64,000 bases of DNA from Deferribacterales bacterium (lineage in GTDB: Bacteria > Chrysiogenota > Deferribacteres > Deferribacterales > Geovibrionaceae). The position numbers and the translations under genes are program-made. The stretch lies in assembly GCA_050251945.1 (NCBI GenBank), contig JBFWLW010000002.1:32001-96000 (forward strand). Direction: 5' to 3'. The notes beneath the pieces are model-generated. The model made no database searches. It was given only the letters and a program-made list of their open reading frames with translations, and was not told where the DNA came from. Each line of letters starts with the position of its first letter. The stretch's first letter is position 1. Of this stretch, positions 1-64,000 are shown piece by piece.

Positions 1-1978
1 CGATGAAGTTGCGTTCTTCCAGTTTTTTATCTATTTCAACAGCCGCCATAAGACCCAGATGGCGAACACCGCCAATCGTATGCCGGTATTTACTATGCAG
101 ACCATCCAGAATTCCGGCGAAAAAGTCCCCTTTTCTGCCGGACTGTTCCGGTATCCTCTCTTTCTCCATGAAGTCGATGGCGGCAAGCCCTGCCACGCAG
201 GCAACAGGATTTTTCTCGTGAGTGTAATGCCCGATAGAAATATCCTGCACTCCGTCCAGTCCTTCGCGTGCCATTAAACATGCGAGAGGCATCACTCCTC
301 CTCCGAGACCTTTTCCAGCAACTATCATGTCAGGTTTCACATCAAAATGCTGATATGAAAACCATTTGCCCGACCTGCCAAGCCCTGCGGCAGTTTCGTC
401 GAATATCTTAAGCACTCCGTACTTACTGCATATGCTGTCCAGTCTTTCAAAATACAATTTATCAGGCACGTGAACTGTGGTACAGCGCACCGCCTCAAGT
501 ATCACGGCGGCTACGTTGTTGTTATCTTTTATACGTTTCTCCAGCATATCAAGACATTTATGCCCGCATGCGGAACAATCGCCGAACATGCATCTGTAGC
601 TGTCGTAAGGCAGAAAGTTTTCACCTGTATCGAATCCTTTGATCCCTTTCAGAAACCCCGGATCCCCCGCGGCGGAGAGTGCATCCAGACTTGCACCGTG
701 GAAGGAACCGTATGTAGAGAGTATCTTGGTTTTACCTGTTATTTTCATAGCAAGCTTTATGGCGCTGCTGACCGCCAGCGTCGCGGCGGGAGCGAAAAGA
801 ACCCGCTCCATGCCTGTCAGTTCGGTAAGTTTTTCAGCCAGCCTGACCGCTTTTTCGTTAGTATAACGGCGCGGACAAAACGACATAGTATCCATCTGAT
901 CTGCCACTGCGCTTATAACATGATCATTCCCGAATCCTATCTGGTGCACACCGTTCCCGTGAAAATCCAGCACGTCGGTACCATCCGCCAGCAGGAACCC
1001 TGCATCCCGGCATTCAATCACGGCATCCAGACAAGGCGAGGAAAGCGCCTGTCCAAGAAACACAGCTTCGTCTCTGCGCACAAGTTCAGCGGACTTTCCC
1101 GAAAGCTCCGCATTGCGGAACGAGCGCAAAACGGAAGTGTTGGATTCGCCCTCTGCAACGAGGCTTCTGTCAGCCGCAGAAGGGGTTTCACCCCTTGCAA
1201 TGCGTGCGTCTATCTTTTTCAGTATCGCGGGCAGTTCGCTGTTGAAAACAGCAACATAGTGTGCCCCCGCCGCATAAAGCCTTTCGGCAACATTGTCAGC
1301 TTTTTTCATCAGGAGATAACTGTCAACGGTCTCAACCTCTTCGGGTGAAAATCCCATTTCGCTGCCCCCCATAACAAGCCCGACGGACCACATTCCGGCG
1401 TTCACGCCCTCTTTTATGTCGGCAACAGTGTCGCCCACCTTAACACATGAAGACGCCGGGGAAACGTTCATCACTTTCATATTTTCGTGGCACATCCACG
1501 GCGCAGGTCTGCCTGCGGGCATTTCGTCAGACGCTACTATATGGTCGGGTGCATACCCCTGACGCTTCGCATTTTCAGCCACCACAACCATCATATCTTT
1601 GGTGTATCCTGTGGTGGAACCAACCTTAAGTCCCATAGCGCGTATCTGAGCAACCACATCAAGGATTCCCTCTATCGGTGTCGAAAAGTCCGGCAGGCTT
1701 TCAATGAGCCTCTTCTCAACCTTCTCATATATGGCATCTATTTCAGATTCAGACGCGCTGTGTCCGTGTGTTTTTTCAAACTGCGCGACAACGTCATTCA
1801 TACGGAATATTTCACCGATATGGTCACGTTTTTTCATCCCCATGTGCAGGCGAACGCTGTCCGGCGAAACGGTTATCCCCTCTTCCGCCAGAACTGATAT
1901 CATGGCGGCTACCGGAGCAAAACATCCGTAATCGACCGCAGTTCCCGCCCAGTCGAATATAACTGCTTTAAGATTCAT
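1..1978 (-). CDS. phnX-pbfA: Fusion of phosphonoacetaldehyde hydrolase (PhnX, ~aa 1-266) and class-III PLP enzyme PbfA-like (R)-1-hydroxy-2-aminoethylphosphonate ammonia-lyase; 3' end beyond window
   Basis: Hand translation from ATG 1978: MNLKAVIFDWAGTAVDYGCFAP..MGMKKRDHI (HAD Asp, Schiff-base Lys); junction ..AGAHYVAVFNSELPAILKKIDARIARGETP-SAADRSLVAEGESN..FLGQALSSPCL..LDFHGNGVHQIGFG..SFHGASLDA..IFDETAAGLGRSG..PDMIVAGKGLGGG..GHYTHEKNPV in the same frame; no closed ORF in the track, consistent with no stop before the window edge; ATGA overlap with permease stop. Confidence 0.85.
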   Translation of the reverse strand, partial: MNLKAVIFDWAGTAVDYGCFAPVAAMISVLAEEGITVSPDSVRLHMGMKKRDHIGEIFRMNDVVAQFEKTHGHSASESEIDAIYEKVEKRLIESLPDFSTPIEGILDVVAQIRAMGLKVGSTTGYTKDMMVVVAENAKRQGYAPDHIVASDEMPAGRPAPWMCHENMKVMNVSPASSCVKVGDTVADIKEGVNAGMWSVGLVMGGSEMGFSPEEVETVDSYLLMKKADNVAERLYAAGAHYVAVFNSELPAILKKIDARIARGETPSAADRSLVAEGESNTSVLRSFRNAELSGKSAELVRRDEAVFLGQALSSPCLDAVIECRDAGFLLADGTDVLDFHGNGVHQIGFGNDHVISAVADQMDTMSFCPRRYTNEKAVRLAEKLTELTGMERVLFAPAATLAVSSAIKLAMKITGKTKILSTYGSFHGASLDALSAAGDPGFLKGIKGFDTGENFLPYDSYRCMFGDCSACGHKCLDMLEKRIKDNNNVAAVILEAVRCTTVHVPDKLYFERLDSICSKYGVLKIFDETAAGLGRSGKWFSYQHFDVKPDMIVAGKGLGGGVMPLACLMAREGLDGVQDISIGHYTHEKNPVACVAGLAAIDFMEKERIPEQSGRKGDFFAGILDGLHSKYRHTIGGVRHLGLMAAVEIDKKLEERNFI

Positions 1979-3675
1979 TTTTCCCTCTGTATGGTCTGCC
2001 AGCGGGCAGTTTTTTTTCGTATCATCCCGGCAGCTATGTCATAAATTATTTTCACACCCATATTGGTGAACAGTATCAGGCTCGCCATAGCGGCGGCAGA
2101 CGCTGTATCGCCCGCATCATCCATGCTGACGATGGCTATGGTGGCAAGTTTCGTGTCCTGCCCGTAAAGGAATATCACTGCAGAGATTGTCACCATTGAG
2201 TTCACGAAGAAATAGAAGAAGGTCTCCATTACGGCATTCAGAGACAGAGGCAGGGTGACCCTGAACAGGGTTTTCACAGGAGCCACTCCCATAGATTCCG
2301 CAACGTTGTCATACTCTTTGTCCTGTTTTTTCAGTGAGCTTGTGATAGACATCACAGGAACGGCGATGAAGTGGATGATGTTTGCAAGTACCAGTATGGC
2401 AAGGGTGCCGTATATGAAAGAAAACGGATTTGAAGGGCTGTTGAAAAACAGAATATACGCCAGACCAATAACCAGCCCCGGCACAGCCAGCGTCGCTATG
2501 GCAAGGGCATAAGGCACCTTTCGCAAAAAGTCCTTCACCTTTGTCTTTTCCGCAGTGTATGCCGCGGCAAACGCAACGGCTGTTCCGGCCGCCGCTGTTC
2601 CCAGCGCCACCTTAAGGCTGTTCAGATATGACGAAAAATCACCTGCCACATACTTGAACATATAGTGTTTCAGCGTCAGCGTCATGTCATAAGGGAAAAA
2701 TTTCATGAACGATACGAACACCGAAGTTCCGATAACAAAAAAGATGCAGAGCGCTATACCCCAGCAATAAACAGCCGCAATAGTTTCCGGGAACAGGCTG
2801 CGCCTGATAACATAGGGCACTGATTTTGAGGAGAATGTCGCACCCTGACGGCGCTGTATCAGTCTGTCGATAAAAAACGCTATGAGTGCAGGAATCAGCA
2901 AAAGCACAGCAACTGTCGCTCCCATGGAAAAGTTCTGCTGACCTATCACTTGCTTGTAGATATCAACCGCCATAACGTTATACTGACCGCCGACAATCTT
3001 CGGAGCGCCCATATCGGTGAAGCTCAGTATGAAGATGGTCGTAAGTGCCGATATGGTTCCGTATTTCACAGACGGAAGCGTAACGGTGAAGAATTTGCGC
3101 AGGTTGCCCGCGCCCATTGTTTCCGCCGCCTCATAAAGTCTGTAGTCACTCATGGCAAAAGATACGGATAGTATCAGATATGCATGAGGGAAAGTGTAGA
3201 TAACCTCTGAAATGATGATGCCCGCTGCACCGTATATCTCGAAAGGGAAAGCATGACTTGTCCCCATCTTCGCGTTAAGCCACGCCATCAGCACATTTGA
3301 AATTATCCCCTGCCGCCCGAAAAGATATACCAGAGCGATACCGTGGAGCATTGTCGGAGTGAACAGCGAGATCATGGAGATGTAGCGCAGAACATATTTG
3401 CCGCGCATGTGAATACGCGAAATACAAAACGCATAAAAAAACGCCAGCAAAAAGGTGACGACAGTCACTATCCCCGAAACAACGAATGAATTTTTGAACG
3501 AAGATATCATGTTGGGAGATGTGAAATATTCGGCGAAATTCTTAAGCCCGATGAACGAACCATCGGAATCACAGAACGCAAGTCTGCCGATACTCACAAG
3601 AGGCAGAAAGAAAAAGAGAATAAAATAGAGTATTATCAAGCCTATAAGGATAGGTGTCACGATTTTGGCTTTCAT
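1975..3675 (-). CDS. ABC transporter permease (fused two-domain), putative 2-aminoethylphosphonate uptake
   Basis: Multiple TM helices, two EAA-like loops (YEAAETMGA, NVAESMGV); adjacent to phnX. Confidence 0.85.
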   Translation of the reverse strand: MKAKIVTPILIGLIILYFILFFFLPLVSIGRLAFCDSDGSFIGLKNFAEYFTSPNMISSFKNSFVVSGIVTVVTFLLAFFYAFCISRIHMRGKYVLRYISMISLFTPTMLHGIALVYLFGRQGIISNVLMAWLNAKMGTSHAFPFEIYGAAGIIISEVIYTFPHAYLILSVSFAMSDYRLYEAAETMGAGNLRKFFTVTLPSVKYGTISALTTIFILSFTDMGAPKIVGGQYNVMAVDIYKQVIGQQNFSMGATVAVLLLIPALIAFFIDRLIQRRQGATFSSKSVPYVIRRSLFPETIAAVYCWGIALCIFFVIGTSVFVSFMKFFPYDMTLTLKHYMFKYVAGDFSSYLNSLKVALGTAAAGTAVAFAAAYTAEKTKVKDFLRKVPYALAIATLAVPGLVIGLAYILFFNSPSNPFSFIYGTLAILVLANIIHFIAVPVMSITSSLKKQDKEYDNVAESMGVAPVKTLFRVTLPLSLNAVMETFFYFFVNSMVTISAVIFLYGQDTKLATIAIVSMDDAGDTASAAAMASLILFTNMGVKIIYDIAAGMIRKKTARWQTIQREK

Positions 3676-3684
3676 CTTTGTTCC

Positions 3685-4665
3685 TTAAAAACTGATGGCA
3701 GATTCCGGTATCTGCACCTTGATGAGACTTTCAGCCCTGAGCCTCTGCATGGCAGGGTCGCAAGAGCTGACATCAACCACCAGCGGCGCATCGGTCTTTA
3801 TGTTCTCCAGTTTCAGAAAAAGCCTTAAAAAAGCCCCGCGGAATTCAATATCTTTGACGACGGCGTTTATGCCTTCGTTGCTGAACGTGCTCACATGTAT
3901 CTGTTCGGGACGGACGCCCACTTTTCTGCCGTCTATATGCAGAAAGTTCATCATACCGACAAAGCCCGCTATGAACTCTGTTTTAGGGGAGAAATAAAGG
4001 TCGTCCGGCGTGCCGAACTGCTCTATAACCCCGTTGTTCATGACAGCTATCTTATCTGAAACGGTAATCGCCTCTTCCTGATCGTGAGTGACCATCACTG
4101 TCGTTATGTTCATTTTGTCGTGAATGGCGCGTATCTCTTTGCGAAGTTTTTCGCGCACTTTTGCATCAAGAGCTGAAAGCGGTTCGTCCAGAAGGAGGAT
4201 ACCGGGTTTAAGCGCAAGTGCTCTGGCAAGCGCAACCCTCTGCTGCTGACCTCCGGAAAGCTGAAAAGGATATTTTTCCTTTTCGCCGTGCAGTCCGGTT
4301 ATATCGAGCATTTCGCTGACAATACTTTCAGCCGCTCTTTTACCTATATTCTTTATTCTGAGACCGTATGCGATGTTCTGCACAACTGTCAGGTTGGGAA
4401 ACAGTGCATACGACTGGAACACTATGCCGAAATTTCTTCGTGATGCGGGAACAGGGGAGAAATCCTCTCCTCTGAAAAAGACGGAACCGCTGTCAGAGCT
4501 TTCCAGACCTGCTATGATGCGCAGAAGAGTTGTCTTTCCACAGCCGGAAGAACCAAGAAGACAGATGAATTCACCGCGTTTTGCGGTGAAAGAAACATCG
4601 CTCAGCACTCTTTTTCCGCCGAACGATTTTGTTATATTACAGGTTTTCAGATATTCGTTTTCCAT
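3685..4665 (-). CDS. ABC transporter ATP-binding protein (PhnT/PotA-like)
   Basis: Walker A GSSGCGKT, LSGGQQQRV signature, LLLDEP Walker B. Confidence 0.9.
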   Translation of the reverse strand: MENEYLKTCNITKSFGGKRVLSDVSFTAKRGEFICLLGSSGCGKTTLLRIIAGLESSDSGSVFFRGEDFSPVPASRRNFGIVFQSYALFPNLTVVQNIAYGLRIKNIGKRAAESIVSEMLDITGLHGEKEKYPFQLSGGQQQRVALARALALKPGILLLDEPLSALDAKVREKLRKEIRAIHDKMNITTVMVTHDQEEAITVSDKIAVMNNGVIEQFGTPDDLYFSPKTEFIAGFVGMMNFLHIDGRKVGVRPEQIHVSTFSNEGINAVVKDIEFRGAFLRLFLKLENIKTDAPLVVDVSSCDPAMQRLRAESLIKVQIPESAISF

Positions 4666-4687
4666 TTTGTCCTATCGGGTAAAGGGG

Positions 4688-4717
4688 TGCGGAGAGGGCA
4701 AAAAGACCCTCCCCGCA
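4688..4717. other. Intergenic hairpin between substrate-binding and ATPase genes (mRNA stabiliser/attenuator)
   Basis: TGCGGAGAGGG..CCCTCCCCGCA imperfect inverted repeat. Confidence 0.5.
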
Positions 4718-4726
4718 TAAGGAGTG

Positions 4727-5737
4727 TTATTTCTTGGGTTCGCTTTTTGCGTCGTATCTTGCAGACCATTCTTTAAGTATTCTTTCTCTGTTCTGGGCTG
4801 CCCATTTCAGATCGTTTTTGATAATCTGTCTGAGAGGCTCTGCAACGTATCCAGCGGGAACAGGGTTGTTGTTCTTAACTGTGATAATAGCGAAGTTCTT
4901 GTTGTATTCGGTCATAGCCCCGGAGGATATTGCCCAGTCGAGGAATTTTTTTGCATCGGGGCTGATGGATTTTTTCTTCATAAGAGCGTTGGCTTCAAGA
5001 TCCCAGCCGGAACCCTCTTTGGGGAAAACAACAGCAACCGGAGCGCCTTTTTTCATCTCTGTGATGCCTCTGTAGCCAAAGGAAACACCGATGGGATATT
5101 CGCCTGTTGCAGCCATTTTTGAAGGTTTGGAACCGGAGTGTGTATACATGGCGACATTCTGGTGAAGTTTATCCATATATTCCCATGCTTTTTTCTCTTT
5201 ATATATCTGCATCCATGCGTTGACCGTAAGGTATCCTGTGCCTGATGAAGCAGGATTGGGCATGGTGATGAGACCCTTATACATGGGTTTCAGCAGATCG
5301 GAATAGCTTGCGGGGATAGGCAGATTGCGTTTTTCAAGTTCAGGCTTGTTCACAGTGAAAGCTGTCATCCATGCGTCGATACCCACCCATGCGGGAACTT
5401 TTTTGTTGTCTTTGAACTGAGGAAGTATCTTCTCAACACCTTTGGGGGCATAGGGATCAAGCATCTTCTGGCTGTCCAGCACAAGAAGGCTCGTAGCGGC
5501 GAGTCCCCATACGACGTCCGCCTGAGGATTGGCTTTCTCAGCCAGCAGACGGGCAGTTATTATTCCTGTGGAATCCCTTACAATGTTAACCTTGATATCG
5601 GGATACTGTTTTTTGAATGATTCGAGGTATACAGGGTACTGGTCGTCCTCAAGTGCTGTGTAGACCGTGATTTCCCCTGCAAAAGCAGACATTGCGAAAG
5701 TAAGCATCGCAATAAACATCAGAAGTAATTTTTTCAT
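4727..5737 (-). CDS. Putative 2-aminoethylphosphonate ABC transporter substrate-binding protein
   Basis: Signal peptide [75 protein letters not shown] before ATG 5737. Confidence 0.85.
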
Positions 5738-5767
5738 TTTGACCTCCGTCAGAATATCCAACGGTTA

Positions 5768-5843
5768 AGCATATGGTCAAAATGAAATAGAAATGTCGCA
5801 TATTTGCCAGAGAGTGGAAAATTATATGTAAATAAGATGAAAG
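5768..5843 (-). promoter_or_regulatory. Pho-box-like array of heptamers at 11-bp phase plus -10 (TATGCT)
   Basis: Minus strand CTTTCAT-N4-TTTACAT-N4-TTTTCCA-N4-CTGGCAA-N4-GCGACAT-N4-ATTTCAT-N8-TATGCT upstream of phosphonate operon. Confidence 0.45.
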
Positions 5844-6024
5844 GCGGTGCGTGACCGCCTCTGACTGATGACAAAGTCAGGAAAATGCGAGATCGCGTCG
5901 TCGCATGCGCTCCTCGAGAAGACGTAAATTGCTGTCATTGCGAGGAAGCTGTAGGCTGACGCGGCAATCTCATTAACTTTTAACAAGTTTCTCAACAACC
6001 TGAAGGCGGTCGGCCGACCGCCTT
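5841..6024. mobile_element. MITE-like element 1 (142 bp, 5861-6002) with REP-like doublet, flanked by similar hairpins
   Basis: Ends CTGACTGATGACAAA..TTTCTCAACAACCTG; flanks AAGGCGGTGCGTGACCGCCT / AAGGCGGTCGGCCGACCGCCTT; near-identical inverted copy at 28328-28469. Confidence 0.75.
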
Positions 6025-6027
6025 TTT

Positions 6028-7149
6028 TTATGCACCTATACAAAGTCCCATTTTTTCGCAGAGACCGGACACGTCTTTATTTTTAAGAACCGCCTTATTC
6101 TTTCTGGCAAGTTTTTTCGCTTCATAAAGAAGCCCCGTGAGCTGCCAGCGGTCAAGGTGTATGCCCTCCTGCGCAAGCATATGCTCCAGAACGTGCAGAC
6201 CGGACTGGTTGCCGAACACAAGATGTCTTTTCATATCCAGTTCATCAGGATCGAAAGCTTCGTAATTTTTCGGATTTTTCAGCACGCCGTCGGTATGGAT
6301 GCCTGATTCATGGGTGAACATATATTCACCGATAACTGGACGCTGGGGATCAACATTTCTGCCCGCCGCCTGTGCCACATATTCGGAAAGAGGACGAAGA
6401 TGTTTGGTGTTGAAAGTGTCCTGATTTCCGTAGACATGGCGCGCCGCCATGATTATCTCTTCCAGAGGCGCGTTGCCCGCCCGCTCGCCAAGTCCCATAA
6501 CGGTGGTGTTGACATGTGTGGCACCCGCCTGAACAGCCGCCAGAGCGTTCGCTGTCGCCATGCCGAAGTCGTTGTGGGTATGAACCTCAAGGTCGAGTTT
6601 TGTGGATTCGCGAATCCTCTTTGTCATATTATATGTACGGAACGGATCGAGAATCCCTACCGTATCGCAAAAGCGGAAACGGGATGCCCCGTGCGCCTCT
6701 ATCGTCTGAACGTACTGCTCGATGAAATCGGGATGCGCCCTTGAAGCGTCCTCGCCGCCCACAGAAACATAGAGGTTATATTTTGCGCAATAATCAAGCA
6801 CCTCTGCTATCTGTTTAAGCACCCACTCCCTTGTTTTGCCCAGCTTCGTTTCTATCTGTATATCCGAAAGGGGCAGTGATATCTCTATTGAGTCTGCACC
6901 TGCGATGACCGATGCCTGAACGTCTTTCACAAGCGCACGGTTCCATGCTATGATGCGTGCTTTGAGTCCTAAGTCCATGATGGACGCGAACATTGCAGAC
7001 TCCTCAATGCCCATTACAGGGATCCCCGCCTCTATCTCCTGAACACCGATAGCGTCCAGTCTGCGGGCTATCTCCAGCCTTTCCTTGCGGGTGAACGCCA
7101 CTCCGGGTGTCTGTTCACCGTCTCTGAGTGTAGTGTCGTCTATTATCAT
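6028..7149 (-). CDS. nifV: Homocitrate synthase
   Basis: DTTLRDGEQTPG, RFRFCDTVGILDP, EVHTHNDFGMATAN, THESGIHTDG; sigma54 promoter; divergent from nifB. Confidence 0.9.
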   Translation of the reverse strand: MIIDDTTLRDGEQTPGVAFTRKERLEIARRLDAIGVQEIEAGIPVMGIEESAMFASIMDLGLKARIIAWNRALVKDVQASVIAGADSIEISLPLSDIQIETKLGKTREWVLKQIAEVLDYCAKYNLYVSVGGEDASRAHPDFIEQYVQTIEAHGASRFRFCDTVGILDPFRTYNMTKRIRESTKLDLEVHTHNDFGMATANALAAVQAGATHVNTTVMGLGERAGNAPLEEIIMAARHVYGNQDTFNTKHLRPLSEYVAQAAGRNVDPQRPVIGEYMFTHESGIHTDGVLKNPKNYEAFDPDELDMKRHLVFGNQSGLHVLEHMLAQEGIHLDRWQLTGLLYEAKKLARKNKAVLKNKDVSGLCEKMGLCIGA

Positions 7150-7173
7150 GGTTGCCTCCCTTGTACTGTTACT

Positions 7174-7189
7174 TGCAAAAGATGTGCCA
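7174..7189 (-). promoter_or_regulatory. sigma54 -24/-12 promoter of nifV
   Basis: Minus strand TGGCAC-ATCTT-TTGCA. Confidence 0.85.
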
Positions 7190-7252
7190 TACTCATCCGT
7201 TGATTAAAAAACAGACGAATGCACAAGAAATGACCAGATAGAAATGAACCAT

Positions 7253-7340
7253 CTCCCCTCTTCAGCAAAGAGGGGTCGGGAGAGATTTACATTTATTATT
7301 AATAAAATCCACCCCAACCCTCCTTTGTCAAAGGAGGGAG
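7253..7340. repeat. REP-like inverted doublet, family 2 (CCCTCCTTT..AAAGGAGGG)
   Basis: CTCCCCTCTTCAGCAAAGAGGGGTCGGGAGAGATTT ... AAATCCACCCCAACCCTCCTTTGTCAAAGGAGGGAG; homologous pair at ~13127-13216. Confidence 0.7.
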
Positions 7341-7380
7341 TAAGAATAAGAATGACTGTGTCTCAATATTTATTATTTCT

Positions 7381-7396
7381 TGGCACGATCATTGCT
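7381..7396 (+). promoter_or_regulatory. sigma54 -24/-12 promoter of nifB
   Basis: TGGCAC-GATCA-TTGCT. Confidence 0.85.
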
Positions 7397-7419
7397 CACT
7401 CCAGAGTGTGAGGTGACAA

Positions 7420-8772
7420 ATGGATAGAGACACAGTTAAAGCTAAAATTGATAAGCACCCCTGCTACTGCAAGGATGCCCACAATAAATTTGCAAGGATA
7501 CACCTGCCTGTTGCGCCCGCATGCAACATCCAGTGCAACTACTGCAACAGGAAATACGACTGTTCAAACGAGTCCCGCCCCGGCGTGACCAGCAGTATCC
7601 TGACACCAGAACACGCCCTTGAAAAAGTCATTATGGTGAAACATTCAATCGAAAATCTCTCCGTGGTTGGCATAGCGGGTCCCGGCGATGCACTTGCGAA
7701 CCCCGAAGCGACTTTCGAGACGCTGAGACTTCTTAAAACATATGACAAAGAACTTATCCCCTGCATAAGCACAAACGGTCTGGCACTGCCCGACCATCTG
7801 GACGACATTGCAGAGCTTAAAATAGGACACGTTACCGTAACCATGAATGCAGTTGACCCCGAGATCGGTCAGAAAATCTACAGCTGGATACACTACAACG
7901 ACAGGACGTATCACGGTGTCGAGGCCGCCCGCATTCTTATGGAACGCCAGATAGAGGGTATCAGAGGACTTGTTGAGCGCGGAATACTCGTTAAGGTGAA
8001 CACTGTTCTTATCCCCGGTATAAACGACGCCCACATCGGCGAAGTCGCCAAAAAGATAAAAGAACTGGGCGTGTTCATCCACAACATAATCCCGCTGATG
8101 AGCAAACCCGAATACGGAACAAAATTTGCCAACGACGGCGTACCGGAACCCACTCCGGAGCTTATCGGAAAGATTCGCTTCCAGTGCGCTGAGATAATGG
8201 GCGGATTTGACTCCGTTATGCAGCACTGCCGTCAGTGCCGTGCAGACGCAATAGGCAAACTCGGTCAGGACTGGGATTTCAACAACGTCACAGAAGACGT
8301 TAAAGCCGCCGCTTCAATGCTGAAAGCTCAGGTCATAAGCAGCAGAAGACACAGCTTTTCCGAGCAGTTTCACAGCGAATGGAAGGTGAGAACTTACGAC
8401 CGCAGCACGATGGTGCTTGTCGCAGTTGCAACCAACAATCACCGCATGGCGGACATCTCTTTCAAAAATGCAAGAAACTTTTATGTATATGAAGTATCCG
8501 GATGGGGAGCGCACCTGCGCGAAATACGCACACTGGACTATGACAACTCTCAGGCGTGCATAAAACTCTCCGGACACCTTAAGAACGTTGCCGCACTCCT
8601 TGAAGACTGCGCGGCGATGGTATGCACCGTGGCAGGTAAAAACGCCTACGTGGATATGAAACGCAGAGGCATCCATGTTGACACCAGACAAGCCTATAAA
8701 GGCATCGAAGAGGCGGCATGGGAAGCAGGAAGCAAACGTCTCGCCGAAATGAACCGTTCAAAAACGGCATAA
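7420..8772 (+). CDS. nifB: FeMo-cofactor biosynthesis radical SAM protein NifB with C-terminal NifX-like domain
   Basis: HPC, CNIQCNYC, NESRPG, GIAGPGD, HCRQCRADA. Confidence 0.95.
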   Translation: MDRDTVKAKIDKHPCYCKDAHNKFARIHLPVAPACNIQCNYCNRKYDCSNESRPGVTSSILTPEHALEKVIMVKHSIENLSVVGIAGPGDALANPEATFETLRLLKTYDKELIPCISTNGLALPDHLDDIAELKIGHVTVTMNAVDPEIGQKIYSWIHYNDRTYHGVEAARILMERQIEGIRGLVERGILVKVNTVLIPGINDAHIGEVAKKIKELGVFIHNIIPLMSKPEYGTKFANDGVPEPTPELIGKIRFQCAEIMGGFDSVMQHCRQCRADAIGKLGQDWDFNNVTEDVKAAASMLKAQVISSRRHSFSEQFHSEWKVRTYDRSTMVLVAVATNNHRMADISFKNARNFYVYEVSGWGAHLREIRTLDYDNSQACIKLSGHLKNVAALLEDCAAMVCTVAGKNAYVDMKRRGIHVDTRQAYKGIEEAAWEAGSKRLAEMNRSKTA

Positions 8773-8793
8773 CGGACAGGGGGAATTATTATT

Positions 8794-9075
8794 ATGCAAC
8801 CGGAACTTACAAACAGAGCAGATATATCCGCACTGCTTAAAAATGACGGATACAAACTCATCAAGGGCTATGTGGAAGATATTGACATCGGGCATGTCAC
8901 AGCAAGTATGCAGATACGCTCCGGTCAGAGACTGGTCTCTCTTCTTCTGCCTGTGAAAGACGTAAAACTTTCAGGCGCCGAGGTGGGCAGACCCATCTAT
9001 TGCCTGATGAACGGCAAAGACGTTCTCGTTTTCCGCGATATCAACTACATGATGCGGAAGATACTGAATAAATAA
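8794..9075 (+). CDS. Small TOBE/Mop-like protein (possible molybdate binding)
   Basis: IKGYVEDIDIGHVTASMQI..GAEVGRPIYCLMNGKDVLV resembles TOBE pattern; directly after nifB. Confidence 0.55.
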   Translation: MQPELTNRADISALLKNDGYKLIKGYVEDIDIGHVTASMQIRSGQRLVSLLLPVKDVKLSGAEVGRPIYCLMNGKDVLVFRDINYMMRKILNK

Positions 9076-9076
9076 T

Positions 9077-9155
9077 AGACTGCCGCGTCAGCCTGAAGGC
9101 TTCCTCGCAGAGACGTTTTTGGTCTTCGCGAGGAGTAACAACGACGACGCGATCT
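9077..9155. repeat. Free-standing REP-like doublet, family 1
   Basis: AGACTGCCGCGTC..CCTCGCAGAGAC / GTCTTCGCGAGGAG..CGACGACGCGATCT, same units as MITE cargo. Confidence 0.75.
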
Positions 9156-9168
9156 GATAAAATGCAAT

Positions 9169-9265
9169 GTTTGCGGGGCGTACAAAGAAGGTCTGTCACC
9201 CCCACAAAAGATTAATCTTCTTTGTACTTAGGAGGAGTGTTCTGTCCTCCGCCCCGCTTTTTTTT
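9169..9265 (+). ncRNA. Candidate structured sRNA (three-way junction plus U tract)
   Basis: TGaTAAAAT at 9155-9163; stems GCGGGGCG/CGCCCCGC, GTACAAAGAAG/CTTCTTTGTAC, GGAGGA/TCCTCC; T8 tail. Confidence 0.5.
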
Positions 9266-9334
9266 ATTAATCAGTGGTTCATATAGTTGTTTTGTTGTAT
9301 ACTTGAGTATATGCCGAAATAGACGGGGTATACT

Positions 9335-11155
9335 TTGAAGGTGAAAAACAGAACTATCTACATGCTTGTGGGTATCATACTCATCATCACAGGTTTTTAC
9401 CTGTTCGACGAATGGTACCGCTATGAAAAGCATCTTCAGATCATCCGTCAGGAGCATATCTCCATTGTCACAAGATATTATGAGAACATACCAAAGCGCA
9501 CAACCGCAATTCTCAAGGCTTATGCAAACCTTATCGTAAACGATCATCACGTCATAGACGCGTACGCGGAAGGCAACAGAGAAGTTCTGAACGATCAGCT
9601 CAAACCCTATGTTGTTCTGCTTGAAAAATCATTTCCGGGTTCAGCCGTTGTGCTCACTTTCCATACAGCAGGCGGCAGAGTGTTTCTGAGAACCCTTGAC
9701 CCTAATAAATTCGGCGACAGAAGTACCGGCCACCGTCCGATGCTTAAAACAGTTCTTAAGACTGAAAAGCCCCTTTCAGGGCTGGAGGTCTGCACAAAAC
9801 TGCTGGGGCAAAGGTTTATGGCACCTGTAAAGCGCGGCGGTAAAGTCATTGGCGTTATGGAGGTCGGAGCGGATCTGAACTTCGTCGCACAAAGAGTAGC
9901 CGGCATCTCGAACATTAAAAGCGTGATAACAGTGAACAACGACGTCGCAAAGCTTCTGAACATGAAGACTGACGGACTTGATCAGACCGTTTATTTCAAC
10001 AACAGCAAGGTTCCTCTGGGACTGATGCTGGACGGTGAAAATCTGAAAGATTCGGTCAGCACACCGGACGGACGCTATGAAATAGTAAAAGGGTTTAAAC
10101 TTTACGACTATTCCGGAAAGAACGTCGGCAATTTCATATTCCTCTCAAAATCAGGCGGAATGGAAGAATGGATGCTGAACCATTTTTACAACGTGCTGAT
10201 AATCTGCACAGCGGGACTGATGCTAATCATTTATGTGGCGCGCAAAGGCTTTATAGATTCCATCGCGGAGCTTGAAAAAGAACATGAAACGGTGATGAAA
10301 CAGCTTAAAGATATCAACACCGGACTTGAGGACCGCATCCGCAAAGAGGTTGAAAACTGCCGCACAAAAGACCAGATAATTAATCAGCAGCAGAAGGTCG
10401 CGGATATGGGACTTATGCTCTCCGCCCTCGCCCACCACTGGCGGCAACCCATCAACGCAGTGGGTCTTTATGTGCAGGATCTGTCGGAAGCGTACAAAAG
10501 CGGCGAACTGAACACCCAGTATATCGAAGAATTCGAGAAGAAAAATATGAACCTGCTGAATAAACTCTCCGAATCCATCGACAAATACAGAACCTTCTTT
10601 GAACCCAGTGTGGAAAAGGAGAGCTTTGAGGTCATAGACATTCTGCGCGAGATAGGCGAAATCCTCAGCGCCACACTGGCAACACAGAATATTAAACTGA
10701 TGGTAAGCTGTAAATGCGCCCAGAAGGAATTCGATTGTATATTCCTTGAACGGATGCCGGAATGCGAATTCGGGAACACACGTATAACAGGGTTCCTGAA
10801 CGAGTTCAAGCAGACACTCCTGAATATAATATACAACTCTGTGGACGCCATACGCACAAGGTACGCGGAAGAGAACGAATCTCCCGACGGACTTATCATG
10901 ATAAATTTAGGCATAGAGGGTGAAATAATAAGGATAACCGTTACAGACAACGGAACGGGTATACCCGACGACGTTATAGACAAGATATTCAACCCATTCT
11001 TTACAACCAAGGAAGCGGGCAAAGGAACCGGCATCGGTCTTTACATGGCAAAGACCGTCATAGAAAAATATATGTGCGGCAGTTTGTCCGCAAGAAACAA
11101 CGGAAGGGGGGTCACCATGGAGATCACTCTGCACAAAAACGCCCACTGCTTGTAA
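9335..11155 (+). CDS. Orphan sensor histidine kinase, periplasmic Cache-like domain (start may be GTG 9341)
   Basis: Two TMs, H-box [12 protein letters not shown]-box [29 protein letters not shown]. Confidence 0.85.
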
Positions 11156-11239
11156 TTTTTCGGTCAGAATATTAAAAAAACCTTTTCTTATTTCAAAATC
11201 TGTTGAATACTGGCAGGTTCAAATTTTTTCAGGTGTAAA

Positions 11240-13069
11240 ATGTCAAAACAAAGAAACGAGAAGCTAAGAAATATAGCTATCATTGCTCACGTTGACCACG
11301 GCAAAACGACGCTGGTCGACACACTGTTCAAACAAAGCGGACTTTTCCGCGAGGAACAGCAGGTTGAAGACAGGCTCATGGACAGCATGGACCTCGAGCG
11401 CGAAAGAGGTATCACCATCTCCGCAAAAAACTGCGCAGTGCGCTGGGGCGACGTTAAGATAAATATCCTCGACACCCCCGGTCACGCCGATTTCGGCGGC
11501 GAAGTTGAGCGTGCACTCTCTATGGTTGACGGTGCGATACTCCTTGTGGACGCTTCCGAAGGTCCCCTGCCCCAGACAAGATTCGTCCTCGGAAAAGCTT
11601 TTGAGGCGGGACTTAAAATTATCGTGGTGGTGAACAAGATCGACCGTCAGGATGCAAGACCGAACGAAGTTCTGAACGAGGTATACGACCTGTTCATCGA
11701 TCTGGGCGCTGATGATGAGCAGATAGAATTCCCCGTTTACTATGCCATAGGACGCGAAGGTATCTGCCAGAAAACCCTTGAAGAGCGCGGAACAGACATG
11801 AAACCGCTGTTTGAGGCTATCGTTAACGAGATACCCGCTCCCGAATTCGACGACGAGGAACCTTTCCAGATGCTCGTCAGCGACCTCGGCTATTCCGACT
11901 ACCTCGGAAGGCTTGCCGTCGGTAAGGTTATCAACGGCTCTGCTAAGGCGAACGAATCCCTTGTCCGCATAGGCGCTGAGAACACAGCATCTCTGCGTGT
12001 AAGCAAACTTCAGATATACGAAGGTCTCGGTACGAAAGAAGTGGACTTTGCCGAACCCGGCGAAATAGTCGTTCTCTCCGGTATCGAGGACATCGCAATA
12101 GGCGACACCATCTGTACGAAAGAATCACCCAAGGCGCTGCCCAGAATCACCGTGGACGAACCCACAGTGTCCATGAAGTTCAGCCCCAACACAGGTCCCC
12201 TTGCAGGGCGTGAGGGCAAGCTGGTGCAGTCTAACAGGATAAAAGAGAGACTTATTAAGGAAACACTTAAAAACGTCGCTATTAAAGTTGAAGAAAGCCC
12301 CGACAAAGAGAGCTATATCGTCAAGGGACGCGGCGAATTCCAGATGGCTATTCTTCTTGAAACCATGCGCCGCGAAGGTTTTGAAGTATGCGTCGGCAGA
12401 CCCGAAGTTATCTGCAAAACCATAGACGGCGAACTCTGCGAACCCATCGAACACCTCTTCATCGACTGCGAAGAGATTTTCGTCGGAGTTATAACCGAAA
12501 AACTCTCCATCCGCAAAGGACGTATGATAAACCTTATTAACAACGGAACCGGAAGAGCAAGAATAGAATTCTCAATCCCCAGCCGCGGACTTATCGGATA
12601 CCGTGACGAATTCCTTTCCGACACCAAAGGCACAGGAATCATGAACTCGCTCCTGCTTGGATACGAACCCCACAGAGGAGACATACCCAGCAGATTCACA
12701 GGCTCTATAGTTGCCGACCGCGCGGGTAAAGGCGTTGCTTACGGTCTTTTCCACCTCGAACCAAGAGGCACCCTGTTCATAGTTGCCGGTGACGTGGTTT
12801 ATGAAGGTATGATCATCGGTGAATACAACAAGGATAACGACCTGAACGCCAACCCCTGCAAAGAGAAAAAACTTACAAACATGAGAGCATCAGGAAAGGA
12901 CGAGGCTATCATCCTTACCCCTGTCCCCCCTTTGACGCTCGAAAAAGCGATACATTTCCTCGCTGACGACGAGATGGTTGAGGTTACGCCGAAATCCATC
13001 AGACTTCGCAAAAAGATACTTTCCGCGCAGGAAAGACACACAGCCAGAGGAAAATCTCTCGGTAAATAA
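11240..13069 (+). CDS. typA: Translational GTPase TypA/BipA
   Basis: [63 protein letters not shown]. Confidence 0.97.
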
Positions 13070-13075
13070 CATAAA

Positions 13076-13435
13076 GGCGGTCAATTGACCGCCGCAGACT
13101 GATGATAAATTGGATTTTACGCTCCTCTCTCCCCCTTTAGAAAAGGGGGATTAAGGGGGATTTTGATTAAATATCAATCAAATCCACCCCGACCCTCCTT
13201 TTGCTAAAGGAGGGAGAAAAATGAAAATTATGACTTAGTCAACAACCAAAGGCGGTCAATTGACCGCCTTTGGTTGTTGACAAACTAAAGATTTATATAA
13301 AACGATTAGACTGCTTCGGTCTAAAGCCCTCGCAGAGATAGGTTTTTCTTTCCGTCTTCGCGAGAAGCACAGCGACGACGCGATCTGGTCTTTTCTCTTC
13401 TTTGTCATCAGTCTGAGGCGGTCAAGCGACCGCCT
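13076..13435. mobile_element. Two MITE-like elements tail-to-tail (13095-13247 with REP family 2 cargo; 13272-13415 with REP family 1 cargo) between three copies of a terminator hairpin
   Basis: GGCGGTCAATTGACCGCC at 13076 and 13251, GGCGGTCAAGCGACCGCC at 13417; ends CAGACTGATGATAAA..TTAGTCAACAACC and GGTTGTTGACAAA..TTTGTCATCAGTCTG; 44-bp perfect palindrome 13238-13281. Confidence 0.75.
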
Positions 13436-13450
13436 TTTTTTAATCACTTT

Positions 13451-14989
13451 TTAATCGTGTCCGCAGGGAAGGAAGCGGAAAACAAAACATTTTCCGTTGG
13501 TGTCGTCGAAGAACAGGTCTCCGCCGTCGAAATTAGGCGCGAGATTCTGTGCGGTGAAAAGCCCTATTCCTTTGCCGGCTCCGCAGCCCTTGGTTGAAAA
13601 ATACGGCTCGAACAGCCTGGCTTTCACATCAAAGTCAATGGGCATACCGTTGTCGCATATCTCTATCTGGGCATACTCGCCTTTTTTCACAAACCGGACA
13701 GTGATGAGTTTCTCTTCGCCATGTGGTTTCTCAATAAGGCAGTCGTATGAATTTTTCAGCAGTATCAGTAAAATCTGTTTGAACATGGATTCTTCGCCGT
13801 AAACGTAGACGTGGCTGAATCCGCATACGTCGTCGCAAAAGAACCGCCCGCGTCCGCAGGAGTGGAACAGATTTTCCTCTTCGGTCATCTGTATATCCTC
13901 GTGATCCCCGCCCATGGTGCAGACGACATAGACCTCTATACCCACGGACTCAAACTCCGGACGGAGCAGTTTCAAAGTGTCGAACGCCATCTCCTTGACA
14001 TCCATCCTGACCTTATTCTCCGCTTTCACAGCGGATGTGAAAAGGTCGATGGTCTCGCTCATCTCGCGCACTATTCTGATGGCATGAACTGCCGCATCTT
14101 CCTCTTCCTTTCTGGTGTTTGCCACCTGAATGGTCTGTATCAGAAGTCCTATGTTGTTAAGAGGCTGCCGCCAATGGTGGGCTACCATACGAAGTATCTC
14201 GTTTATAGATGAGCTGCGGGTTTTGTGTATAAGCGCCGCCTCGCTCATCTCCCTGCGCTGCATCTCGATTTCAAGTTCGGCTATATTTTTAAGTTTTTCA
14301 TGCCATGCCTTTTTCAGTTCACGGCTGGAAAGCACAATGAGCCTTATGACCAAAGCCGTCACCAGCAGATAAGCCAATATTGTCAGAAGTGTAAAGCCGA
14401 GTTGTCTGTTGTGTTCTCCGGCAACCGGAAAACTCACGCTTATGGCACCGCGTATATCTCCGATTTTGTAATTGGCGTATTCATGACATTTCAGGCAGCT
14501 GCTGTTTATCAAAAGCGGACTCATGTACTCGAAACGGATGTTATGGAAATTAGTATATTCCAGTCCGGAATACTCCTTATCACCTGCACGGATGGCTTTG
14601 AATCCCCGCCTTTCCCATTCGGCGGGAGCGTTCAGGGGATTAATCGGTTTGTCGCTTATCAGTCTGAAATTCATACCCGTAGCAACGTTGAGTTCTTTAG
14701 ACGACATACGCATCATATATGCGGGATTTATCCTTGTGAGACTAAGTCCCTCATCGGTGCGCTCTTTGTTTGTGTCTGAATGATCCTTTATACCGGAAAT
14801 GTTTTCTGAAGGAGCATAGATGGTGCCGACCTCTGCGCTCCAATAGCCGAATGCACGGTTGACATCGGCGATATCCCTTGCTTTATTAAGAACGCTGGTG
14901 CGAAAATTGGAATAACCTTGATACAATTCATAGCAGGAAAGGAGCACAAAGAAAACTAACGTTATGATTACAAAAGGATATTTATTCAT
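13451..14989 (-). CDS. Orphan sensor histidine kinase with periplasmic c-type heme (DUF3365-like) domain
   Basis: TRINPAYMMR, SDKPINPLNAPAEWE, CLKCH heme motif, YKIGDIRGAISV; H-box VAHHWRQPLN; LFEPYFSTK, GKGIGL. Confidence 0.85.
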   Translation of the reverse strand: MNKYPFVIITLVFFVLLSCYELYQGYSNFRTSVLNKARDIADVNRAFGYWSAEVGTIYAPSENISGIKDHSDTNKERTDEGLSLTRINPAYMMRMSSKELNVATGMNFRLISDKPINPLNAPAEWERRGFKAIRAGDKEYSGLEYTNFHNIRFEYMSPLLINSSCLKCHEYANYKIGDIRGAISVSFPVAGEHNRQLGFTLLTILAYLLVTALVIRLIVLSSRELKKAWHEKLKNIAELEIEMQRREMSEAALIHKTRSSSINEILRMVAHHWRQPLNNIGLLIQTIQVANTRKEEEDAAVHAIRIVREMSETIDLFTSAVKAENKVRMDVKEMAFDTLKLLRPEFESVGIEVYVVCTMGGDHEDIQMTEEENLFHSCGRGRFFCDDVCGFSHVYVYGEESMFKQILLILLKNSYDCLIEKPHGEEKLITVRFVKKGEYAQIEICDNGMPIDFDVKARLFEPYFSTKGCGAGKGIGLFTAQNLAPNFDGGDLFFDDTNGKCFVFRFLPCGHD

Positions 14990-15084
14990 CTGCGATGGTT
15001 CCGCTTCCCTTTAAAACGGGACTCTTACGCCCCATTGCTGACATTAATTAATAATATTAGAATCTATGGTCTAAAGCAACACGC

Positions 15085-15124
15085 ATTTTGAACAAAGTTT
15101 TCCATATTTTGAACGAATTTTCTC
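15085..15124. promoter_or_regulatory. Direct repeat, 21-bp period, between divergent genes (candidate TF site)
   Basis: ATTTTGAACAAAGTTTTCC / ATTTTGAACGAATTTTCTC. Confidence 0.4.
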
Positions 15125-15239
15125 CTTATCCATAGTATAAACATAATTGTTTCAAATCATGCACACAACCTGAGACTATATTATATCATGTCGCAGACCC
15201 GTTCTCTCGCTGCTCCTATCTAGACAATGGAGGGATAGA

Positions 15240-15851
15240 ATGAGTATCAGCAGCATAAACAGCCAGAGTTCCGCCCTTTACAGCTATGCCCAGAGCAAGC
15301 TCTCTTCGGCAAAACAGCAGGAAAACGGCGCGGAATCTTTCTTCAGCAAGGTTGACACAAGTCAGGACGGGACAGTAGACAAGAGTGAACTCCTTGCACT
15401 GGTAGACGACATTACGTCCAAAACAGGACAGGATGTGGACACAGAGTCCCTTTTCAGCGAGTATGACACGGACGGTGACGGAAGTTTCAGCGATGATGAA
15501 CTCCAAAGCCTTATGCAGTCGGAAGACCTAAAGCCGAAAGGCGCACCCATGGGACCTCCTCCGGCGCAAGAGGATGAGGACGAAAACAGCGACTACAGCT
15601 CTGAGAGCATTATAAGTCTGCTGACTTCCATACAGAACAGCCTCTCGGCTCTGCTTTCAGCAGAAGATACCGAAAGCTCGTCCGATTCGTACTTTGACAG
15701 CAGCAGTGACTCCGGTACAACAGATTACCTTAGTATGCTCCAGTCGCTTCAATCCGACGATTCGGATGAGACAACAGAAACCGCATACTACCAAAGCACA
15801 ATTGATAAACTCCTTCAGGGATTGTATTCACAGAATTCCTTTGAGGCGTAA
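15240..15851 (+). CDS. EF-hand-pair protein with acidic Ser/Asp-rich low-complexity tail
   Basis: DTSQDGTVDKSE and DTDGDGSFSDDE loops; GAPMGPPP linker; GGAGG SD. Confidence 0.75.
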   Translation: MSISSINSQSSALYSYAQSKLSSAKQQENGAESFFSKVDTSQDGTVDKSELLALVDDITSKTGQDVDTESLFSEYDTDGDGSFSDDELQSLMQSEDLKPKGAPMGPPPAQEDEDENSDYSSESIISLLTSIQNSLSALLSAEDTESSSDSYFDSSSDSGTTDYLSMLQSLQSDDSDETTETAYYQSTIDKLLQGLYSQNSFEA

Positions 15852-15897
15852 TAACTGAGAAACAGCAGGGAGAATGGTCTGAGACGTTACACAAATG

Positions 15898-15923
15898 AAA
15901 AAGCGGCTCTTCAGCCGCTTTTT
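15898..15923. terminator. Bidirectional intrinsic terminator
   Basis: AAAAAGCGGCT-CTTC-AGCCGCTTTTT. Confidence 0.8.
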
Positions 15924-15985
15924 CTAAGGCGTGCAAGGAGTACTTTTTAAAGGAGGTTATAAAAGGTATCGTTACCTTTTTCCTT
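15898..15985 (-). ncRNA. Candidate anti-SD sRNA (~88 nt) divergent from BaeS-like kinase
   Basis: Minus strand TGtTATCCT -10; 5' hairpin AAAAGGTA/TACCTTTT; single-stranded AUAACCUCCUUU..ACUCCUUG; ends in terminator. Confidence 0.5.
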
Positions 15986-16007
15986 TCAAAAAGGATAACA
16001 CAAGATT

Positions 16008-16034
16008 ATGGATAAAATATGAAGAAAATGTGTA
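16008..16034 (-). promoter_or_regulatory. Tandem 11-bp repeats, OmpR/BaeR-type box
   Basis: Plus strand ATGGATAAAAT-ATGAAGAAAAT-GTGTA (minus strand TTTTCTTCAT-ATTTTATCCAT). Confidence 0.5.
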
Positions 16035-16104
16035 TTTGAACGTCCGTTTATATTTTTTTATTGGATTTTGCTGATCCGCAGAGCTATCTTATATCAGGTG
16101 ATAC

Positions 16105-17574
16105 ATGAAAATAAGGCTTTTCTATAAAATATTCGCTTTAACTCTGGTTACAGTAGTCGTAAGTATGTCCATCATGATACTCATGGTGGGTTATTTCGGC
16201 TATTTTAATTTCAGAGAGTATCTCATTAAGTCAAAAATACAGGAATTATCGTGGCTTACTGATAAACTGGGTGAATATTACGAAACCCACGGCAGCTTCG
16301 ACGAAATTAAGCAGGTAATGGAAAACCCTGGCAGGGCAATGACCTTCGCTCCACCGCCTCCGCCTCCCCCAGGTTTTGATGATAAAGGTCACAAAAATAC
16401 ACCTGGCGATGATATAGAGATGCTGAAAAAGATCTTTCTCACAAAAGACAATAAGCTCAACGTGGCGTCTTTCATCCATTTCAGACCCTTCCTGACAATG
16501 CTGGACGTGAATAAGAAGGTAATTGTCGGTAAAGAATATAGCAGAAATAAAGATGAGTTCGTTTTGATGTCCATCGAAGCACATGAAAAAACCGTAGGTT
16601 ATTTGGGTGTAAGGAAACCGCCGCAGGTTACACACCCCCTTGCTATCGGTTTTTTGCGTCAGCAGCTCAGTATGATGCTTTTCTGCGCGCTTATCATAAT
16701 AGTTCTGACAGGCTTTCTCTCATGGCTTTTTGCTAAAAGGCTGCTGGCACCGGTACCTATGCTGATAAACGCAACACGGAAGCTGGCTTCAAGAGATTTT
16801 ACGGTGGATATTCAGCAGATGTCCAACGACGAACTTGGCGACCTTGCGCTGAATTTCCGCAAAATGGCAAATAATCTCAGCATGTACGAGAAAAAACAGA
16901 ACCGCTGGATATCCGACATATCGCACGAATTGCGTACACCGCTGTCTGTTCTTCTGGGTAATATTGAGGCGATGCAGGACGGCGTAAGAAATACTGACAC
17001 TGAAACACTGAACATTCTTCACAGTGAAGTGTCAAGGTTAATAAAGTTGGTAAATGAACTCCATGAGATAACCATGGCGGAATCCGACAATATGCAGTTC
17101 AACTTCGTTCCAATCAATGTACGTCAGATAGTTGAGGATACTGTAGACCTTTATAAAAGCCGCGCGGAAGAGTTCGGTTTTCAGCTGCGGACAATGATAA
17201 AGTGCAGCGGCAAGCTTATACGCGCCGATGTTTCGAGACTCAGGCAGGTTCTTATAAACATTATGGAGAACTCTTTGAAACACGGTAAAAGTCCGGGCAT
17301 AATCTTCATTTCCTGTGTCGAAAATGAAAACGGCGTAGGGATAACCATTGAAGACACAGGTCCGGGGGTTTCAGAAGGGCAGCTTTGCATGCTTTTCGAC
17401 AGGCTCTACCGCTCCGACACTTCAAGAAACAGACAGACAGGAGGCAGCGGGCTTGGGCTTGCCATATGCAAATATATTATTGAAAAACACAGAGGCACCA
17501 TACAGGCCGTAAGCGGCAGCATGGGCGGTCTCAGAATTGAAATAAATCTCCCCGAAGAGGATAAACATGAATAA
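16105..17574 (+). CDS. BaeS-like HAMP sensor histidine kinase
   Basis: 2 TMs, poly-Pro periplasmic segment, HAMP (SNDELGDLA), DISHELRTPL, LFDRLYRSDTSRNRQTGGSGLGL. Confidence 0.9.
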   Translation: MKIRLFYKIFALTLVTVVVSMSIMILMVGYFGYFNFREYLIKSKIQELSWLTDKLGEYYETHGSFDEIKQVMENPGRAMTFAPPPPPPPGFDDKGHKNTPGDDIEMLKKIFLTKDNKLNVASFIHFRPFLTMLDVNKKVIVGKEYSRNKDEFVLMSIEAHEKTVGYLGVRKPPQVTHPLAIGFLRQQLSMMLFCALIIIVLTGFLSWLFAKRLLAPVPMLINATRKLASRDFTVDIQQMSNDELGDLALNFRKMANNLSMYEKKQNRWISDISHELRTPLSVLLGNIEAMQDGVRNTDTETLNILHSEVSRLIKLVNELHEITMAESDNMQFNFVPINVRQIVEDTVDLYKSRAEEFGFQLRTMIKCSGKLIRADVSRLRQVLINIMENSLKHGKSPGIIFISCVENENGVGITIEDTGPGVSEGQLCMLFDRLYRSDTSRNRQTGGSGLGLAICKYIIEKHRGTIQAVSGSMGGLRIEINLPEEDKHE

Positions 17575-18247
17575 GAAAGTGCTTATTATTGAAGACGAAT
17601 CTCAGATAGCATCTATCCTGCAGGACTACTTTCAACAATCCGGATTCGAGGTGCATACTCTGGATTCCGGTGCAAAGGCGGTGGACACAATAAAAAGGCT
17701 GGTGCCGGACGCCGTTATTCTTGACCTTATGCTGCCGGACACGGACGGGTTGGAAATTTGCAGACAGGTTCGCAAATTTTCAAACGTACCGATGCTCATA
17801 GCAACGGCAAAGGTTGAGGAAATTGACAGGCTGATCGGTCTGGAGCTGGGCGCAGACGACTACATCTGCAAGCCCTACAGCCCCAGAGAGGTCGTTGCAA
17901 GAGTGAAAGCAGTTCTTCGCAGGCTCACCCCGGAAGCAGCGGAAGATGTTCTTACGGCGGGTCCTGTGGTCATACAGCCGTCAAAATATCAGGTGACTGT
18001 CAACGGCAATGATCTGACGCTCACCAGAAGCGAATTTGAACTCCTTTACATCATGGCGAAACAGCCCGGCAGAGTTTTTTCCAGAACGGACCTGATAGCC
18101 AACGTTCACGGTTATGAATTTGAAGGCTATGAGCGCACTATCGACAGCCACGTTAAAAACCTGCGCAAAAAAATATCCGCAGTGCTTAACGACAAGGACG
18201 TGATACAGACCGTCTACGGAGTCGGCTACAAATTTGAAACCATATAA
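17567..18247 (+). CDS. BaeR-like OmpR-family response regulator
   Basis: ILDLMLP, GLELGADDYICKPYSPREVVARV, RTIDSHVKNLRKK, VYGVGY. Confidence 0.92.
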   Translation: MNKKVLIIEDESQIASILQDYFQQSGFEVHTLDSGAKAVDTIKRLVPDAVILDLMLPDTDGLEICRQVRKFSNVPMLIATAKVEEIDRLIGLELGADDYICKPYSPREVVARVKAVLRRLTPEAAEDVLTAGPVVIQPSKYQVTVNGNDLTLTRSEFELLYIMAKQPGRVFSRTDLIANVHGYEFEGYERTIDSHVKNLRKKISAVLNDKDVIQTVYGVGYKFETI

Positions 18248-18259
18248 GTTGTTCTTTGA

Positions 18260-18532
18260 AAGGCTCTGCTCATAACAGAGCCTTCAGACAGATAACAAAG
18301 GTTTATAAAGACGAGATTGCTTCGCTTTATTCGACAAATAGTTTAAAGTGGACTCATTCAGCCTTCGGCTAGTGCTCGCAAAGACGAAAAGAAAAAAACC
18401 GTCTCTGCGAGGAGCAGGCGACACCAGCCGCAGGCTGAACGAGCCGCTTGCCGTGAGCTAAAGCAGTCTCATTGGGTTTCATCAAAATTGAGTTTGTCAA
18501 CAACCTGAAGGCTCTGCTCATAACAGAGCCTT
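18260..18532. mobile_element. MITE-like element (18285-18507) with exact 25-bp duplication of a terminator hairpin
   Basis: AAGGCTCTGCTCATAACAGAGCCTT at 18260-18284 and 18508-18532; ends CAGACAGATAACAAA..TTTGTCAACAACCTG; expanded REP family 1 cargo. Confidence 0.8.
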
Positions 18533-18553
18533 TTTTCTGTTACCCTGAATTTT

Positions 18554-18623
18554 ATTTAGGTACCTAAATTTATCTATTGACTTTGATCATCTCTCCCCTT
18601 ATTTTTTATTAAGGTACCTAAAC
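18554..18623 (+). promoter_or_regulatory. Two palindromic operators flanking a sigma70-like promoter (probable MarR autoregulation)
   Basis: Perfect ATTTAGGTACCTAAAT (18554-18569), ATTAAGGTACCTAAAC (18608-18623); TTGACT-N17-TATTTT between. Confidence 0.65.
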
Positions 18624-18642
18624 TAAATCACGAGGTAAAATA

Positions 18643-19221
18643 GTGAATAAAAATTCTGGCAAAATACTTTCAGGTTTCATCCGTCTTTCAAGGCTGGTAC
18701 ACAGAGAAAGCCACAAACACGCACACGAGATGCACGATCACAGAATGCATCACGGGCAGGGACATCTGCTTTCGCTCATAGCAGAAAACAGCGGAGCGAA
18801 ACAGTCCGAACTCGCTGAAATACTTGATATGCGTCCGTCATCTATGACAGAAATGCTTCTTAAACTTGAACAATCTGAACTTATTGAACGAAAGCAGGAC
18901 GAAAAGGATCAGCGCGTTATGCGAGTCTGTCTGACAGAGAAGGGTGAAAAAGCCCTCAAGGCATCAAAAGCGGCAATAGTTGAAATGTCGGACGCTGTTT
19001 TCGGTTCGCTCACAGAAGAGGAACAGGCACAGTTTCTCATGCTGATGGACAAACTTACTGCAAATCTTGAAGATAAGGTCGGTAATCTTAATTCTGAGGA
19101 TCATATCGGACATCACCATGGAGGTCGCTGCGGACACAGAAATCATGCCATGCATCAGGCAGGGGAAAACGGTATGGGAATTCTCCACAGACAATGCAGA
19201 AGGGAAAGGGAAAAAGAATGA
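18643..19221 (+). CDS. MarR-family regulator with His-rich N- and C-terminal segments
   Basis: QSELAEILDMRPSSMTEMLLKLE..IERKQDEKDQR..LTEKG winged helix; HKHAHEMHDHRMHH and HHHGGRCGHRNH. Confidence 0.85.
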   Translation: MNKNSGKILSGFIRLSRLVHRESHKHAHEMHDHRMHHGQGHLLSLIAENSGAKQSELAEILDMRPSSMTEMLLKLEQSELIERKQDEKDQRVMRVCLTEKGEKALKASKAAIVEMSDAVFGSLTEEEQAQFLMLMDKLTANLEDKVGNLNSEDHIGHHHGGRCGHRNHAMHQAGENGMGILHRQCRREREKE

Positions 19222-19499
19222 GTGTGATTATAACAGACAGCTGCACTGCATGCGGCAAATGCATGAAACAATGTCCTGCCGGAGCTATTATGAAATCGGC
19301 GGAAGGTTATGCAATTGACACAGGTAAATGCACCTTATGCGGGTTATGCATTGATATTTGTCCGGCAGGTGCAATCATGAGAACAGCCGGGGACACAAAA
19401 CAACCGACTGCAAAACACATCAGAAGGCGCCGCGGTCAAAAAATACACTACAGAAATGGAAGTTTTCTTTCAAGACTTGTTCACAGACTTCATCTTTAA
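19218..19499 (+). CDS. 2x[4Fe-4S] ferredoxin-like protein with basic tail
   Basis: CTACGKCMKQCP and CTLCGLCIDICP; ATGA overlap with marR. Confidence 0.8.
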   Translation: MSVIITDSCTACGKCMKQCPAGAIMKSAEGYAIDTGKCTLCGLCIDICPAGAIMRTAGDTKQPTAKHIRRRRGQKIHYRNGSFLSRLVHRLHL

Positions 19500-19551
19500 T
19501 GCCGGGGTTAGTATATAACCCCGACAAAAAAAACGGGAAACGAAATACAGG

Positions 19552-19977
19552 TCAAAAAACTCCGATGCGTTTTGCATTTTCAAGAGCTTTCACAGTAAGC
19601 ATCTCGCCTTCATCCACCACCTCTTCAAGCGTAGAAAACCCGAATTTATGGGCATTGCGGTGGAATTTTTGCAGGAAAATATAGTCCTCGTAAACCAGAA
19701 GAGCCCTGCCGAACCCTTCGGTGTTGATATCAAGAACTGTTATTACCATCTTTCCGCACTGTTCCTCAGCATAAAGGGCAACAGCTTCGTAATAAAGGCG
19801 TATCTTTGCTACAGTCTCAGGTGAGATGGAGGCAAAGACATCTATCTTCTTCTTATCCTCTTTCGTGAGGACATAATATCTGGTCATAAGCGTATCGTCC
19901 GCCACGTTCTTCCATATGTTGTGCGGATCGTGGGAACGGATCTTTGTTATAAGTGCGTCCTTAAAAGTTTTCGCCAT
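19552..19977 (-). CDS. NifX-associated nitrogen fixation protein (DUF269-like)
   Basis: IRSHDPHNIW, RLYYEAVA, DINTEGFGRALL, RNAHKFGFSTLE; follows nifX. Confidence 0.8.
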   Translation of the reverse strand: MAKTFKDALITKIRSHDPHNIWKNVADDTLMTRYYVLTKEDKKKIDVFASISPETVAKIRLYYEAVALYAEEQCGKMVITVLDINTEGFGRALLVYEDYIFLQKFHRNAHKFGFSTLEEVVDEGEMLTVKALENAKRIGVF

Positions 19978-19987
19978 AAAAGAATCC

Positions 19988-20368
19988 TTATTCCGGCTGT
20001 CTGTCTCTGTACAGAGCTTTTTTAAGCCACGGAGCGGGGTTTCCGCCCAGAGTTGTCTTGAGGTTCTCAAGTATTTCAGCTATCGGCACAGGGTCGTTCA
20101 CTTTAACGGGGTGTATCTTATTCTTGATTACGTGCGCGGCGGCGGGTCCGCCTATCTGTGCAACATAAAGTATTGCGCAGTCAGAAAGTTTCTCAGCTTT
20201 CGAGCCTGTGTCGAGTTTATGTTCTTCACCTTCTTCCTGCTCTGCGAACTCACGCACTTCGCTTAAGGAGTATGACTTTTCGTCTATCTCATAGATGGCA
20301 ACTTTCGTCGCTCTGCCGTAATGCTCGTCAACAGTTTTAAGATCGTTCGTACAAAAACCGATTTTCAT
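19988..20368 (-). CDS. nifX: Nitrogen fixation protein NifX
   Basis: MKIGFCTNDLKTVDEHYG, CAILYVAQIGGPAAA, IHPVKV, PAPWLKKAL. Confidence 0.9.
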   Translation of the reverse strand: MKIGFCTNDLKTVDEHYGRATKVAIYEIDEKSYSLSEVREFAEQEEGEEHKLDTGSKAEKLSDCAILYVAQIGGPAAAHVIKNKIHPVKVNDPVPIAEILENLKTTLGGNPAPWLKKALYRDRQPE

Positions 20369-20378
20369 AATATTCCCC

Positions 20379-21689
20379 CTAGTGACCCGACCTTTCAATG
20401 TCGAGGGTCATGCATATATTTCCTATGTCAAAAGCAAGCATCATAGCGCCGTAGTAACCGATGAAGGTTCTGTGGAAGTGTCCCAGATAATCTTTGACCG
20501 GATAGCCTACGCGATAGAGCGGCTTGTGCGCCCTGTGACACATGGGTGTAGCGTTTGAATTGGCTATTATAAAGTCGGAAGCCTTTGAATATTCCTCAAG
20601 GTCTTCCAGATCGCCCATTATGATATTCTCCGTCGGCAGGTTTTCAAACACGCCGTGGCGCGAGGTTGTCACTGCCGTTTCAAGTCTTATGCCCATCTCT
20701 TTCGTAAGATAGTTCCCAAGACCGTACAGCAGATCGGGTTCACCCGCTATTGAAAAGCTCTTTCCGCTGAAACTGAAATGAGCGTCAAGCAGTGCATCCA
20801 CAGCTCTTTGACGCTGGATACGCATCCATGCGGGAGCCTGTTTGCCCGTGTAGTCCATCAGCCATGAAATGAGTTCGTCTGTCGCCTCAATACCTGTGAG
20901 TGTGTCGAATTTTTTATAGGGAACCGTGCAGCGCTCAAGGAGTATATCCGCAGAAGCTTCCATACAGCCGCCCACAACTATTGAGAAATCGGCGTGAGCC
21001 ATCTTTTTGATAGTGTCGATGGACGTTCCCTCTTCCGGCAGACCGTAGAAGTGATTCACCTGACCGCCCATGCTTGCAGACAGGTCGGGATAAACAATAA
21101 CATCCAGCCCGAAAGCCTCAAACGTACGTTTCATCCAGTCTATGTCGCCTGCCGTCAGGTGCATACCGGCAAGGATGTTCACCATCTTTCTGGTTCTGTA
21201 GTCGGTTCTCACCGCAGGCTCTATCAGAAGAGCAAGCGTAGCCGCGCAGGCAGCTCCGTACCCTGTCTCGGCATCCCCTTTGAAATCGGGGCATGCGACG
21301 GGAACGACAGGTGTGCTGTCGTACCGGGGATATTTTTCGCGGAAGCGGATAAGGCTTCCTTTGATATCGTCCCCGCGCACCTCTGTCATACCGGTGGTGA
21401 CAAGCCCTATGAAATCAGGCTTCTGCTTATCAATGACGTTTGCGATACCTTCGTGAAGGTTGCTGTCGTCACCGATGATGGTGGCTATGTCAAACACAGC
21501 GGTGGACTGCATGGGAGTGACCTCTCTGTAGTGCTGTGTCAGAAAGTTCTTTGTAAATGCCATACATCCCTGCGCGCCGTGAACCAGAGGCATAACCCTG
21601 TGCATACCGAGGAAAGCGGTTATAGCACCCATTATGGCTCCTTTCTTCAGCGGGTTAACAGACAGCGGTTTTTCGATTATCTTAACCAA
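20379..21689 (-). CDS. nifN: FeMo-co scaffold subunit NifN
   Basis: VNPLK, PLVHGAQGC, HYREVTPMQST, GYPVKDYLG; overlaps nifE. Confidence 0.92.
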   Translation of the reverse strand: MVKIIEKPLSVNPLKKGAIMGAITAFLGMHRVMPLVHGAQGCMAFTKNFLTQHYREVTPMQSTAVFDIATIIGDDSNLHEGIANVIDKQKPDFIGLVTTGMTEVRGDDIKGSLIRFREKYPRYDSTPVVPVACPDFKGDAETGYGAACAATLALLIEPAVRTDYRTRKMVNILAGMHLTAGDIDWMKRTFEAFGLDVIVYPDLSASMGGQVNHFYGLPEEGTSIDTIKKMAHADFSIVVGGCMEASADILLERCTVPYKKFDTLTGIEATDELISWLMDYTGKQAPAWMRIQRQRAVDALLDAHFSFSGKSFSIAGEPDLLYGLGNYLTKEMGIRLETAVTTSRHGVFENLPTENIIMGDLEDLEEYSKASDFIIANSNATPMCHRAHKPLYRVGYPVKDYLGHFHRTFIGYYGAMMLAFDIGNICMTLDIERSGH

Positions 21690-23052
21690 AGCTGACCTCC
21701 CACGGAGCAGGCTTCTTAACTATGGAGAACACGGGGGATGTCAGCGTTCCGCATATTTTCTGCGCAAGCACCAGCGAACCTTCGTATCCGGCGAATGCAA
21801 AGTGTCTCTCCTGATTCACATCCACGAAAGGAACCTGTCCCTTCATGGCGTTGTACATATTCCGTCCGCCCGCAAGGAACAGATCGGCATCGTATTCTTT
21901 CATATATTTCAGAAGGGTCTTTCCGTCCCCTTTGGGCATCAGACCGTCTTCGTTTCCTTCAAAGTATTCAAGTATTCTGGCGATATCCTCTTCCGTTGAT
22001 TTTCTGGTGCTGGATTTGATAACTTCCATGCCCAGTTCTTCAAGCTGTTTGAGTATCGACCAGCTCTTCACGCCGCCTGTATACACAAGCACTTTCTTGC
22101 CTTTCATTATAGGAAGATAGGGAGCAAGCTGCTCCATTGTTTCCTTCTCTTTTCTGGCGGTGAGTTCCCCGACCTTCTTTTTCAGCAGGTCGCTGCCCAT
22201 CATCTCCGCTATCTGCATGAGTGTTTTCTTTGTTTCGCCCATACCGTAGAATGAGCCTTCAAAATAGGGTATTCCGTATTTTTCATCGAGCTGACGCGCA
22301 AGCGATATCAGAGCGCGGCTGCATATGACCACGCTGAGTTTCGAGCGGTGTGCATAGCACAGTTCGTCGTACGTGGCGTTGCCTGTCATCTTGCTGAAAA
22401 GGCTGATGCCAAGCTCTTCAAAAAGCGGCTCAACCTGAAAAAGCTCACCTGCGATGTTGTATTCCCCGATAAGGTTTATGGGGAACATAGGTACGTTCTC
22501 CGGTTCTTTCGTTCCTATGACGTGGTTAAAAAGCGCATAGCCTGCAAATTTATTTCCGAGGTTCTTGCTGCCGGAAAATCCGGGCGAATCCACTGGAATG
22601 ACCTGAAGCCCAAGTTCATCGGTCATCTCTTTTGCGACAGTATCGATATCCTCGCCTGTCATAGCCGTAACGCATGTTGAATAGATAAAGACAGCTTTGG
22701 GCTTAAACTTGCGTGCAACATAGCGCACCGATTCCTTAAGCTTTTTTTCGCCGCCGAACACTATGTCCAGCTCGTTCATATCGGTGGTCATGCCGTATTG
22801 ATGGAGGTTGCCCACATGTGTGCGGGTACCTCTGTTGTTGTAGCTTTGTCCGCAGCATGTTATCGGACCATGAATGATGTGTGCCGCATCCGCAACGGGA
22901 AGCAGGACTATCTGTGCGCCGTCGAAAGCGCATCCGCCTGCTGTCGCCCCGGGAGTGGGCTTTTTGCATGCTTCTTTTTTCTGCTCTGCCGTTTTCTTTT
23001 GATTATGATCGCAGCCCGGCTCTTCCGTAAGCTGCTGAATTGCCAGTCTCAT
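21682..23052 (-). CDS. nifE: FeMo-co scaffold subunit NifE
   Basis: GGCAFDGA, HGPITC, YSTCV, ICSRAL, YTGGVKSWS, DVNQERH. Confidence 0.95.
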   Translation of the reverse strand: MRLAIQQLTEEPGCDHNQKKTAEQKKEACKKPTPGATAGGCAFDGAQIVLLPVADAAHIIHGPITCCGQSYNNRGTRTHVGNLHQYGMTTDMNELDIVFGGEKKLKESVRYVARKFKPKAVFIYSTCVTAMTGEDIDTVAKEMTDELGLQVIPVDSPGFSGSKNLGNKFAGYALFNHVIGTKEPENVPMFPINLIGEYNIAGELFQVEPLFEELGISLFSKMTGNATYDELCYAHRSKLSVVICSRALISLARQLDEKYGIPYFEGSFYGMGETKKTLMQIAEMMGSDLLKKKVGELTARKEKETMEQLAPYLPIMKGKKVLVYTGGVKSWSILKQLEELGMEVIKSSTRKSTEEDIARILEYFEGNEDGLMPKGDGKTLLKYMKEYDADLFLAGGRNMYNAMKGQVPFVDVNQERHFAFAGYEGSLVLAQKICGTLTSPVFSIVKKPAPWEVSFG

Positions 23053-23070
23053 AGCTTCTCCTTAGAGACT

Positions 23071-23283
23071 TCAGTCTCCTCTGGTGAGCAGTTTAGCCTC
23101 CATAGTTCTCGGCAGTACAGGTTCTGCGTCCAATGTTTCAAACTCCAGCACCCAGCCGTTTGCCAGAGTAAATTCACCGCCCCATGCACCCTTTTGCTCA
23201 ATAGAGACCACTATCTGTTCCATGTCTTTTTTAGGGACGTATACTGAGTATACGTCCCCTTTTTTATTAAGTGTCACCTTCAT
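23071..23283 (-). CDS. nifT: NifT/FixU protein
   Basis: SVYVPKKDMEQIVV..WGGEFTLANGW..LPRTMEAK. Confidence 0.88.
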   Translation of the reverse strand: MKVTLNKKGDVYSVYVPKKDMEQIVVSIEQKGAWGGEFTLANGWVLEFETLDAEPVLPRTMEAKLLTRGD

Positions 23284-23287
23284 AGAC

Positions 23288-24796
23288 TTATCGAAGGATG
23301 TCGTAGCTTGTTGTGTACATAGTCTTTTTGTCTATGTCGTCAAGCATACGGTTTACTATCCATGTCATCATTTGAAGTCCGCCTTTGTATCCTATTGTAG
23401 GATATCTGTGCAGGTGGTGTCTGTCCTGAAGCGGGAAGCCTATTCTGCAAAGAGCAATGCCGGTATCTCTTTCAAGATATTTAGCATATGAGTTGCCTAT
23501 TATCATATCCACAGGCTCTGTGAAGAGCAGTGAACGGAAGTGCCACATGTCTTTTCCTGCCCAGATCTGAGCGCCTTTGGCGAACTCATATTTGGAAAGG
23601 TTTTCTTTTGTCTCAGCTTCCCAGTCTTTTGAACCGTTTGAAACGAGAACGTGGATGGGCTCGCCGCCCATTTCCATAACGACTCTGCAAAGACCGTACG
23701 CAAGGTCAGGGTCGCCGTTGATGCCGAATGTTTTGCCGTGGATCCAGTAATAGGAATCCGCGATGGCATCCACAAGCTGACCTCTTTCGTATTCGAGTTC
23801 AGCAGGAACGGGCTTGCCTGTCAGTTCGGCGATTGCCATTACCAGTTCGTCAGTACCTTCAACACCGTAAGGGTTGACCACTTTAACAGGTTGTCCCCAC
23901 TCTTTTTCGATAAACTCTGCTGTCTTGATGAGAGACCATTTCTGAAGCAGAAGTGTGCCTTTGGAGTTGGGTGCATCTCTGAGGTCGTCAAGAGGAGTGC
24001 CGCCTCTGTACATTTTGTATTCGCCGTCGGTGGGTGAGTTAAGTGTTTCAGAAGGATCTGAAAGCAGGTTTATCTCAGCACCGAACAGTTTGAAGATGCG
24101 TTTGATCTCGTCATAGTTTGCAAGATAGGTGTCAAAGCCCATAATAACGTTGATCTTGTCATTTTTGGTCTCTTTTTTAACGCCCATCTGCTGAAGGATA
24201 GCCATCATTGTGTTGTCATAGCCGACAATGTGAGAACCCACAAATGAGGGGGTATGTGCAAATGTCACGGGGAAATCGGCGGGGATGAATCCTTGTTCTT
24301 TAGAGTTTTTTACGAAAGAGTTAAGGTCATCACCGATAACTTCTGACATGCAAGATGTTACTATTGTTATCATTTTAGGGCTGTAGAGTTCATATGTGTT
24401 CTGCAGACCCAGATAAAGTGCATTGTGTCCGCCGAAAACCGCTGCATCCTCAGTCATGGCGTCGCATGATGTGGGGAAGGGTTCGCGGAAGTGACGCATA
24501 AAGTGCGAACGGAAGTATGACGCACAGCCTTGTGAACCGTGTACGAAGGGCATAGTGCCTTCAAAACCGATTGCTGCGAACAGACCGCCTGAGGGCTGGC
24601 AAGCCTTCAGAGGGTTAACGACGAGATCCTGTCTTTTGAAGTTAAGGTCTCTGTATTCCTGTGTTTTTGTCCACTCAAGTGTTTCCTGAACTTTTGCGTC
24701 TGTTTCAGCGTTTTCATATTTTGCTTTTTCAGCAAACATATCCTGATATTCGCAGCCGTTAAACAGGGAAACGTGGTCTTTTATTTTTTCACTCAT
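23288..24796 (-). CDS. nifK: Nitrogenase MoFe protein beta chain
   Basis: NPLKACQP, HGSQGC, TEDAAVFGG, SCMSEVIGDD, HTPSFVGSH, GFPLQDRHHLH. Confidence 0.97.
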   Translation of the reverse strand: MSEKIKDHVSLFNGCEYQDMFAEKAKYENAETDAKVQETLEWTKTQEYRDLNFKRQDLVVNPLKACQPSGGLFAAIGFEGTMPFVHGSQGCASYFRSHFMRHFREPFPTSCDAMTEDAAVFGGHNALYLGLQNTYELYSPKMITIVTSCMSEVIGDDLNSFVKNSKEQGFIPADFPVTFAHTPSFVGSHIVGYDNTMMAILQQMGVKKETKNDKINVIMGFDTYLANYDEIKRIFKLFGAEINLLSDPSETLNSPTDGEYKMYRGGTPLDDLRDAPNSKGTLLLQKWSLIKTAEFIEKEWGQPVKVVNPYGVEGTDELVMAIAELTGKPVPAELEYERGQLVDAIADSYYWIHGKTFGINGDPDLAYGLCRVVMEMGGEPIHVLVSNGSKDWEAETKENLSKYEFAKGAQIWAGKDMWHFRSLLFTEPVDMIIGNSYAKYLERDTGIALCRIGFPLQDRHHLHRYPTIGYKGGLQMMTWIVNRMLDDIDKKTMYTTSYDILR

Positions 24797-24827
24797 TTTA
24801 ATCTCCTTTCCTTAATTTCCGGTCAGA

Positions 24828-26270
24828 TCATTTCCACGGGGGAGTGATCTTTTTCCAGATGGCTCCGTTTACAGCCATATCCATATCTCTTGCGAATACT
24901 TTGAAGCCGTCTACGCCGTGGTAGGGGCCTGAGTAATCCCATGAGTGCATCTGGCGGAAGGGGATACCCTGTTTCTGCGTTGAATATTTTTCCTTGATAC
25001 CGGAACCGACAAGGTCGGGTTTGAAGTTCTCAAGGAGTTTTTCCATTTCGTATTCGTTCATGTCGTCTACGATGAACGTAGTGTTTTCAACATATTCAAG
25101 GGTTCTTGCGTAGTCGTCGTTGTGAGCGAACTCATAACCTGTGATGACAACCTGAACACCGAGGTCGCGGAAAGCGGGGATGATGTGTCTGGGGCGAAGA
25201 CCGCCGACAAACAGCATACAGTTCTTGCCGTCAAGTCTCGGTTTGAACTTGCTCACTATTTCATCGAACTGAGGCTGAAATTTCTCAGCGATTATTTTTT
25301 CAGTCTGCTGCTGAATCTTTTCATCAAAATGAGAAGCTATCTTTCTCATGCTTTTTATAATCTGAGTGGGACCGAAGAAGTTGAACTCAACCCACGGGAT
25401 ACCGAATTTTTCTTCCACATATCTTGATATGTAGTTCATTGAACGGTAGCAGTGCAGAAGTACAACCTTTGCTTTTGTAAGGTTCGCAATTTCGCTTACA
25501 GTTGAATCGCCTGTGGACTGGGAAATAACGTTAAGTCCCATCTCCTCAAGTATTTTTCTTGAGCTCCATGCGTCACCGCCGATGTTGTAGTCGGCAAGCA
25601 GAGCCACGTTATAAGGGCTGTCTTCAATCTCAACACCCTGAACGTCTTTTTCATATATCCAGTCGCGAAGTGAGTCGTTTGCGATGTGGTGACCCAGTGA
25701 CTGGGAAACACCGCGGAAACCTTCACAGCGGCAGGGGATTACAGGTTTTCCGATCTCTTTGGATGTCGCTCTGGAAACCGCTTCGATGTCGTCACCAATA
25801 AGACCGATGGGACATTCGGAAAGAACGGAAACGCCTTTGTTCAGAGGGAAAAGCTCGTTAGCCTCTTTTATGAGGTTTGTGAGCATTTTATCGCCGCCGA
25901 AAACGATGTCTTTTTCCTGAAAGTCGGATGTTATCTGCATAGTCACAAAGTTGTTGATTCCTGCGGTTCCGTTTGCAAAGTTACGTCTTGCAGACCATGA
26001 ATACTGACCGCAGCCAACAGGTCCGTGGCTGATGTGTATCATATCTTTGATGGGTCCGAAAACCACACCTTTTGCTCCCGCATATGCGCAGCCTCTCATA
26101 GACATAACGCCGGGACGTATTTTTCTGTTGGAGTTAATTCCGCATTTTACGTCTTCGGATTTAACAACCTCCAGTTTTTTCTTTCTGTCTTTTTTGGTTC
26201 CGTCGTTGTAGCCTTCAAGGATTTCCTCCATGACCTCAACGCCGTGTTCATGTACATTTTTACCAGACAT
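24828..26270 (-). CDS. nifD: Nitrogenase MoFe protein alpha chain (no group-II insertion)
   Basis: [53 protein letters not shown]. Confidence 0.97.
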
Positions 26271-26310
26271 AGATTGACCTCTTAATTTTCAGTACAGTCG
26301 CTGATTAAAC

Positions 26311-26380
26311 GTGGTGTCTCGAAAATGCCTGAAGAATCCGGCGGTCTGCCGAATAGGAAAGGCACTTTGAGACTTCCCAC
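26311..26380 (-). other. Long imperfect stem-loop in nifH-nifD spacer
   Basis: GTGG-TGTCTC-GAAAATGCCT..CGGC/GCCG..AGGCACTTTGAGAC-TTCCCAC. Confidence 0.55.
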
Positions 26381-26400
26381 TCTTTTTAATTCCTATGGGG

Positions 26401-27288
<888 letters not shown>

Positions 27289-27310
27289 TTATCGTTGTCG
27301 GGTATTATGT

Positions 27311-27561
27311 AGCATTAGCCGTGCCAGTTTTTGCAACTTACTGATAAAACGTTGCTATTCATACATTTGCATTTTCCGTGCCGTTTTCGTCGCGTATCTG
27401 CCCGATAAATGCTCAACGCAATTTGTAACAAACCTTACAATGGCGATAAAAGTTATTATTTTAAGTGTTTTAGAACGTGACAGCACTATTTTTGGATTTT
27501 TTATTCTCTGATTTCGTCAGTTTTCCTGACCCTATTGGTAAAAATTGTAATGTTTATTACA
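27311..27561 (-). promoter_or_regulatory. nifH sigma54 promoter with IHF-like site and two NifA UAS
   Basis: TGGCAC-GGCTA-ATGCT (27311-27326); TATCAGTAAGTTG (27334-27346); TGT-N10-ACA at 27424-27439 and 27546-27561. Confidence 0.8.
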
Positions 27562-27853
27562 CATTCAAATATGAATCTTTACTGATTAAAAAAGCATCAA
27601 CTGATTATTTTTTGTTCTCCGGTCAACGGTTTTTCTGTCTGACCGATAATTCAGTGTTCAGAGAGCAGCTCACTTCTGTTCACAATACAGCATCAAACAC
27701 AGAGTATATTCAGACAATAACTATATGTTTTTCAGTCTTTACATTTTTTATTTTTAACCGCCACAATCATTTCCAGAAGCTGAACACATGTAAATCAGTT
27801 TTACTCTTGAACTAAACATTGAATGGTTTATATAAGAGTCATGGAGGTGTGCT

Positions 27854-28300
27854 ATGATACACAAGATGACACACTGCCTTCTTATGATTTTCGCTGTAAT
27901 ATTTACAGTTCACACAGCGGATGCCTTTGAGATAGGCGATACGGTTAAGGCTGTCGGAAAGACGGGAAAGGTTTACGAAGCGAAGATAGCTTCTGTGGCT
28001 CTCAGCAAAAGTCTTCTTCTCATCAGAGAAGACGGGACTCAATTCAAAGTACCTGTTTCAGGTATAAAGGCAATTCATAATATAGAAAACAAACTTTACA
28101 AGGCTGCAAACGGAACGTTCATGAAAGTGGTCAAAATAGTCACAAAGGACGGGACTACACTTATGGGCGGAGTTAATGTCAGCGCCACTGTGGCAATTGA
28201 GCATGGAAACGGCATAGTCACAAATCTTATGCTGCCGGACATGCACCGCTTTCACTCAATAGAAACCGATAACAGGATAGCGGTCAGCAGTATTCAATAA
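27854..28300 (+). CDS. Hypothetical exported protein
   Basis: GGAGG SD, signal-peptide-like N terminus ending TADA; beta-rich; no recognised family. Confidence 0.65.
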   Translation: MIHKMTHCLLMIFAVIFTVHTADAFEIGDTVKAVGKTGKVYEAKIASVALSKSLLLIREDGTQFKVPVSGIKAIHNIENKLYKAANGTFMKVVKIVTKDGTTLMGGVNVSATVAIEHGNGIVTNLMLPDMHRFHSIETDNRIAVSSIQ

Positions 28301-28305
28301 CTTAA

Positions 28306-28491
28306 AGGGCGGTCTCTTAACCGCCCTCTGATTGTTGACAAACTTGTTAAAAGTTAATGAGATTGCCGCGTCAGCCTACAGCTTCCTCGCAATGACAGCA
28401 ATTTACGTCTTCGCGAGGAGCGCATGCGACGACGCGATCTCGCATTTTACTGATTTTGTCATCAGTCTGAGGGAGGTCTCTGAACCGCCCT
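28306..28491. mobile_element. MITE-like element (142 bp, 28328-28469), inverted near-copy of element at 5861-6002
   Basis: Flanks AGGGCGGTCTCTTAACCGCCCT / AGGGAGGTCTCTGAACCGCCCT; about 7 mismatches to element 1 by eye. Confidence 0.8.
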
Positions 28492-28922
28492 TACTCTTTA
28501 TTAAGCACTATAAATCTTTCATTAAGTATCGGCGCGAGAATGGCAATCACATCTGACGGGCGAAGACCGCCCTTTCCGCATCCCGGAAGCGGCATATATA
28601 CCTTTTCCCAGCCTATCTGATCCACCAGCATCACAAGTTCCAGTCCGGAGCGCTTTATAAGCCCCAAATCGGCACGCTCCTGCCAGCTGTGTTCAACGGG
28701 GAAGCTGACTATCATATTATCCAGATGATGCACGTGATTGCCGAACTGGTCAACGAGATACCCCAGCTTCGCATCAAGCCATGGCTGCACTTCACCCACC
28801 TGTTTCGCATTTCCGGAACCGAGATTTGCCTTGCCGTTCTTTCTCACAGTGCCGTTTGTGGTTATCACAACCGGATCTTTGCCCACATGGTCCAGAAGAT
28901 CACCCGTTTCAAATTGCATCAT
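28491..28922 (-). CDS. Macrodomain (DarG/TARG1-like) ADP-ribose-binding protein
   Basis: TGDLL, VITTNG, GSGNAKQ, IVSFPVEHSW, MPLPGCGKGGL; overlaps draG stop. Confidence 0.75.
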   Translation of the reverse strand: MMQFETGDLLDHVGKDPVVITTNGTVRKNGKANLGSGNAKQVGEVQPWLDAKLGYLVDQFGNHVHHLDNMIVSFPVEHSWQERADLGLIKRSGLELVMLVDQIGWEKVYMPLPGCGKGGLRPSDVIAILAPILNERFIVLNKE

Positions 28923-29802
28923 GCACCCTCACTTCCAGATTTAAAAGTTTGCCGGTCTGTTCGGAAACGGCATCCACAACTTTTGTTTCCAGCTTTCTAA
29001 GCCATTTTGAAGGAATATTGTTAACCCCGTAAAGCGCACCTGCCAGCATACCCGCAATGGCGCCGTTGGTATCCGCATCACCGCCCTGATTGACGGTATT
29101 CACCAGAGTGTCCTCGAAATATTCGCCCTCTGCAAAATAATGCATCACTGTCTTAAAGGTGTCCACGACGTATCCTGAACATTCGCCTTTGTAATTTGAA
29201 TACGAATACTTCGGGAACTCCCTTATGAGTCTGTTGCCTATGGCAAGCGACTTCAATTTGTCGCCGCTTGTAAATAACTCCCGCATCATCTCGCCGAAAA
29301 CCAGCGTAATGCGGTCGGAATGTTCGTTGTTATGCGTGAGCCTGCTCTGGGCAAGCGACATCTCTTCAAACATTGACCAGTCCTTAAGGCTGTAAAGCAC
29401 CAGCGGCAGGTTGCGCATAGCGCCTCCGTTGCCGGCGGACTGCTCCGAATAGGGTGATTCCACCCTGCCCGTGGTCACATAGTCCCGTAATCCGCGGCGC
29501 ACGGTGGAGCCGATATCAACAGGCTTGGATTTCATCCAGTTCACAAAGTGATCGGCGGCGGATGTCAGTCTGAATCCCTGCTGTTCGATTATGCTGTTGC
29601 CGAGCGCAAGACACATCTCCGTATCATCGGTCACTCTGCCCGCGCGAAGCTTAAGCCAGCCGCCACCTGTTATCCTGTTATGCACTCCAAACTGATCTTT
29701 TATCTCCCGCGGATTCATAAACTCTGTCGTGGCGCCGAGGGCGTCGCCGACCGCGAATCCGAGGTAACTTCCGAGCGCTCTCCGGAGAAGCTCATTTTTC
29801 AT
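28909..29802 (-). CDS. draG: ADP-ribosyl-[dinitrogen reductase] glycohydrolase
   Basis: GDALGATTEFM, GGGWLKL, TDDTEM, GNGGAMR, NQGGDADTNGAIAGM; nif/draT context. Confidence 0.92.
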   Translation of the reverse strand: MKNELLRRALGSYLGFAVGDALGATTEFMNPREIKDQFGVHNRITGGGWLKLRAGRVTDDTEMCLALGNSIIEQQGFRLTSAADHFVNWMKSKPVDIGSTVRRGLRDYVTTGRVESPYSEQSAGNGGAMRNLPLVLYSLKDWSMFEEMSLAQSRLTHNNEHSDRITLVFGEMMRELFTSGDKLKSLAIGNRLIREFPKYSYSNYKGECSGYVVDTFKTVMHYFAEGEYFEDTLVNTVNQGGDADTNGAIAGMLAGALYGVNNIPSKWLRKLETKVVDAVSEQTGKLLNLEVRVHDAI

Positions 29803-29837
29803 TTGCAAACTCCGCGGATTTCCTCTATTTGATTATC

Positions 29838-30662
29838 ATGGGTGTAGAAAAACAAAAAAGCAGCATATCCCGCCTTAAGGATCTGAAGAGGTTTTACCAT
29901 TACTCCAACCTCATCAATATCCCTACTTACATGTTCGTAAGCAACGAATACAATCTGAACGTCATGCCTATCACCATAAGCGGGGTGTGGGAATACTATG
30001 CCGATATTTTCAATTCCATCAAACAGGCTGATACAATTGAAAATGCCGCCAAAGTTTTCACTAACGCGATGGACACGCTCTTCTCCCTTTCCGAAAAGCA
30101 CAACGGTAAAAGAATGGGAAGCTACACCCGACTGCTGAAAGGATGGCTTTTCGATTCCAACAGCATCGAAGGTGCCGTCATGAAGGGATGGGTGGAAAGC
30201 CGCTTCGGCATCCTGCCTTTCTTTCATAAAGAGATCATCCCCGATGTCAACAGCAAGGAATATTACGGATACATGGTTGAGAAGATGGATAGCAAACATA
30301 ACAAAAATCTTATCTTCCATCAGCTTGATCTCCTCTACACCTATACCCAGTGCATCCTCCAGACCTTCTATAAGGATTCTCTGCCGAAAATCACTCTGTA
30401 CAGAGGCGTTAACGACCTTTCGGAGCACCTTGTGGTCAAGGAATATGACAGGACAAGGCTTTGCATAGAACAGAATTCACTCGTGTCTTTCACATCCGAC
30501 AAAGACATCGCATCCCAGTTCGGCGATTATATCCTGACTTCGGAAATACCGTACACCAAGATAGTTTTCTTCTCGGAAGTCCTGCCTACCCTGAGTTTCG
30601 TCGGGGAAAAAGAATATCTTGTCCTCGGCGGGCGCTACGATACAATAGTGACCTACTATTAA
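29838..30662 (+). CDS. draT: NAD(+)-dinitrogen reductase ADP-ribosyltransferase (alt. start TTG 29829)
   Basis: LLKGWLFDSNSIEGAVMKGWVESRFG, QLDLLY, LYRGVN, SFTSD..FGD, GEKEYLVLGG. Confidence 0.93.
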   Translation: MGVEKQKSSISRLKDLKRFYHYSNLINIPTYMFVSNEYNLNVMPITISGVWEYYADIFNSIKQADTIENAAKVFTNAMDTLFSLSEKHNGKRMGSYTRLLKGWLFDSNSIEGAVMKGWVESRFGILPFFHKEIIPDVNSKEYYGYMVEKMDSKHNKNLIFHQLDLLYTYTQCILQTFYKDSLPKITLYRGVNDLSEHLVVKEYDRTRLCIEQNSLVSFTSDKDIASQFGDYILTSEIPYTKIVFFSEVLPTLSFVGEKEYLVLGGRYDTIVTYY

Positions 30663-30686
30663 AAGCACGTCCTGTGCTTTTAATAG
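30656..30686. terminator. 13-bp perfect hairpin at draT 3' end (possibly bidirectional)
   Basis: CTATTAAAAGCAC-GTCCT-GTGCTTTTAATAG. Confidence 0.55.
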
Positions 30687-30756
30687 AAACGCTTCGTCAG
30701 ATTTAAGAGCAAAGCCCTGAAATCCTCTCCACAGGTTTCATACTGAAACCTTGGCT

Positions 30757-30789
30757 GTCTTCGCGAGGAGCAGAGCGACGACGCGATCT
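30757..30789. repeat. Single REP-like family 1 unit
   Basis: GTCTTCGCGAGGAGCAGAGCGACGACGCGATCT. Confidence 0.7.
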
Positions 30790-30798
30790 AAAAAAGAT

Positions 30799-31071
30799 TT
30801 ACGCCGATTTTTTGCCCAGAACTATCCACTTGCCCTCTTCTTCGTCAAAGTCCTCAACAACTTCGAGTTCCTGTGCGCGGAAGCCGAGTTTTTTGTTTAT
30901 ATCAAGGAAATGAACCACATATACAGGCTCGAAGTGGAATTCTGTTATCTCGCAGATGAATCCTTCCATTCCTTCATAGGCGACTGGGGTGCCTCTTTTG
31001 CATCCGGCACATGTGCCGTCGTTTCTTATCATTTTTGTTACCAGAACTTTCTGATTGACTTTAAGTTCCAT
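30799..31071 (-). CDS. nifZ: Nitrogen fixation protein NifZ
   Basis: KVLVTKMIRNDGT..G.EGFI..YVVHF..GFRAQEL. Confidence 0.85.
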   Translation of the reverse strand: MELKVNQKVLVTKMIRNDGTCAGCKRGTPVAYEGMEGFICEITEFHFEPVYVVHFLDINKKLGFRAQELEVVEDFDEEEGKWIVLGKKSA

Positions 31072-31128
31072 ATCTCACCTCTGAAAAAGAAAAGCCCCTC
31101 CCCGAAAAAGGGAGGGGACATGTTGTTG

Positions 31129-31392
31129 TTACGCTTCTACAGGTGCGTGTGTGAAGCAGCTTTTGGGGCAGGCCTTTGAGCAGGCTTCACAGCCTATGCA
31201 CGCGCCATCATCCACTATTGTCATATAGGTTTTTTCGCAGTCTTCGTCTTCGTATTCTTCAAGTGCGAGGCAGGCGTATGCACACGCTTTAAAGCAGCGT
31301 CCGCAAGCAATGCAGGATTCCTTGTTGAGTTCCATGATAAACTTGGGAGTCCAATCTTTTCCGTTTTTTCTTGTTCCAGTAATGAATGCCAT
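31129..31392 (-). CDS. fdxB: nif-specific ferredoxin III, 2x[4Fe-4S]
   Basis: GKDWTPKFI, CIACGRCFKAC, CIGCEACSKACPKSCFTH. Confidence 0.85.
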   Translation of the reverse strand: MAFITGTRKNGKDWTPKFIMELNKESCIACGRCFKACAYACLALEEYEDEDCEKTYMTIVDDGACIGCEACSKACPKSCFTHAPVEA

Positions 31393-31437
31393 TTATAACC
31401 CTCCTTTGGCGGTTGTTAGTAGTGACACTGCTTAGCA

Positions 31438-31453
31438 AGCAATCTCTGTGCCG
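31438..31453 (-). promoter_or_regulatory. sigma54 promoter of ferredoxin-nifZ
   Basis: Minus strand CGGCAC-AGAGA-TTGCT. Confidence 0.75.
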
Positions 31454-31604
31454 TTTAGAAAATGCTCCTGATACCGCCGTTAAACCAGAATAAAACAAAC
31501 CACATGACTTTTTTCTGAATACTTTTTACTCTGCCGCTGTCTATTTTTTAACCACTTTTTAATATTTACTTCTCTGCAACCCTTATCGTTCGCAAGGTAT
31601 TGCG

Positions 31605-31620
31605 TGGCACATATATTGCT
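31605..31620 (+). promoter_or_regulatory. sigma54 promoter of nifA
   Basis: TGGCAC-ATATA-TTGCT; predicted +1 at ~31631-31632. Confidence 0.8.
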
Positions 31621-31631
31621 CGCATTTATGT

Positions 31632-33191
31632 ATGAAATACCTCAACTATTTTAAGACCGCTCTTAACAGTATCTATGAGATAAGCGTTATTCTGAACAGT
31701 TCGACCAACAGAAGACACGCTCTTTACGGTGTTGTGAAACAGATGCAGAACACACTTTCGGTGGAACGCGCGTTCATACTTCTGCACGACCAGCACACGC
31801 ATAGGCTCATGCTCGAGGCGTCGGCAGGACTGGACGAGACAACAGCGGCGTCGGTCTCTTTTCAAAGCGACGAGGGCATGGTGGGCAAGGTATTTCGTCT
31901 GGGGGTACCCATCCTCATTCCGGATATTGAGCGGGAACCGCAGTTTCTGAACAAGCTCAAGCGTCCTCCAGCGTCTGAGCAAACTTCTTTTATTGCGGTT
32001 CCGCTGAAGTTTCAGGCTAACACTCTGGGCGTGCTGGCTGTGGACAAGTTCAGTTCGCGCATGAACAGCGTCACAACAGAGGTCGAGATACTCAAGATGA
32101 TCGCAAACCTCATCGCATCCTTTCTGTATAAAAACGAATTTTTCGAGAACGAACTCTCAATGGTTCAGGATGAAAAAATACGCATAGAGGCGGAAAACCT
32201 GAGCCTCATTAACGAAATAAAATCAAAATACAGCTTTAAAGGTCTTGCGGGAACAAGCAAGCTCATGGAAAAAGTATTCGATAAAATAACAATGGTAACA
32301 AACACCTCCGCATCCGTGCTTATCCGCGGCGAAAGCGGAACTGGAAAAGAGGTTGTCGCCAAAACCGTACACTATAACAGCGACAGAAGCTCAAAGCCTT
32401 TTGTGGCGGTGAACTGCGCCGCGATACCTTCAGACCTTATAGAGAGCGAGCTTTTCGGATACGCAAAGGGTGCTTTTGCGGGGGCATCTGCCGAGAAAAA
32501 AGGGAAATTTGAGCAGGCGGAGGGCGGAACAGTATTTCTGGACGAAGTGGGCGACATGCCCATGGAGGCACAGAGCAAGCTTCTGCGTGTTTTGCAGGAC
32601 AAAACCATCGAAAAGCTCGGAACCGTTGAAAGCACAAAGGTTGACGTGCGGATACTGGCGGCTACAAATAAAAATCTGGAAGAGGCTGTTCAGGCAGGTA
32701 AATTCCGTCTCGACCTGTATTACAGACTGAACGTATTCACCATAGACCTTCCCCCTCTGCGCAAGCGGAAAGAGGATATTCCGGTCATCTGCGAGGTGAT
32801 CCTCGGAAAGCTCAACACATCATACGGCAAAAACTACACTCTGGACGCGAGCACAGTGGCGGCGTTGTCCCACTGCAACTGGCCCGGAAACATCCGCGAA
32901 CTTGAGAACTGCCTCGAACGCGCCGCGCTGACAGCAGGCGACGGACTCATAAAAACCGAACATATCTCCTGCTCACGGGGCGATTTCTGCCTTTCACACG
33001 TCATCGGCGAAGAATGTCCCGAAGGGGGCGAACCCATTGCTGACGAAGGCAATTCAGACAAGACTCAGCTTCTCCTCGCCCTGCAGAAAGCAGGATGGGT
33101 TCAGGCGAAAGCCGCCCGCATGCTGAACATGACCGTCCGTCAGGTCAACTACCGCATCGCCAAATACGGCATCGAAGTCAAAAAGATATAG
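31632..33191 (+). CDS. nifA: NifA-type sigma54 activator (GAF-AAA+-HTH)
   Basis: GAF (EGMVGKVF..EPQFLNK..SFIAVP), GESGTGKE, ESELFG..GAFAGA, WPGNIRELEN, GWVQAKAARMLNMTVRQVNYRI. Confidence 0.9.
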   Translation: MKYLNYFKTALNSIYEISVILNSSTNRRHALYGVVKQMQNTLSVERAFILLHDQHTHRLMLEASAGLDETTAASVSFQSDEGMVGKVFRLGVPILIPDIEREPQFLNKLKRPPASEQTSFIAVPLKFQANTLGVLAVDKFSSRMNSVTTEVEILKMIANLIASFLYKNEFFENELSMVQDEKIRIEAENLSLINEIKSKYSFKGLAGTSKLMEKVFDKITMVTNTSASVLIRGESGTGKEVVAKTVHYNSDRSSKPFVAVNCAAIPSDLIESELFGYAKGAFAGASAEKKGKFEQAEGGTVFLDEVGDMPMEAQSKLLRVLQDKTIEKLGTVESTKVDVRILAATNKNLEEAVQAGKFRLDLYYRLNVFTIDLPPLRKRKEDIPVICEVILGKLNTSYGKNYTLDASTVAALSHCNWPGNIRELENCLERAALTAGDGLIKTEHISCSRGDFCLSHVIGEECPEGGEPIADEGNSDKTQLLLALQKAGWVQAKAARMLNMTVRQVNYRIAKYGIEVKKI

Positions 33192-33202
33192 ACCGCGCGT
33201 TA

Positions 33203-34510
33203 TCACTGCTCTTTAAGCGACATCGCGAATCTGTTCATAAAAGGACGTACCAGATATTCCATAAACGTCCGTTCGCCCGTCTTTATGATAACCTCCACAG
33301 GCATCCCAGCCTGCAATCTGTTCACCGAACCTAATTTTACAAGCTCTTTCTCCGGTATGCGTATCTGGCAGATATAATATGACCTGCCGGAATTCTGCTC
33401 AAGGAAAACGTCGGGAGAGATCATAATGACCTCGCCGAACAGCGAAGGGGTTTTGTGGATATCCAGTGCCGATATGCGCACCTCCGACTGTAACCCCGCC
33501 CGCACGGAATCTATGTCTCTGGGGGATATTTCCGCCTGAACGATAAGTGCCTCGTGCATGGGCGCAATGTCCATTATCTTCTGCCCGGGTGTAATTACGC
33601 TGCCTGCGTTATGCACGGCAAGACCGAGGACAATGCCCTCTTCCGGAGCCTTTATTATCATGGATTCATGGTTGATGAGCGCGGCGTTGTATTCTTCCTT
33701 AAGTCCTGCGATGCGCTTCTGGACGTCCGTAAGTGCGGTTTCGACGTCTTTACTGAACTCGCTGTCCACCTGAAGCATTTTAAGGTCGAGTTCGGAAAGA
33801 TTACGTCTGGTGCGTTCAATGGTGGCAAGCTCTTCACTGCGCGTTGCCTCCATCCCCTGCAGATTCTGCTGGAGTTCTATCATCTTGTTTTTAGGATAAT
33901 AGCCTTCGTCTGCGATGGTTCTGACGGATTCTATCTCTTTTTCAAGCAGAGCCACCTGCCTTTTTCTGGATGCGGCAAGCTGTTCCATCTGTGCAACATA
34001 GTCTATAACGCCATGTTTCTGGTTCATCAGAATCCGCTTTTCGTTCATGACCGAATCTCTGCGTTTTCTGAAAAGGTCATTCTGGGTTCTGATCATATCA
34101 ATGACCTCAGGGTCTGACGCCGCGTCTTTAAGCACCTTCGGATATTCTATTGATGATCTGCCCAGCCTTTCCGCCGTCAGTCTGGACTCAAGTGCGAGGT
34201 TGGTGTAATAGTCCGAACGAACGCCGCTCAGTTTCGCATTTGTAACGGAATCGTCCAGTTTCATGAGAACCTGTCCGGATTTCACGCTGCTGCCCTCTTT
34301 CACCAATATTTCCTGAACAGTTCCGCCGTAAAGGTGTTGAACTGTCTTGCGTTTATCGACAAAAGCAAGAGTACCCGGCGCAACCACCCCCTGACTAAGC
34401 GGGGCTGTGAACGCCCACATGCCGAAAAATCCAAGCCCGATGATAAGCACCGCAAGCCCTATATAGATAAATCTTCTGGAATCTTTTCTTATATTATTGT
34501 CAATATTCAT
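33203..34510 (-). CDS. HlyD/PrtE-family type I secretion periplasmic adaptor
   Basis: N-terminal TM, KTVQHLYGG, coiled coil, AGMPVEVIIKTGERT. Confidence 0.93.
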   Translation of the reverse strand: MNIDNNIRKDSRRFIYIGLAVLIIGLGFFGMWAFTAPLSQGVVAPGTLAFVDKRKTVQHLYGGTVQEILVKEGSSVKSGQVLMKLDDSVTNAKLSGVRSDYYTNLALESRLTAERLGRSSIEYPKVLKDAASDPEVIDMIRTQNDLFRKRRDSVMNEKRILMNQKHGVIDYVAQMEQLAASRKRQVALLEKEIESVRTIADEGYYPKNKMIELQQNLQGMEATRSEELATIERTRRNLSELDLKMLQVDSEFSKDVETALTDVQKRIAGLKEEYNAALINHESMIIKAPEEGIVLGLAVHNAGSVITPGQKIMDIAPMHEALIVQAEISPRDIDSVRAGLQSEVRISALDIHKTPSLFGEVIMISPDVFLEQNSGRSYYICQIRIPEKELVKLGSVNRLQAGMPVEVIIKTGERTFMEYLVRPFMNRFAMSLKEQ

Positions 34511-34521
34511 GTTTATCCGCC

Positions 34522-36252
34522 TTAGACTGCTTTTGTATGCATAACTTTCGCCTGCATACCGCTGCGCACTGTGTCCATTATCTCCTGCTTTGGTCCGTAC
34601 ATCTGGATAGTTCCGCTGTTAAGCACCATTATCTTATCCGCTACGGAGAGCACAGGCGTTCTGTGTGTGATAACGAATATGGTCTTGTTCATGGCTTTCA
34701 GTCTTTTCAAAGCCTCCACAAGCGCCATTTCACCCGGTTCATCAAGGTTTGAGTTCGGTTCGTCCAGAACCAGAAGAACCGGATCGTCATAAACCGCTCT
34801 GGCAAGTGCGATGCGCTGGCGCTGTCCGCCGGAAAGCACTGTTCCACCCTCGCCGATATAGGTTTCATACCCTTCGGGAAGTGCCAGTATCATCTCGTGT
34901 ACGCCAGCCATTTTTGCCGCAGCGACTATCTTTTCAGGATCCAGTTCGCCGAAACGGGCAATATTCTGGGCAACCGTACCTTCGAGAAGCTCAATATCCT
35001 GCGGCAGATAACCGATATATTTGCCCATCTCGCTCTTATCCCATTTTGATACATCAGCGCCGCCGAGCCGCATATCGCCGACAACAGGCTGCCATATGCC
35101 CACCAGAACCCTCGCCAGCGAAGATTTACCCGAAGCGCTGGGTCCCAGAACAGCCACAAGGTCGCCCGCGGGAGTTTCAAAGTTTATGTTTTTAAGTACC
35201 TGTATGTTCGCACCGGGAGGCGTCGCTATGATGCCTTTCGCGGAAACCGCGCCTGCAGGTCTGGGCAGTTTCATCTTTTCACCCGTCTCAGGGAAACTGT
35301 CGAAAAGTTCGCCCAGCTTGTGGTATGAGTTCCTTGCGGAAACAAAGCCCTTCCACGACGAAGTTATCATCTCAACGGGTGCAAGCGCCCTGCCCATAAG
35401 TATTGAGCCGGCTATCATGGCGCCTGCCGTCAGATCCATGTTTATAACGTAATAAGCACCGACGGCATAGACCATCGACTGTGCGGATATCCTTATGAAC
35501 CTCGTCAGCGCGTTTATTCCCGCCGCGCGTTCACTTGCCACACTCTGCAGCTTCATAAAGGCAAGATGCTTCGGAAGCCATTGTCTGCGGACGTTCTCAA
35601 GCATCCCCATAGAGTCTATGACCTCCGCGTTGCGGAAGTTTGTCGTGGCAAACATGGTAGCCCTGCGGAAATTTATATTGGCCTCTTCAATGGGTTTCTT
35701 ACTCATATATTCTGTCAGAACTGTCAGAAGTATAAGCAGTATCGCCGCGCACGTGGCGAGAACACCAAGCGCAGGATGTAAAAGATAAATAACTATCAGA
35801 TATATAGGCGACCACGGAGCGTCAAGGAACGCGAAAAGCCCGTGTCCTGTCAGAAACTGTCTGACAGCAGTGACATCCTGAAAAATCTGTGAAGCCGCAC
35901 CCGAACCGCTTTTAAGCGCGTTTTCAAAAGCCACCGCAAACGCTCTGCCGGAAAGGGTTTCATCCATGCGGTTTCCCGCAACTATCATTATCTGCGAACG
36001 CACCCATTCCATCGCCGCAAGCACAACGAACATAAACAGTGTAATGAGGGTTATGACAAGGAGCGTCTCCTTGTTGCGGCTGGTGAGGACGCGGTCATAT
36101 ATCTGCAGCATATAGATCGACGGGACGAGCATCAGCATGTTTATCACGAAGCTGAAACCCGCAAGCGCAATGAATGTGCGTTTGAAACCCATCAGTATGT
36201 TTTTCAGTTCTCCAGCGGGAATCCCGCCCGGCATATGCCTTTTGTTGTTCAT
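34522..36252 (-). CDS. PrtD/AprD-family type I secretion ABC permease/ATPase
   Basis: YMLQIYDRVLTSR, DAPW, GPSASGKS, GYLPQDIEL, LSGGQRQRI, LDEPNSNLD. Confidence 0.93.
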   Translation of the reverse strand: MNNKRHMPGGIPAGELKNILMGFKRTFIALAGFSFVINMLMLVPSIYMLQIYDRVLTSRNKETLLVITLITLFMFVVLAAMEWVRSQIMIVAGNRMDETLSGRAFAVAFENALKSGSGAASQIFQDVTAVRQFLTGHGLFAFLDAPWSPIYLIVIYLLHPALGVLATCAAILLILLTVLTEYMSKKPIEEANINFRRATMFATTNFRNAEVIDSMGMLENVRRQWLPKHLAFMKLQSVASERAAGINALTRFIRISAQSMVYAVGAYYVINMDLTAGAMIAGSILMGRALAPVEMITSSWKGFVSARNSYHKLGELFDSFPETGEKMKLPRPAGAVSAKGIIATPPGANIQVLKNINFETPAGDLVAVLGPSASGKSSLARVLVGIWQPVVGDMRLGGADVSKWDKSEMGKYIGYLPQDIELLEGTVAQNIARFGELDPEKIVAAAKMAGVHEMILALPEGYETYIGEGGTVLSGGQRQRIALARAVYDDPVLLVLDEPNSNLDEPGEMALVEALKRLKAMNKTIFVITHRTPVLSVADKIMVLNSGTIQMYGPKQEIMDTVRSGMQAKVMHTKAV

Positions 36253-37556
36253 CAGTTCACCTTGCATTCAGAGTTTATGAGCGATTCCAGAAAATCCACA
36301 TCTGCGGGCATAAGCACGCCCGCATAGTATTTAAGGTCAATATATCCTGTAAAGTATTCATATTTTGCCTGCAAAAGCCTTGAGAGGGCATCGAACATGT
36401 TGTTCTGGGCATTTATGACATCCACAAGGGTGACAACGCCAGCCGCCATGCTCTTTTTGTTCGATTCATAGGCGAGAGTGTTTGATGCTGCCGTCCTTTC
36501 CAGAGCAGCTATCTTCGCCTTGCTGCCCAGAAGGGACGTATATTTTTCAGATACGTTCTTTTTCATCTCGTTCACGGCAGTGTTCATGTCGCTTACGGAC
36601 TGATAGAATCTTTCTTTATTTTCCATAACTTTGGCGGATGTGTAGCCGCCGTTGAATATCGGCACGGACAACTGAGCGCCTACGCTTTTATAAATAGTTT
36701 CGGTGCTTTTGATGTTGCTGACCTGATCGGATCTCCTGTAGGTTGCGATAAGATTAAGCGTGGGGATATGCTGGGTTCTGGCTATTTTCACGCTTTCGTC
36801 AGCATATCTGCTCTGTGCCTTGTAATATTTAACTTCACTGCTGTTCTGCATGGCGGTTCCGATCCAGCTTTCGAGGTTGCCTATGTCGTGGTCGGCATAG
36901 CTGAACCCCTGACCCAGACAGCGGATGCCCTCTATCTTTCCGGAGATGGATTCCAGTTCCACCATATTGTTCAGATATGCGTTCTCCGCGTTTACAATGT
37001 CATATTCAGCAGTGTCAAGATTCGCCTGCGCTTCGTGTACGTTCGTAACGGCGGCTATACCTGCGCGGTACATCTTTTCCGCCTGAACGAGCTGTTCCTG
37101 CGCACCCTGTTTTTTAGATTTCATCAGGTCAATGTTATCCTTGGCAAACAAAACGTTCATGTATGCAGTCACCACCCGCACAATGAGATTTGACTCGGCG
37201 GATTTCAGCTTCGCACCGGATGATTGGAGCGTATATTTACTCTGTCCGTGCTGCAGATATTTGCCCATATCAAAAACGGGCTGAACCAGATTCACCGTAA
37301 GTTCTTTTGTATCGTAATCCCCGTATCTGTCCGTGTCATATTTCAGCGCCGTATACTGACCCGAAAGGTTCGGCAAAAGCCCGGCTCTCGTCTGTTTCCG
37401 CACCGCCTCGGCAGATTTCTGATAGTGCTGCGCGGACTGGAGGATACTGTCGTTTTCAAGGGCGCGGTCATACGCCTCCTTTATTCCTGTGTCCGCATAG
37501 GCAAAACCCGCCGAAAGTACGGACGACACTACCAAACCGGCAATTAACCTCTTCAT
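36252..37556 (-). CDS. TolC-family outer membrane channel
   Basis: Signal peptide, RAGLLP, QPVFD, VPIFNGG, TLVDVINAQ; T1SS context. Confidence 0.9.
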   Translation of the reverse strand: MKRLIAGLVVSSVLSAGFAYADTGIKEAYDRALENDSILQSAQHYQKSAEAVRKQTRAGLLPNLSGQYTALKYDTDRYGDYDTKELTVNLVQPVFDMGKYLQHGQSKYTLQSSGAKLKSAESNLIVRVVTAYMNVLFAKDNIDLMKSKKQGAQEQLVQAEKMYRAGIAAVTNVHEAQANLDTAEYDIVNAENAYLNNMVELESISGKIEGIRCLGQGFSYADHDIGNLESWIGTAMQNSSEVKYYKAQSRYADESVKIARTQHIPTLNLIATYRRSDQVSNIKSTETIYKSVGAQLSVPIFNGGYTSAKVMENKERFYQSVSDMNTAVNEMKKNVSEKYTSLLGSKAKIAALERTAASNTLAYESNKKSMAAGVVTLVDVINAQNNMFDALSRLLQAKYEYFTGYIDLKYYAGVLMPADVDFLESLINSECKVN

Positions 37557-37561
37557 AACCG

Positions 37562-40219
37562 TTACCCCTCTGTTATATCCAATTTATTTCTGAGCATTTC
37601 TGCGCTTTCAAACCATGTCAGATATTCTATTCCGCCGCTGTCAGGGTGTTCGCCGCGGTCGTAAAGCCCAAGCCACCGTTTAACACTCTCTGCAAGTCCC
37701 GAAGCCGTAAGACCTTCAAAATAGAAGGCATTGCCGCCCGCAACCTCACGGAATACAGGAATGTCCCTCAACAGAAGGGGTATCCCTCTCTGCGCCGCCT
37801 CTATCAGCGGCAGTCCGAACCCTTCCCCGAAGCTTGCCGAAAGGAGACATACCGAAGCTCCGTACAGGCTGTTCAAATATTCATCACTGGCATTCTCTAT
37901 CCAGAAAATGCCACTGCCGAAGTGTCTGCTGTTGCGTATGGCGCGTACCGCCTCGTCCGCCATCCAGCCGAACCGTCCTGCAATTACAAGCCTGACATCC
38001 GCTCCACCGTCCAGAAGCACATCGAACGCCTTCACCGCCTGATAATGCCCTTTGCGCGGTTCCACAGTCCCGACCATCAGAAAAGTTTTTACAGCCCTGC
38101 ATCCTTCTGTAAAGCTTCCGGCATCGTCCGGCAGACCGCCTGTGGGTACCGAAGCCTCAATGTCGGCACCGAGATGAAACCAGTCCGCCTTTGCGGATGC
38201 ATCCGGCACATTCAAAACCAGCCATTCTTCAAGCTCGTCCGCCACTGCCTTTGATATGCAGAAAAGTTTTTCCGCAGATTTTCCAATGGCACATAACCAG
38301 TCCGCGTGCGTCCCAGCCGCATGATGCGGAAAGAACTGGGGAAATTTCAGAGGCAGAAGGTCGTACACGATAAAATGAATCCTCGCACCCCTCTCCCGCC
38401 ATTCCATAAAAAGCCCGTCGCGGTAAGCCTCATAAACTTTGACCGAATCAAAATCCGCACCCAGAAAAATATCGTTCTGGTTGGGTTCTATTATATCCCC
38501 CGCCTCATCAATATCCGTAAGTTCCCTGAGGCAGGGTTTTTCATCAAATTCATCCATTAGCTTCAAAAGATATTCCGGCGCCTTTCTGTAGCATCTGCGA
38601 CCGCCCGCCGAGGAGATGTAAACAGGCACAACTTTGTATGCGGACACAAAATCCAGCGCAAACGAACGCAAAAGCGAACGAACCACCCGCTGAATCCCTG
38701 TTCTGTGGTCTGTGTGCCAGATAACCGAGATATCAAAGTATATATTATTACGTCCGACAGCGCTCCGGCAGTGCATCACCGCCTTTGAAAGCTGTTCAAG
38801 CGCCGCGTCGTCCATAGTTTTTATCTTCTGCTCCGCCTTCTTAAGAAACTCTTCAAAGTGCGTGTCCGTGTCCTGCGTATACAGGCTCTCAAGTTCACCG
38901 CAGATCAGCCTGCCCACAGCGGACGGGGTCAACCCTGCCGCATGGTTTCTGCCTTTTTCACCCAGCCGTTGACGAAGCTGTCTGTCCCCTTTCAGAAGAA
39001 GCACGGCATTTGCAAGCTCGTCATCGGAAAATTCTGCATTGAGCATGAAAACGCTGTCATCAGGCAGTCCGCTCATGGCACCGCCGCCGCCCACTATAGC
39101 GGGTACGCCGTATGCCATGCAGTCCAGAACGGCGCGGGAGGTTTCACCCCTGCCCGCCTTTCTGAGCTGAACGGCAATATCCGCGGCATTCAGATAAAGC
39201 GCGTATGTCCCGTCGTCAACACTGCCCGTAACGCACGCATCCGCCATTTTCTCCGCATACGCAGCTTCCATACATCCGCCCACGAATACGGTCGTAACAT
39301 CCGGTATTCCGTTTAGCACGGACGCGAGCCTGTCACAGTATTTAAGCTCCGTCACATGCCCGAACGAGCACACCAGAAAAGCATCCTGCGCAATGCCCAG
39401 CTTTTCGCGTGCATCCCGCCTGTTAATAAGTTCGGGTAAAGAATGTACCTGCGGAACAACCCGCGTTCTCTCCGAATATTCCTGACCGAAGAACTTCTGC
39501 GACAGATATTTGGCATATTCCGAATGAACAAGCACTCCGACGCTTCCTGCAAAAAACTCCCTGCAGGAAGGCAGTTTCTCCATCGCCGCCTCGTGTCCTT
39601 CCCGTGCAAGAAGATTCAGTCCCGCAAGTCCGTGGGAGAACAGCACCGCCTCCGTATGGAAGTCGGACGCGTGTTCCATATACTGCATCCACGCGGCAAA
39701 ATGCCCGAGGAATATCTCGTGCAGAACGGTGACGCCCGGATAATTCCTCATAAGACGCGGCATGTGCGCGTGATATCCTGAGTTTCCCATCTGATAAAGC
39801 ACACGGTCATAGCGTCTGTAATTCTTTTTAAAATACGAAACGCTTCTGACAGCGCATCCGTCGGGAATATCCGACGCATCGGTCTGGTCTGTGATAAGCT
39901 CAACCCTGTAATGCTCTTTAAGCCCCTCTGCAAGCTCTACCGTATACTTCGCTATACCAGTTTTAAGCGGAGGGAGAGGTGAAACAATCGCCAGCAGTTT
40001 TCCGCCGCCTGCAACATTCACTTTCGGCGTAGTCATCAGTGCTTCCGCGTAATCCGCAAGCTCCGGAACACCTATATCTTTAATGGCGAGAAGTCTGTCC
40101 CACGCGACCTTTCCGCGCAGTTGCTCCCTTATGCCCGCCGGGTCTTTACCGTAATAAAGCACACGGACAGCACTCTCCGTCATATCGGTTTCATCATTCA
40201 GACGGACAAAATCTGTCAT
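37562..40219 (-). CDS. Two-domain GT4-type glycosyltransferase
   Basis: VSPLPPLKTGIAKY..YQMGNSGYH..RGETS; TGIQRVVR..MVGTVEPRKGH..GEGFGLPLIEA. Confidence 0.88.
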   Translation of the reverse strand: MTDFVRLNDETDMTESAVRVLYYGKDPAGIREQLRGKVAWDRLLAIKDIGVPELADYAEALMTTPKVNVAGGGKLLAIVSPLPPLKTGIAKYTVELAEGLKEHYRVELITDQTDASDIPDGCAVRSVSYFKKNYRRYDRVLYQMGNSGYHAHMPRLMRNYPGVTVLHEIFLGHFAAWMQYMEHASDFHTEAVLFSHGLAGLNLLAREGHEAAMEKLPSCREFFAGSVGVLVHSEYAKYLSQKFFGQEYSERTRVVPQVHSLPELINRRDAREKLGIAQDAFLVCSFGHVTELKYCDRLASVLNGIPDVTTVFVGGCMEAAYAEKMADACVTGSVDDGTYALYLNAADIAVQLRKAGRGETSRAVLDCMAYGVPAIVGGGGAMSGLPDDSVFMLNAEFSDDELANAVLLLKGDRQLRQRLGEKGRNHAAGLTPSAVGRLICGELESLYTQDTDTHFEEFLKKAEQKIKTMDDAALEQLSKAVMHCRSAVGRNNIYFDISVIWHTDHRTGIQRVVRSLLRSFALDFVSAYKVVPVYISSAGGRRCYRKAPEYLLKLMDEFDEKPCLRELTDIDEAGDIIEPNQNDIFLGADFDSVKVYEAYRDGLFMEWRERGARIHFIVYDLLPLKFPQFFPHHAAGTHADWLCAIGKSAEKLFCISKAVADELEEWLVLNVPDASAKADWFHLGADIEASVPTGGLPDDAGSFTEGCRAVKTFLMVGTVEPRKGHYQAVKAFDVLLDGGADVRLVIAGRFGWMADEAVRAIRNSRHFGSGIFWIENASDEYLNSLYGASVCLLSASFGEGFGLPLIEAAQRGIPLLLRDIPVFREVAGGNAFYFEGLTASGLAESVKRWLGLYDRGEHPDSGGIEYLTWFESAEMLRNKLDITEG

Positions 40220-40431
40220 GTGCGCCCGCTTCTTATATCTTTCAGGCGTTTCAGCACACCCCTGCCGTCACGGCTGAGGGAGGGTTTAATGGACGGAATC
40301 CCAAGCCTCAGAAACATCTTTTCCGCGAGAACCTCAGGCACAATGGCGAAAAACACTCTTTTGCCGTACGGTATCCTGAAAATTATGCCGCATATGCGCC
40401 GCACCGCCGCTTTTATCGTCTGTTTATTCAT
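40216..40431 (-). CDS. Small basic hypothetical protein (71 aa)
   Basis: Fills the wzt-GT gap with overlaps at both ends. Confidence 0.5.
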   Translation of the reverse strand: MNKQTIKAAVRRICGIIFRIPYGKRVFFAIVPEVLAEKMFLRLGIPSIKPSLSRDGRGVLKRLKDIRSGRT

Positions 40432-41641
40432 ATTCTGTCTCAATCTCTGAAGGGACGTAGCTGTGCCCCTCGAAATGCGTTCTGTCAGTGTTTACGGTTT
40501 CAAACATCATGGCGAAATCGCGCCATTCAAAATTGAGGTCAAGATGGGTCATCCCGCCTGAAAGCGCAGTTGAAACAGAATAACTGCCCACGCCGATATC
40601 CGCCCTGAAGCGCACTCTGAAAATCAGTCTGTCGCTCTTCTTAACGTTGAGCGTCTGCCCTGTGAACCATGTGTTAGTGCCGTAAACCGTCTGCCCCAGT
40701 CTGTCTTTCAGCATATAGCCGAACACCAGCCCGTCTATGTCTTCATAAACTTCCGCTCTCACGCGGAGTTCATACTGTCTGCCCACGTGCAGAAGTGTCA
40801 CAGGGGTTCCTTCACTGTCGTATATTTCAACCGAAACACACTTTGCCCCGCCCGTACCGGATACTGTCTGCATCCGTCCGCCTGTTACGGCGGTCTGGCT
40901 CACTGCGGTGCCGCTGCGTTTCGCCATCAGTCCGTTGTAATAGTCCAGAACTTCCGAAGGTCTGCCGTCCATCACCAGCTTTCCGCCGTCCAGAAGCAGT
41001 ACGCGTCCGCAGATGCTCTGCATTGCCTGCCTGTCGTGAGAAACAAGCAGAACAGCAGTCCCATGGTTCAGAAACTCCCTTATCCTGCCGAAACTCTTGT
41101 GCTGAAAATAGGCGTCGCCCACTGACAGCGCCTCGTCCACCATAAGTATGTCAGGACGGAAAGCCGTTGCCGCCGCAAAGGCAAGCCGCGCCTGCATGCC
41201 GCTGGAATATATTCTTACAGGCTTGTCGAAATATCCGCCAAGCTCCGAAAACTCTTCAACAAAACTGACACCCTCTTTTATTGCTCCGGACTGAAAGCCG
41301 CTCATGGCAAGATACTGCGCGGCATTCTGCCTGCCTGTCAGGTCGGGATGAAACCCAAGCCCCAGTTCTATGATGGCAGACACTGTTCCGCTGTACTCGA
41401 TGGTTCCTTCGGTCTGCCGCGTCATGCCCGCTATCATCTTAAGCAATGTGCTTTTTCCGGCGCCGTTGTGTCCCGCTATGCCCACAGCCTCGCCTTTTTC
41501 AATGGTGAAGCTGACACCCTCAAGAACACGGCTGTCAGTATATCCGCCGCCTCCGGTGCCGAACCAAGAAAGCACACGCCGAAGACCGGAACCGTATGTA
41601 CGGTACACTTTTCCGGCATTCTGCACACTGAGCAGGCTCAC
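40424..41641 (-). CDS. wzt: Polysaccharide ABC exporter ATPase with C-terminal Wzt_C-like domain
   Basis: GHNGAGKST, ELGLGFHPDLTGR, YSSGMQARLAF, DEALSVGDAYFQHK; DRLGQTVYGTNT. Confidence 0.9.
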   Translation of the reverse strand: MSLLSVQNAGKVYRTYGSGLRRVLSWFGTGGGGYTDSRVLEGVSFTIEKGEAVGIAGHNGAGKSTLLKMIAGMTRQTEGTIEYSGTVSAIIELGLGFHPDLTGRQNAAQYLAMSGFQSGAIKEGVSFVEEFSELGGYFDKPVRIYSSGMQARLAFAAATAFRPDILMVDEALSVGDAYFQHKSFGRIREFLNHGTAVLLVSHDRQAMQSICGRVLLLDGGKLVMDGRPSEVLDYYNGLMAKRSGTAVSQTAVTGGRMQTVSGTGGAKCVSVEIYDSEGTPVTLLHVGRQYELRVRAEVYEDIDGLVFGYMLKDRLGQTVYGTNTWFTGQTLNVKKSDRLIFRVRFRADIGVGSYSVSTALSGGMTHLDLNFEWRDFAMMFETVNTDRTHFEGHSYVPSEIETEYE

Positions 41642-42423
41642 AGCACATCCGCCATCTCAGCCGCCGCTTTTCTGTGAAGCACCAATGAAAAGAATATCAG
41701 AACCAGCCCGAAAACCGCCGTGAACAGGACGGAAAACGGCTCCGGCTGCCTGCCGAAAACAAGCGCATCCTGAAATCCTGTAACAACCGGATACATGGGA
41801 TTGAGTTTCAGAAGATGCCTGTATGCGGCAGGAATAATGCTCTCCATATAAACCACAGGGGTGAGCCAGAACCAGAATTGCAGGACAACCTGCATCATAT
41901 GTTTGATATCTCTGATAAAAACATTAAGTATGCCGAGTATTGCGCCGAAACCGAGACCGAACAGCAAAGCCGCACCGTAGAGCGGAACAAGCCATAAGAC
42001 ATTCAAGGTGAGCGGTTGACCGATAAATGCGAACACTATGCCGACTGCCGCGATGAAAAGTACAGCGTTTATCAATGACGTCCCCACGGCTATCAGCGGC
42101 AGGGCGGCAGAGGGAAACGAAACTTTTTTGATGATGCCTGCGTTGTCGGTAAATACGTTAACACAGCCGAGGACAACGTCGGAGAAAAACGCCCAGCCGA
42201 GCGTTCCCGCAAGCAGATACGCCGCATATGAAACGCCGGAATTGCCCTTAGGGGAAAGAACGGAGGACAGGACAAGCGCATAGACCGCCGACTGGCAAAG
42301 GGGAGCTACCACGCCCCAAAGACCGCCGAGCCTGCTTCTGGCAAACTTCACCCGAAATCCCGTAATGACAGACCCTATTATAAAATATCTGAAACGCCAT
42401 ATCTGAAAAAAAGTATCTTTCAT
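41638..42423 (-). CDS. wzm: Polysaccharide ABC exporter permease
   Basis: SRLGGLW, IKKVSFP, NVFIRD, FWLTPVVY, LNPM. Confidence 0.9.
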   Translation of the reverse strand: MKDTFFQIWRFRYFIIGSVITGFRVKFARSRLGGLWGVVAPLCQSAVYALVLSSVLSPKGNSGVSYAAYLLAGTLGWAFFSDVVLGCVNVFTDNAGIIKKVSFPSAALPLIAVGTSLINAVLFIAAVGIVFAFIGQPLTLNVLWLVPLYGAALLFGLGFGAILGILNVFIRDIKHMMQVVLQFWFWLTPVVYMESIIPAAYRHLLKLNPMYPVVTGFQDALVFGRQPEPFSVLFTAVFGLVLIFFSLVLHRKAAAEMADVL

Positions 42424-42462
42424 TTGTTCCCGCAAAGGCAAAAAATATTCAGCAGCGGCGAT

Positions 42463-42499
42463 AAAAAAGCTCCGGCGCATAAGACGCTCCGGAGCTTTT
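42463..42499 (-). terminator. Terminator/attenuator after giant protein gene
   Basis: AAAAGCTCCGG..CCGGAGCTTTT followed by a T tract on the minus strand. Confidence 0.7.
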
Positions 42500-42510
42500 C
42501 GCAATATTAA

Positions 42511-45500
42511 TTAAACTGTGAAATCCCATTCGTTAGGCAGGTTATAGATGCCCTGCATCTCAACTGATGTCACGAAGCTTTCCGCAACCTCCGCTATGGA
42601 GTGTCCACTCTCGACACAGTCTATCCAGTAAGCTTTGCCATCCGCATCGGACGGTCTGTCAAGCAGGGCAACGTAAAGCTGCTCCACCTGATCATCCACA
42701 GACAGGGCTGCAAAGTCAACACCTGTGGCGTCATGATATTCGGCGGATTTCATAAACCATATGGTCATGTCGCCGACAGAAAGATCTTTGTCAACAACCA
42801 CATCCGCCCAGTATTGGAATCCGTTAACCTCCGGCTGTCTGTCGAGTACCTGCTCGTACAGAGAAGCGATGAAGGTGAGTTCGTCACTGTTCTGGATTTC
42901 GTATGTGCCGTCGGCAAACTCTATCGTCTCCGCGTTGAGGATAGTATCAACCTCGGAAGGGTCTGAAACAAGGCTGACATAGGTCAGACCGTTGTCGCGT
43001 GTTATTATGTAATCACTCATACTTCCGCTGTAAACAACCGTGTCGGTTCCGCTTCCGCCGTGGAGAAGGTCGTCTCCGTCGCCGCCTGACATGCGGTCGT
43101 TACCGCTTTCACCGTAGATGATGTCGTCGCCGGCGAGAGAACCGACGATATCGTCGCCTGCACCCGCGTGCAGTTCGTCATCATCCGCGCCGAGCAGAAT
43201 GTCCTGAATTCCGTCTCCTGCATAAACAATGTTCGCGCCGTCGCCGCCGCGCACAGTGATCCCGCTGCCTATTATCACGGCAAACTCGATATTTTGAAGA
43301 TCAAGTTCCGTTCCGGCGGGAAGAGCCGAAGCATCTATGACCACCGCCTCCTTGGGCGTTGCGTCCCCGTCAGACGTGGAAACCGTATTGGACGTGCCGT
43401 TAATGACTATCGCCGAATCGGGAACGTCGCTTCCTGATACTGACAGGACAATCTTATTGACGACCAGAGTGCTTGTGGAATCCGACAAAGAACTGAGGAA
43501 ATCCGCGCCTCCGTCAAGCATAGCCGTTCTTCCGGCATCAGCGTCGGACGCCGTGCTTTCGATATAGAAGATAAGATCGCCGATGGCGTCGTTAAGTGTT
43601 CTGCTGTCCACAGGCGAACGGGTTCCTATGGTGGTGATACCCACACCGACAGGAAGACTTGCGGTTGTTGCCCATTCCGTTCTTGAGCTTTCGCCCCAGA
43701 AAAGCGGTATCTCCGCAGTGCCTGCCGCACCGGTGTCGTTTACTCTTGTATCTTCAACAGGATCAACCGTCAGGGTCTCCGTTGTGACAACGCGTGTGAC
43801 AGTGTTCCCTTCAAGGTCAGTATATGTCTGGGTCTGGCTCACTGTCTCGGTGGTAACGTCTACACCGTCCACCGTTTCCACGGTTTTCACATCTGTAACC
43901 GTCACGGCATTTGTCGTGTCGGCGGTATTTCCTCCGGTCACAGATCCGTTCCAGTCATCAGCAACGGAAAGATTATATGTCGTTCCGCCGGAAGACTGAG
44001 TTCCGCTGTTGTCCAGAACAGCGTTAACAAGCGCTTTGTCGGCAGAGTTCAGAGTTATGGTAAAACTTGTGGCGGATGATACCTCCACATCGGAAGTGGC
44101 TGAAAGGGTGACGTTTCCACCCTCTCCCGTAAACGTGAATTTTGAAACGTCTATGTCGTTGGCAGAGCCTGACTGTTTAACAAAATTCGAGCCTGTTACG
44201 GTGATTACTCCGGTTTCAGCATTATAGGATACCGAGCTTATTGCAGGAGCGGTTAAGCTTTCCACTGTCACCGCATTGCCTGTCAAATCTGCGGCGGCGG
44301 CTCTTGTTCCGTTCCAGCCGTCTGCGGCGGCAATATCAAAAACATCACCGCCAGCGGCAGAAGTTCCGTTGACGTTCAGCAGTCCTTCTACGTTTATCTG
44401 GTCAGTCTGTGTGAGCGTCAGGCTGAAACCTGCCGCCGTTGCGGCAACCGTATAGGTTCCCGCCAGAGTATAGCTGTTTCCGCCCTCTCCGGTGACGCTG
44501 AGTTTTGAAGCGTCTATGATATCGCCTGCAACCAGTCCCGTACCTGTAACGGTGAGAACTCCGGTTTCGGCGTTGTATGACGCGGATGTTACGGCAGGGG
44601 TGTCACCCACGGTAACAGTGGTTGATACGTTCAATGATGCCGTGCTATTTCCGGTAGAGCTGTCGGAAACCTCGGTCAGCGTTACGGTTCTGTCACCGGA
44701 AGTCGGTGTTGTATCGCTGTTTTTATAGCTTGCACCGTCAATCAGCGAACCTAACTGCGTTCCGGTGAGGCTAAGCCCTGTCAAAGTGACAACAGCCGTT
44801 CCGTTCACCACTGAAACACTAGCTGTTCCGCCTGAAACGGTTGCAGTCGTTCCGTTTGTCAGTGCAATGTCCACACCGCCGACAGTTATATATTCTGTTG
44901 TATCCGCCACATTTGTCACTGTAAGTTTAAGACCTGTGAAAGTCTGATCAGTTTCGCCCGCATCAGCCGTTACACTGCTGAACAGGTCTGCGGAGGACGT
45001 TGTGCTTCCGTATGCCACGGCACCATTCACAGCCGTTGCCGTTACTGTAGGCAGAATATTCAGATCAACGGTGATGTCAGTTCCGCTCAAAACAAAGTCG
45101 GACGCTTCAAATTCCCCGTTAAGTTTTATCGTAAGATCAGCACCCGCAATACCGTCCGTGTCGATATAAAGAAGAGTGTCGGTTCCGTCAGCCACCACCT
45201 CGATAGTATTGGCGGCAACGTTAAGACCGTCCCCCGCCTCAACAGTATCGTCGGTGAAGTCGGCTCCGGAGACCCTGACCACATCGTTCCCCTCAAGGTC
45301 GGTTATGGTGTCGGTTCCGTAATCATCAACATTGTACATCACCAGATCGCCGCCTGAGTTAAGCTCCTGCGGCTGATACATATAAACATCAGCTCCGCTT
45401 CCGCCTGTGAGTGTGTCATCGCCGAGACCGCCCACAAGAATGTCATCGCCGCTGCCTGTGCTTATGGTGTCGTTTCCTGCACCGCCGTAAACTATCGAAT

Positions 45501-48500
45501 CCACAATTCCGTTATCGGTAAACGAGTCGTCTCCGCCGAACAGATAATATGAAAGCGCGCCGGATGCAGGAGCTGAAACGCTGGTTACGTTCAGTGTGGT
45601 CGGGTTTTCAACAGGTGTTTCCGTCAGCGGGTCGGAAATGTCATAGCCGTCGTAGAAAGCCACCGTGGCGCCGCTGAGATCGTTACTGCCGACATTCAGC
45701 GTAAAAGCATCATCAGATTCGTTCAAAATGCCGATTTCTGCAGATGAAACGGTGTTGTCAGAAATATTCACTACCGTTCCGTTGTCATAGATATACATAA
45801 TATCTATTCCGTTGAAATTGCCGCCTGCAGCACCGTTCAGGGTGTTGCCCGTTATGGTGGAATCGTCGGCATAAACCAGAAGAATACCGCTTGATGCATA
45901 AGTTGCATGATCGAACGCAAGGTTCTCTATAGTATTGTCGGTTATGGTTGCGGTGGTGCCTGTGCGCAAACCTCCGGAACCTATCTGTATGCCGTTCTGA
46001 CCGCATTCCCCGGCAACGCCCATACCGGTTATCTCGTTGCCGTCAATCGTGATGTTGAGGCTGGGTCCCCATGCAATGATTCCGGTTTTCTGATAATTAT
46101 ATATTTCCGAATTGGTTATGGATACGTTAACAGTTTCTCCGAGAGAGGCTCCGGCTTCGACAAGAATACCGTAGTTTTCGCTGAATCCCCACTGATCCTC
46201 GCTCTCGTCGCTTCGGATATTCATGACCGTCACATTATCTATCTGTACGTTCGAGTCTACTATGGCTATACCGATGAAATCCTTATTGCCGTTGTATTCG
46301 TCAACAACCGCCTGATCACGTCCGTCAACAGTAATGTTCTTTATGACAACTGTACCGTTTGTAGTATCGGTATCGACGTTGATGACGGGCATACGCCATT
46401 TGCCGTTGTTTGTAAGCTGATCGGGAAGAACCTGCTGGAGGTCGGCTGAATCCGGCGATTCTATCACCACGTTTCCGTTCTCACCGTTCAAAGCATCGAT
46501 GGTGACGTTCTTGGTTATGTTGAACTGTCCTCTGTAAACCCCGTCGTGTATGAGGATGGTGTCTCCGTCCTTCGCAATGGCGAGGGCTTCATACAGACTC
46601 ATACCGTCCGCAGTATCGCCGTCGGTGTCGTAATCCGTCTGTGTAACGTGTATCACAGTGCTTGTGACCGTCACTTCAGCTGTGGTTGTGGCAGTGCCGT
46701 CATTAACAGCCACCTCAATGACAGCGTCGCCGTAAGGCGTATCGTTCTCATAGCCTATATGTGCCAGAACGTCGTTCACGTCAGCGGTTGAAGCGTCGCT
46801 GTCAAAACTGACAACAAGCTTGCCGTCGGCTGAAGTATAGCTCCATGTGGCAAACTGAGTGCCGCCGCTTGAAATGGTTCCGGTTGAATCCGAACCCTGC
46901 TCGATGGTTCCTGTGACAGTAAAATTTCCGCCTGAAACAAAAGTGTATACGTCGTTGGCGTTGCCGTCCGCAGCACCGTTGGAATCCACACGCTGCATTG
47001 TTATGCTGCCGCCGTCCCAGTCGCCGGAATCGTTCTCCGTATCGCTTATCGCTGCGTCGGGAACAAGCCCGCTGCCTGCATCTGCGAGACTGACGGAGCT
47101 GTCGGTTCCGGTATCCGCACCGTTAAGGTCTAAAACTGCCGCATCGTTCGTTGTGAAGCCTGTGACCGTAACAGAGTTTGTTGTGTCAGATATATCCCCG
47201 CCTGTCACGGTTCCGTTCCAGTCGTCTGCAGCACTGATATTATAAGTCGTGCTGTCATCAGACGAAGACCCGTTTGCCGTGATAAGGTTAGCTACGCTGT
47301 CCTTATCCGTTGAACTGAGAGTAATTGTAAAAGACGTTGCGGAGGTAATCTCAACGTCTGAAGTGTCTGCAAGAGTATATGTTCCGCCGCCCTCTCCTGT
47401 AAAAGTGAAGGCTGTCGCGTCTATATCGTTAGCCGAACCGGACAGATGCACCAGATTTGTCGCCGTCACTGTAAGAACACCTGTTGAGGCGTCGTATGCC
47501 GTACTCGTTATCGCAGGCGCAGTTATGTTGGAAACCGTGATACCGTTGCCCGTTGAATCGGCATCGGCACCGCTGACCCAGTCTGCTCCGGCGGCAAGAT
47601 TGAACGTTGTCGAATCTGCCGAGGCTGTTCCGTTGTTATTCAGTATACCGTTGACATTCAGTTTGTCGGTGGCGTCAAGCACTACAGTGAAAGAGGTTGC
47701 ACTTGATGCCGTTACTGTATATGAACCGGCAAGCGTATATGTGTTGCCGTCTTCACCAGTGATGGTAAGAACGCTGGTGTCTATAGGGTCGCCGGTATTC
47801 ATTCCGGTTCCTGTAACAACAAGAGTACCTGTTGAAGCGTCATATGTTGCAGACGTGATTAACTGTATCACAACCGAAACAGTTGCAGAAACACCGGAGA
47901 CTGTCGCGGAACTGTTTGTGGCGCCGTCGTCAGTTATCTGTGTGATAGTTATGACTCTGTCGCCGGTTGTCACACTCGCGTCGGTGTTTTTATAACTCAT
48001 TTCATCAATAAGATTTGAAAAAACGCTGTTGGCAAGACTTATGCCGGATACTGTTATTGTGGCTGTACTTCCTGAAACAAACACATTTGCCGTGCCTCCG
48101 GAAACTGATACAGAGTTGCCGTTTGTGAGGGCAACGTCCGTTCCTCCCATGGTCAAATACTCGGAAGAGTCCGAAACGTTAGTCACGGTTATGGTGAACC
48201 CTGTGAATGTCTGACCGCTGTCCTCAGTGCTGGCAACAACAGTGTCAAACAGATCAACACCTGTTGAAGTGCCCTGCGAGAAATTCACCGTTTCGCCCAC
48301 CGCTGAGAGTGTCGGCACATGGTATGTGATTACAGGACTGGATGAAATATTAGTAAGATACATATTGTCAAGCGCAAGCTGCATCGGCATGCCGCCTGCA
48401 TATACATAGAAAGAAGTAATATTCTCAAAACCGCTTATACCGGAAAGATCTATTGTAACGCCGCCGTTATCGTCTCCCGCATAATCGATGACAACAGTAT

Positions 48501-51500
48501 ATTCGGTTCCGTTGCTCGCTATTATCTTGATCTCCTGACCGCTGTGGTCTACATTGTAATTGTCAAATATAGACAGAGACGACAGGGTAAAATACTTACC
48601 GGATTGAAGAGCCACATCTATACGTGTCGATGCATATTCAGAATCCGAATCACCATCCATCATATCAAATGAAAGAATATCTCCGCTGAATCCGGTGCCA
48701 ATATCTGTTCCGAAGATAACCGACTCTGCTCCTACAGCAAAATCTCCACCTGTTGAAACTATCTCAATGGTTTCACCGTATTTTGTCTGCGTTGCTGTGG
48801 ATGCAACTGTGGCACCTGTATCATCACTGACTGGAGAGGTATTTGACTCAAAATCAAAGTTTATCGTCCATGGTGACTGCTTTATATCAGTTATGTCCAT
48901 GTTATTATAAAGAATGTAATCTTCGCTTATTAATTCAACCATGGTCACGTCATCGGTTGATATTGTGAACGAAGTAAAATTAAACACTCCGTCCTGTCCT
49001 GTGGTGTCAATAATCTGAGTGGCAGTGGAGCCGTCTCCGTATGTAACTATCACCTCTATCTGTGCACATCTGTTGTCCACATAATATTCAAAACCGTTCA
49101 GGTCAAAACTGTATCCTTCTGCATAAAATTTGACGAATGTGGCACTGTCGTTTAATGGGTCTGCGTCCGACGTAACATCATAATCGTAAATGTACAATCC
49201 AGAAAATGATGTTTCATCTATCAACTCAACATAGGCATTTGCAGGGGCATCAAAATTAAAGGTCACACCACTGATAGACTTTGTAAAACCTTGTGAACTT
49301 GATATTATATCTCCGCTTGTCAAGAGATCATCACGTGCCACGGAAACAGTTGAGGCAAGAGAAAGTGATGAGCTGTTATTTGAACTGCCGTCATCAATAA
49401 TCTGTGTGAGCGTTACAACACGATTTGCCGCCGAAATGTTTTCAGAAGTATTTTTATATGTTATACCGTCTACCAGAGTTCCAAATGATGTATTATCCGC
49501 GCCAAGCCCTGTTATTGTGACCGTTGCGGTGCCTCCGGAAATGCTTACGCTCGCTGTGCCGCCGGAAACTGATACAGAGTTGCCGTTTGTAAGGGCAACG
49601 TCTGTTCCGCCTATGGTAAGGTACTCTGCGCTGTCCGTGACGTTGGTCACGGTTATCGTAAATCCTGTGAATGTCTGACCGCTGTCCTGCGTATCTGCCG
49701 TAACACTGCTGAAAAGATCGACAGCACTGCCGCCCTCGGTGAAAGTGGGGGTTTCGCCTGTCGCTGTCAATGTGGGAGCTGTGTCTGCGGCAGGAGCAGT
49801 AATATCAACAAGAGCGATGTTGTCCACTGCAAGTGCCATATTCAGTCCGCCGGCGTATATATAAAAACTTGAGATTCCCTCGAATCCGGAGAGACCTGAC
49901 AGATCTGCATTATAATATCCGTGATCGCCAGTATAACTTATTGGTACTGTATACTCTGTTCCATTATCTGCAATAATCTTAATAGACTGCCCTGAATGCG
50001 CCGCAGCTGATTCATCGTAAATTGTTATTGACTGTAAAGTAAAAACGTATCCGGATTGCAGCGACACATCCACCCTTGTCGATGCCATTGCACTATCATT
50101 ATCAGAGTCAAAAACATCATAAAACAAAAAATTACCTGAAAGGTTTGCAGAATTATATGATTCATTAACCTGATCCGTGACCTGAAAATCCCCGCCAGTT
50201 GATACAATCTGTATAACTTCACCATCCTTAGTCTGTGTCACTGTTGCAGTCCCGCTGGAAAGGCTATTGTCAGATGGAGGATTAGTGTTTGCCTCAAAAT
50301 CGAATGTAATATCAATCGGTCCGGTCACATTTATTGTTGCGGAGATATTGGGTGCGGCTGTGTTGTTCGAACTGCCGTTGTCTTTAATCTGAGTTATCGT
50401 TACGACACGGTCGCCATATGTTGCCGTCGCGTCAGTGTTTTTGTAGCTCATGCCGTCTATAAGAGACGCCATGGCTGCTTCGGTTGCCGTCAGTCCCGTA
50501 ACAATTATCGTCGCTGTCGAACCTGACATTGAAACGGAAGCAGAGCCGCTTGAAAGTGCCGTAGTGCCGTTTGCAAGCGCTACGTCAACACCGCCAATGG
50601 TAAGGGTTTCAGTTGTGTCGCTGACGTTTGTAACAGTAAGCGTGAAGCCTGTGAAACTCTGTCCGTCGTCAACAGTGTCTGCGGTTACTGCGCTGAAAAG
50701 GTCAACGGCTGATGCCTGCGCCTCGTCATACGTAGGAGTGCCGCCCGTCGCCGTCAGCGTGGGAGCTGTATATGATGGTGCCGCTGTTGTTGAGGCATCC
50801 GAAATCGTCAGATTAACAAGGTTGAACTGAATTTGAGGCGTACCTGTTAACCATGTGTAGTACACGCGGATTTCATCAATGATAACGCCGCTGAATGCAG
50901 AGAAATCAAGATTGTAGTCCGCTTCATATACTGAGACACTACCATGGTGATCTGTATCTGCTACCTGAACCCCATTGGCGTACCCAACCACATGCACATC
51001 TGTGAAATCAGTATTTAAATTATCAAAATCTCCTAACACAGCATCATTCAGTTTGAAACTGCCGGTACCGTTAATACTGATTTTTATATAAGAAGTCCCG
51101 GTGGAAGCAGCATCATTTTCGTTTATATAAGCACCATATTCATCAGCCGAAACAAGGCTGTCCTGTCCGTTTCCGTCGTACGCAGTAATCAGGAAAAAGC
51201 CATCTGCGGTAACAAATGTACCTGCGGTCTGCTCCGTTGCGCCTGCGAACGTATATTCTCCATCGGCAGGTACGGCAAGGACACTATCGTAGCCGCTTGC
51301 AGCAAGTGCGTCCGTCTCGACAGTTCCCTGTGCAAACTCCAACACCCAGTCGCCGCCTTTGTCTGCGGAGCCTGTAATATCATCAGACGCCGCAACATCT
51401 GCGCCAGTCGCCTCAGCAAGAGTTGCTATCAGCGTTTTCCCGCTTTCTCCCGCTGCAACTTCGCACCCGTAAACAAGGATGTCTCCGTCTTCTGAAAGTG

Positions 51501-51774
51501 AAGCGCCTATCTGACCGAGCAAATCCGAATATTCACTAATGTTATCGTTGGTAAGCTGAACAAGCCCGAGATCGATCAGCCCGCTGTCACCGTGGGACAT
51601 GATATGTATGGCACTCAGATCCTGATAACCATCCAATATACCCGCCATCTGCGCCAGCGCATTCGACGAAGCATCAATTATATAAACTGTGGAGGAATCC
51701 CCTATTTCACTCACTAGTGCTTCATAATCTGAGACATTGTTAAGAACAAATGTAATTTGGCTTGATGCTGACAT
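42511..51774 (-). CDS. 3087-aa T1SS-type surface protein/adhesin: DUF4347-like N terminus, repeated Ig-like modules, beta-helix, two RTX clusters, DUF4214-like C terminus
   Basis: AIHIMSHG..DILVYGCEVAAG..TGADVAASDDITG..GGDWVLE; internal repeats; GGAGNDT/GGLGDDT/GGDGDDL nonapeptides; LYEQVLDRQPE..G..YW and LYVALLDRPSDADGKAYW; no Sec signal. Confidence 0.85.
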   Translation of the reverse strand: MSASSQITFVLNNVSDYEALVSEIGDSSTVYIIDASSNALAQMAGILDGYQDLSAIHIMSHGDSGLIDLGLVQLTNDNISEYSDLLGQIGASLSEDGDILVYGCEVAAGESGKTLIATLAEATGADVAASDDITGSADKGGDWVLEFAQGTVETDALAASGYDSVLAVPADGEYTFAGATEQTAGTFVTADGFFLITAYDGNGQDSLVSADEYGAYINENDAASTGTSYIKISINGTGSFKLNDAVLGDFDNLNTDFTDVHVVGYANGVQVADTDHHGSVSVYEADYNLDFSAFSGVIIDEIRVYYTWLTGTPQIQFNLVNLTISDASTTAAPSYTAPTLTATGGTPTYDEAQASAVDLFSAVTADTVDDGQSFTGFTLTVTNVSDTTETLTIGGVDVALANGTTALSSGSASVSMSGSTATIIVTGLTATEAAMASLIDGMSYKNTDATATYGDRVVTITQIKDNGSSNNTAAPNISATINVTGPIDITFDFEANTNPPSDNSLSSGTATVTQTKDGEVIQIVSTGGDFQVTDQVNESYNSANLSGNFLFYDVFDSDNDSAMASTRVDVSLQSGYVFTLQSITIYDESAAAHSGQSIKIIADNGTEYTVPISYTGDHGYYNADLSGLSGFEGISSFYIYAGGLNMALAVDNIALVDITAPAADTAPTLTATGETPTFTEGGSAVDLFSSVTADTQDSGQTFTGFTITVTNVTDSAEYLTIGGTDVALTNGNSVSVSGGTASVSISGGTATVTITGLGADNTSFGTLVDGITYKNTSENISAANRVVTLTQIIDDGSSNNSSSLSLASTVSVARDDLLTSGDIISSSQGFTKSISGVTFNFDAPANAYVELIDETSFSGLYIYDYDVTSDADPLNDSATFVKFYAEGYSFDLNGFEYYVDNRCAQIEVIVTYGDGSTATQIIDTTGQDGVFNFTSFTISTDDVTMVELISEDYILYNNMDITDIKQSPWTINFDFESNTSPVSDDTGATVASTATQTKYGETIEIVSTGGDFAVGAESVIFGTDIGTGFSGDILSFDMMDGDSDSEYASTRIDVALQSGKYFTLSSLSIFDNYNVDHSGQEIKIIASNGTEYTVVIDYAGDDNGGVTIDLSGISGFENITSFYVYAGGMPMQLALDNMYLTNISSSPVITYHVPTLSAVGETVNFSQGTSTGVDLFDTVVASTEDSGQTFTGFTITVTNVSDSSEYLTMGGTDVALTNGNSVSVSGGTANVFVSGSTATITVSGISLANSVFSNLIDEMSYKNTDASVTTGDRVITITQITDDGATNSSATVSGVSATVSVVIQLITSATYDASTGTLVVTGTGMNTGDPIDTSVLTITGEDGNTYTLAGSYTVTASSATSFTVVLDATDKLNVNGILNNNGTASADSTTFNLAAGADWVSGADADSTGNGITVSNITAPAITSTAYDASTGVLTVTATNLVHLSGSANDIDATAFTFTGEGGGTYTLADTSDVEITSATSFTITLSSTDKDSVANLITANGSSSDDSTTYNISAADDWNGTVTGGDISDTTNSVTVTGFTTNDAAVLDLNGADTGTDSSVSLADAGSGLVPDAAISDTENDSGDWDGGSITMQRVDSNGAADGNANDVYTFVSGGNFTVTGTIEQGSDSTGTISSGGTQFATWSYTSADGKLVVSFDSDASTADVNDVLAHIGYENDTPYGDAVIEVAVNDGTATTTAEVTVTSTVIHVTQTDYDTDGDTADGMSLYEALAIAKDGDTILIHDGVYRGQFNITKNVTIDALNGENGNVVIESPDSADLQQVLPDQLTNNGKWRMPVINVDTDTTNGTVVIKNITVDGRDQAVVDEYNGNKDFIGIAIVDSNVQIDNVTVMNIRSDESEDQWGFSENYGILVEAGASLGETVNVSITNSEIYNYQKTGIIAWGPSLNITIDGNEITGMGVAGECGQNGIQIGSGGLRTGTTATITDNTIENLAFDHATYASSGILLVYADDSTITGNTLNGAAGGNFNGIDIMYIYDNGTVVNISDNTVSSAEIGILNESDDAFTLNVGSNDLSGATVAFYDGYDISDPLTETPVENPTTLNVTSVSAPASGALSYYLFGGDDSFTDNGIVDSIVYGGAGNDTISTGSGDDILVGGLGDDTLTGGSGADVYMYQPQELNSGGDLVMYNVDDYGTDTITDLEGNDVVRVSGADFTDDTVEAGDGLNVAANTIEVVADGTDTLLYIDTDGIAGADLTIKLNGEFEASDFVLSGTDITVDLNILPTVTATAVNGAVAYGSTTSSADLFSSVTADAGETDQTFTGLKLTVTNVADTTEYITVGGVDIALTNGTTATVSGGTASVSVVNGTAVVTLTGLSLTGTQLGSLIDGASYKNSDTTPTSGDRTVTLTEVSDSSTGNSTASLNVSTTVTVGDTPAVTSASYNAETGVLTVTGTGLVAGDIIDASKLSVTGEGGNSYTLAGTYTVAATAAGFSLTLTQTDQINVEGLLNVNGTSAAGGDVFDIAAADGWNGTRAAAADLTGNAVTVESLTAPAISSVSYNAETGVITVTGSNFVKQSGSANDIDVSKFTFTGEGGNVTLSATSDVEVSSATSFTITLNSADKALVNAVLDNSGTQSSGGTTYNLSVADDWNGSVTGGNTADTTNAVTVTDVKTVETVDGVDVTTETVSQTQTYTDLEGNTVTRVVTTETLTVDPVEDTRVNDTGAAGTAEIPLFWGESSRTEWATTASLPVGVGITTIGTRSPVDSRTLNDAIGDLIFYIESTASDADAGRTAMLDGGADFLSSLSDSTSTLVVNKIVLSVSGSDVPDSAIVINGTSNTVSTSDGDATPKEAVVIDASALPAGTELDLQNIEFAVIIGSGITVRGGDGANIVYAGDGIQDILLGADDDELHAGAGDDIVGSLAGDDIIYGESGNDRMSGGDGDDLLHGGSGTDTVVYSGSMSDYIITRDNGLTYVSLVSDPSEVDTILNAETIEFADGTYEIQNSDELTFIASLYEQVLDRQPEVNGFQYWADVVVDKDLSVGDMTIWFMKSAEYHDATGVDFAALSVDDQVEQLYVALLDRPSDADGKAYWIDCVESGHSIAEVAESFVTSVEMQGIYNLPNEWDFTV

Positions 51775-52226
51775 ACGTCACCTTTAATTAATAATAATTA
51801 TTTTATACTACACTAAACAGCTAAAAATATCACCCATATGTGCAAGATTTATCATCATTTTAATTTCTTTTTACACAATTCGCATAACCTGAAGCATGGA
51901 AAAAACCAAGTCAAATACTGGAATATATTCAAGATTAAGGATAAAAAAATAACTAATATTTTTGTAGCAATCCGGCTCCTGACATTCCGCTTTACGTAAA
52001 CAAAAAGTTTATGTAAGAGTTTTACCCATCCATACTTCAGCTTTATTATCCTGATAATATCATATTTAAACAATACTAATGTATTTATCTTATCATTCAA
52101 TATCGGCACATTATGTATATTTTGATGCCTGAAATTATGTAAACAATTGTAATAATACATAATTCAACCGAACCAACCAATTCTAGTAGGTAGGTGATTT
52201 ATGAGCTTTTTCTTATTTTCATCCAC

Positions 52227-52255
52227 TTGACAGATCCCAGAAATATATGCAAAAT
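52227..52255 (+). promoter_or_regulatory. sigma70-like promoter of GT4 gene (very short leader)
   Basis: TTGACA-N17-CAAAAT, ATG at 52267, no SD. Confidence 0.5.
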
Positions 52256-52266
52256 ATCATACTTTT

Positions 52267-53391
52267 ATGAAAACATGCATAATCAACGCAATTCCTTTAC
52301 TGTCGCCACTTAGCGGAGTCGGAAGATATACGCTGGAATTATGCAGACGTCTTGATACGGCATTTTTAGAAGCCGATTTTACATATTTTTACGGCTACAA
52401 TTCTAAATCACTTCGTTTTCCTGACACATCAGATAATGTGAAAAATACCAAAATGCTTTCAAATGTACTGATCCGAAAAATCGCCAAAAAGATGCTGACA
52501 ACTGCCGCTTCTTTATCACCCAAACGGTACGATCTCTACTGGGAACCAAACAATCTGATTGAAGATTTTTTTAAGGCACGCGCAAGACTATATACTCTCC
52601 ACGACATTTCAGTTATTAAACATCCGCAATGGCATCCTAAAAAGCGCGTGGAGCTTTTCGCTAACCGCCTTCGGCGCAGTATTGAAAAAGCTGACCTTAT
52701 TATCACTGACTCCCGGTTTTCCAACAATGAGATAACGGAATATTTCAACCTGCCGAAGGAGAGCGTCAGAACGATTTATCTGGGGTATGACACCGATCTT
52801 TTTCACAACATTTGCAATAATGAGGTATCTTCCGCTCTTAAAAATAAGTATACAGGCGGGTGCGAGTTTATCCTTTTTTCTGGCAGCCTTGAACCCAGAA
52901 AAAATCTTTCAGGTCTTCTGAAAGCTTACTCATCGCTCCCCTTGGATATCAAAGAGAATTTCAGGCTGCTTCTTGTGGGGGGCACCGGATGGAGCAATGA
53001 GGAGATATTGCAACTGATTAACAATAACTCGCCTTATGTGGTTCACGGCGGATATGTTGATTATTACGAACTCGCAACCCTTTACAGAGCCGCATCTTTA
53101 CTTGCCTATCCTTCGCACTATGAGGGTTTCGGTCTCCCGCCGCTGGAAGCCATGGCGTGCGGATGTCCGACACTGGTCTCACCACGCGCATCATTGCCCG
53201 AAGTATGCGGAGACGCTTCTTTTTATGTCGATCCTGACAGCGTTGAAAGTATACGGGAAGGGCTTATCAAAATACTTACAGACACATCATTCGCACAACG
53301 GCTCTCACAATCCGGTCTTATACAGTGTAAAAAATTCGACTGGAACACGACAGCAGCAGAACATATGAAGTGTATGAGAGAATTGCTGTAG
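52267..53391 (+). CDS. GT4 family glycosyltransferase (WbpY/MtfB-like)
   Basis: SGVGRY, TLHDIS, GSLEPRKNL, YEGFGLPPLEAMACG. Confidence 0.9.
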   Translation: MKTCIINAIPLLSPLSGVGRYTLELCRRLDTAFLEADFTYFYGYNSKSLRFPDTSDNVKNTKMLSNVLIRKIAKKMLTTAASLSPKRYDLYWEPNNLIEDFFKARARLYTLHDISVIKHPQWHPKKRVELFANRLRRSIEKADLIITDSRFSNNEITEYFNLPKESVRTIYLGYDTDLFHNICNNEVSSALKNKYTGGCEFILFSGSLEPRKNLSGLLKAYSSLPLDIKENFRLLLVGGTGWSNEEILQLINNNSPYVVHGGYVDYYELATLYRAASLLAYPSHYEGFGLPPLEAMACGCPTLVSPRASLPEVCGDASFYVDPDSVESIREGLIKILTDTSFAQRLSQSGLIQCKKFDWNTTAAEHMKCMRELL

Positions 53392-53398
53392 CCTGCAA

Positions 53399-53478
53399 AG
53401 ACTGCTTCACCCCTGCAGGTTCGCAGAGACGGGTAGAAATAAACGTCTTCGCGAGGAGCATAGCGGCGAAGCGATCTC
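53399..53478. repeat. Free-standing REP-like doublet, family 1
   Basis: AGACTGCTTC..TTCGCAGAGAC / GTCTTCGCGAGGAG..GAAGCGATCTC. Confidence 0.7.
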
Positions 53479-53544
53479 ATTCGTTTTGATTTTGATATTT
53501 ATTCATAAAATGCGTAAATGCTCAAAACCATCTTAAATTTTTTG

Positions 53545-53710
53545 TTTAGATGCAAGCAGTACAATGAAGAAGTGATGAGAGGGCTGCGAGCATACATAAG
53601 TATGTAAGCAGTTCCGAAGAGAAACTGACGCAGCAGTGCGCAGTGTACGCATAAATACATGAGCAATATTATTGCGAGAACAACGAAGAAATGCGAAGTG
53701 TTATAAAAGA
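53545..53710. repeat. ERIC-like structured element
   Basis: CTGC-GAGCATAC-ATAA-GTATGTAA-GCAG and GCAGTGTAC..TACATGAGC motifs; single copy here. Confidence 0.35.
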
Positions 53711-53720
53711 CAAAAGAAAT

Positions 53721-53746
53721 AAAAAAAGGGAGCCGAAGCTCCCTTT
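53721..53746 (-). terminator. Intrinsic terminator of alpha operon
   Basis: Minus strand GGGAGC-TTCG-GCTCCC-TTTTTTT. Confidence 0.9.
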
Positions 53747-53750
53747 ATGA

Positions 53751-54104
53751 TTAGTCTACGAATTCAATTATCGCCATTGAGGCATTGTCGCCCTGACGAA
53801 AACCTGTTTTGATTATTCTTGTATAACCGCCGGGACGCTCTTTAAACTTAGGAGCTATCTCGTCGAAGATCTTATGAACAACCTTGATATTGGGGAGCTT
53901 GCTGAGTGCTGTTCTGCGTGCAGCAAGATCGCCTTTTTTGCCAAGTGTCACCAAAGGCTCGATGAACATACGAAGCTGTTTTGCTCTAGCTACGGTTGTT
54001 TCGATACGGCCGTTGTCCACAAGAGAAGTGGCAAGGTTACGCACCATAGCCTTTCTGTGGGCAGGTTTTCTGCCGAGTTTGTTTCCACTTACGCCGTGAC
54101 GCAT
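53751..54104 (-). CDS. rplQ: 50S ribosomal protein L17
   Basis: [17 protein letters not shown]. Confidence 0.97.
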
Positions 54105-55109
54105 CTATTCTTCCTCCGAATCTGTACTGTTATAACCGATGGCTTCCAGATCCATGCCGAGGGAAAGACCAAGTTCGCAAAGAACTTTTTTGATCTCTTC
54201 CAGTGACTTGCGTCCGAAGTTCTTAGTCTTCAGCATCTCTGCGTCAGTTTTCATGCAGAGTTCTGCAAGTGTTTTTATGTTGGCATTCTTCAGACAGTTG
54301 TAAGCGCGAACGGAAAGTTCCAGTTCCTCGATGCTTTTGTCGAGCAGGTCGAGCAGATGGTCGTTCTGGCTTGCGTCCTCTGAAACAGAATCGTCAACCA
54401 CGGGTTCATCAAAGTTGATGAAAAGGTTCATCTGATCTTTGATGATCTTTGCCGCAAACCCTATTGCGTCCTCAGGATTGATAGACCCGTCAGTTTCGAT
54501 TTCAAGAGTAAGTTTATCGTAATCCGTACTCTGACCGACACGGGCGTCCTCAACGAAGTAGTTCACTTTTTTGATGGGTGTGAAAACCGCATCAACAGCA
54601 AGCATATCAACTTCATCGTTCTCTTTTTCAATCTCTTCGGCAGGCACATAACCGATACCGCGTTTAACAACGAACTCCATATAAAGCTCTTTGTTAGGGT
54701 CGGTCAATGTGCAGATGTGCTGTCCGGGGTCAAGGATCTCAACCATTGTGTCGCCGGTGATGTCACCTGCGGTAACGGGACCCTCTCCTCTTCTTCTGAT
54801 ATACACACGTCTTGTTTCATGCGTGTGCAGTTTCAGTTCCAGCATTTTGATATTCAGAAGGATATCAACGACATCCTCATAAACACCTTCGAGTGCGGCG
54901 AACTCGTTGCTTACACCGTCAATCTTAACAGCGGTGACTGCCGTACCCTCTATAGATGAGAGCATAACACGTCTCAGGGCGTTGCCTACAGTTGTGCCGA
55001 ATCCCTTTTCATAGGGTTCTGCAATGTATACGCCTTTTCTGTCAGTGACTTCGCCCAGAGCTTCAATCTTTCTGGGCTTTATGATTTCATGAAAATTCAT
55101 GATGATCAT
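54105..55109 (-). CDS. rpoA: RNA polymerase alpha subunit
   Basis: [32 protein letters not shown]. Confidence 0.98.
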
Positions 55110-55132
55110 TATGCTAACCTCCGTGTAAAACG

Positions 55133-55759
55133 TTACTTGGAGTAAAGTTCCACTATCAGGTGTTCCTGAATTTCATAACCTATGTCGTCTCTAGCGGGCA
55201 TTCTGAGAACAGATGCCTTATAAGCGCCCTTATCGAGTGTGAGCCACTCAGAAACGCCTCTGCCTTCCGCAGTGTCGACACATTCTTTAATCCTTGTGTT
55301 TTCGCGTGATTTTTCGCGCACGGAAACAATGCTTCCTGCTTTAACGAGGAAGCTGGGGATGTTAACGGGTTTGCCGTCCACAAGGAAATGACCGTGACCA
55401 ACCATTTGTCTTGCTTCTTTACGGCTTCCTGCGAATCCTGCTCTGTAAACAATGTTGTCCAGTCTTCTTTCAAGAAGCTGAAGCAGGTTTTCACCGGTGA
55501 TGCCCTGCATCCTGGTAGCTTTATCGAAGTAGCGGCGGAACTGTTTTTCAAGAACGCCGTACAATCTTTTAACCTTTTGTTTCTCACGCATCTGAGTACC
55601 GTAGTCGCTCAGTTTTTTGCGTGCCTGGCCATGCTGACCGGGAGCGTAAGGTTTTTTCTCAAAACCGCATTTGTCTTTGTAGCAACGCTCGCCTTTGAGA
55701 AAGAGCTTCATGCCCTCTCTGCGGCAAAGCTTGCATACTGCACCTGTATACCTAGCCAA
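55133..55759 (-). CDS. rpsD: 30S ribosomal protein S4 (Cys-containing form)
   Basis: [28 protein letters not shown]. Confidence 0.98.
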
Positions 55760-55771
55760 CTTAAGCCTCCG

Positions 55772-56155
55772 TTACACTCTTCTCTTCTTTCTGGGTCTGC
55801 ATCCGTTGTGGGGAACGGGTGTAACGTCCCTGATAACGGTGATTTTCATTCCGGCAGCGGCGATAGCACGGATTGCGCTTTCACGGCCTGCGCCGGGACC
55901 CTTAACGTTAACTTCCACTTCGCGCATACCGTTATCCGCAGCTTTTTTAGCAGCTTGTTCAGCGGCTATCTGTGCTGCGAAAGGGGTGGACTTACGGGAG
56001 TTTTTAAAACCCACGCCGCCGCCCGCTGCCCAGCAAACAGTGTTTCCCTGTGCATCGGTGAATGTTACGATAGTGTTGTTAAAAGTTGACCTGATATGAG
56101 CAACGCCTCTGGGGACGTTTTTTCTCTCTCTTTTTTTAGAGCCTCTTTTAGCCAT
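55772..56155 (-). CDS. rpsK: 30S ribosomal protein S11
   Basis: [20 protein letters not shown]. Confidence 0.98.
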
Positions 56156-56168
56156 CTTCGTTCAATCC

Positions 56169-56537
56169 TTACTTTTTCTTAATGCCGCGCTTACCGGCGA
56201 GACCTTTTCTTGTTCTTGCGTTGCTTCTGGTCTTCTGACCTCTGCAAGGCAGGTGCATCTTGTGTCTCTGGCCGCGATAGCAGCTGATTTCCATAAGTCT
56301 CTTAACGTTCAGGGATATCTCTTTACGGAGATCACCTTCAACCTTAAGATTTTCCTCGATGTACTTTCTGATTTCAGAAATATTCTGTTCAGAAAGGTCG
56401 CCTATCCTTTTGGACAGGTCTACGCCGATTACGCCAAGTATCGTTTTAGCAGTTTCACGGCCTACGCCGTAAATTCCTGTAAGGCCAACCTCGACTTTTT
56501 TGTTGTTGGGAATGTCCACACCAGCAATACGTGCCAC
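56169..56537 (-). CDS. rpsM: 30S ribosomal protein S13
   Basis: [23 protein letters not shown]. Confidence 0.98.
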
Positions 56538-56549
56538 AAAAAGCCTCCT

Positions 56550-56663
56550 TTAACCTTGTCTCTGCTTATGTCTGGGGTTTTCACATATTATGCGTATTAC
56601 CCCTTTACGTTTGATAACTTTACACTTAGCGCATATAGGCTTTACACTAGCCCGAACTTTCAT
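56550..56663 (-). CDS. rpmJ: 50S ribosomal protein L36 (below ORF-track cutoff)
   Basis: Hand translation [37 protein letters not shown]. Confidence 0.97.
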
Positions 56664-56674
56664 TTTTCACCCCG

Positions 56675-56899
56675 TCATTTCTTATGTCGGTAAGTAATTC
56701 GTCCTCTGGACAGGTCATAAGGGGAAAGTTCCACAGTGACCTTGTCTCCAGGGAGAATTCTGATAAAGTGCATTCTCATTTTGCCTGAGAGATGCGACAG
56801 GATTACGTGCTTGTTTTCCAGCTCAACCTTGAACATAGCGTTCGGGAGAGCTTCAAGCACTGTCCCGCTGGCTTCGATAACGTCTTCTTTTTTTCCCAT
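56675..56899 (-). CDS. infA: Translation initiation factor IF-1
   Basis: [29 protein letters not shown]. Confidence 0.98.
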
Positions 56900-56906
56900 A
56901 TGCCTT

Positions 56907-57650
56907 TTACATGGTTAGTATTTCCGGTCCGCTCGGGGTAATGGCCACAGTGTTTTCATAATGTGCCGCTAAACTGCCGTCTTCTGTAACAGCGGTCCAG
57001 CCGTCTTTGAGGGTTCTAACACTGTAATGTCCTGCAGTAACCATAGGTTCTACAGCGAGGACCATTCCTGCACGCAGCCGCAACCCGCGATTTGGTCGCC
57101 CATAGTTGGGGATCGCCGGTTCTTCGTGCATTTCTCTGCCGATTCCGTGACCGAAAAAATCTCTGACTACTCCGTAACCGTGAGACTCGCAATGTACCTG
57201 CACAGCGTGCGAGATATCGGTAAGTCTTCCGCCGTCTACGGCTTTTTCTATACCTTTAAAGAATGACTCTTTCGTCACTCTTATAAGATCTTCCGCTTCT
57301 TTGGAAATTTTGCCCACCGCGTATGTGCGGGCAGCGTCTCCGTGAAAACCGTTTTTGTATGCTCCAACATCAACACTGATGATGTCGCCCTCGACTATTT
57401 TTCTGTCAGAGGGAATTCCGTGAACCACAACTTCGTTTATTGATGCACAGACAGCACTTGGGTATCCTCTGTATCCCTTAAAAGAGGGCAGAGCATCCCG
57501 AGAGGATATAATATTCTCTGCGAATTTGTCAATATCTAATGTTGAAAGTCCCGGTTTTATGAACTCTTCCAGTTTTTCCAGCACCTCTTTTACGATGGAA
57601 CCGGCAATTCTCATCAGGTCGAGTTCGGCTTTTGACTTAATTACAACCAT
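56907..57650 (-). CDS. map: Methionine aminopeptidase type I
   Basis: [34 protein letters not shown]. Confidence 0.97.
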
Positions 57651-58297
57651 TATCCCAGTATCTTCTTAATAGCCGCAAAAACGTTGTCGGTTGTATCGTC
57701 ACCGCTGAGTTCAAAGAACTTTCCGCTTTTGCCGTAATAGTCTTTCAGCAAAGCGGTGGTTCCGTGGTATACCGCCAGTCTTTTGCGGATTGTTTCCTCT
57801 CTGTCGTCGTCTCTGTGAACAAGAGTTTCGCTGTCGTTGTCACATTGACCGCCGTGTTTGGGAGGATTGAATTTTATATGGTAAGTGGCGCCGCATTTCG
57901 GGCAGACTCTTCTGCCTGTGTTGCGTGTCACAACCACTTCATCATCAACTTCAAGACTGATGATGTGAGTTATCGACGTTTTAAGATCGTTAACAAGCAT
58001 GGCGTCCAGAGCTTCCGCCTGCGCAGTTGTTCTGGGAAAGCCGTCGAGGATAAAACCGTTCTGACAGTCATCCGCCTGAAAACGCTCTTTCATCATATTG
58101 ATTATAAGGCTGTCGGGAACAAGCTGTCCGCCGTCCATATACACCTTTGCTTCTTTGCCAAGAGCAGTACCCGCCTTAACAGCGGCTCTCAGCAGGTCGC
58201 CGGTGGATATCTGCACAACCTTGTAATCTTCTATGATCTTTGCCGACTGTGTGCCTTTACCCGCTCCGGGAGGGCCCAGAAAGATAAGATTGATCAT
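57650..58297 (-). CDS. adk: Adenylate kinase
   Basis: GPPGAGKGTQ, STGDLLR, LDGFPRT. Confidence 0.97.
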   Translation of the reverse strand: MINLIFLGPPGAGKGTQSAKIIEDYKVVQISTGDLLRAAVKAGTALGKEAKVYMDGGQLVPDSLIINMMKERFQADDCQNGFILDGFPRTTAQAEALDAMLVNDLKTSITHIISLEVDDEVVVTRNTGRRVCPKCGATYHIKFNPPKHGGQCDNDSETLVHRDDDREETIRKRLAVYHGTTALLKDYYGKSGKFFELSGDDTTDNVFAAIKKILG

Positions 58298-59610
58298 TAC
58301 ATGCCACCTCTGCCTTTGATTCTTCCTTTTTTCAGGAAGCCGTCATAGTTGTTTGTCACCAGAGAAGCCTCAATCTTGGCTATCATATCCATACCGACAC
58401 CGATAACGATCAGAACAGACGTACCTCCGAAATAGAAAGGCACGCTGAAACTGTGGATTATAAACTGCGGCAGGATAGCAACAGCACCGAGGTATATTGC
58501 GCCCACAAAGGTAAGCCTTGAAAGGGTGAAGTCGATAAACTTCGCAGTTTCGGCTCCCGGTCTTTTTCCGGGAATGACGCCGCCGGACTTGTTTATGTTG
58601 TCGGCGATATCATCAGGGTTGAAGATGATGGACGTATAAAAATATGTGAAGAATACGATGAATCCCACTGTCACTATGTAATAAAACACATGGCTGGGTG
58701 AGAACCAATAGCTTATCTTCTGAACCAGCGGATCCTGACTGAAAGTAGCCATGGTGCTGGGGAAGGCAAGTATTGACATCGCGAAGATGATCGGTATAAC
58801 CCCTGCGGGGTTAAGCCTCAGCGGCAGATAGGATGTTGTTGCAGCCGAACTGCCGCTTCCGCCTTTTCTGACATATTGTATGGGTATTCTTCTGTGTGAA
58901 GTTTCCATGAATACTATGGCCGCGGTGACAAGGAAAATGAGTGCCAGCACAAAAATAAGTATGATGAGCTGGAGTTCGCCCGATTTAAGCAGGGTGACCG
59001 AGCGGCTTACCGCAGAGGGGAAACCGGCGATGATACCTGCAAAGATCAGAACGGACATACCGTTACCGAGACCTTTTTCAGTAATCTTCTCTCCCAGCCA
59101 CATAAGGAATATCGTACCGGTTGTCAGCGTGAGAGCGGTGAGCAGTCTGAAACCCATTCCGGGGAACATGACCACAGGCGCTCCGCCGGGGGATGTCATC
59201 CCCTCAAGACCGATGGCGATACCGAGACCCTGTATCATACTGATGATAACGGTTCCATACCTAGTGTATCTGGTTATCTTGTCCCTTCCCTCCTGACCTC
59301 TTTTTTTGAGTTCAGCAAGGTGAGGTACCGCAACCGTCATAAGCTCAAGTATGATTGATGCGGAGATATACGGCATTACACCGAGACCGAAGACTGTCAG
59401 CTTTGACAGCGCCCCGCCCGTGAACATGTCGAAGAAACCGAGAAGGTTTCCGGACTGCTGGGCAAAGAACTGGCTGAGAGCTTCGCCGTCGATGCCGGGT
59501 GTGGGAACGTGTGCTCCCACCCGATATACAAACAGGAAGAAGAGGGTCCAAAGGATCCTCTTCCTGAGTTCTGCTATTGAGAAGATTTCTTCTAATTTTC
59601 TAAACATCAA
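58297..59610 (-). CDS. secY: Preprotein translocase SecY
   Basis: LGVMPYISASII, WLGEKIT..GNG, AGVIPIIFA, IPGKRPG, FGGTS. Confidence 0.98.
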   Translation of the reverse strand: MMFRKLEEIFSIAELRKRILWTLFFLFVYRVGAHVPTPGIDGEALSQFFAQQSGNLLGFFDMFTGGALSKLTVFGLGVMPYISASIILELMTVAVPHLAELKKRGQEGRDKITRYTRYGTVIISMIQGLGIAIGLEGMTSPGGAPVVMFPGMGFRLLTALTLTTGTIFLMWLGEKITEKGLGNGMSVLIFAGIIAGFPSAVSRSVTLLKSGELQLIILIFVLALIFLVTAAIVFMETSHRRIPIQYVRKGGSGSSAATTSYLPLRLNPAGVIPIIFAMSILAFPSTMATFSQDPLVQKISYWFSPSHVFYYIVTVGFIVFFTYFYTSIIFNPDDIADNINKSGGVIPGKRPGAETAKFIDFTLSRLTFVGAIYLGAVAILPQFIIHSFSVPFYFGGTSVLIVIGVGMDMIAKIEASLVTNNYDGFLKKGRIKGRGGM

Positions 59611-60060
59611 TTACCCCAGAACAACGACTTCGCAGCCTGCTTTTTCTGCTTTCTCTTTTGCAGAGCCGGAGATTTTGTCAACCTCGAATTTCAGCTTTTT
59701 GCTGATTTCGCCGTCGCCAAGAACTTTAACTCCGTCCTTATTGCCTTTCACAAGACCTTTCTCTTTAAGAGTGATAGAAGAAACTACCTCTCCTTCAGAG
59801 AATGCGTTGTTGATGGCTTCAAGGTTTACAGTTTCAAAAACAGTTGCAAACTTAGCGTTGTTGAAACCTCTCTTAGGAAGTCTTCTGTTAAGAGGCATCT
59901 GACCGCCTTCAAATCCGGGTCTGATCTTTCCGCCGCTTCTGGCTTTCTGACCTTTTGTACCCTTGCCGGCAGTAGTACCGTGTCCGCTACCGCTGCCTCT
60001 TCCGAGTCTCTTTCTGTCTTTATTGGCACCGGGAGCCGGTCTCAGATCATGAAGTTCCAT
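59611..60060 (-). CDS. rplO: 50S ribosomal protein L15
   Basis: GRGSGSG, GFEGGQMPL.RRLPKRGF. Confidence 0.97.
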   Translation of the reverse strand: MELHDLRPAPGANKDRKRLGRGSGSGHGTTAGKGTKGQKARSGGKIRPGFEGGQMPLNRRLPKRGFNNAKFATVFETVNLEAINNAFSEGEVVSSITLKEKGLVKGNKDGVKVLGDGEISKKLKFEVDKISGSAKEKAEKAGCEVVVLG

Positions 60061-60072
60061 CTTTGTATCCTC

Positions 60073-60576
60073 TTACTTAATGATTTCCTGAATGGTTTTG
60101 CCTCTCATTTCGGCAACCTTGTCCAGGGTTCTTATGTTCTTAAAACCGTCCATAACTGCATAAAGCGAGTTGTAGGGGTTTCTGCTTCTGGTTGATTTGC
60201 AGAGGATGTTCTGAACGCCTGCCAGCTCGAAAAGTGAGCGGGTCACACCACCGGAGATGATACCCGTACCGGCTGCGGCGGGTCTCATAACGATTTCGCT
60301 TGAAACGAAACGTCCGATGACATCGTGGGGGATGGTTCCGTTAACAACGGGAACCTCCACCATACTCTTTTTAGCGTTCTCAAGCGCTTTTTTAATAGCG
60401 TCCGGAACTTCTCTTGCTTTGCCGTGACCTATGCCGACTTTGCCGTTCATGTCACCCACAACAACAAGAGCAGTGAACTTGAATATACGACCGCCTTTAA
60501 CGACTTTCGTAACTCTGCCTATATTAACCACTTTATCTACAAGTTGGTTTTCGCCGTTTACGTTAGCATTGCTCAT
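60073..60576 (-). CDS. rpsE: 30S ribosomal protein S5
   Basis: RVTKVVKGGR, GKAREVPDAI. Confidence 0.97.
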   Translation of the reverse strand: MSNANVNGENQLVDKVVNIGRVTKVVKGGRIFKFTALVVVGDMNGKVGIGHGKAREVPDAIKKALENAKKSMVEVPVVNGTIPHDVIGRFVSSEIVMRPAAAGTGIISGGVTRSLFELAGVQNILCKSTRSRNPYNSLYAVMDGFKNIRTLDKVAEMRGKTIQEIIK

Positions 60577-60587
60577 AGGTTACCTCC

Positions 60588-60953
60588 TTAGAACTCAAGT
60601 CCGGCTTCGCGGGCGCCTTCAGCAAGCGCCTTGATCCTGCCGTGATAAAGGAAACCGCCTCTGTCAAAGACAACTTTGCTGATTCCTTTTTCGGAAGCTC
60701 TTTTAGCAACCTCTGCGCCGATAGCTTTTGCAACAGTAAGGTTTACACGTCCTTTAAACTGCTCTTTAAGCTCCTTTTCAAGGGAGCTTGCAGCAACTAT
60801 CGTTGTACCTTTATTGTCGTCTATAACCTGAGCATAGATGTATTTGTTGCTTTTGAAAACAGCCAGTCTGGGTCTGATTTCTGAGCCCTGTACCTTTTTT
60901 CTGTTGCGTACATGCCTTCTTGCGCGGGCAGTCGCTCTTGAAAATACAGCCAT
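60588..60953 (-). CDS. rplR: 50S ribosomal protein L18
   Basis: [23 protein letters not shown]. Confidence 0.97.
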
Positions 60954-60964
60954 TTCAACTCCCC

Positions 60965-61504
60965 TTATTTCTTACCGGTCTTGCCGGCTTTTCTGAGTAT
61001 ATACTCGCCTTCGTATCTGATACCTTTACCTTTGTAAGGTTCGGGTGCTCTCAGCTTGCGGATGTTAGCCGCAACCTGTCCAACGAGCTGTTTGTCGATA
61101 CCCATAACGGCGATCTTGGTTTGGCTCTCCGCCTTAAGCTCGATGCCTGCGGGAGGAGTGAACACGACGGGGTGTGAGAAGCCAAGGGACAGATCAAGGT
61201 CTGATCCCTTTTGCGCTACTCTGTAACCCACGCCGACTATATCAAGCTTTTTCACATAACCCTGTGTAACGCCTGTAACCATGTTGCTTATCAGTGTACG
61301 GGTGAGTCCGTGCACAGCTTTGGAGATCTTAGTCTCGTCTTTTCTGTCCACATTCACAACGTTGCCGTCAACAGCTACAACAGCCTTATAGTGGATTTCC
61401 TGCTCAAGCTTGCCTTTGGGGCCCGCGACGCTGACAGTGTTTCTATCAATAGCAACTGTCACGCCTGAGGGAATATCTATAGGTTTTTTACCAATTCTTG
61501 ACAT
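60965..61504 (-). CDS. rplF: 50S ribosomal protein L6
   Basis: [18 protein letters not shown]. Confidence 0.98.
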
Positions 61505-61516
61505 TAACGCTCTCCG

Positions 61517-61915
61517 TTACCATATCTGGCAAATGTACTCACCGCCGACTTTTTCAGCGATGCACTGCTTGACGGTCTTGATACCTCTGGAAGTAGAAAC
61601 AACACCGTTTCCAAGTCCGCCAAGTACAGGTTTGAGGTTCTTAGTGTTCACATACACTCTCTGACCGGGTTTAGATACTCTCTTAAGCCCGCGGATAACG
61701 GACTCGCCGCTATCGTTATATTTAAGGTGAATCACTATATTTTTCTTGTTTCCGTCTGTAACCACACGGAAATTCTTAACGTAACCCTCGTCTTTAAACA
61801 GGGTGGCAACTGCCTCTTTCATTTTAGAGTGAGGCATTACAACCTCCTGATGTTTAACCATAAGAGCGTTACGCACTCTTGTAAGCATATCAGCGATAGG
61901 ATCTGTCATTCCCAT
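61517..61915 (-). CDS. rpsH: 30S ribosomal protein S8
   Basis: DPIADMLTR, RVSKPG, STSRG. Confidence 0.98.
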   Translation of the reverse strand: MGMTDPIADMLTRVRNALMVKHQEVVMPHSKMKEAVATLFKDEGYVKNFRVVTDGNKKNIVIHLKYNDSGESVIRGLKRVSKPGQRVYVNTKNLKPVLGGLGNGVVSTSRGIKTVKQCIAEKVGGEYICQIW

Positions 61916-61933
61916 GACTTTAGTCTCCTTATA

Positions 61934-62119
61934 TTACCAGCTGGACTTTCTTACGCCGGGGATTTCTCCCTCAGCCGCGAACTTCCTGAAGCAAAGTCTG
62001 CACATGTTGAACCTACGCATAAAAGAACGAGGTCTTCCGCAGATGGGGCAGCGGTTATATTCCTGTACTTTGAATTTCTTCTTCTGAAATCCGCTGTTGT
62101 ATTTAGCCTTTGTAGCCAC
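61934..62119 (-). CDS. rpsN: 30S ribosomal protein S14, short Zn-binding type
   Basis: [22 protein letters not shown]. Confidence 0.97.
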
Positions 62120-62668
62120 TTACGCCTCCGGGTTTTCAAAAGGCATACCGAGCTCTCTAAGAAGCTCTCTTGCCTCTGCATCTGTTTTAGCTGTTGTTGT
62201 GACGATGATGTCAAATCCTCTGATCTTGTCGATCTTGTCATAATCGATCTCAGGGAAGACGATCTGCTCTTTCAGACCCATGGCAAAGTTGCCTCTGCCG
62301 TCGAAAGATTTGGGGTTAACCCCGGAAAAGTCTCTAACCCTTGCAAGAGCGATTCTTGTCAGCCTAAACAGGAAGCCGTATGCAGCGTCGCCTCTGAGAG
62401 TGACTTTACAGCCGATGGGCATCCCCTCTCTCAGTTTGAAGCTGGCGATAGACTTTTTAGCCTTGGTGACGACCGGCTTTTGTCCCGCGATGAGAGTCAT
62501 ATCTCTGACAGCGCTTTCAACGGCTTTGGAGTTCTGAACTGCCTCGCCTACGCCCATGTTAAGAGTGACTTTCTCAACTTTCGGAACCTGCATGACGTTC
62601 TTGTAACCGAACTTCTGAATGAGTTTCGGCACAACCTCTTCTTTATAGATTCTTTTAAGTTCCGCCAT
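62120..62668 (-). CDS. rplE: 50S ribosomal protein L5
   Basis: [25 protein letters not shown]. Confidence 0.98.
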
Positions 62669-62684
62669 TTCTTTTTAGTCTCCG

Positions 62685-63011
62685 TTACTTATCGATTATC
62701 TCGCCACAGGCTCTGCAAAATCTGACTTTTTTGCCTGATTCGAGAACCTTAATTCCAAGCTTTACGCCTTTACTGCATTTTTCGCAGTAGTACATAATGT
62801 TGGATACCGCCAGAGGCATTGTTTTATCAACTATGCCGCCGTCCGGGTTGAACTGGTTAGGCTTTACGTGTTTCTTGGAGACGTTAACGCCTTCGCAAAA
62901 CACTTTTCCGCTATCCCTGTCCATTTTAACGACCTTTGTTTTCTGTCCTTTATCCTTACCGGTGGTAACGATAATCGGGTCGTCTTTCTTAATTTTCAGT
63001 TTAACACTCAT
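62685..63011 (-). CDS. rplX: 50S ribosomal protein L24
   Basis: IKKDD..GKDKG, EGVN..KKHVKP. Confidence 0.96.
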   Translation of the reverse strand: MSVKLKIKKDDPIIVTTGKDKGQKTKVVKMDRDSGKVFCEGVNVSKKHVKPNQFNPDGGIVDKTMPLAVSNIMYYCEKCSKGVKLGIKVLESGKKVRFCRACGEIIDK

Positions 63012-63023
63012 TGACAAACCCTC

Positions 63024-63395
63024 TTAGAGTACTTCGGGAGCCATTGAAACTATTTTCAGATAGCCCTTTCCGCGCAGCTCTCTGGCAACGGGTCCGAAAA
63101 CCCTTGTTGCTATAGGTTCAAGATTGGTTTTACCCAGAAGCACACACGCGTTGTCGTCAAACTTGATGTATGTGCCGTCGGGGCGGCGCTGTTCTTTCGC
63201 TGTGCGAACGATAACGGCTTTCACGACAGAACCTTTTTTGATGTTGCTGTCGGGAGCTGCCGCTTTAACGGTACACACGATGATGTCGCCTATTCTTCCG
63301 TAGCGGATTTTTGATCCGCCGAGGACTTTGATGCAAAGCACTTCCTTAGCTCCGGAGTTGTCAGCAACTCTGAGTCTGGATTCTACCTGTATCAT
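63024..63395 (-). CDS. rplN: 50S ribosomal protein L14
   Basis: [21 protein letters not shown]. Confidence 0.98.
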
Positions 63396-63401
63396 GTTAT
63401 A

Positions 63402-63677
63402 TTACTCCTCGCTTGCGGCTTCGATAGAGTGCTGCAGAACCTTAGACACTCTCCAGCGTTTGTCTTTGCTGATCGGTCTTGTTTCTACGATTTCCACAGT
63501 ATCGCCAACTTTGCATTCATTGTTCTCATCATGAGCTTTGAAACTTTTCGTGCTCTTGATGAACTTCTGGTAGCGGGGGTGGAGTTTCAGGCTTTGGACT
63601 TTAACAACGACTGTTTTGTCCATCTTGTCGCTGACTACCACTCCTTTCCTTACTTTTCTAGCGTTTCTGGCTTCCAT
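63402..63677 (-). CDS. rpsQ: 30S ribosomal protein S17
   Basis: [28 protein letters not shown]. Confidence 0.98.
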
Positions 63678-63874
63678 TATTTGCCCTCAGTGCTTTTCTC
63701 GTTCAGGATGGTCTGAATACGAGCTATGTCTTTTTTAGCCTTTCTGATAAGTGAGGAATCCTCAATATCGCCTGTTGCCAGTTTAAACTTCATTCTGAAG
63801 ATGTTTTCGCTGAGTTCAAGCTCTTTGGCTTTCAGCTCGACGGCGCTCATTTCTCTCAGTTCTGTTGTCTTCAT
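63677..63874 (-). CDS. rpmC: 50S ribosomal protein L29
   Basis: [15 protein letters not shown]; operon position. Confidence 0.95.
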
Positions 63875-64000
63875 TGTGCCGCCTCCACTGTCTCACGTCT
63901 GACAAATTTAGTCTTAACGGGCAGTTTGTGTGAAGCTCTTCTGAACGCCTCTTTTGCCTGTTCTTCTGTAACGCCGCCCACTTCATAAAGTATTGTGCCC
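63871..64000 (-). CDS. rplP: 50S ribosomal protein L16, C-terminal part (truncated by window)
   Basis: Hand translation ..[42 protein letters not shown]. Confidence 0.93.

Follow-up and report, generated by a model that had tools for sequence, protein, structure and literature searches.

In Vibrio splendidus, the enzyme PbfA eliminates water and ammonia from (R)-1-hydroxy-2-aminoethylphosphonate (R-HAEP) to give phosphonoacetaldehyde (PAA), according to PMC8154272; the same paper gives PbfA and PhnZ as never occurring in one cluster (Table 1) and lists G144, T145, F171, A174, D288, K317, T347 and K438 as the PLP-binding and specificity residues of PbfA (legend of Fig. S1). Fusions of phosphonate-breakdown enzymes are also in print, such as a PhnW/PhnX fusion (PMC4921024, Table 3) and the fungal PhoF, a PhnY-PhnZ fusion reviewed in PMC10574752. 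Here we describe a real, conserved fusion of two known enzymes, PhnX and PbfA, which is apparently an undescribed arrangement of known chemistry. We consider it probable that this 711-residue protein turns imported R-HAEP into acetaldehyde, phosphate and ammonia, and that the surface on which its halves are predicted to dock arose after fusion.

The window, meaning the whole 64,000-nucleotide stretch of DNA that was analysed (G000:C2:32001-96000), holds most of the fused gene at its left edge:

1..1978, minus strand: phnX-pbfA fused gene, with 659 of 711 codons inside the window
1181..1978, minus strand: PhnX domain, a HAD-family phosphonoacetaldehyde hydrolase, aa 1-266
1154..1180, minus strand: 9-aa linker SAADRSLVA, aa 267-275
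1..1153, minus strand: PbfA-type class-III PLP domain, aa 276-711, of which the window includes residues up to aa 659

A preliminary description had reported a stop-free frame from an ATG at 1978 that passes the usual PhnX C terminus (IDARIARGETP, near 1181) and crosses a linker of about 10 aa into a class-III PLP enzyme. These observations hold: window:2-1978 (minus strand) translates as 659 codons with no stop, IDARIARGETP runs up to aa 266 (nt 1181), the linker is 9 aa long, and the motifs EGESN (aa 276-280), LDFHGN, GKGLGGG and GHYTHEKNPV were all located. Extended along the contig, as that description had suggested, the frame closes at 711 aa (G000:C2:31843-33978), with its stop 158 nt past the window's left edge. 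The gene had also been called hidden from the ORF track; this reflects an edge effect alone, as the frame has no stop in the window and appears once open ends are allowed.

Upstream of the fusion, on the same strand, lie:

1975..3675, minus strand: phnU2, putative 2-aminoethylphosphonate ABC permease (TIGR03262, 662.7 bits; cut-off 593)
3685..4665, minus strand: phnT2-like ABC ATPase (best family TIGR03265, 424.8 bits, under the cut-off of 457.7)
4727..5737, minus strand: phnS2, putative 2-aminoethylphosphonate-binding protein (TIGR03261, 474.8 bits; cut-off 392.75)
5782..5810, minus strand: Pho-box-like repeat of three 7-mers with 11-nt spacing, upstream of phnS2 (weak, 15/21 matches)

The operon begins with phnS2 and runs in the order phnSTU-phnX/pbfA-phnW, with the phnU2 stop overlapping the start of the fusion gene (ATGA) and phnW, which scores 439 bits and exceeds all three cut-offs, beginning 9 nt after the fusion gene and outside the window. 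One criterion for PbfA is location of the gene in a phnWX or phnWAY cluster, and the fusion gene lies in such a cluster. No match to PhnJ, Phn-HD (PhnZ type), PhnA or PEP mutase was found in the 99.97% complete genome, and a genome with no PhnZ-type match is in line with the separation of PbfA and PhnZ clusters given in PMC8154272. The Pho-box-like repeat was scored after being seen, and its 15/21 recurs at 397 sites across the two genome strands, with an equal score upstream of a pstS-like gene; the weak repeats before phnS2 and the pstS-like gene would fit phosphorus scavenging. A promoter scan stayed at chance level (16 vs. 11.4).

Just upstream of the operon, at window 5840-6025, we also observed a dispersed repeat of ~150-190 nt, bounded on both sides by a GGCGGT hairpin, which gave 131 BLAST hits in the genome, including part copies just downstream of phnW, and which we take to be REP- or MITE-like. 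Beyond it, nifV (6028-7149, minus strand) and nifB (7420-8772, plus strand), both over their cut-offs, flank the upstream side of the operon, a neighbourhood common to only 2/5 of the other fusion carriers.

That the fusion is natural and conserved, as had been proposed, is borne out by an open frame of 703-712 aa in 6/68 genomes when both family models were run against the phylum, made up of 5/7 genomes in its own genus and 1/4 in a second genus. Searches with the protein itself found the fusion intact in 6/41 relatives, spanning 2 genera and 61-85% identity, rather than two separate genes in every relative. All 6 carriers keep the five-gene order, the fusion is the sole PhnX match in each of them, and no other PbfA-like match exceeds 321 bits in any. 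The nearest named relative is Seleniivibrio woodruffii (84% identity), which makes Seleniivibrio the likely genus of the source, and named records of the fusion exist for S. woodruffii (WP_303851598.1) and Geovibrio ferrireducens (WP_265822091.1). Database names of the fusion proteins reflect one half only, and the second half will therefore escape surveys of phosphorus-cycling genes. Among the matches listed, both domains occur in 9/120 proteins, namely this one, six family relatives, P0010 and P0011.

Joining of two genes in one genome by assembly error or private mutation is next to impossible as an explanation. Similar artefacts do occur within the fusion family, where P0011 departs from the PhnX frame at about aa 218 and P0280/P0281 is frameshifted, but against this reading stand the intact fusions of the 6 genomes in 2 genera at 61-85% identity, the 8/8 and 4/6 intact members of two protein clusters, and contigs from 3/4 runs (2 studies; one run may be the window's source) that cross the junction with no gaps and no differing letters. 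We rejected the artefact reading on the basis of these relatives, clusters and bridging contigs. P0011 was itself set aside as a fusion, as its match to PhnX breaks off at aa 218 and what follows reads as another frame, likely a frameshift artefact. P0280/P0281 is a Geovibrio MAG copy in which two frameshifts break the fusion, annotated as two genes and reflecting either assembly error or decay; we rejected it as the ancestral split form, its break lying past EGESN with a second break following.

Both halves are under purifying selection, judging by codon comparisons in which dN/dS was 0.068-0.132 for the PhnX half, 0.050-0.128 for the PbfA half and a similar 0.047-0.156 for phnW, over pairs whose dS was not saturated (dS was saturated in 1/7 and 2/7 pairs). 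Close pairs gave 0.05-0.09 in both halves, and distant pairs at most 0.13.

Elsewhere the architecture is scarce, in searches that give a lower bound on its spread and not a census: fusions made up 1/150 representatives among the matches listed and 3/77 of the genome loci listed, all of the same family, and no further fusion lineage appeared among the matches listed or in 80 metagenome loci (0/80). Outside the fusion family, 122 of the 154 loci listed carry pbfA and 19 carry both genes, with 0/19 fused. A PhnX-bearing ORF ends just before pbfA in 8 of the outside loci listed, and 7/8 of these ORFs are plain phnX. We also observed two loci of Methanomethylicales archaea (L105, L109) in which pbfA has phnX nearby on the opposite strand.

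As the preliminary description had anticipated, family models for both enzymes, TIGR01422 for PhnX and NF049939 for PbfA, match within one chain, the latter below its cut-off. Conserved residues of the PhnX half lie at:

1952-1954, minus strand: Asp9
1829-1831, minus strand: Lys50
1430-1432, minus strand: Asp183

TIGR01422 matches aa 4-252 at 315.7 bits against an NCBIfam cut-off of 220, and its scores run from 311 to 323 across all 6 carrier genomes. The half aligns to PDB 2iof with an offset of 3, placing Asp9, Lys50, His53 and Asp183 on their counterparts in the solved enzyme; D9, K50, H53, G182-D183 and D187 are conserved, covering the HAD aspartate, the Schiff-base lysine and the metal-binding loop, and 36/36 columns conserved at 90% in 117 stand-alone PhnX proteins are kept. 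From roles known in the Bacillus enzyme, we take Lys50 to be the Schiff-base lysine and Asp9 the nucleophile. The PhnX half likely hydrolyses PAA to acetaldehyde and phosphate.

Two residues of the C-terminal half are placed as follows:

398-400, minus strand: Asp527
311-313, minus strand: PLP lysine Lys556

This half matches NF049939 over aa 276-708 at 494.7 bits, under the curated cut-off of 525; across the 6 carrier genomes the scores range from 462.6 to 502.7, below 525 in 6/6, and 6/6 stand-alone PbfAs tested exceed the cut-off at 624-738. PRK06082, a synonym of NF049939, matches at 468.4 bits, over its cut-off of 467 by 1.4, with the relative P0009 falling under that cut-off at 441 bits and Vibrio PbfA reaching 909 bits. 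The next family after these two scores 236.9, and NF049939 leads all families but its synonym by >250 bits. In a quick tree with SH-aLRT support only (101 rows, being 94 of 179 gathered and 7 outgroups), the domain groups with Vibrio PbfA (support 99), to which it is ~42% identical, and lies well apart from 7 further class-III enzymes belonging to the same order; its neighbours are Bacillota-type PbfAs (support 96) and its stem is long, at 1.4-1.5 changes per site.

Residue conservation gave a similar picture. All 7 family fusions (the window's protein and six relatives) keep 34/34 invariant columns and 43/43 columns conserved at 99% or more in 170 stand-alone PbfA-like proteins, a set that was gathered by likeness to the window's fusion, which favours agreement, and of which 6 members were run against the family model. 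By way of a V. parahaemolyticus homologue and the spacing of motifs, T400, F426, A429, D527, K556, T586 and K675 correspond to T145, F171, A174, D288, K317, T347 and K438 of the characterised PbfA, and Gly144 corresponds to Ala399, with Ala likewise present in 33/170 stand-alone proteins. Family scores, tree and near-invariant columns are therefore all PbfA-type, setting the domain apart from the ordinary GABA and ornithine aminotransferases that had been named as the alternative. In all likelihood the C-terminal half works like PbfA, though it is not filed as a strict family member since it misses the NF049939 cut-off. Among the solved structures searched, none is a closer PbfA relative than ordinary class-III enzymes.

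The PbfA half has nevertheless diverged, keeping 98/118 columns conserved at 90% (the stand-alone median is 116) and carrying clade-wide changes beside the PLP pocket (W to Y423, G to A437, E to D439, R to L443, and GPL to xGF at 447-449). It is conceivable, and in our judgement very unlikely, that its specificity shifted after fusion toward another aminophosphonate, or that it uses R-HAEP poorly, while PhnX still receives PAA or a related aldehyde from it. Such a shift would suit the scores below the PbfA cut-off in 6/6 genomes, the long stem, the clade-wide substitutions at positions that elsewhere are 91-98% conserved, a number of them in the segment after the FHGA motif, and the change of Asp432 to Cys in 4/7 fusions. 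It is opposed by the retention of all 43 columns conserved at 99% or more, among them a likely substrate-pocket set (His340, Asn342, His345, Arg370, Arg371, Arg498, His584, His587, Lys589 and Lys675), by strong purifying selection, and by the position of part of the score loss, which falls on or near residues of a predicted new interface between the halves.

This interface was predicted by AlphaFold2, in which the full chain reached a mean pLDDT of 92.9 with a loose, low-confidence linker region at aa 272-278:

1235..1324, minus strand: PhnX side of the predicted interface, aa 219-231 and 243-248, with Tyr/Phe221, Met224, Val244 and Phe245
1109..1135, minus strand: PbfA side of the predicted interface, aa 282-290, with Val283, Leu284 and Phe287
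At or beyond the window edge, minus strand: PbfA side, with Phe658, Tyr662 and aa 708-710

The predicted contact sets PhnX aa 219-231 and 243-248 against PbfA aa 282-290, 655-662 and 708-710. Supplied as two chains without the linker, the halves docked with a score of 0.86 (best of 3 controls, 0.00), a mark reached by 116/157 solved complexes and 2/215 mismatched pairs, these counts being rough as a custom alignment was used. Docking runs agreed in at least 96% of contacts, with partner pLDDT of at least 92; the docked chains are halves of one gene, a kind of pair that tends to pass, and the alignment had 8 rows with both halves. No PhnX-PbfA pair was found among the solved structures searched. 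We did not retain pTM as docking evidence, as it was 0.90 for the window's fusion and also 0.90 for P0010 with the same alignment.

Eight interface positions (Y/F221, M224, V244, F245, V283, F287, F658 and Y662) carry fixed hydrophobic residues throughout the 7 family fusions, whereas the 117 stand-alone PhnX and 169 stand-alone PbfA proteins are polar there, with mostly D or E at position 244 of stand-alone PhnX. Defining fusion-specific positions as those with a large hydrophobic residue in all family fusions and in <25% of stand-alone enzymes, we found 4/6 of the PhnX half and 4/13 of the PbfA half within the interface, one of the two PhnX-half positions outside it being the start Met. This enrichment is partly circular, as folding programs favour hydrophobic patches, and the 7 fusions are kin, so the interface p-values (about 0.002) overstate the case. 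Taken together, the docking and the fusion-specific hydrophobic residues suggest that the join likely gained an interface. Separately, at aa 330, 411, 443, 623, 653 and 115 (P0002) the family fusions are uniformly hydrophobic and the stand-alone enzymes charged; these positions lie outside the predicted contact and could indicate another contact or an altered oligomer surface.

A different reading of these models is that overlapping genes were neutrally read through, leaving the two enzymes as beads on a string and the interface as a by-product of modelling; it shares the chemistry of our preferred explanation and differs on the interface only. We regard this as unlikely. It draws on the outside loci, 7 of which have phnX overlapping or abutting pbfA, on the rarity of fusion (one family and one stray protein among the matches listed), and on the distant P0010, which has other residues at the interface positions and equals the pTM of 0.90 with the same alignment. 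Countering it, the substitutions of Asp/Glu by Val244 and of Ser/Gly by Phe245, along with matching ones on the PbfA side, are fixed in proteins that share as little as 61% identity; docking also occurs with the linker left out, against 0.00 for the controls; and linker length is constant, being the same in all 6 genomes. Production of a separate PbfA from an internal start was also rejected, with no in-frame ATG, GTG or TTG within 30 codons before EGESN in 4/6 genomes and start codons that are not conserved in the remaining 2/6.

As for how the docked fusion arose, phnX lying directly before pbfA as two genes, seen in the 7 outside loci, is likely the ancestral arrangement, and because phnX overlaps or abuts pbfA there, a small deletion would suffice for fusion. 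A stop lost between overlapping phnX and pbfA genes would have given the single frame, after which hydrophobic residues packing both halves would have become fixed. P0010 bears on the number of such events; it is a fusion 41% identical to the window's protein, with both domains over their cut-offs. In the PbfA-half tree P0010 is placed elsewhere, yet a single clade with the family fusions is not rejected (p-AU 0.49); in the PhnX-half tree the stand-alone PhnX from G036 is the sister of P0010 (support 99), the AU test rejects monophyly of the fusions only (p-AU 0.004), and the five rows together make up one side with support 88. P0010 and G036 may thus reflect either one origin with pbfA loss in G036 or two origins. 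G036 and G054 both carry stand-alone phnX with phnW and without pbfA. The G036 gene (L050:3227-4057) keeps the same operon order minus pbfA, and the C-terminal tail of its PhnX resembles the P0010 linker, a possible relic of fission.

PhnX and PbfA have been joined to other partners as well. The 24 proteins scanned included five PhnX-PhnW fusions (one partial), two PhnW-PhnX, two FAD oxidoreductase-PhnX, one PhnW-PhnA and two with a dehydrogenase-like domain and PbfA:

P0162, P0187, P0190, P0216 and L054:5998-7830: PhnX-PhnW
P0186 and P0225: PhnW-PhnX
P0200 and P0213: FAD oxidoreductase (TIGR03364)-PhnX
L113:2118-4673: PhnW-PhnA frame, 851 aa

In P0126 (790 aa) and L112:700-2994, from at least one planctomycete, PbfA lies behind a phosphoglycerate-dehydrogenase-like domain, which is probably the S-HAEP racemase PbfF. 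According to PMC12366243, the nearest known relatives of PbfF are phosphoglycerate dehydrogenases and PbfF is apparently confined to Alphaproteobacteria; the terms fusion and fused are absent from that paper. A PhnW-type match in an open 621-aa frame (G060:C140:1877-2941) is probably fused to another domain too.

Since fusions of PhnX with aldehyde-producing enzymes recur, one of them in print (PMC4921024), PhnX-PbfA is the less surprising. The preliminary description knew of no characterised example, and we found none either: a literature search short of most subscription papers returned no mention of PhnX-PbfA, with the proviso that the supplementary fusion tables of PMC4921024 could name this architecture as 4-aminobutyrate aminotransferase. 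The NCBI PbfA model is of the type 'equivalog_domain', and its curators may have seen PbfA inside longer proteins.

In the reaction sequence that we favour, modelled on PMC8154272, R-HAEP would be imported by the ABC transporter, the PLP half (Lys556) would eliminate water, and the released enamine would hydrolyse to PAA and ammonia; the HAD half, through the Lys50 Schiff base and Asp9, would then cleave the C-P bond of PAA to yield acetaldehyde and phosphate. Along a 2-aminoethylphosphonate route, the separate PhnW would feed PAA to the same PhnX half. The PhnX active site should therefore stay solvent-open, because the genome's only PhnX must take PAA from PhnW too. As PhnX serves two sources, and separate enzymes suffice in most bacteria, a sealed channel is less likely than proximity with fixed 1:1 co-expression, and these last are most likely what was gained from fusion.

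We accordingly think it quite unlikely that the docked geometry passes PAA, or the enamine or imine, to Lys50 of PhnX with no mixing in the cytosol, and hold out equally little prospect that the protein is a purpose-built channelling enzyme with an evolved hydrophobic interface, which would be the first substrate hand-over in C-P bond hydrolysis. True channelling would explain why PhnX has repeatedly fused with each PAA-making enzyme, and it gains from the predicted fixed interface on fusion-specific invariant residues, from the fusion of PhnX with three PAA producers or candidates (PhnW in both orders, the TIGR03364 FAD oxidoreductase and PbfA), and from the literature, in which PMC4921024 places the PhnW/PhnX fusion under unstable intermediates and PMC8154272 assumes that the enamine leaves PbfA before hydrolysing. 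Set against these are the need for the same PhnX to serve a separate PhnW (no second PhnX match occurs in any of the 6 genomes), the cooperation of separate PbfA and PhnX in vitro (PMC8154272), the 0/19 fused among outside loci listed with both genes, the catalytic residues, none of which is among the predicted contact residues, and a study cited in PMC4921024 in which fusion alone failed to promote channelling.

The fusion offers one natural polypeptide for testing whether PAA or the enamine is handed over or merely made nearby, its split halves and interface mutants serving as controls, and its structure would be the first view of the PbfA family, within the solved structures searched. Seleniivibrio and Geovibrio are anaerobes; the fusion would extend R-HAEP use to both genera, and hints that R-HAEP is present in anoxic settings, which are closed to the oxygen-dependent PhnZ route.

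Compared with stand-alone PhnX (TIGR01422; PDB 2iof, 1rql, 1fez), the fusion is alike in passing the cut-off and keeping the conserved columns, but it bears a 445-residue C-terminal extension, and an outer helix and strand that are polar in the stand-alone enzyme are hydrophobic in the fusion. With the characterised PbfA it shares the class-III PLP fold, the family-invariant residues, a place inside the PbfA tree, and a setting in a phnSTU/phnW/phnX cluster in a genome without PhnZ; it differs in sitting behind PhnX, in scoring below the curated cut-off, in its clade-specific changes, and in coming from Seleniivibrio and Geovibrio rather than Proteobacteria. Like PhnW/PhnX and PhoF, it joins consecutive steps of phosphonate breakdown, and it shares the intermediate PAA with PhnW/PhnX. 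Unlike in either of these, the partner is a class-III lyase, not a class-V transaminase or part of an oxygenase pair, and unlike in PhnW/PhnX, PhnW here remains separate, so that the fused PhnX serves two sources of PAA.
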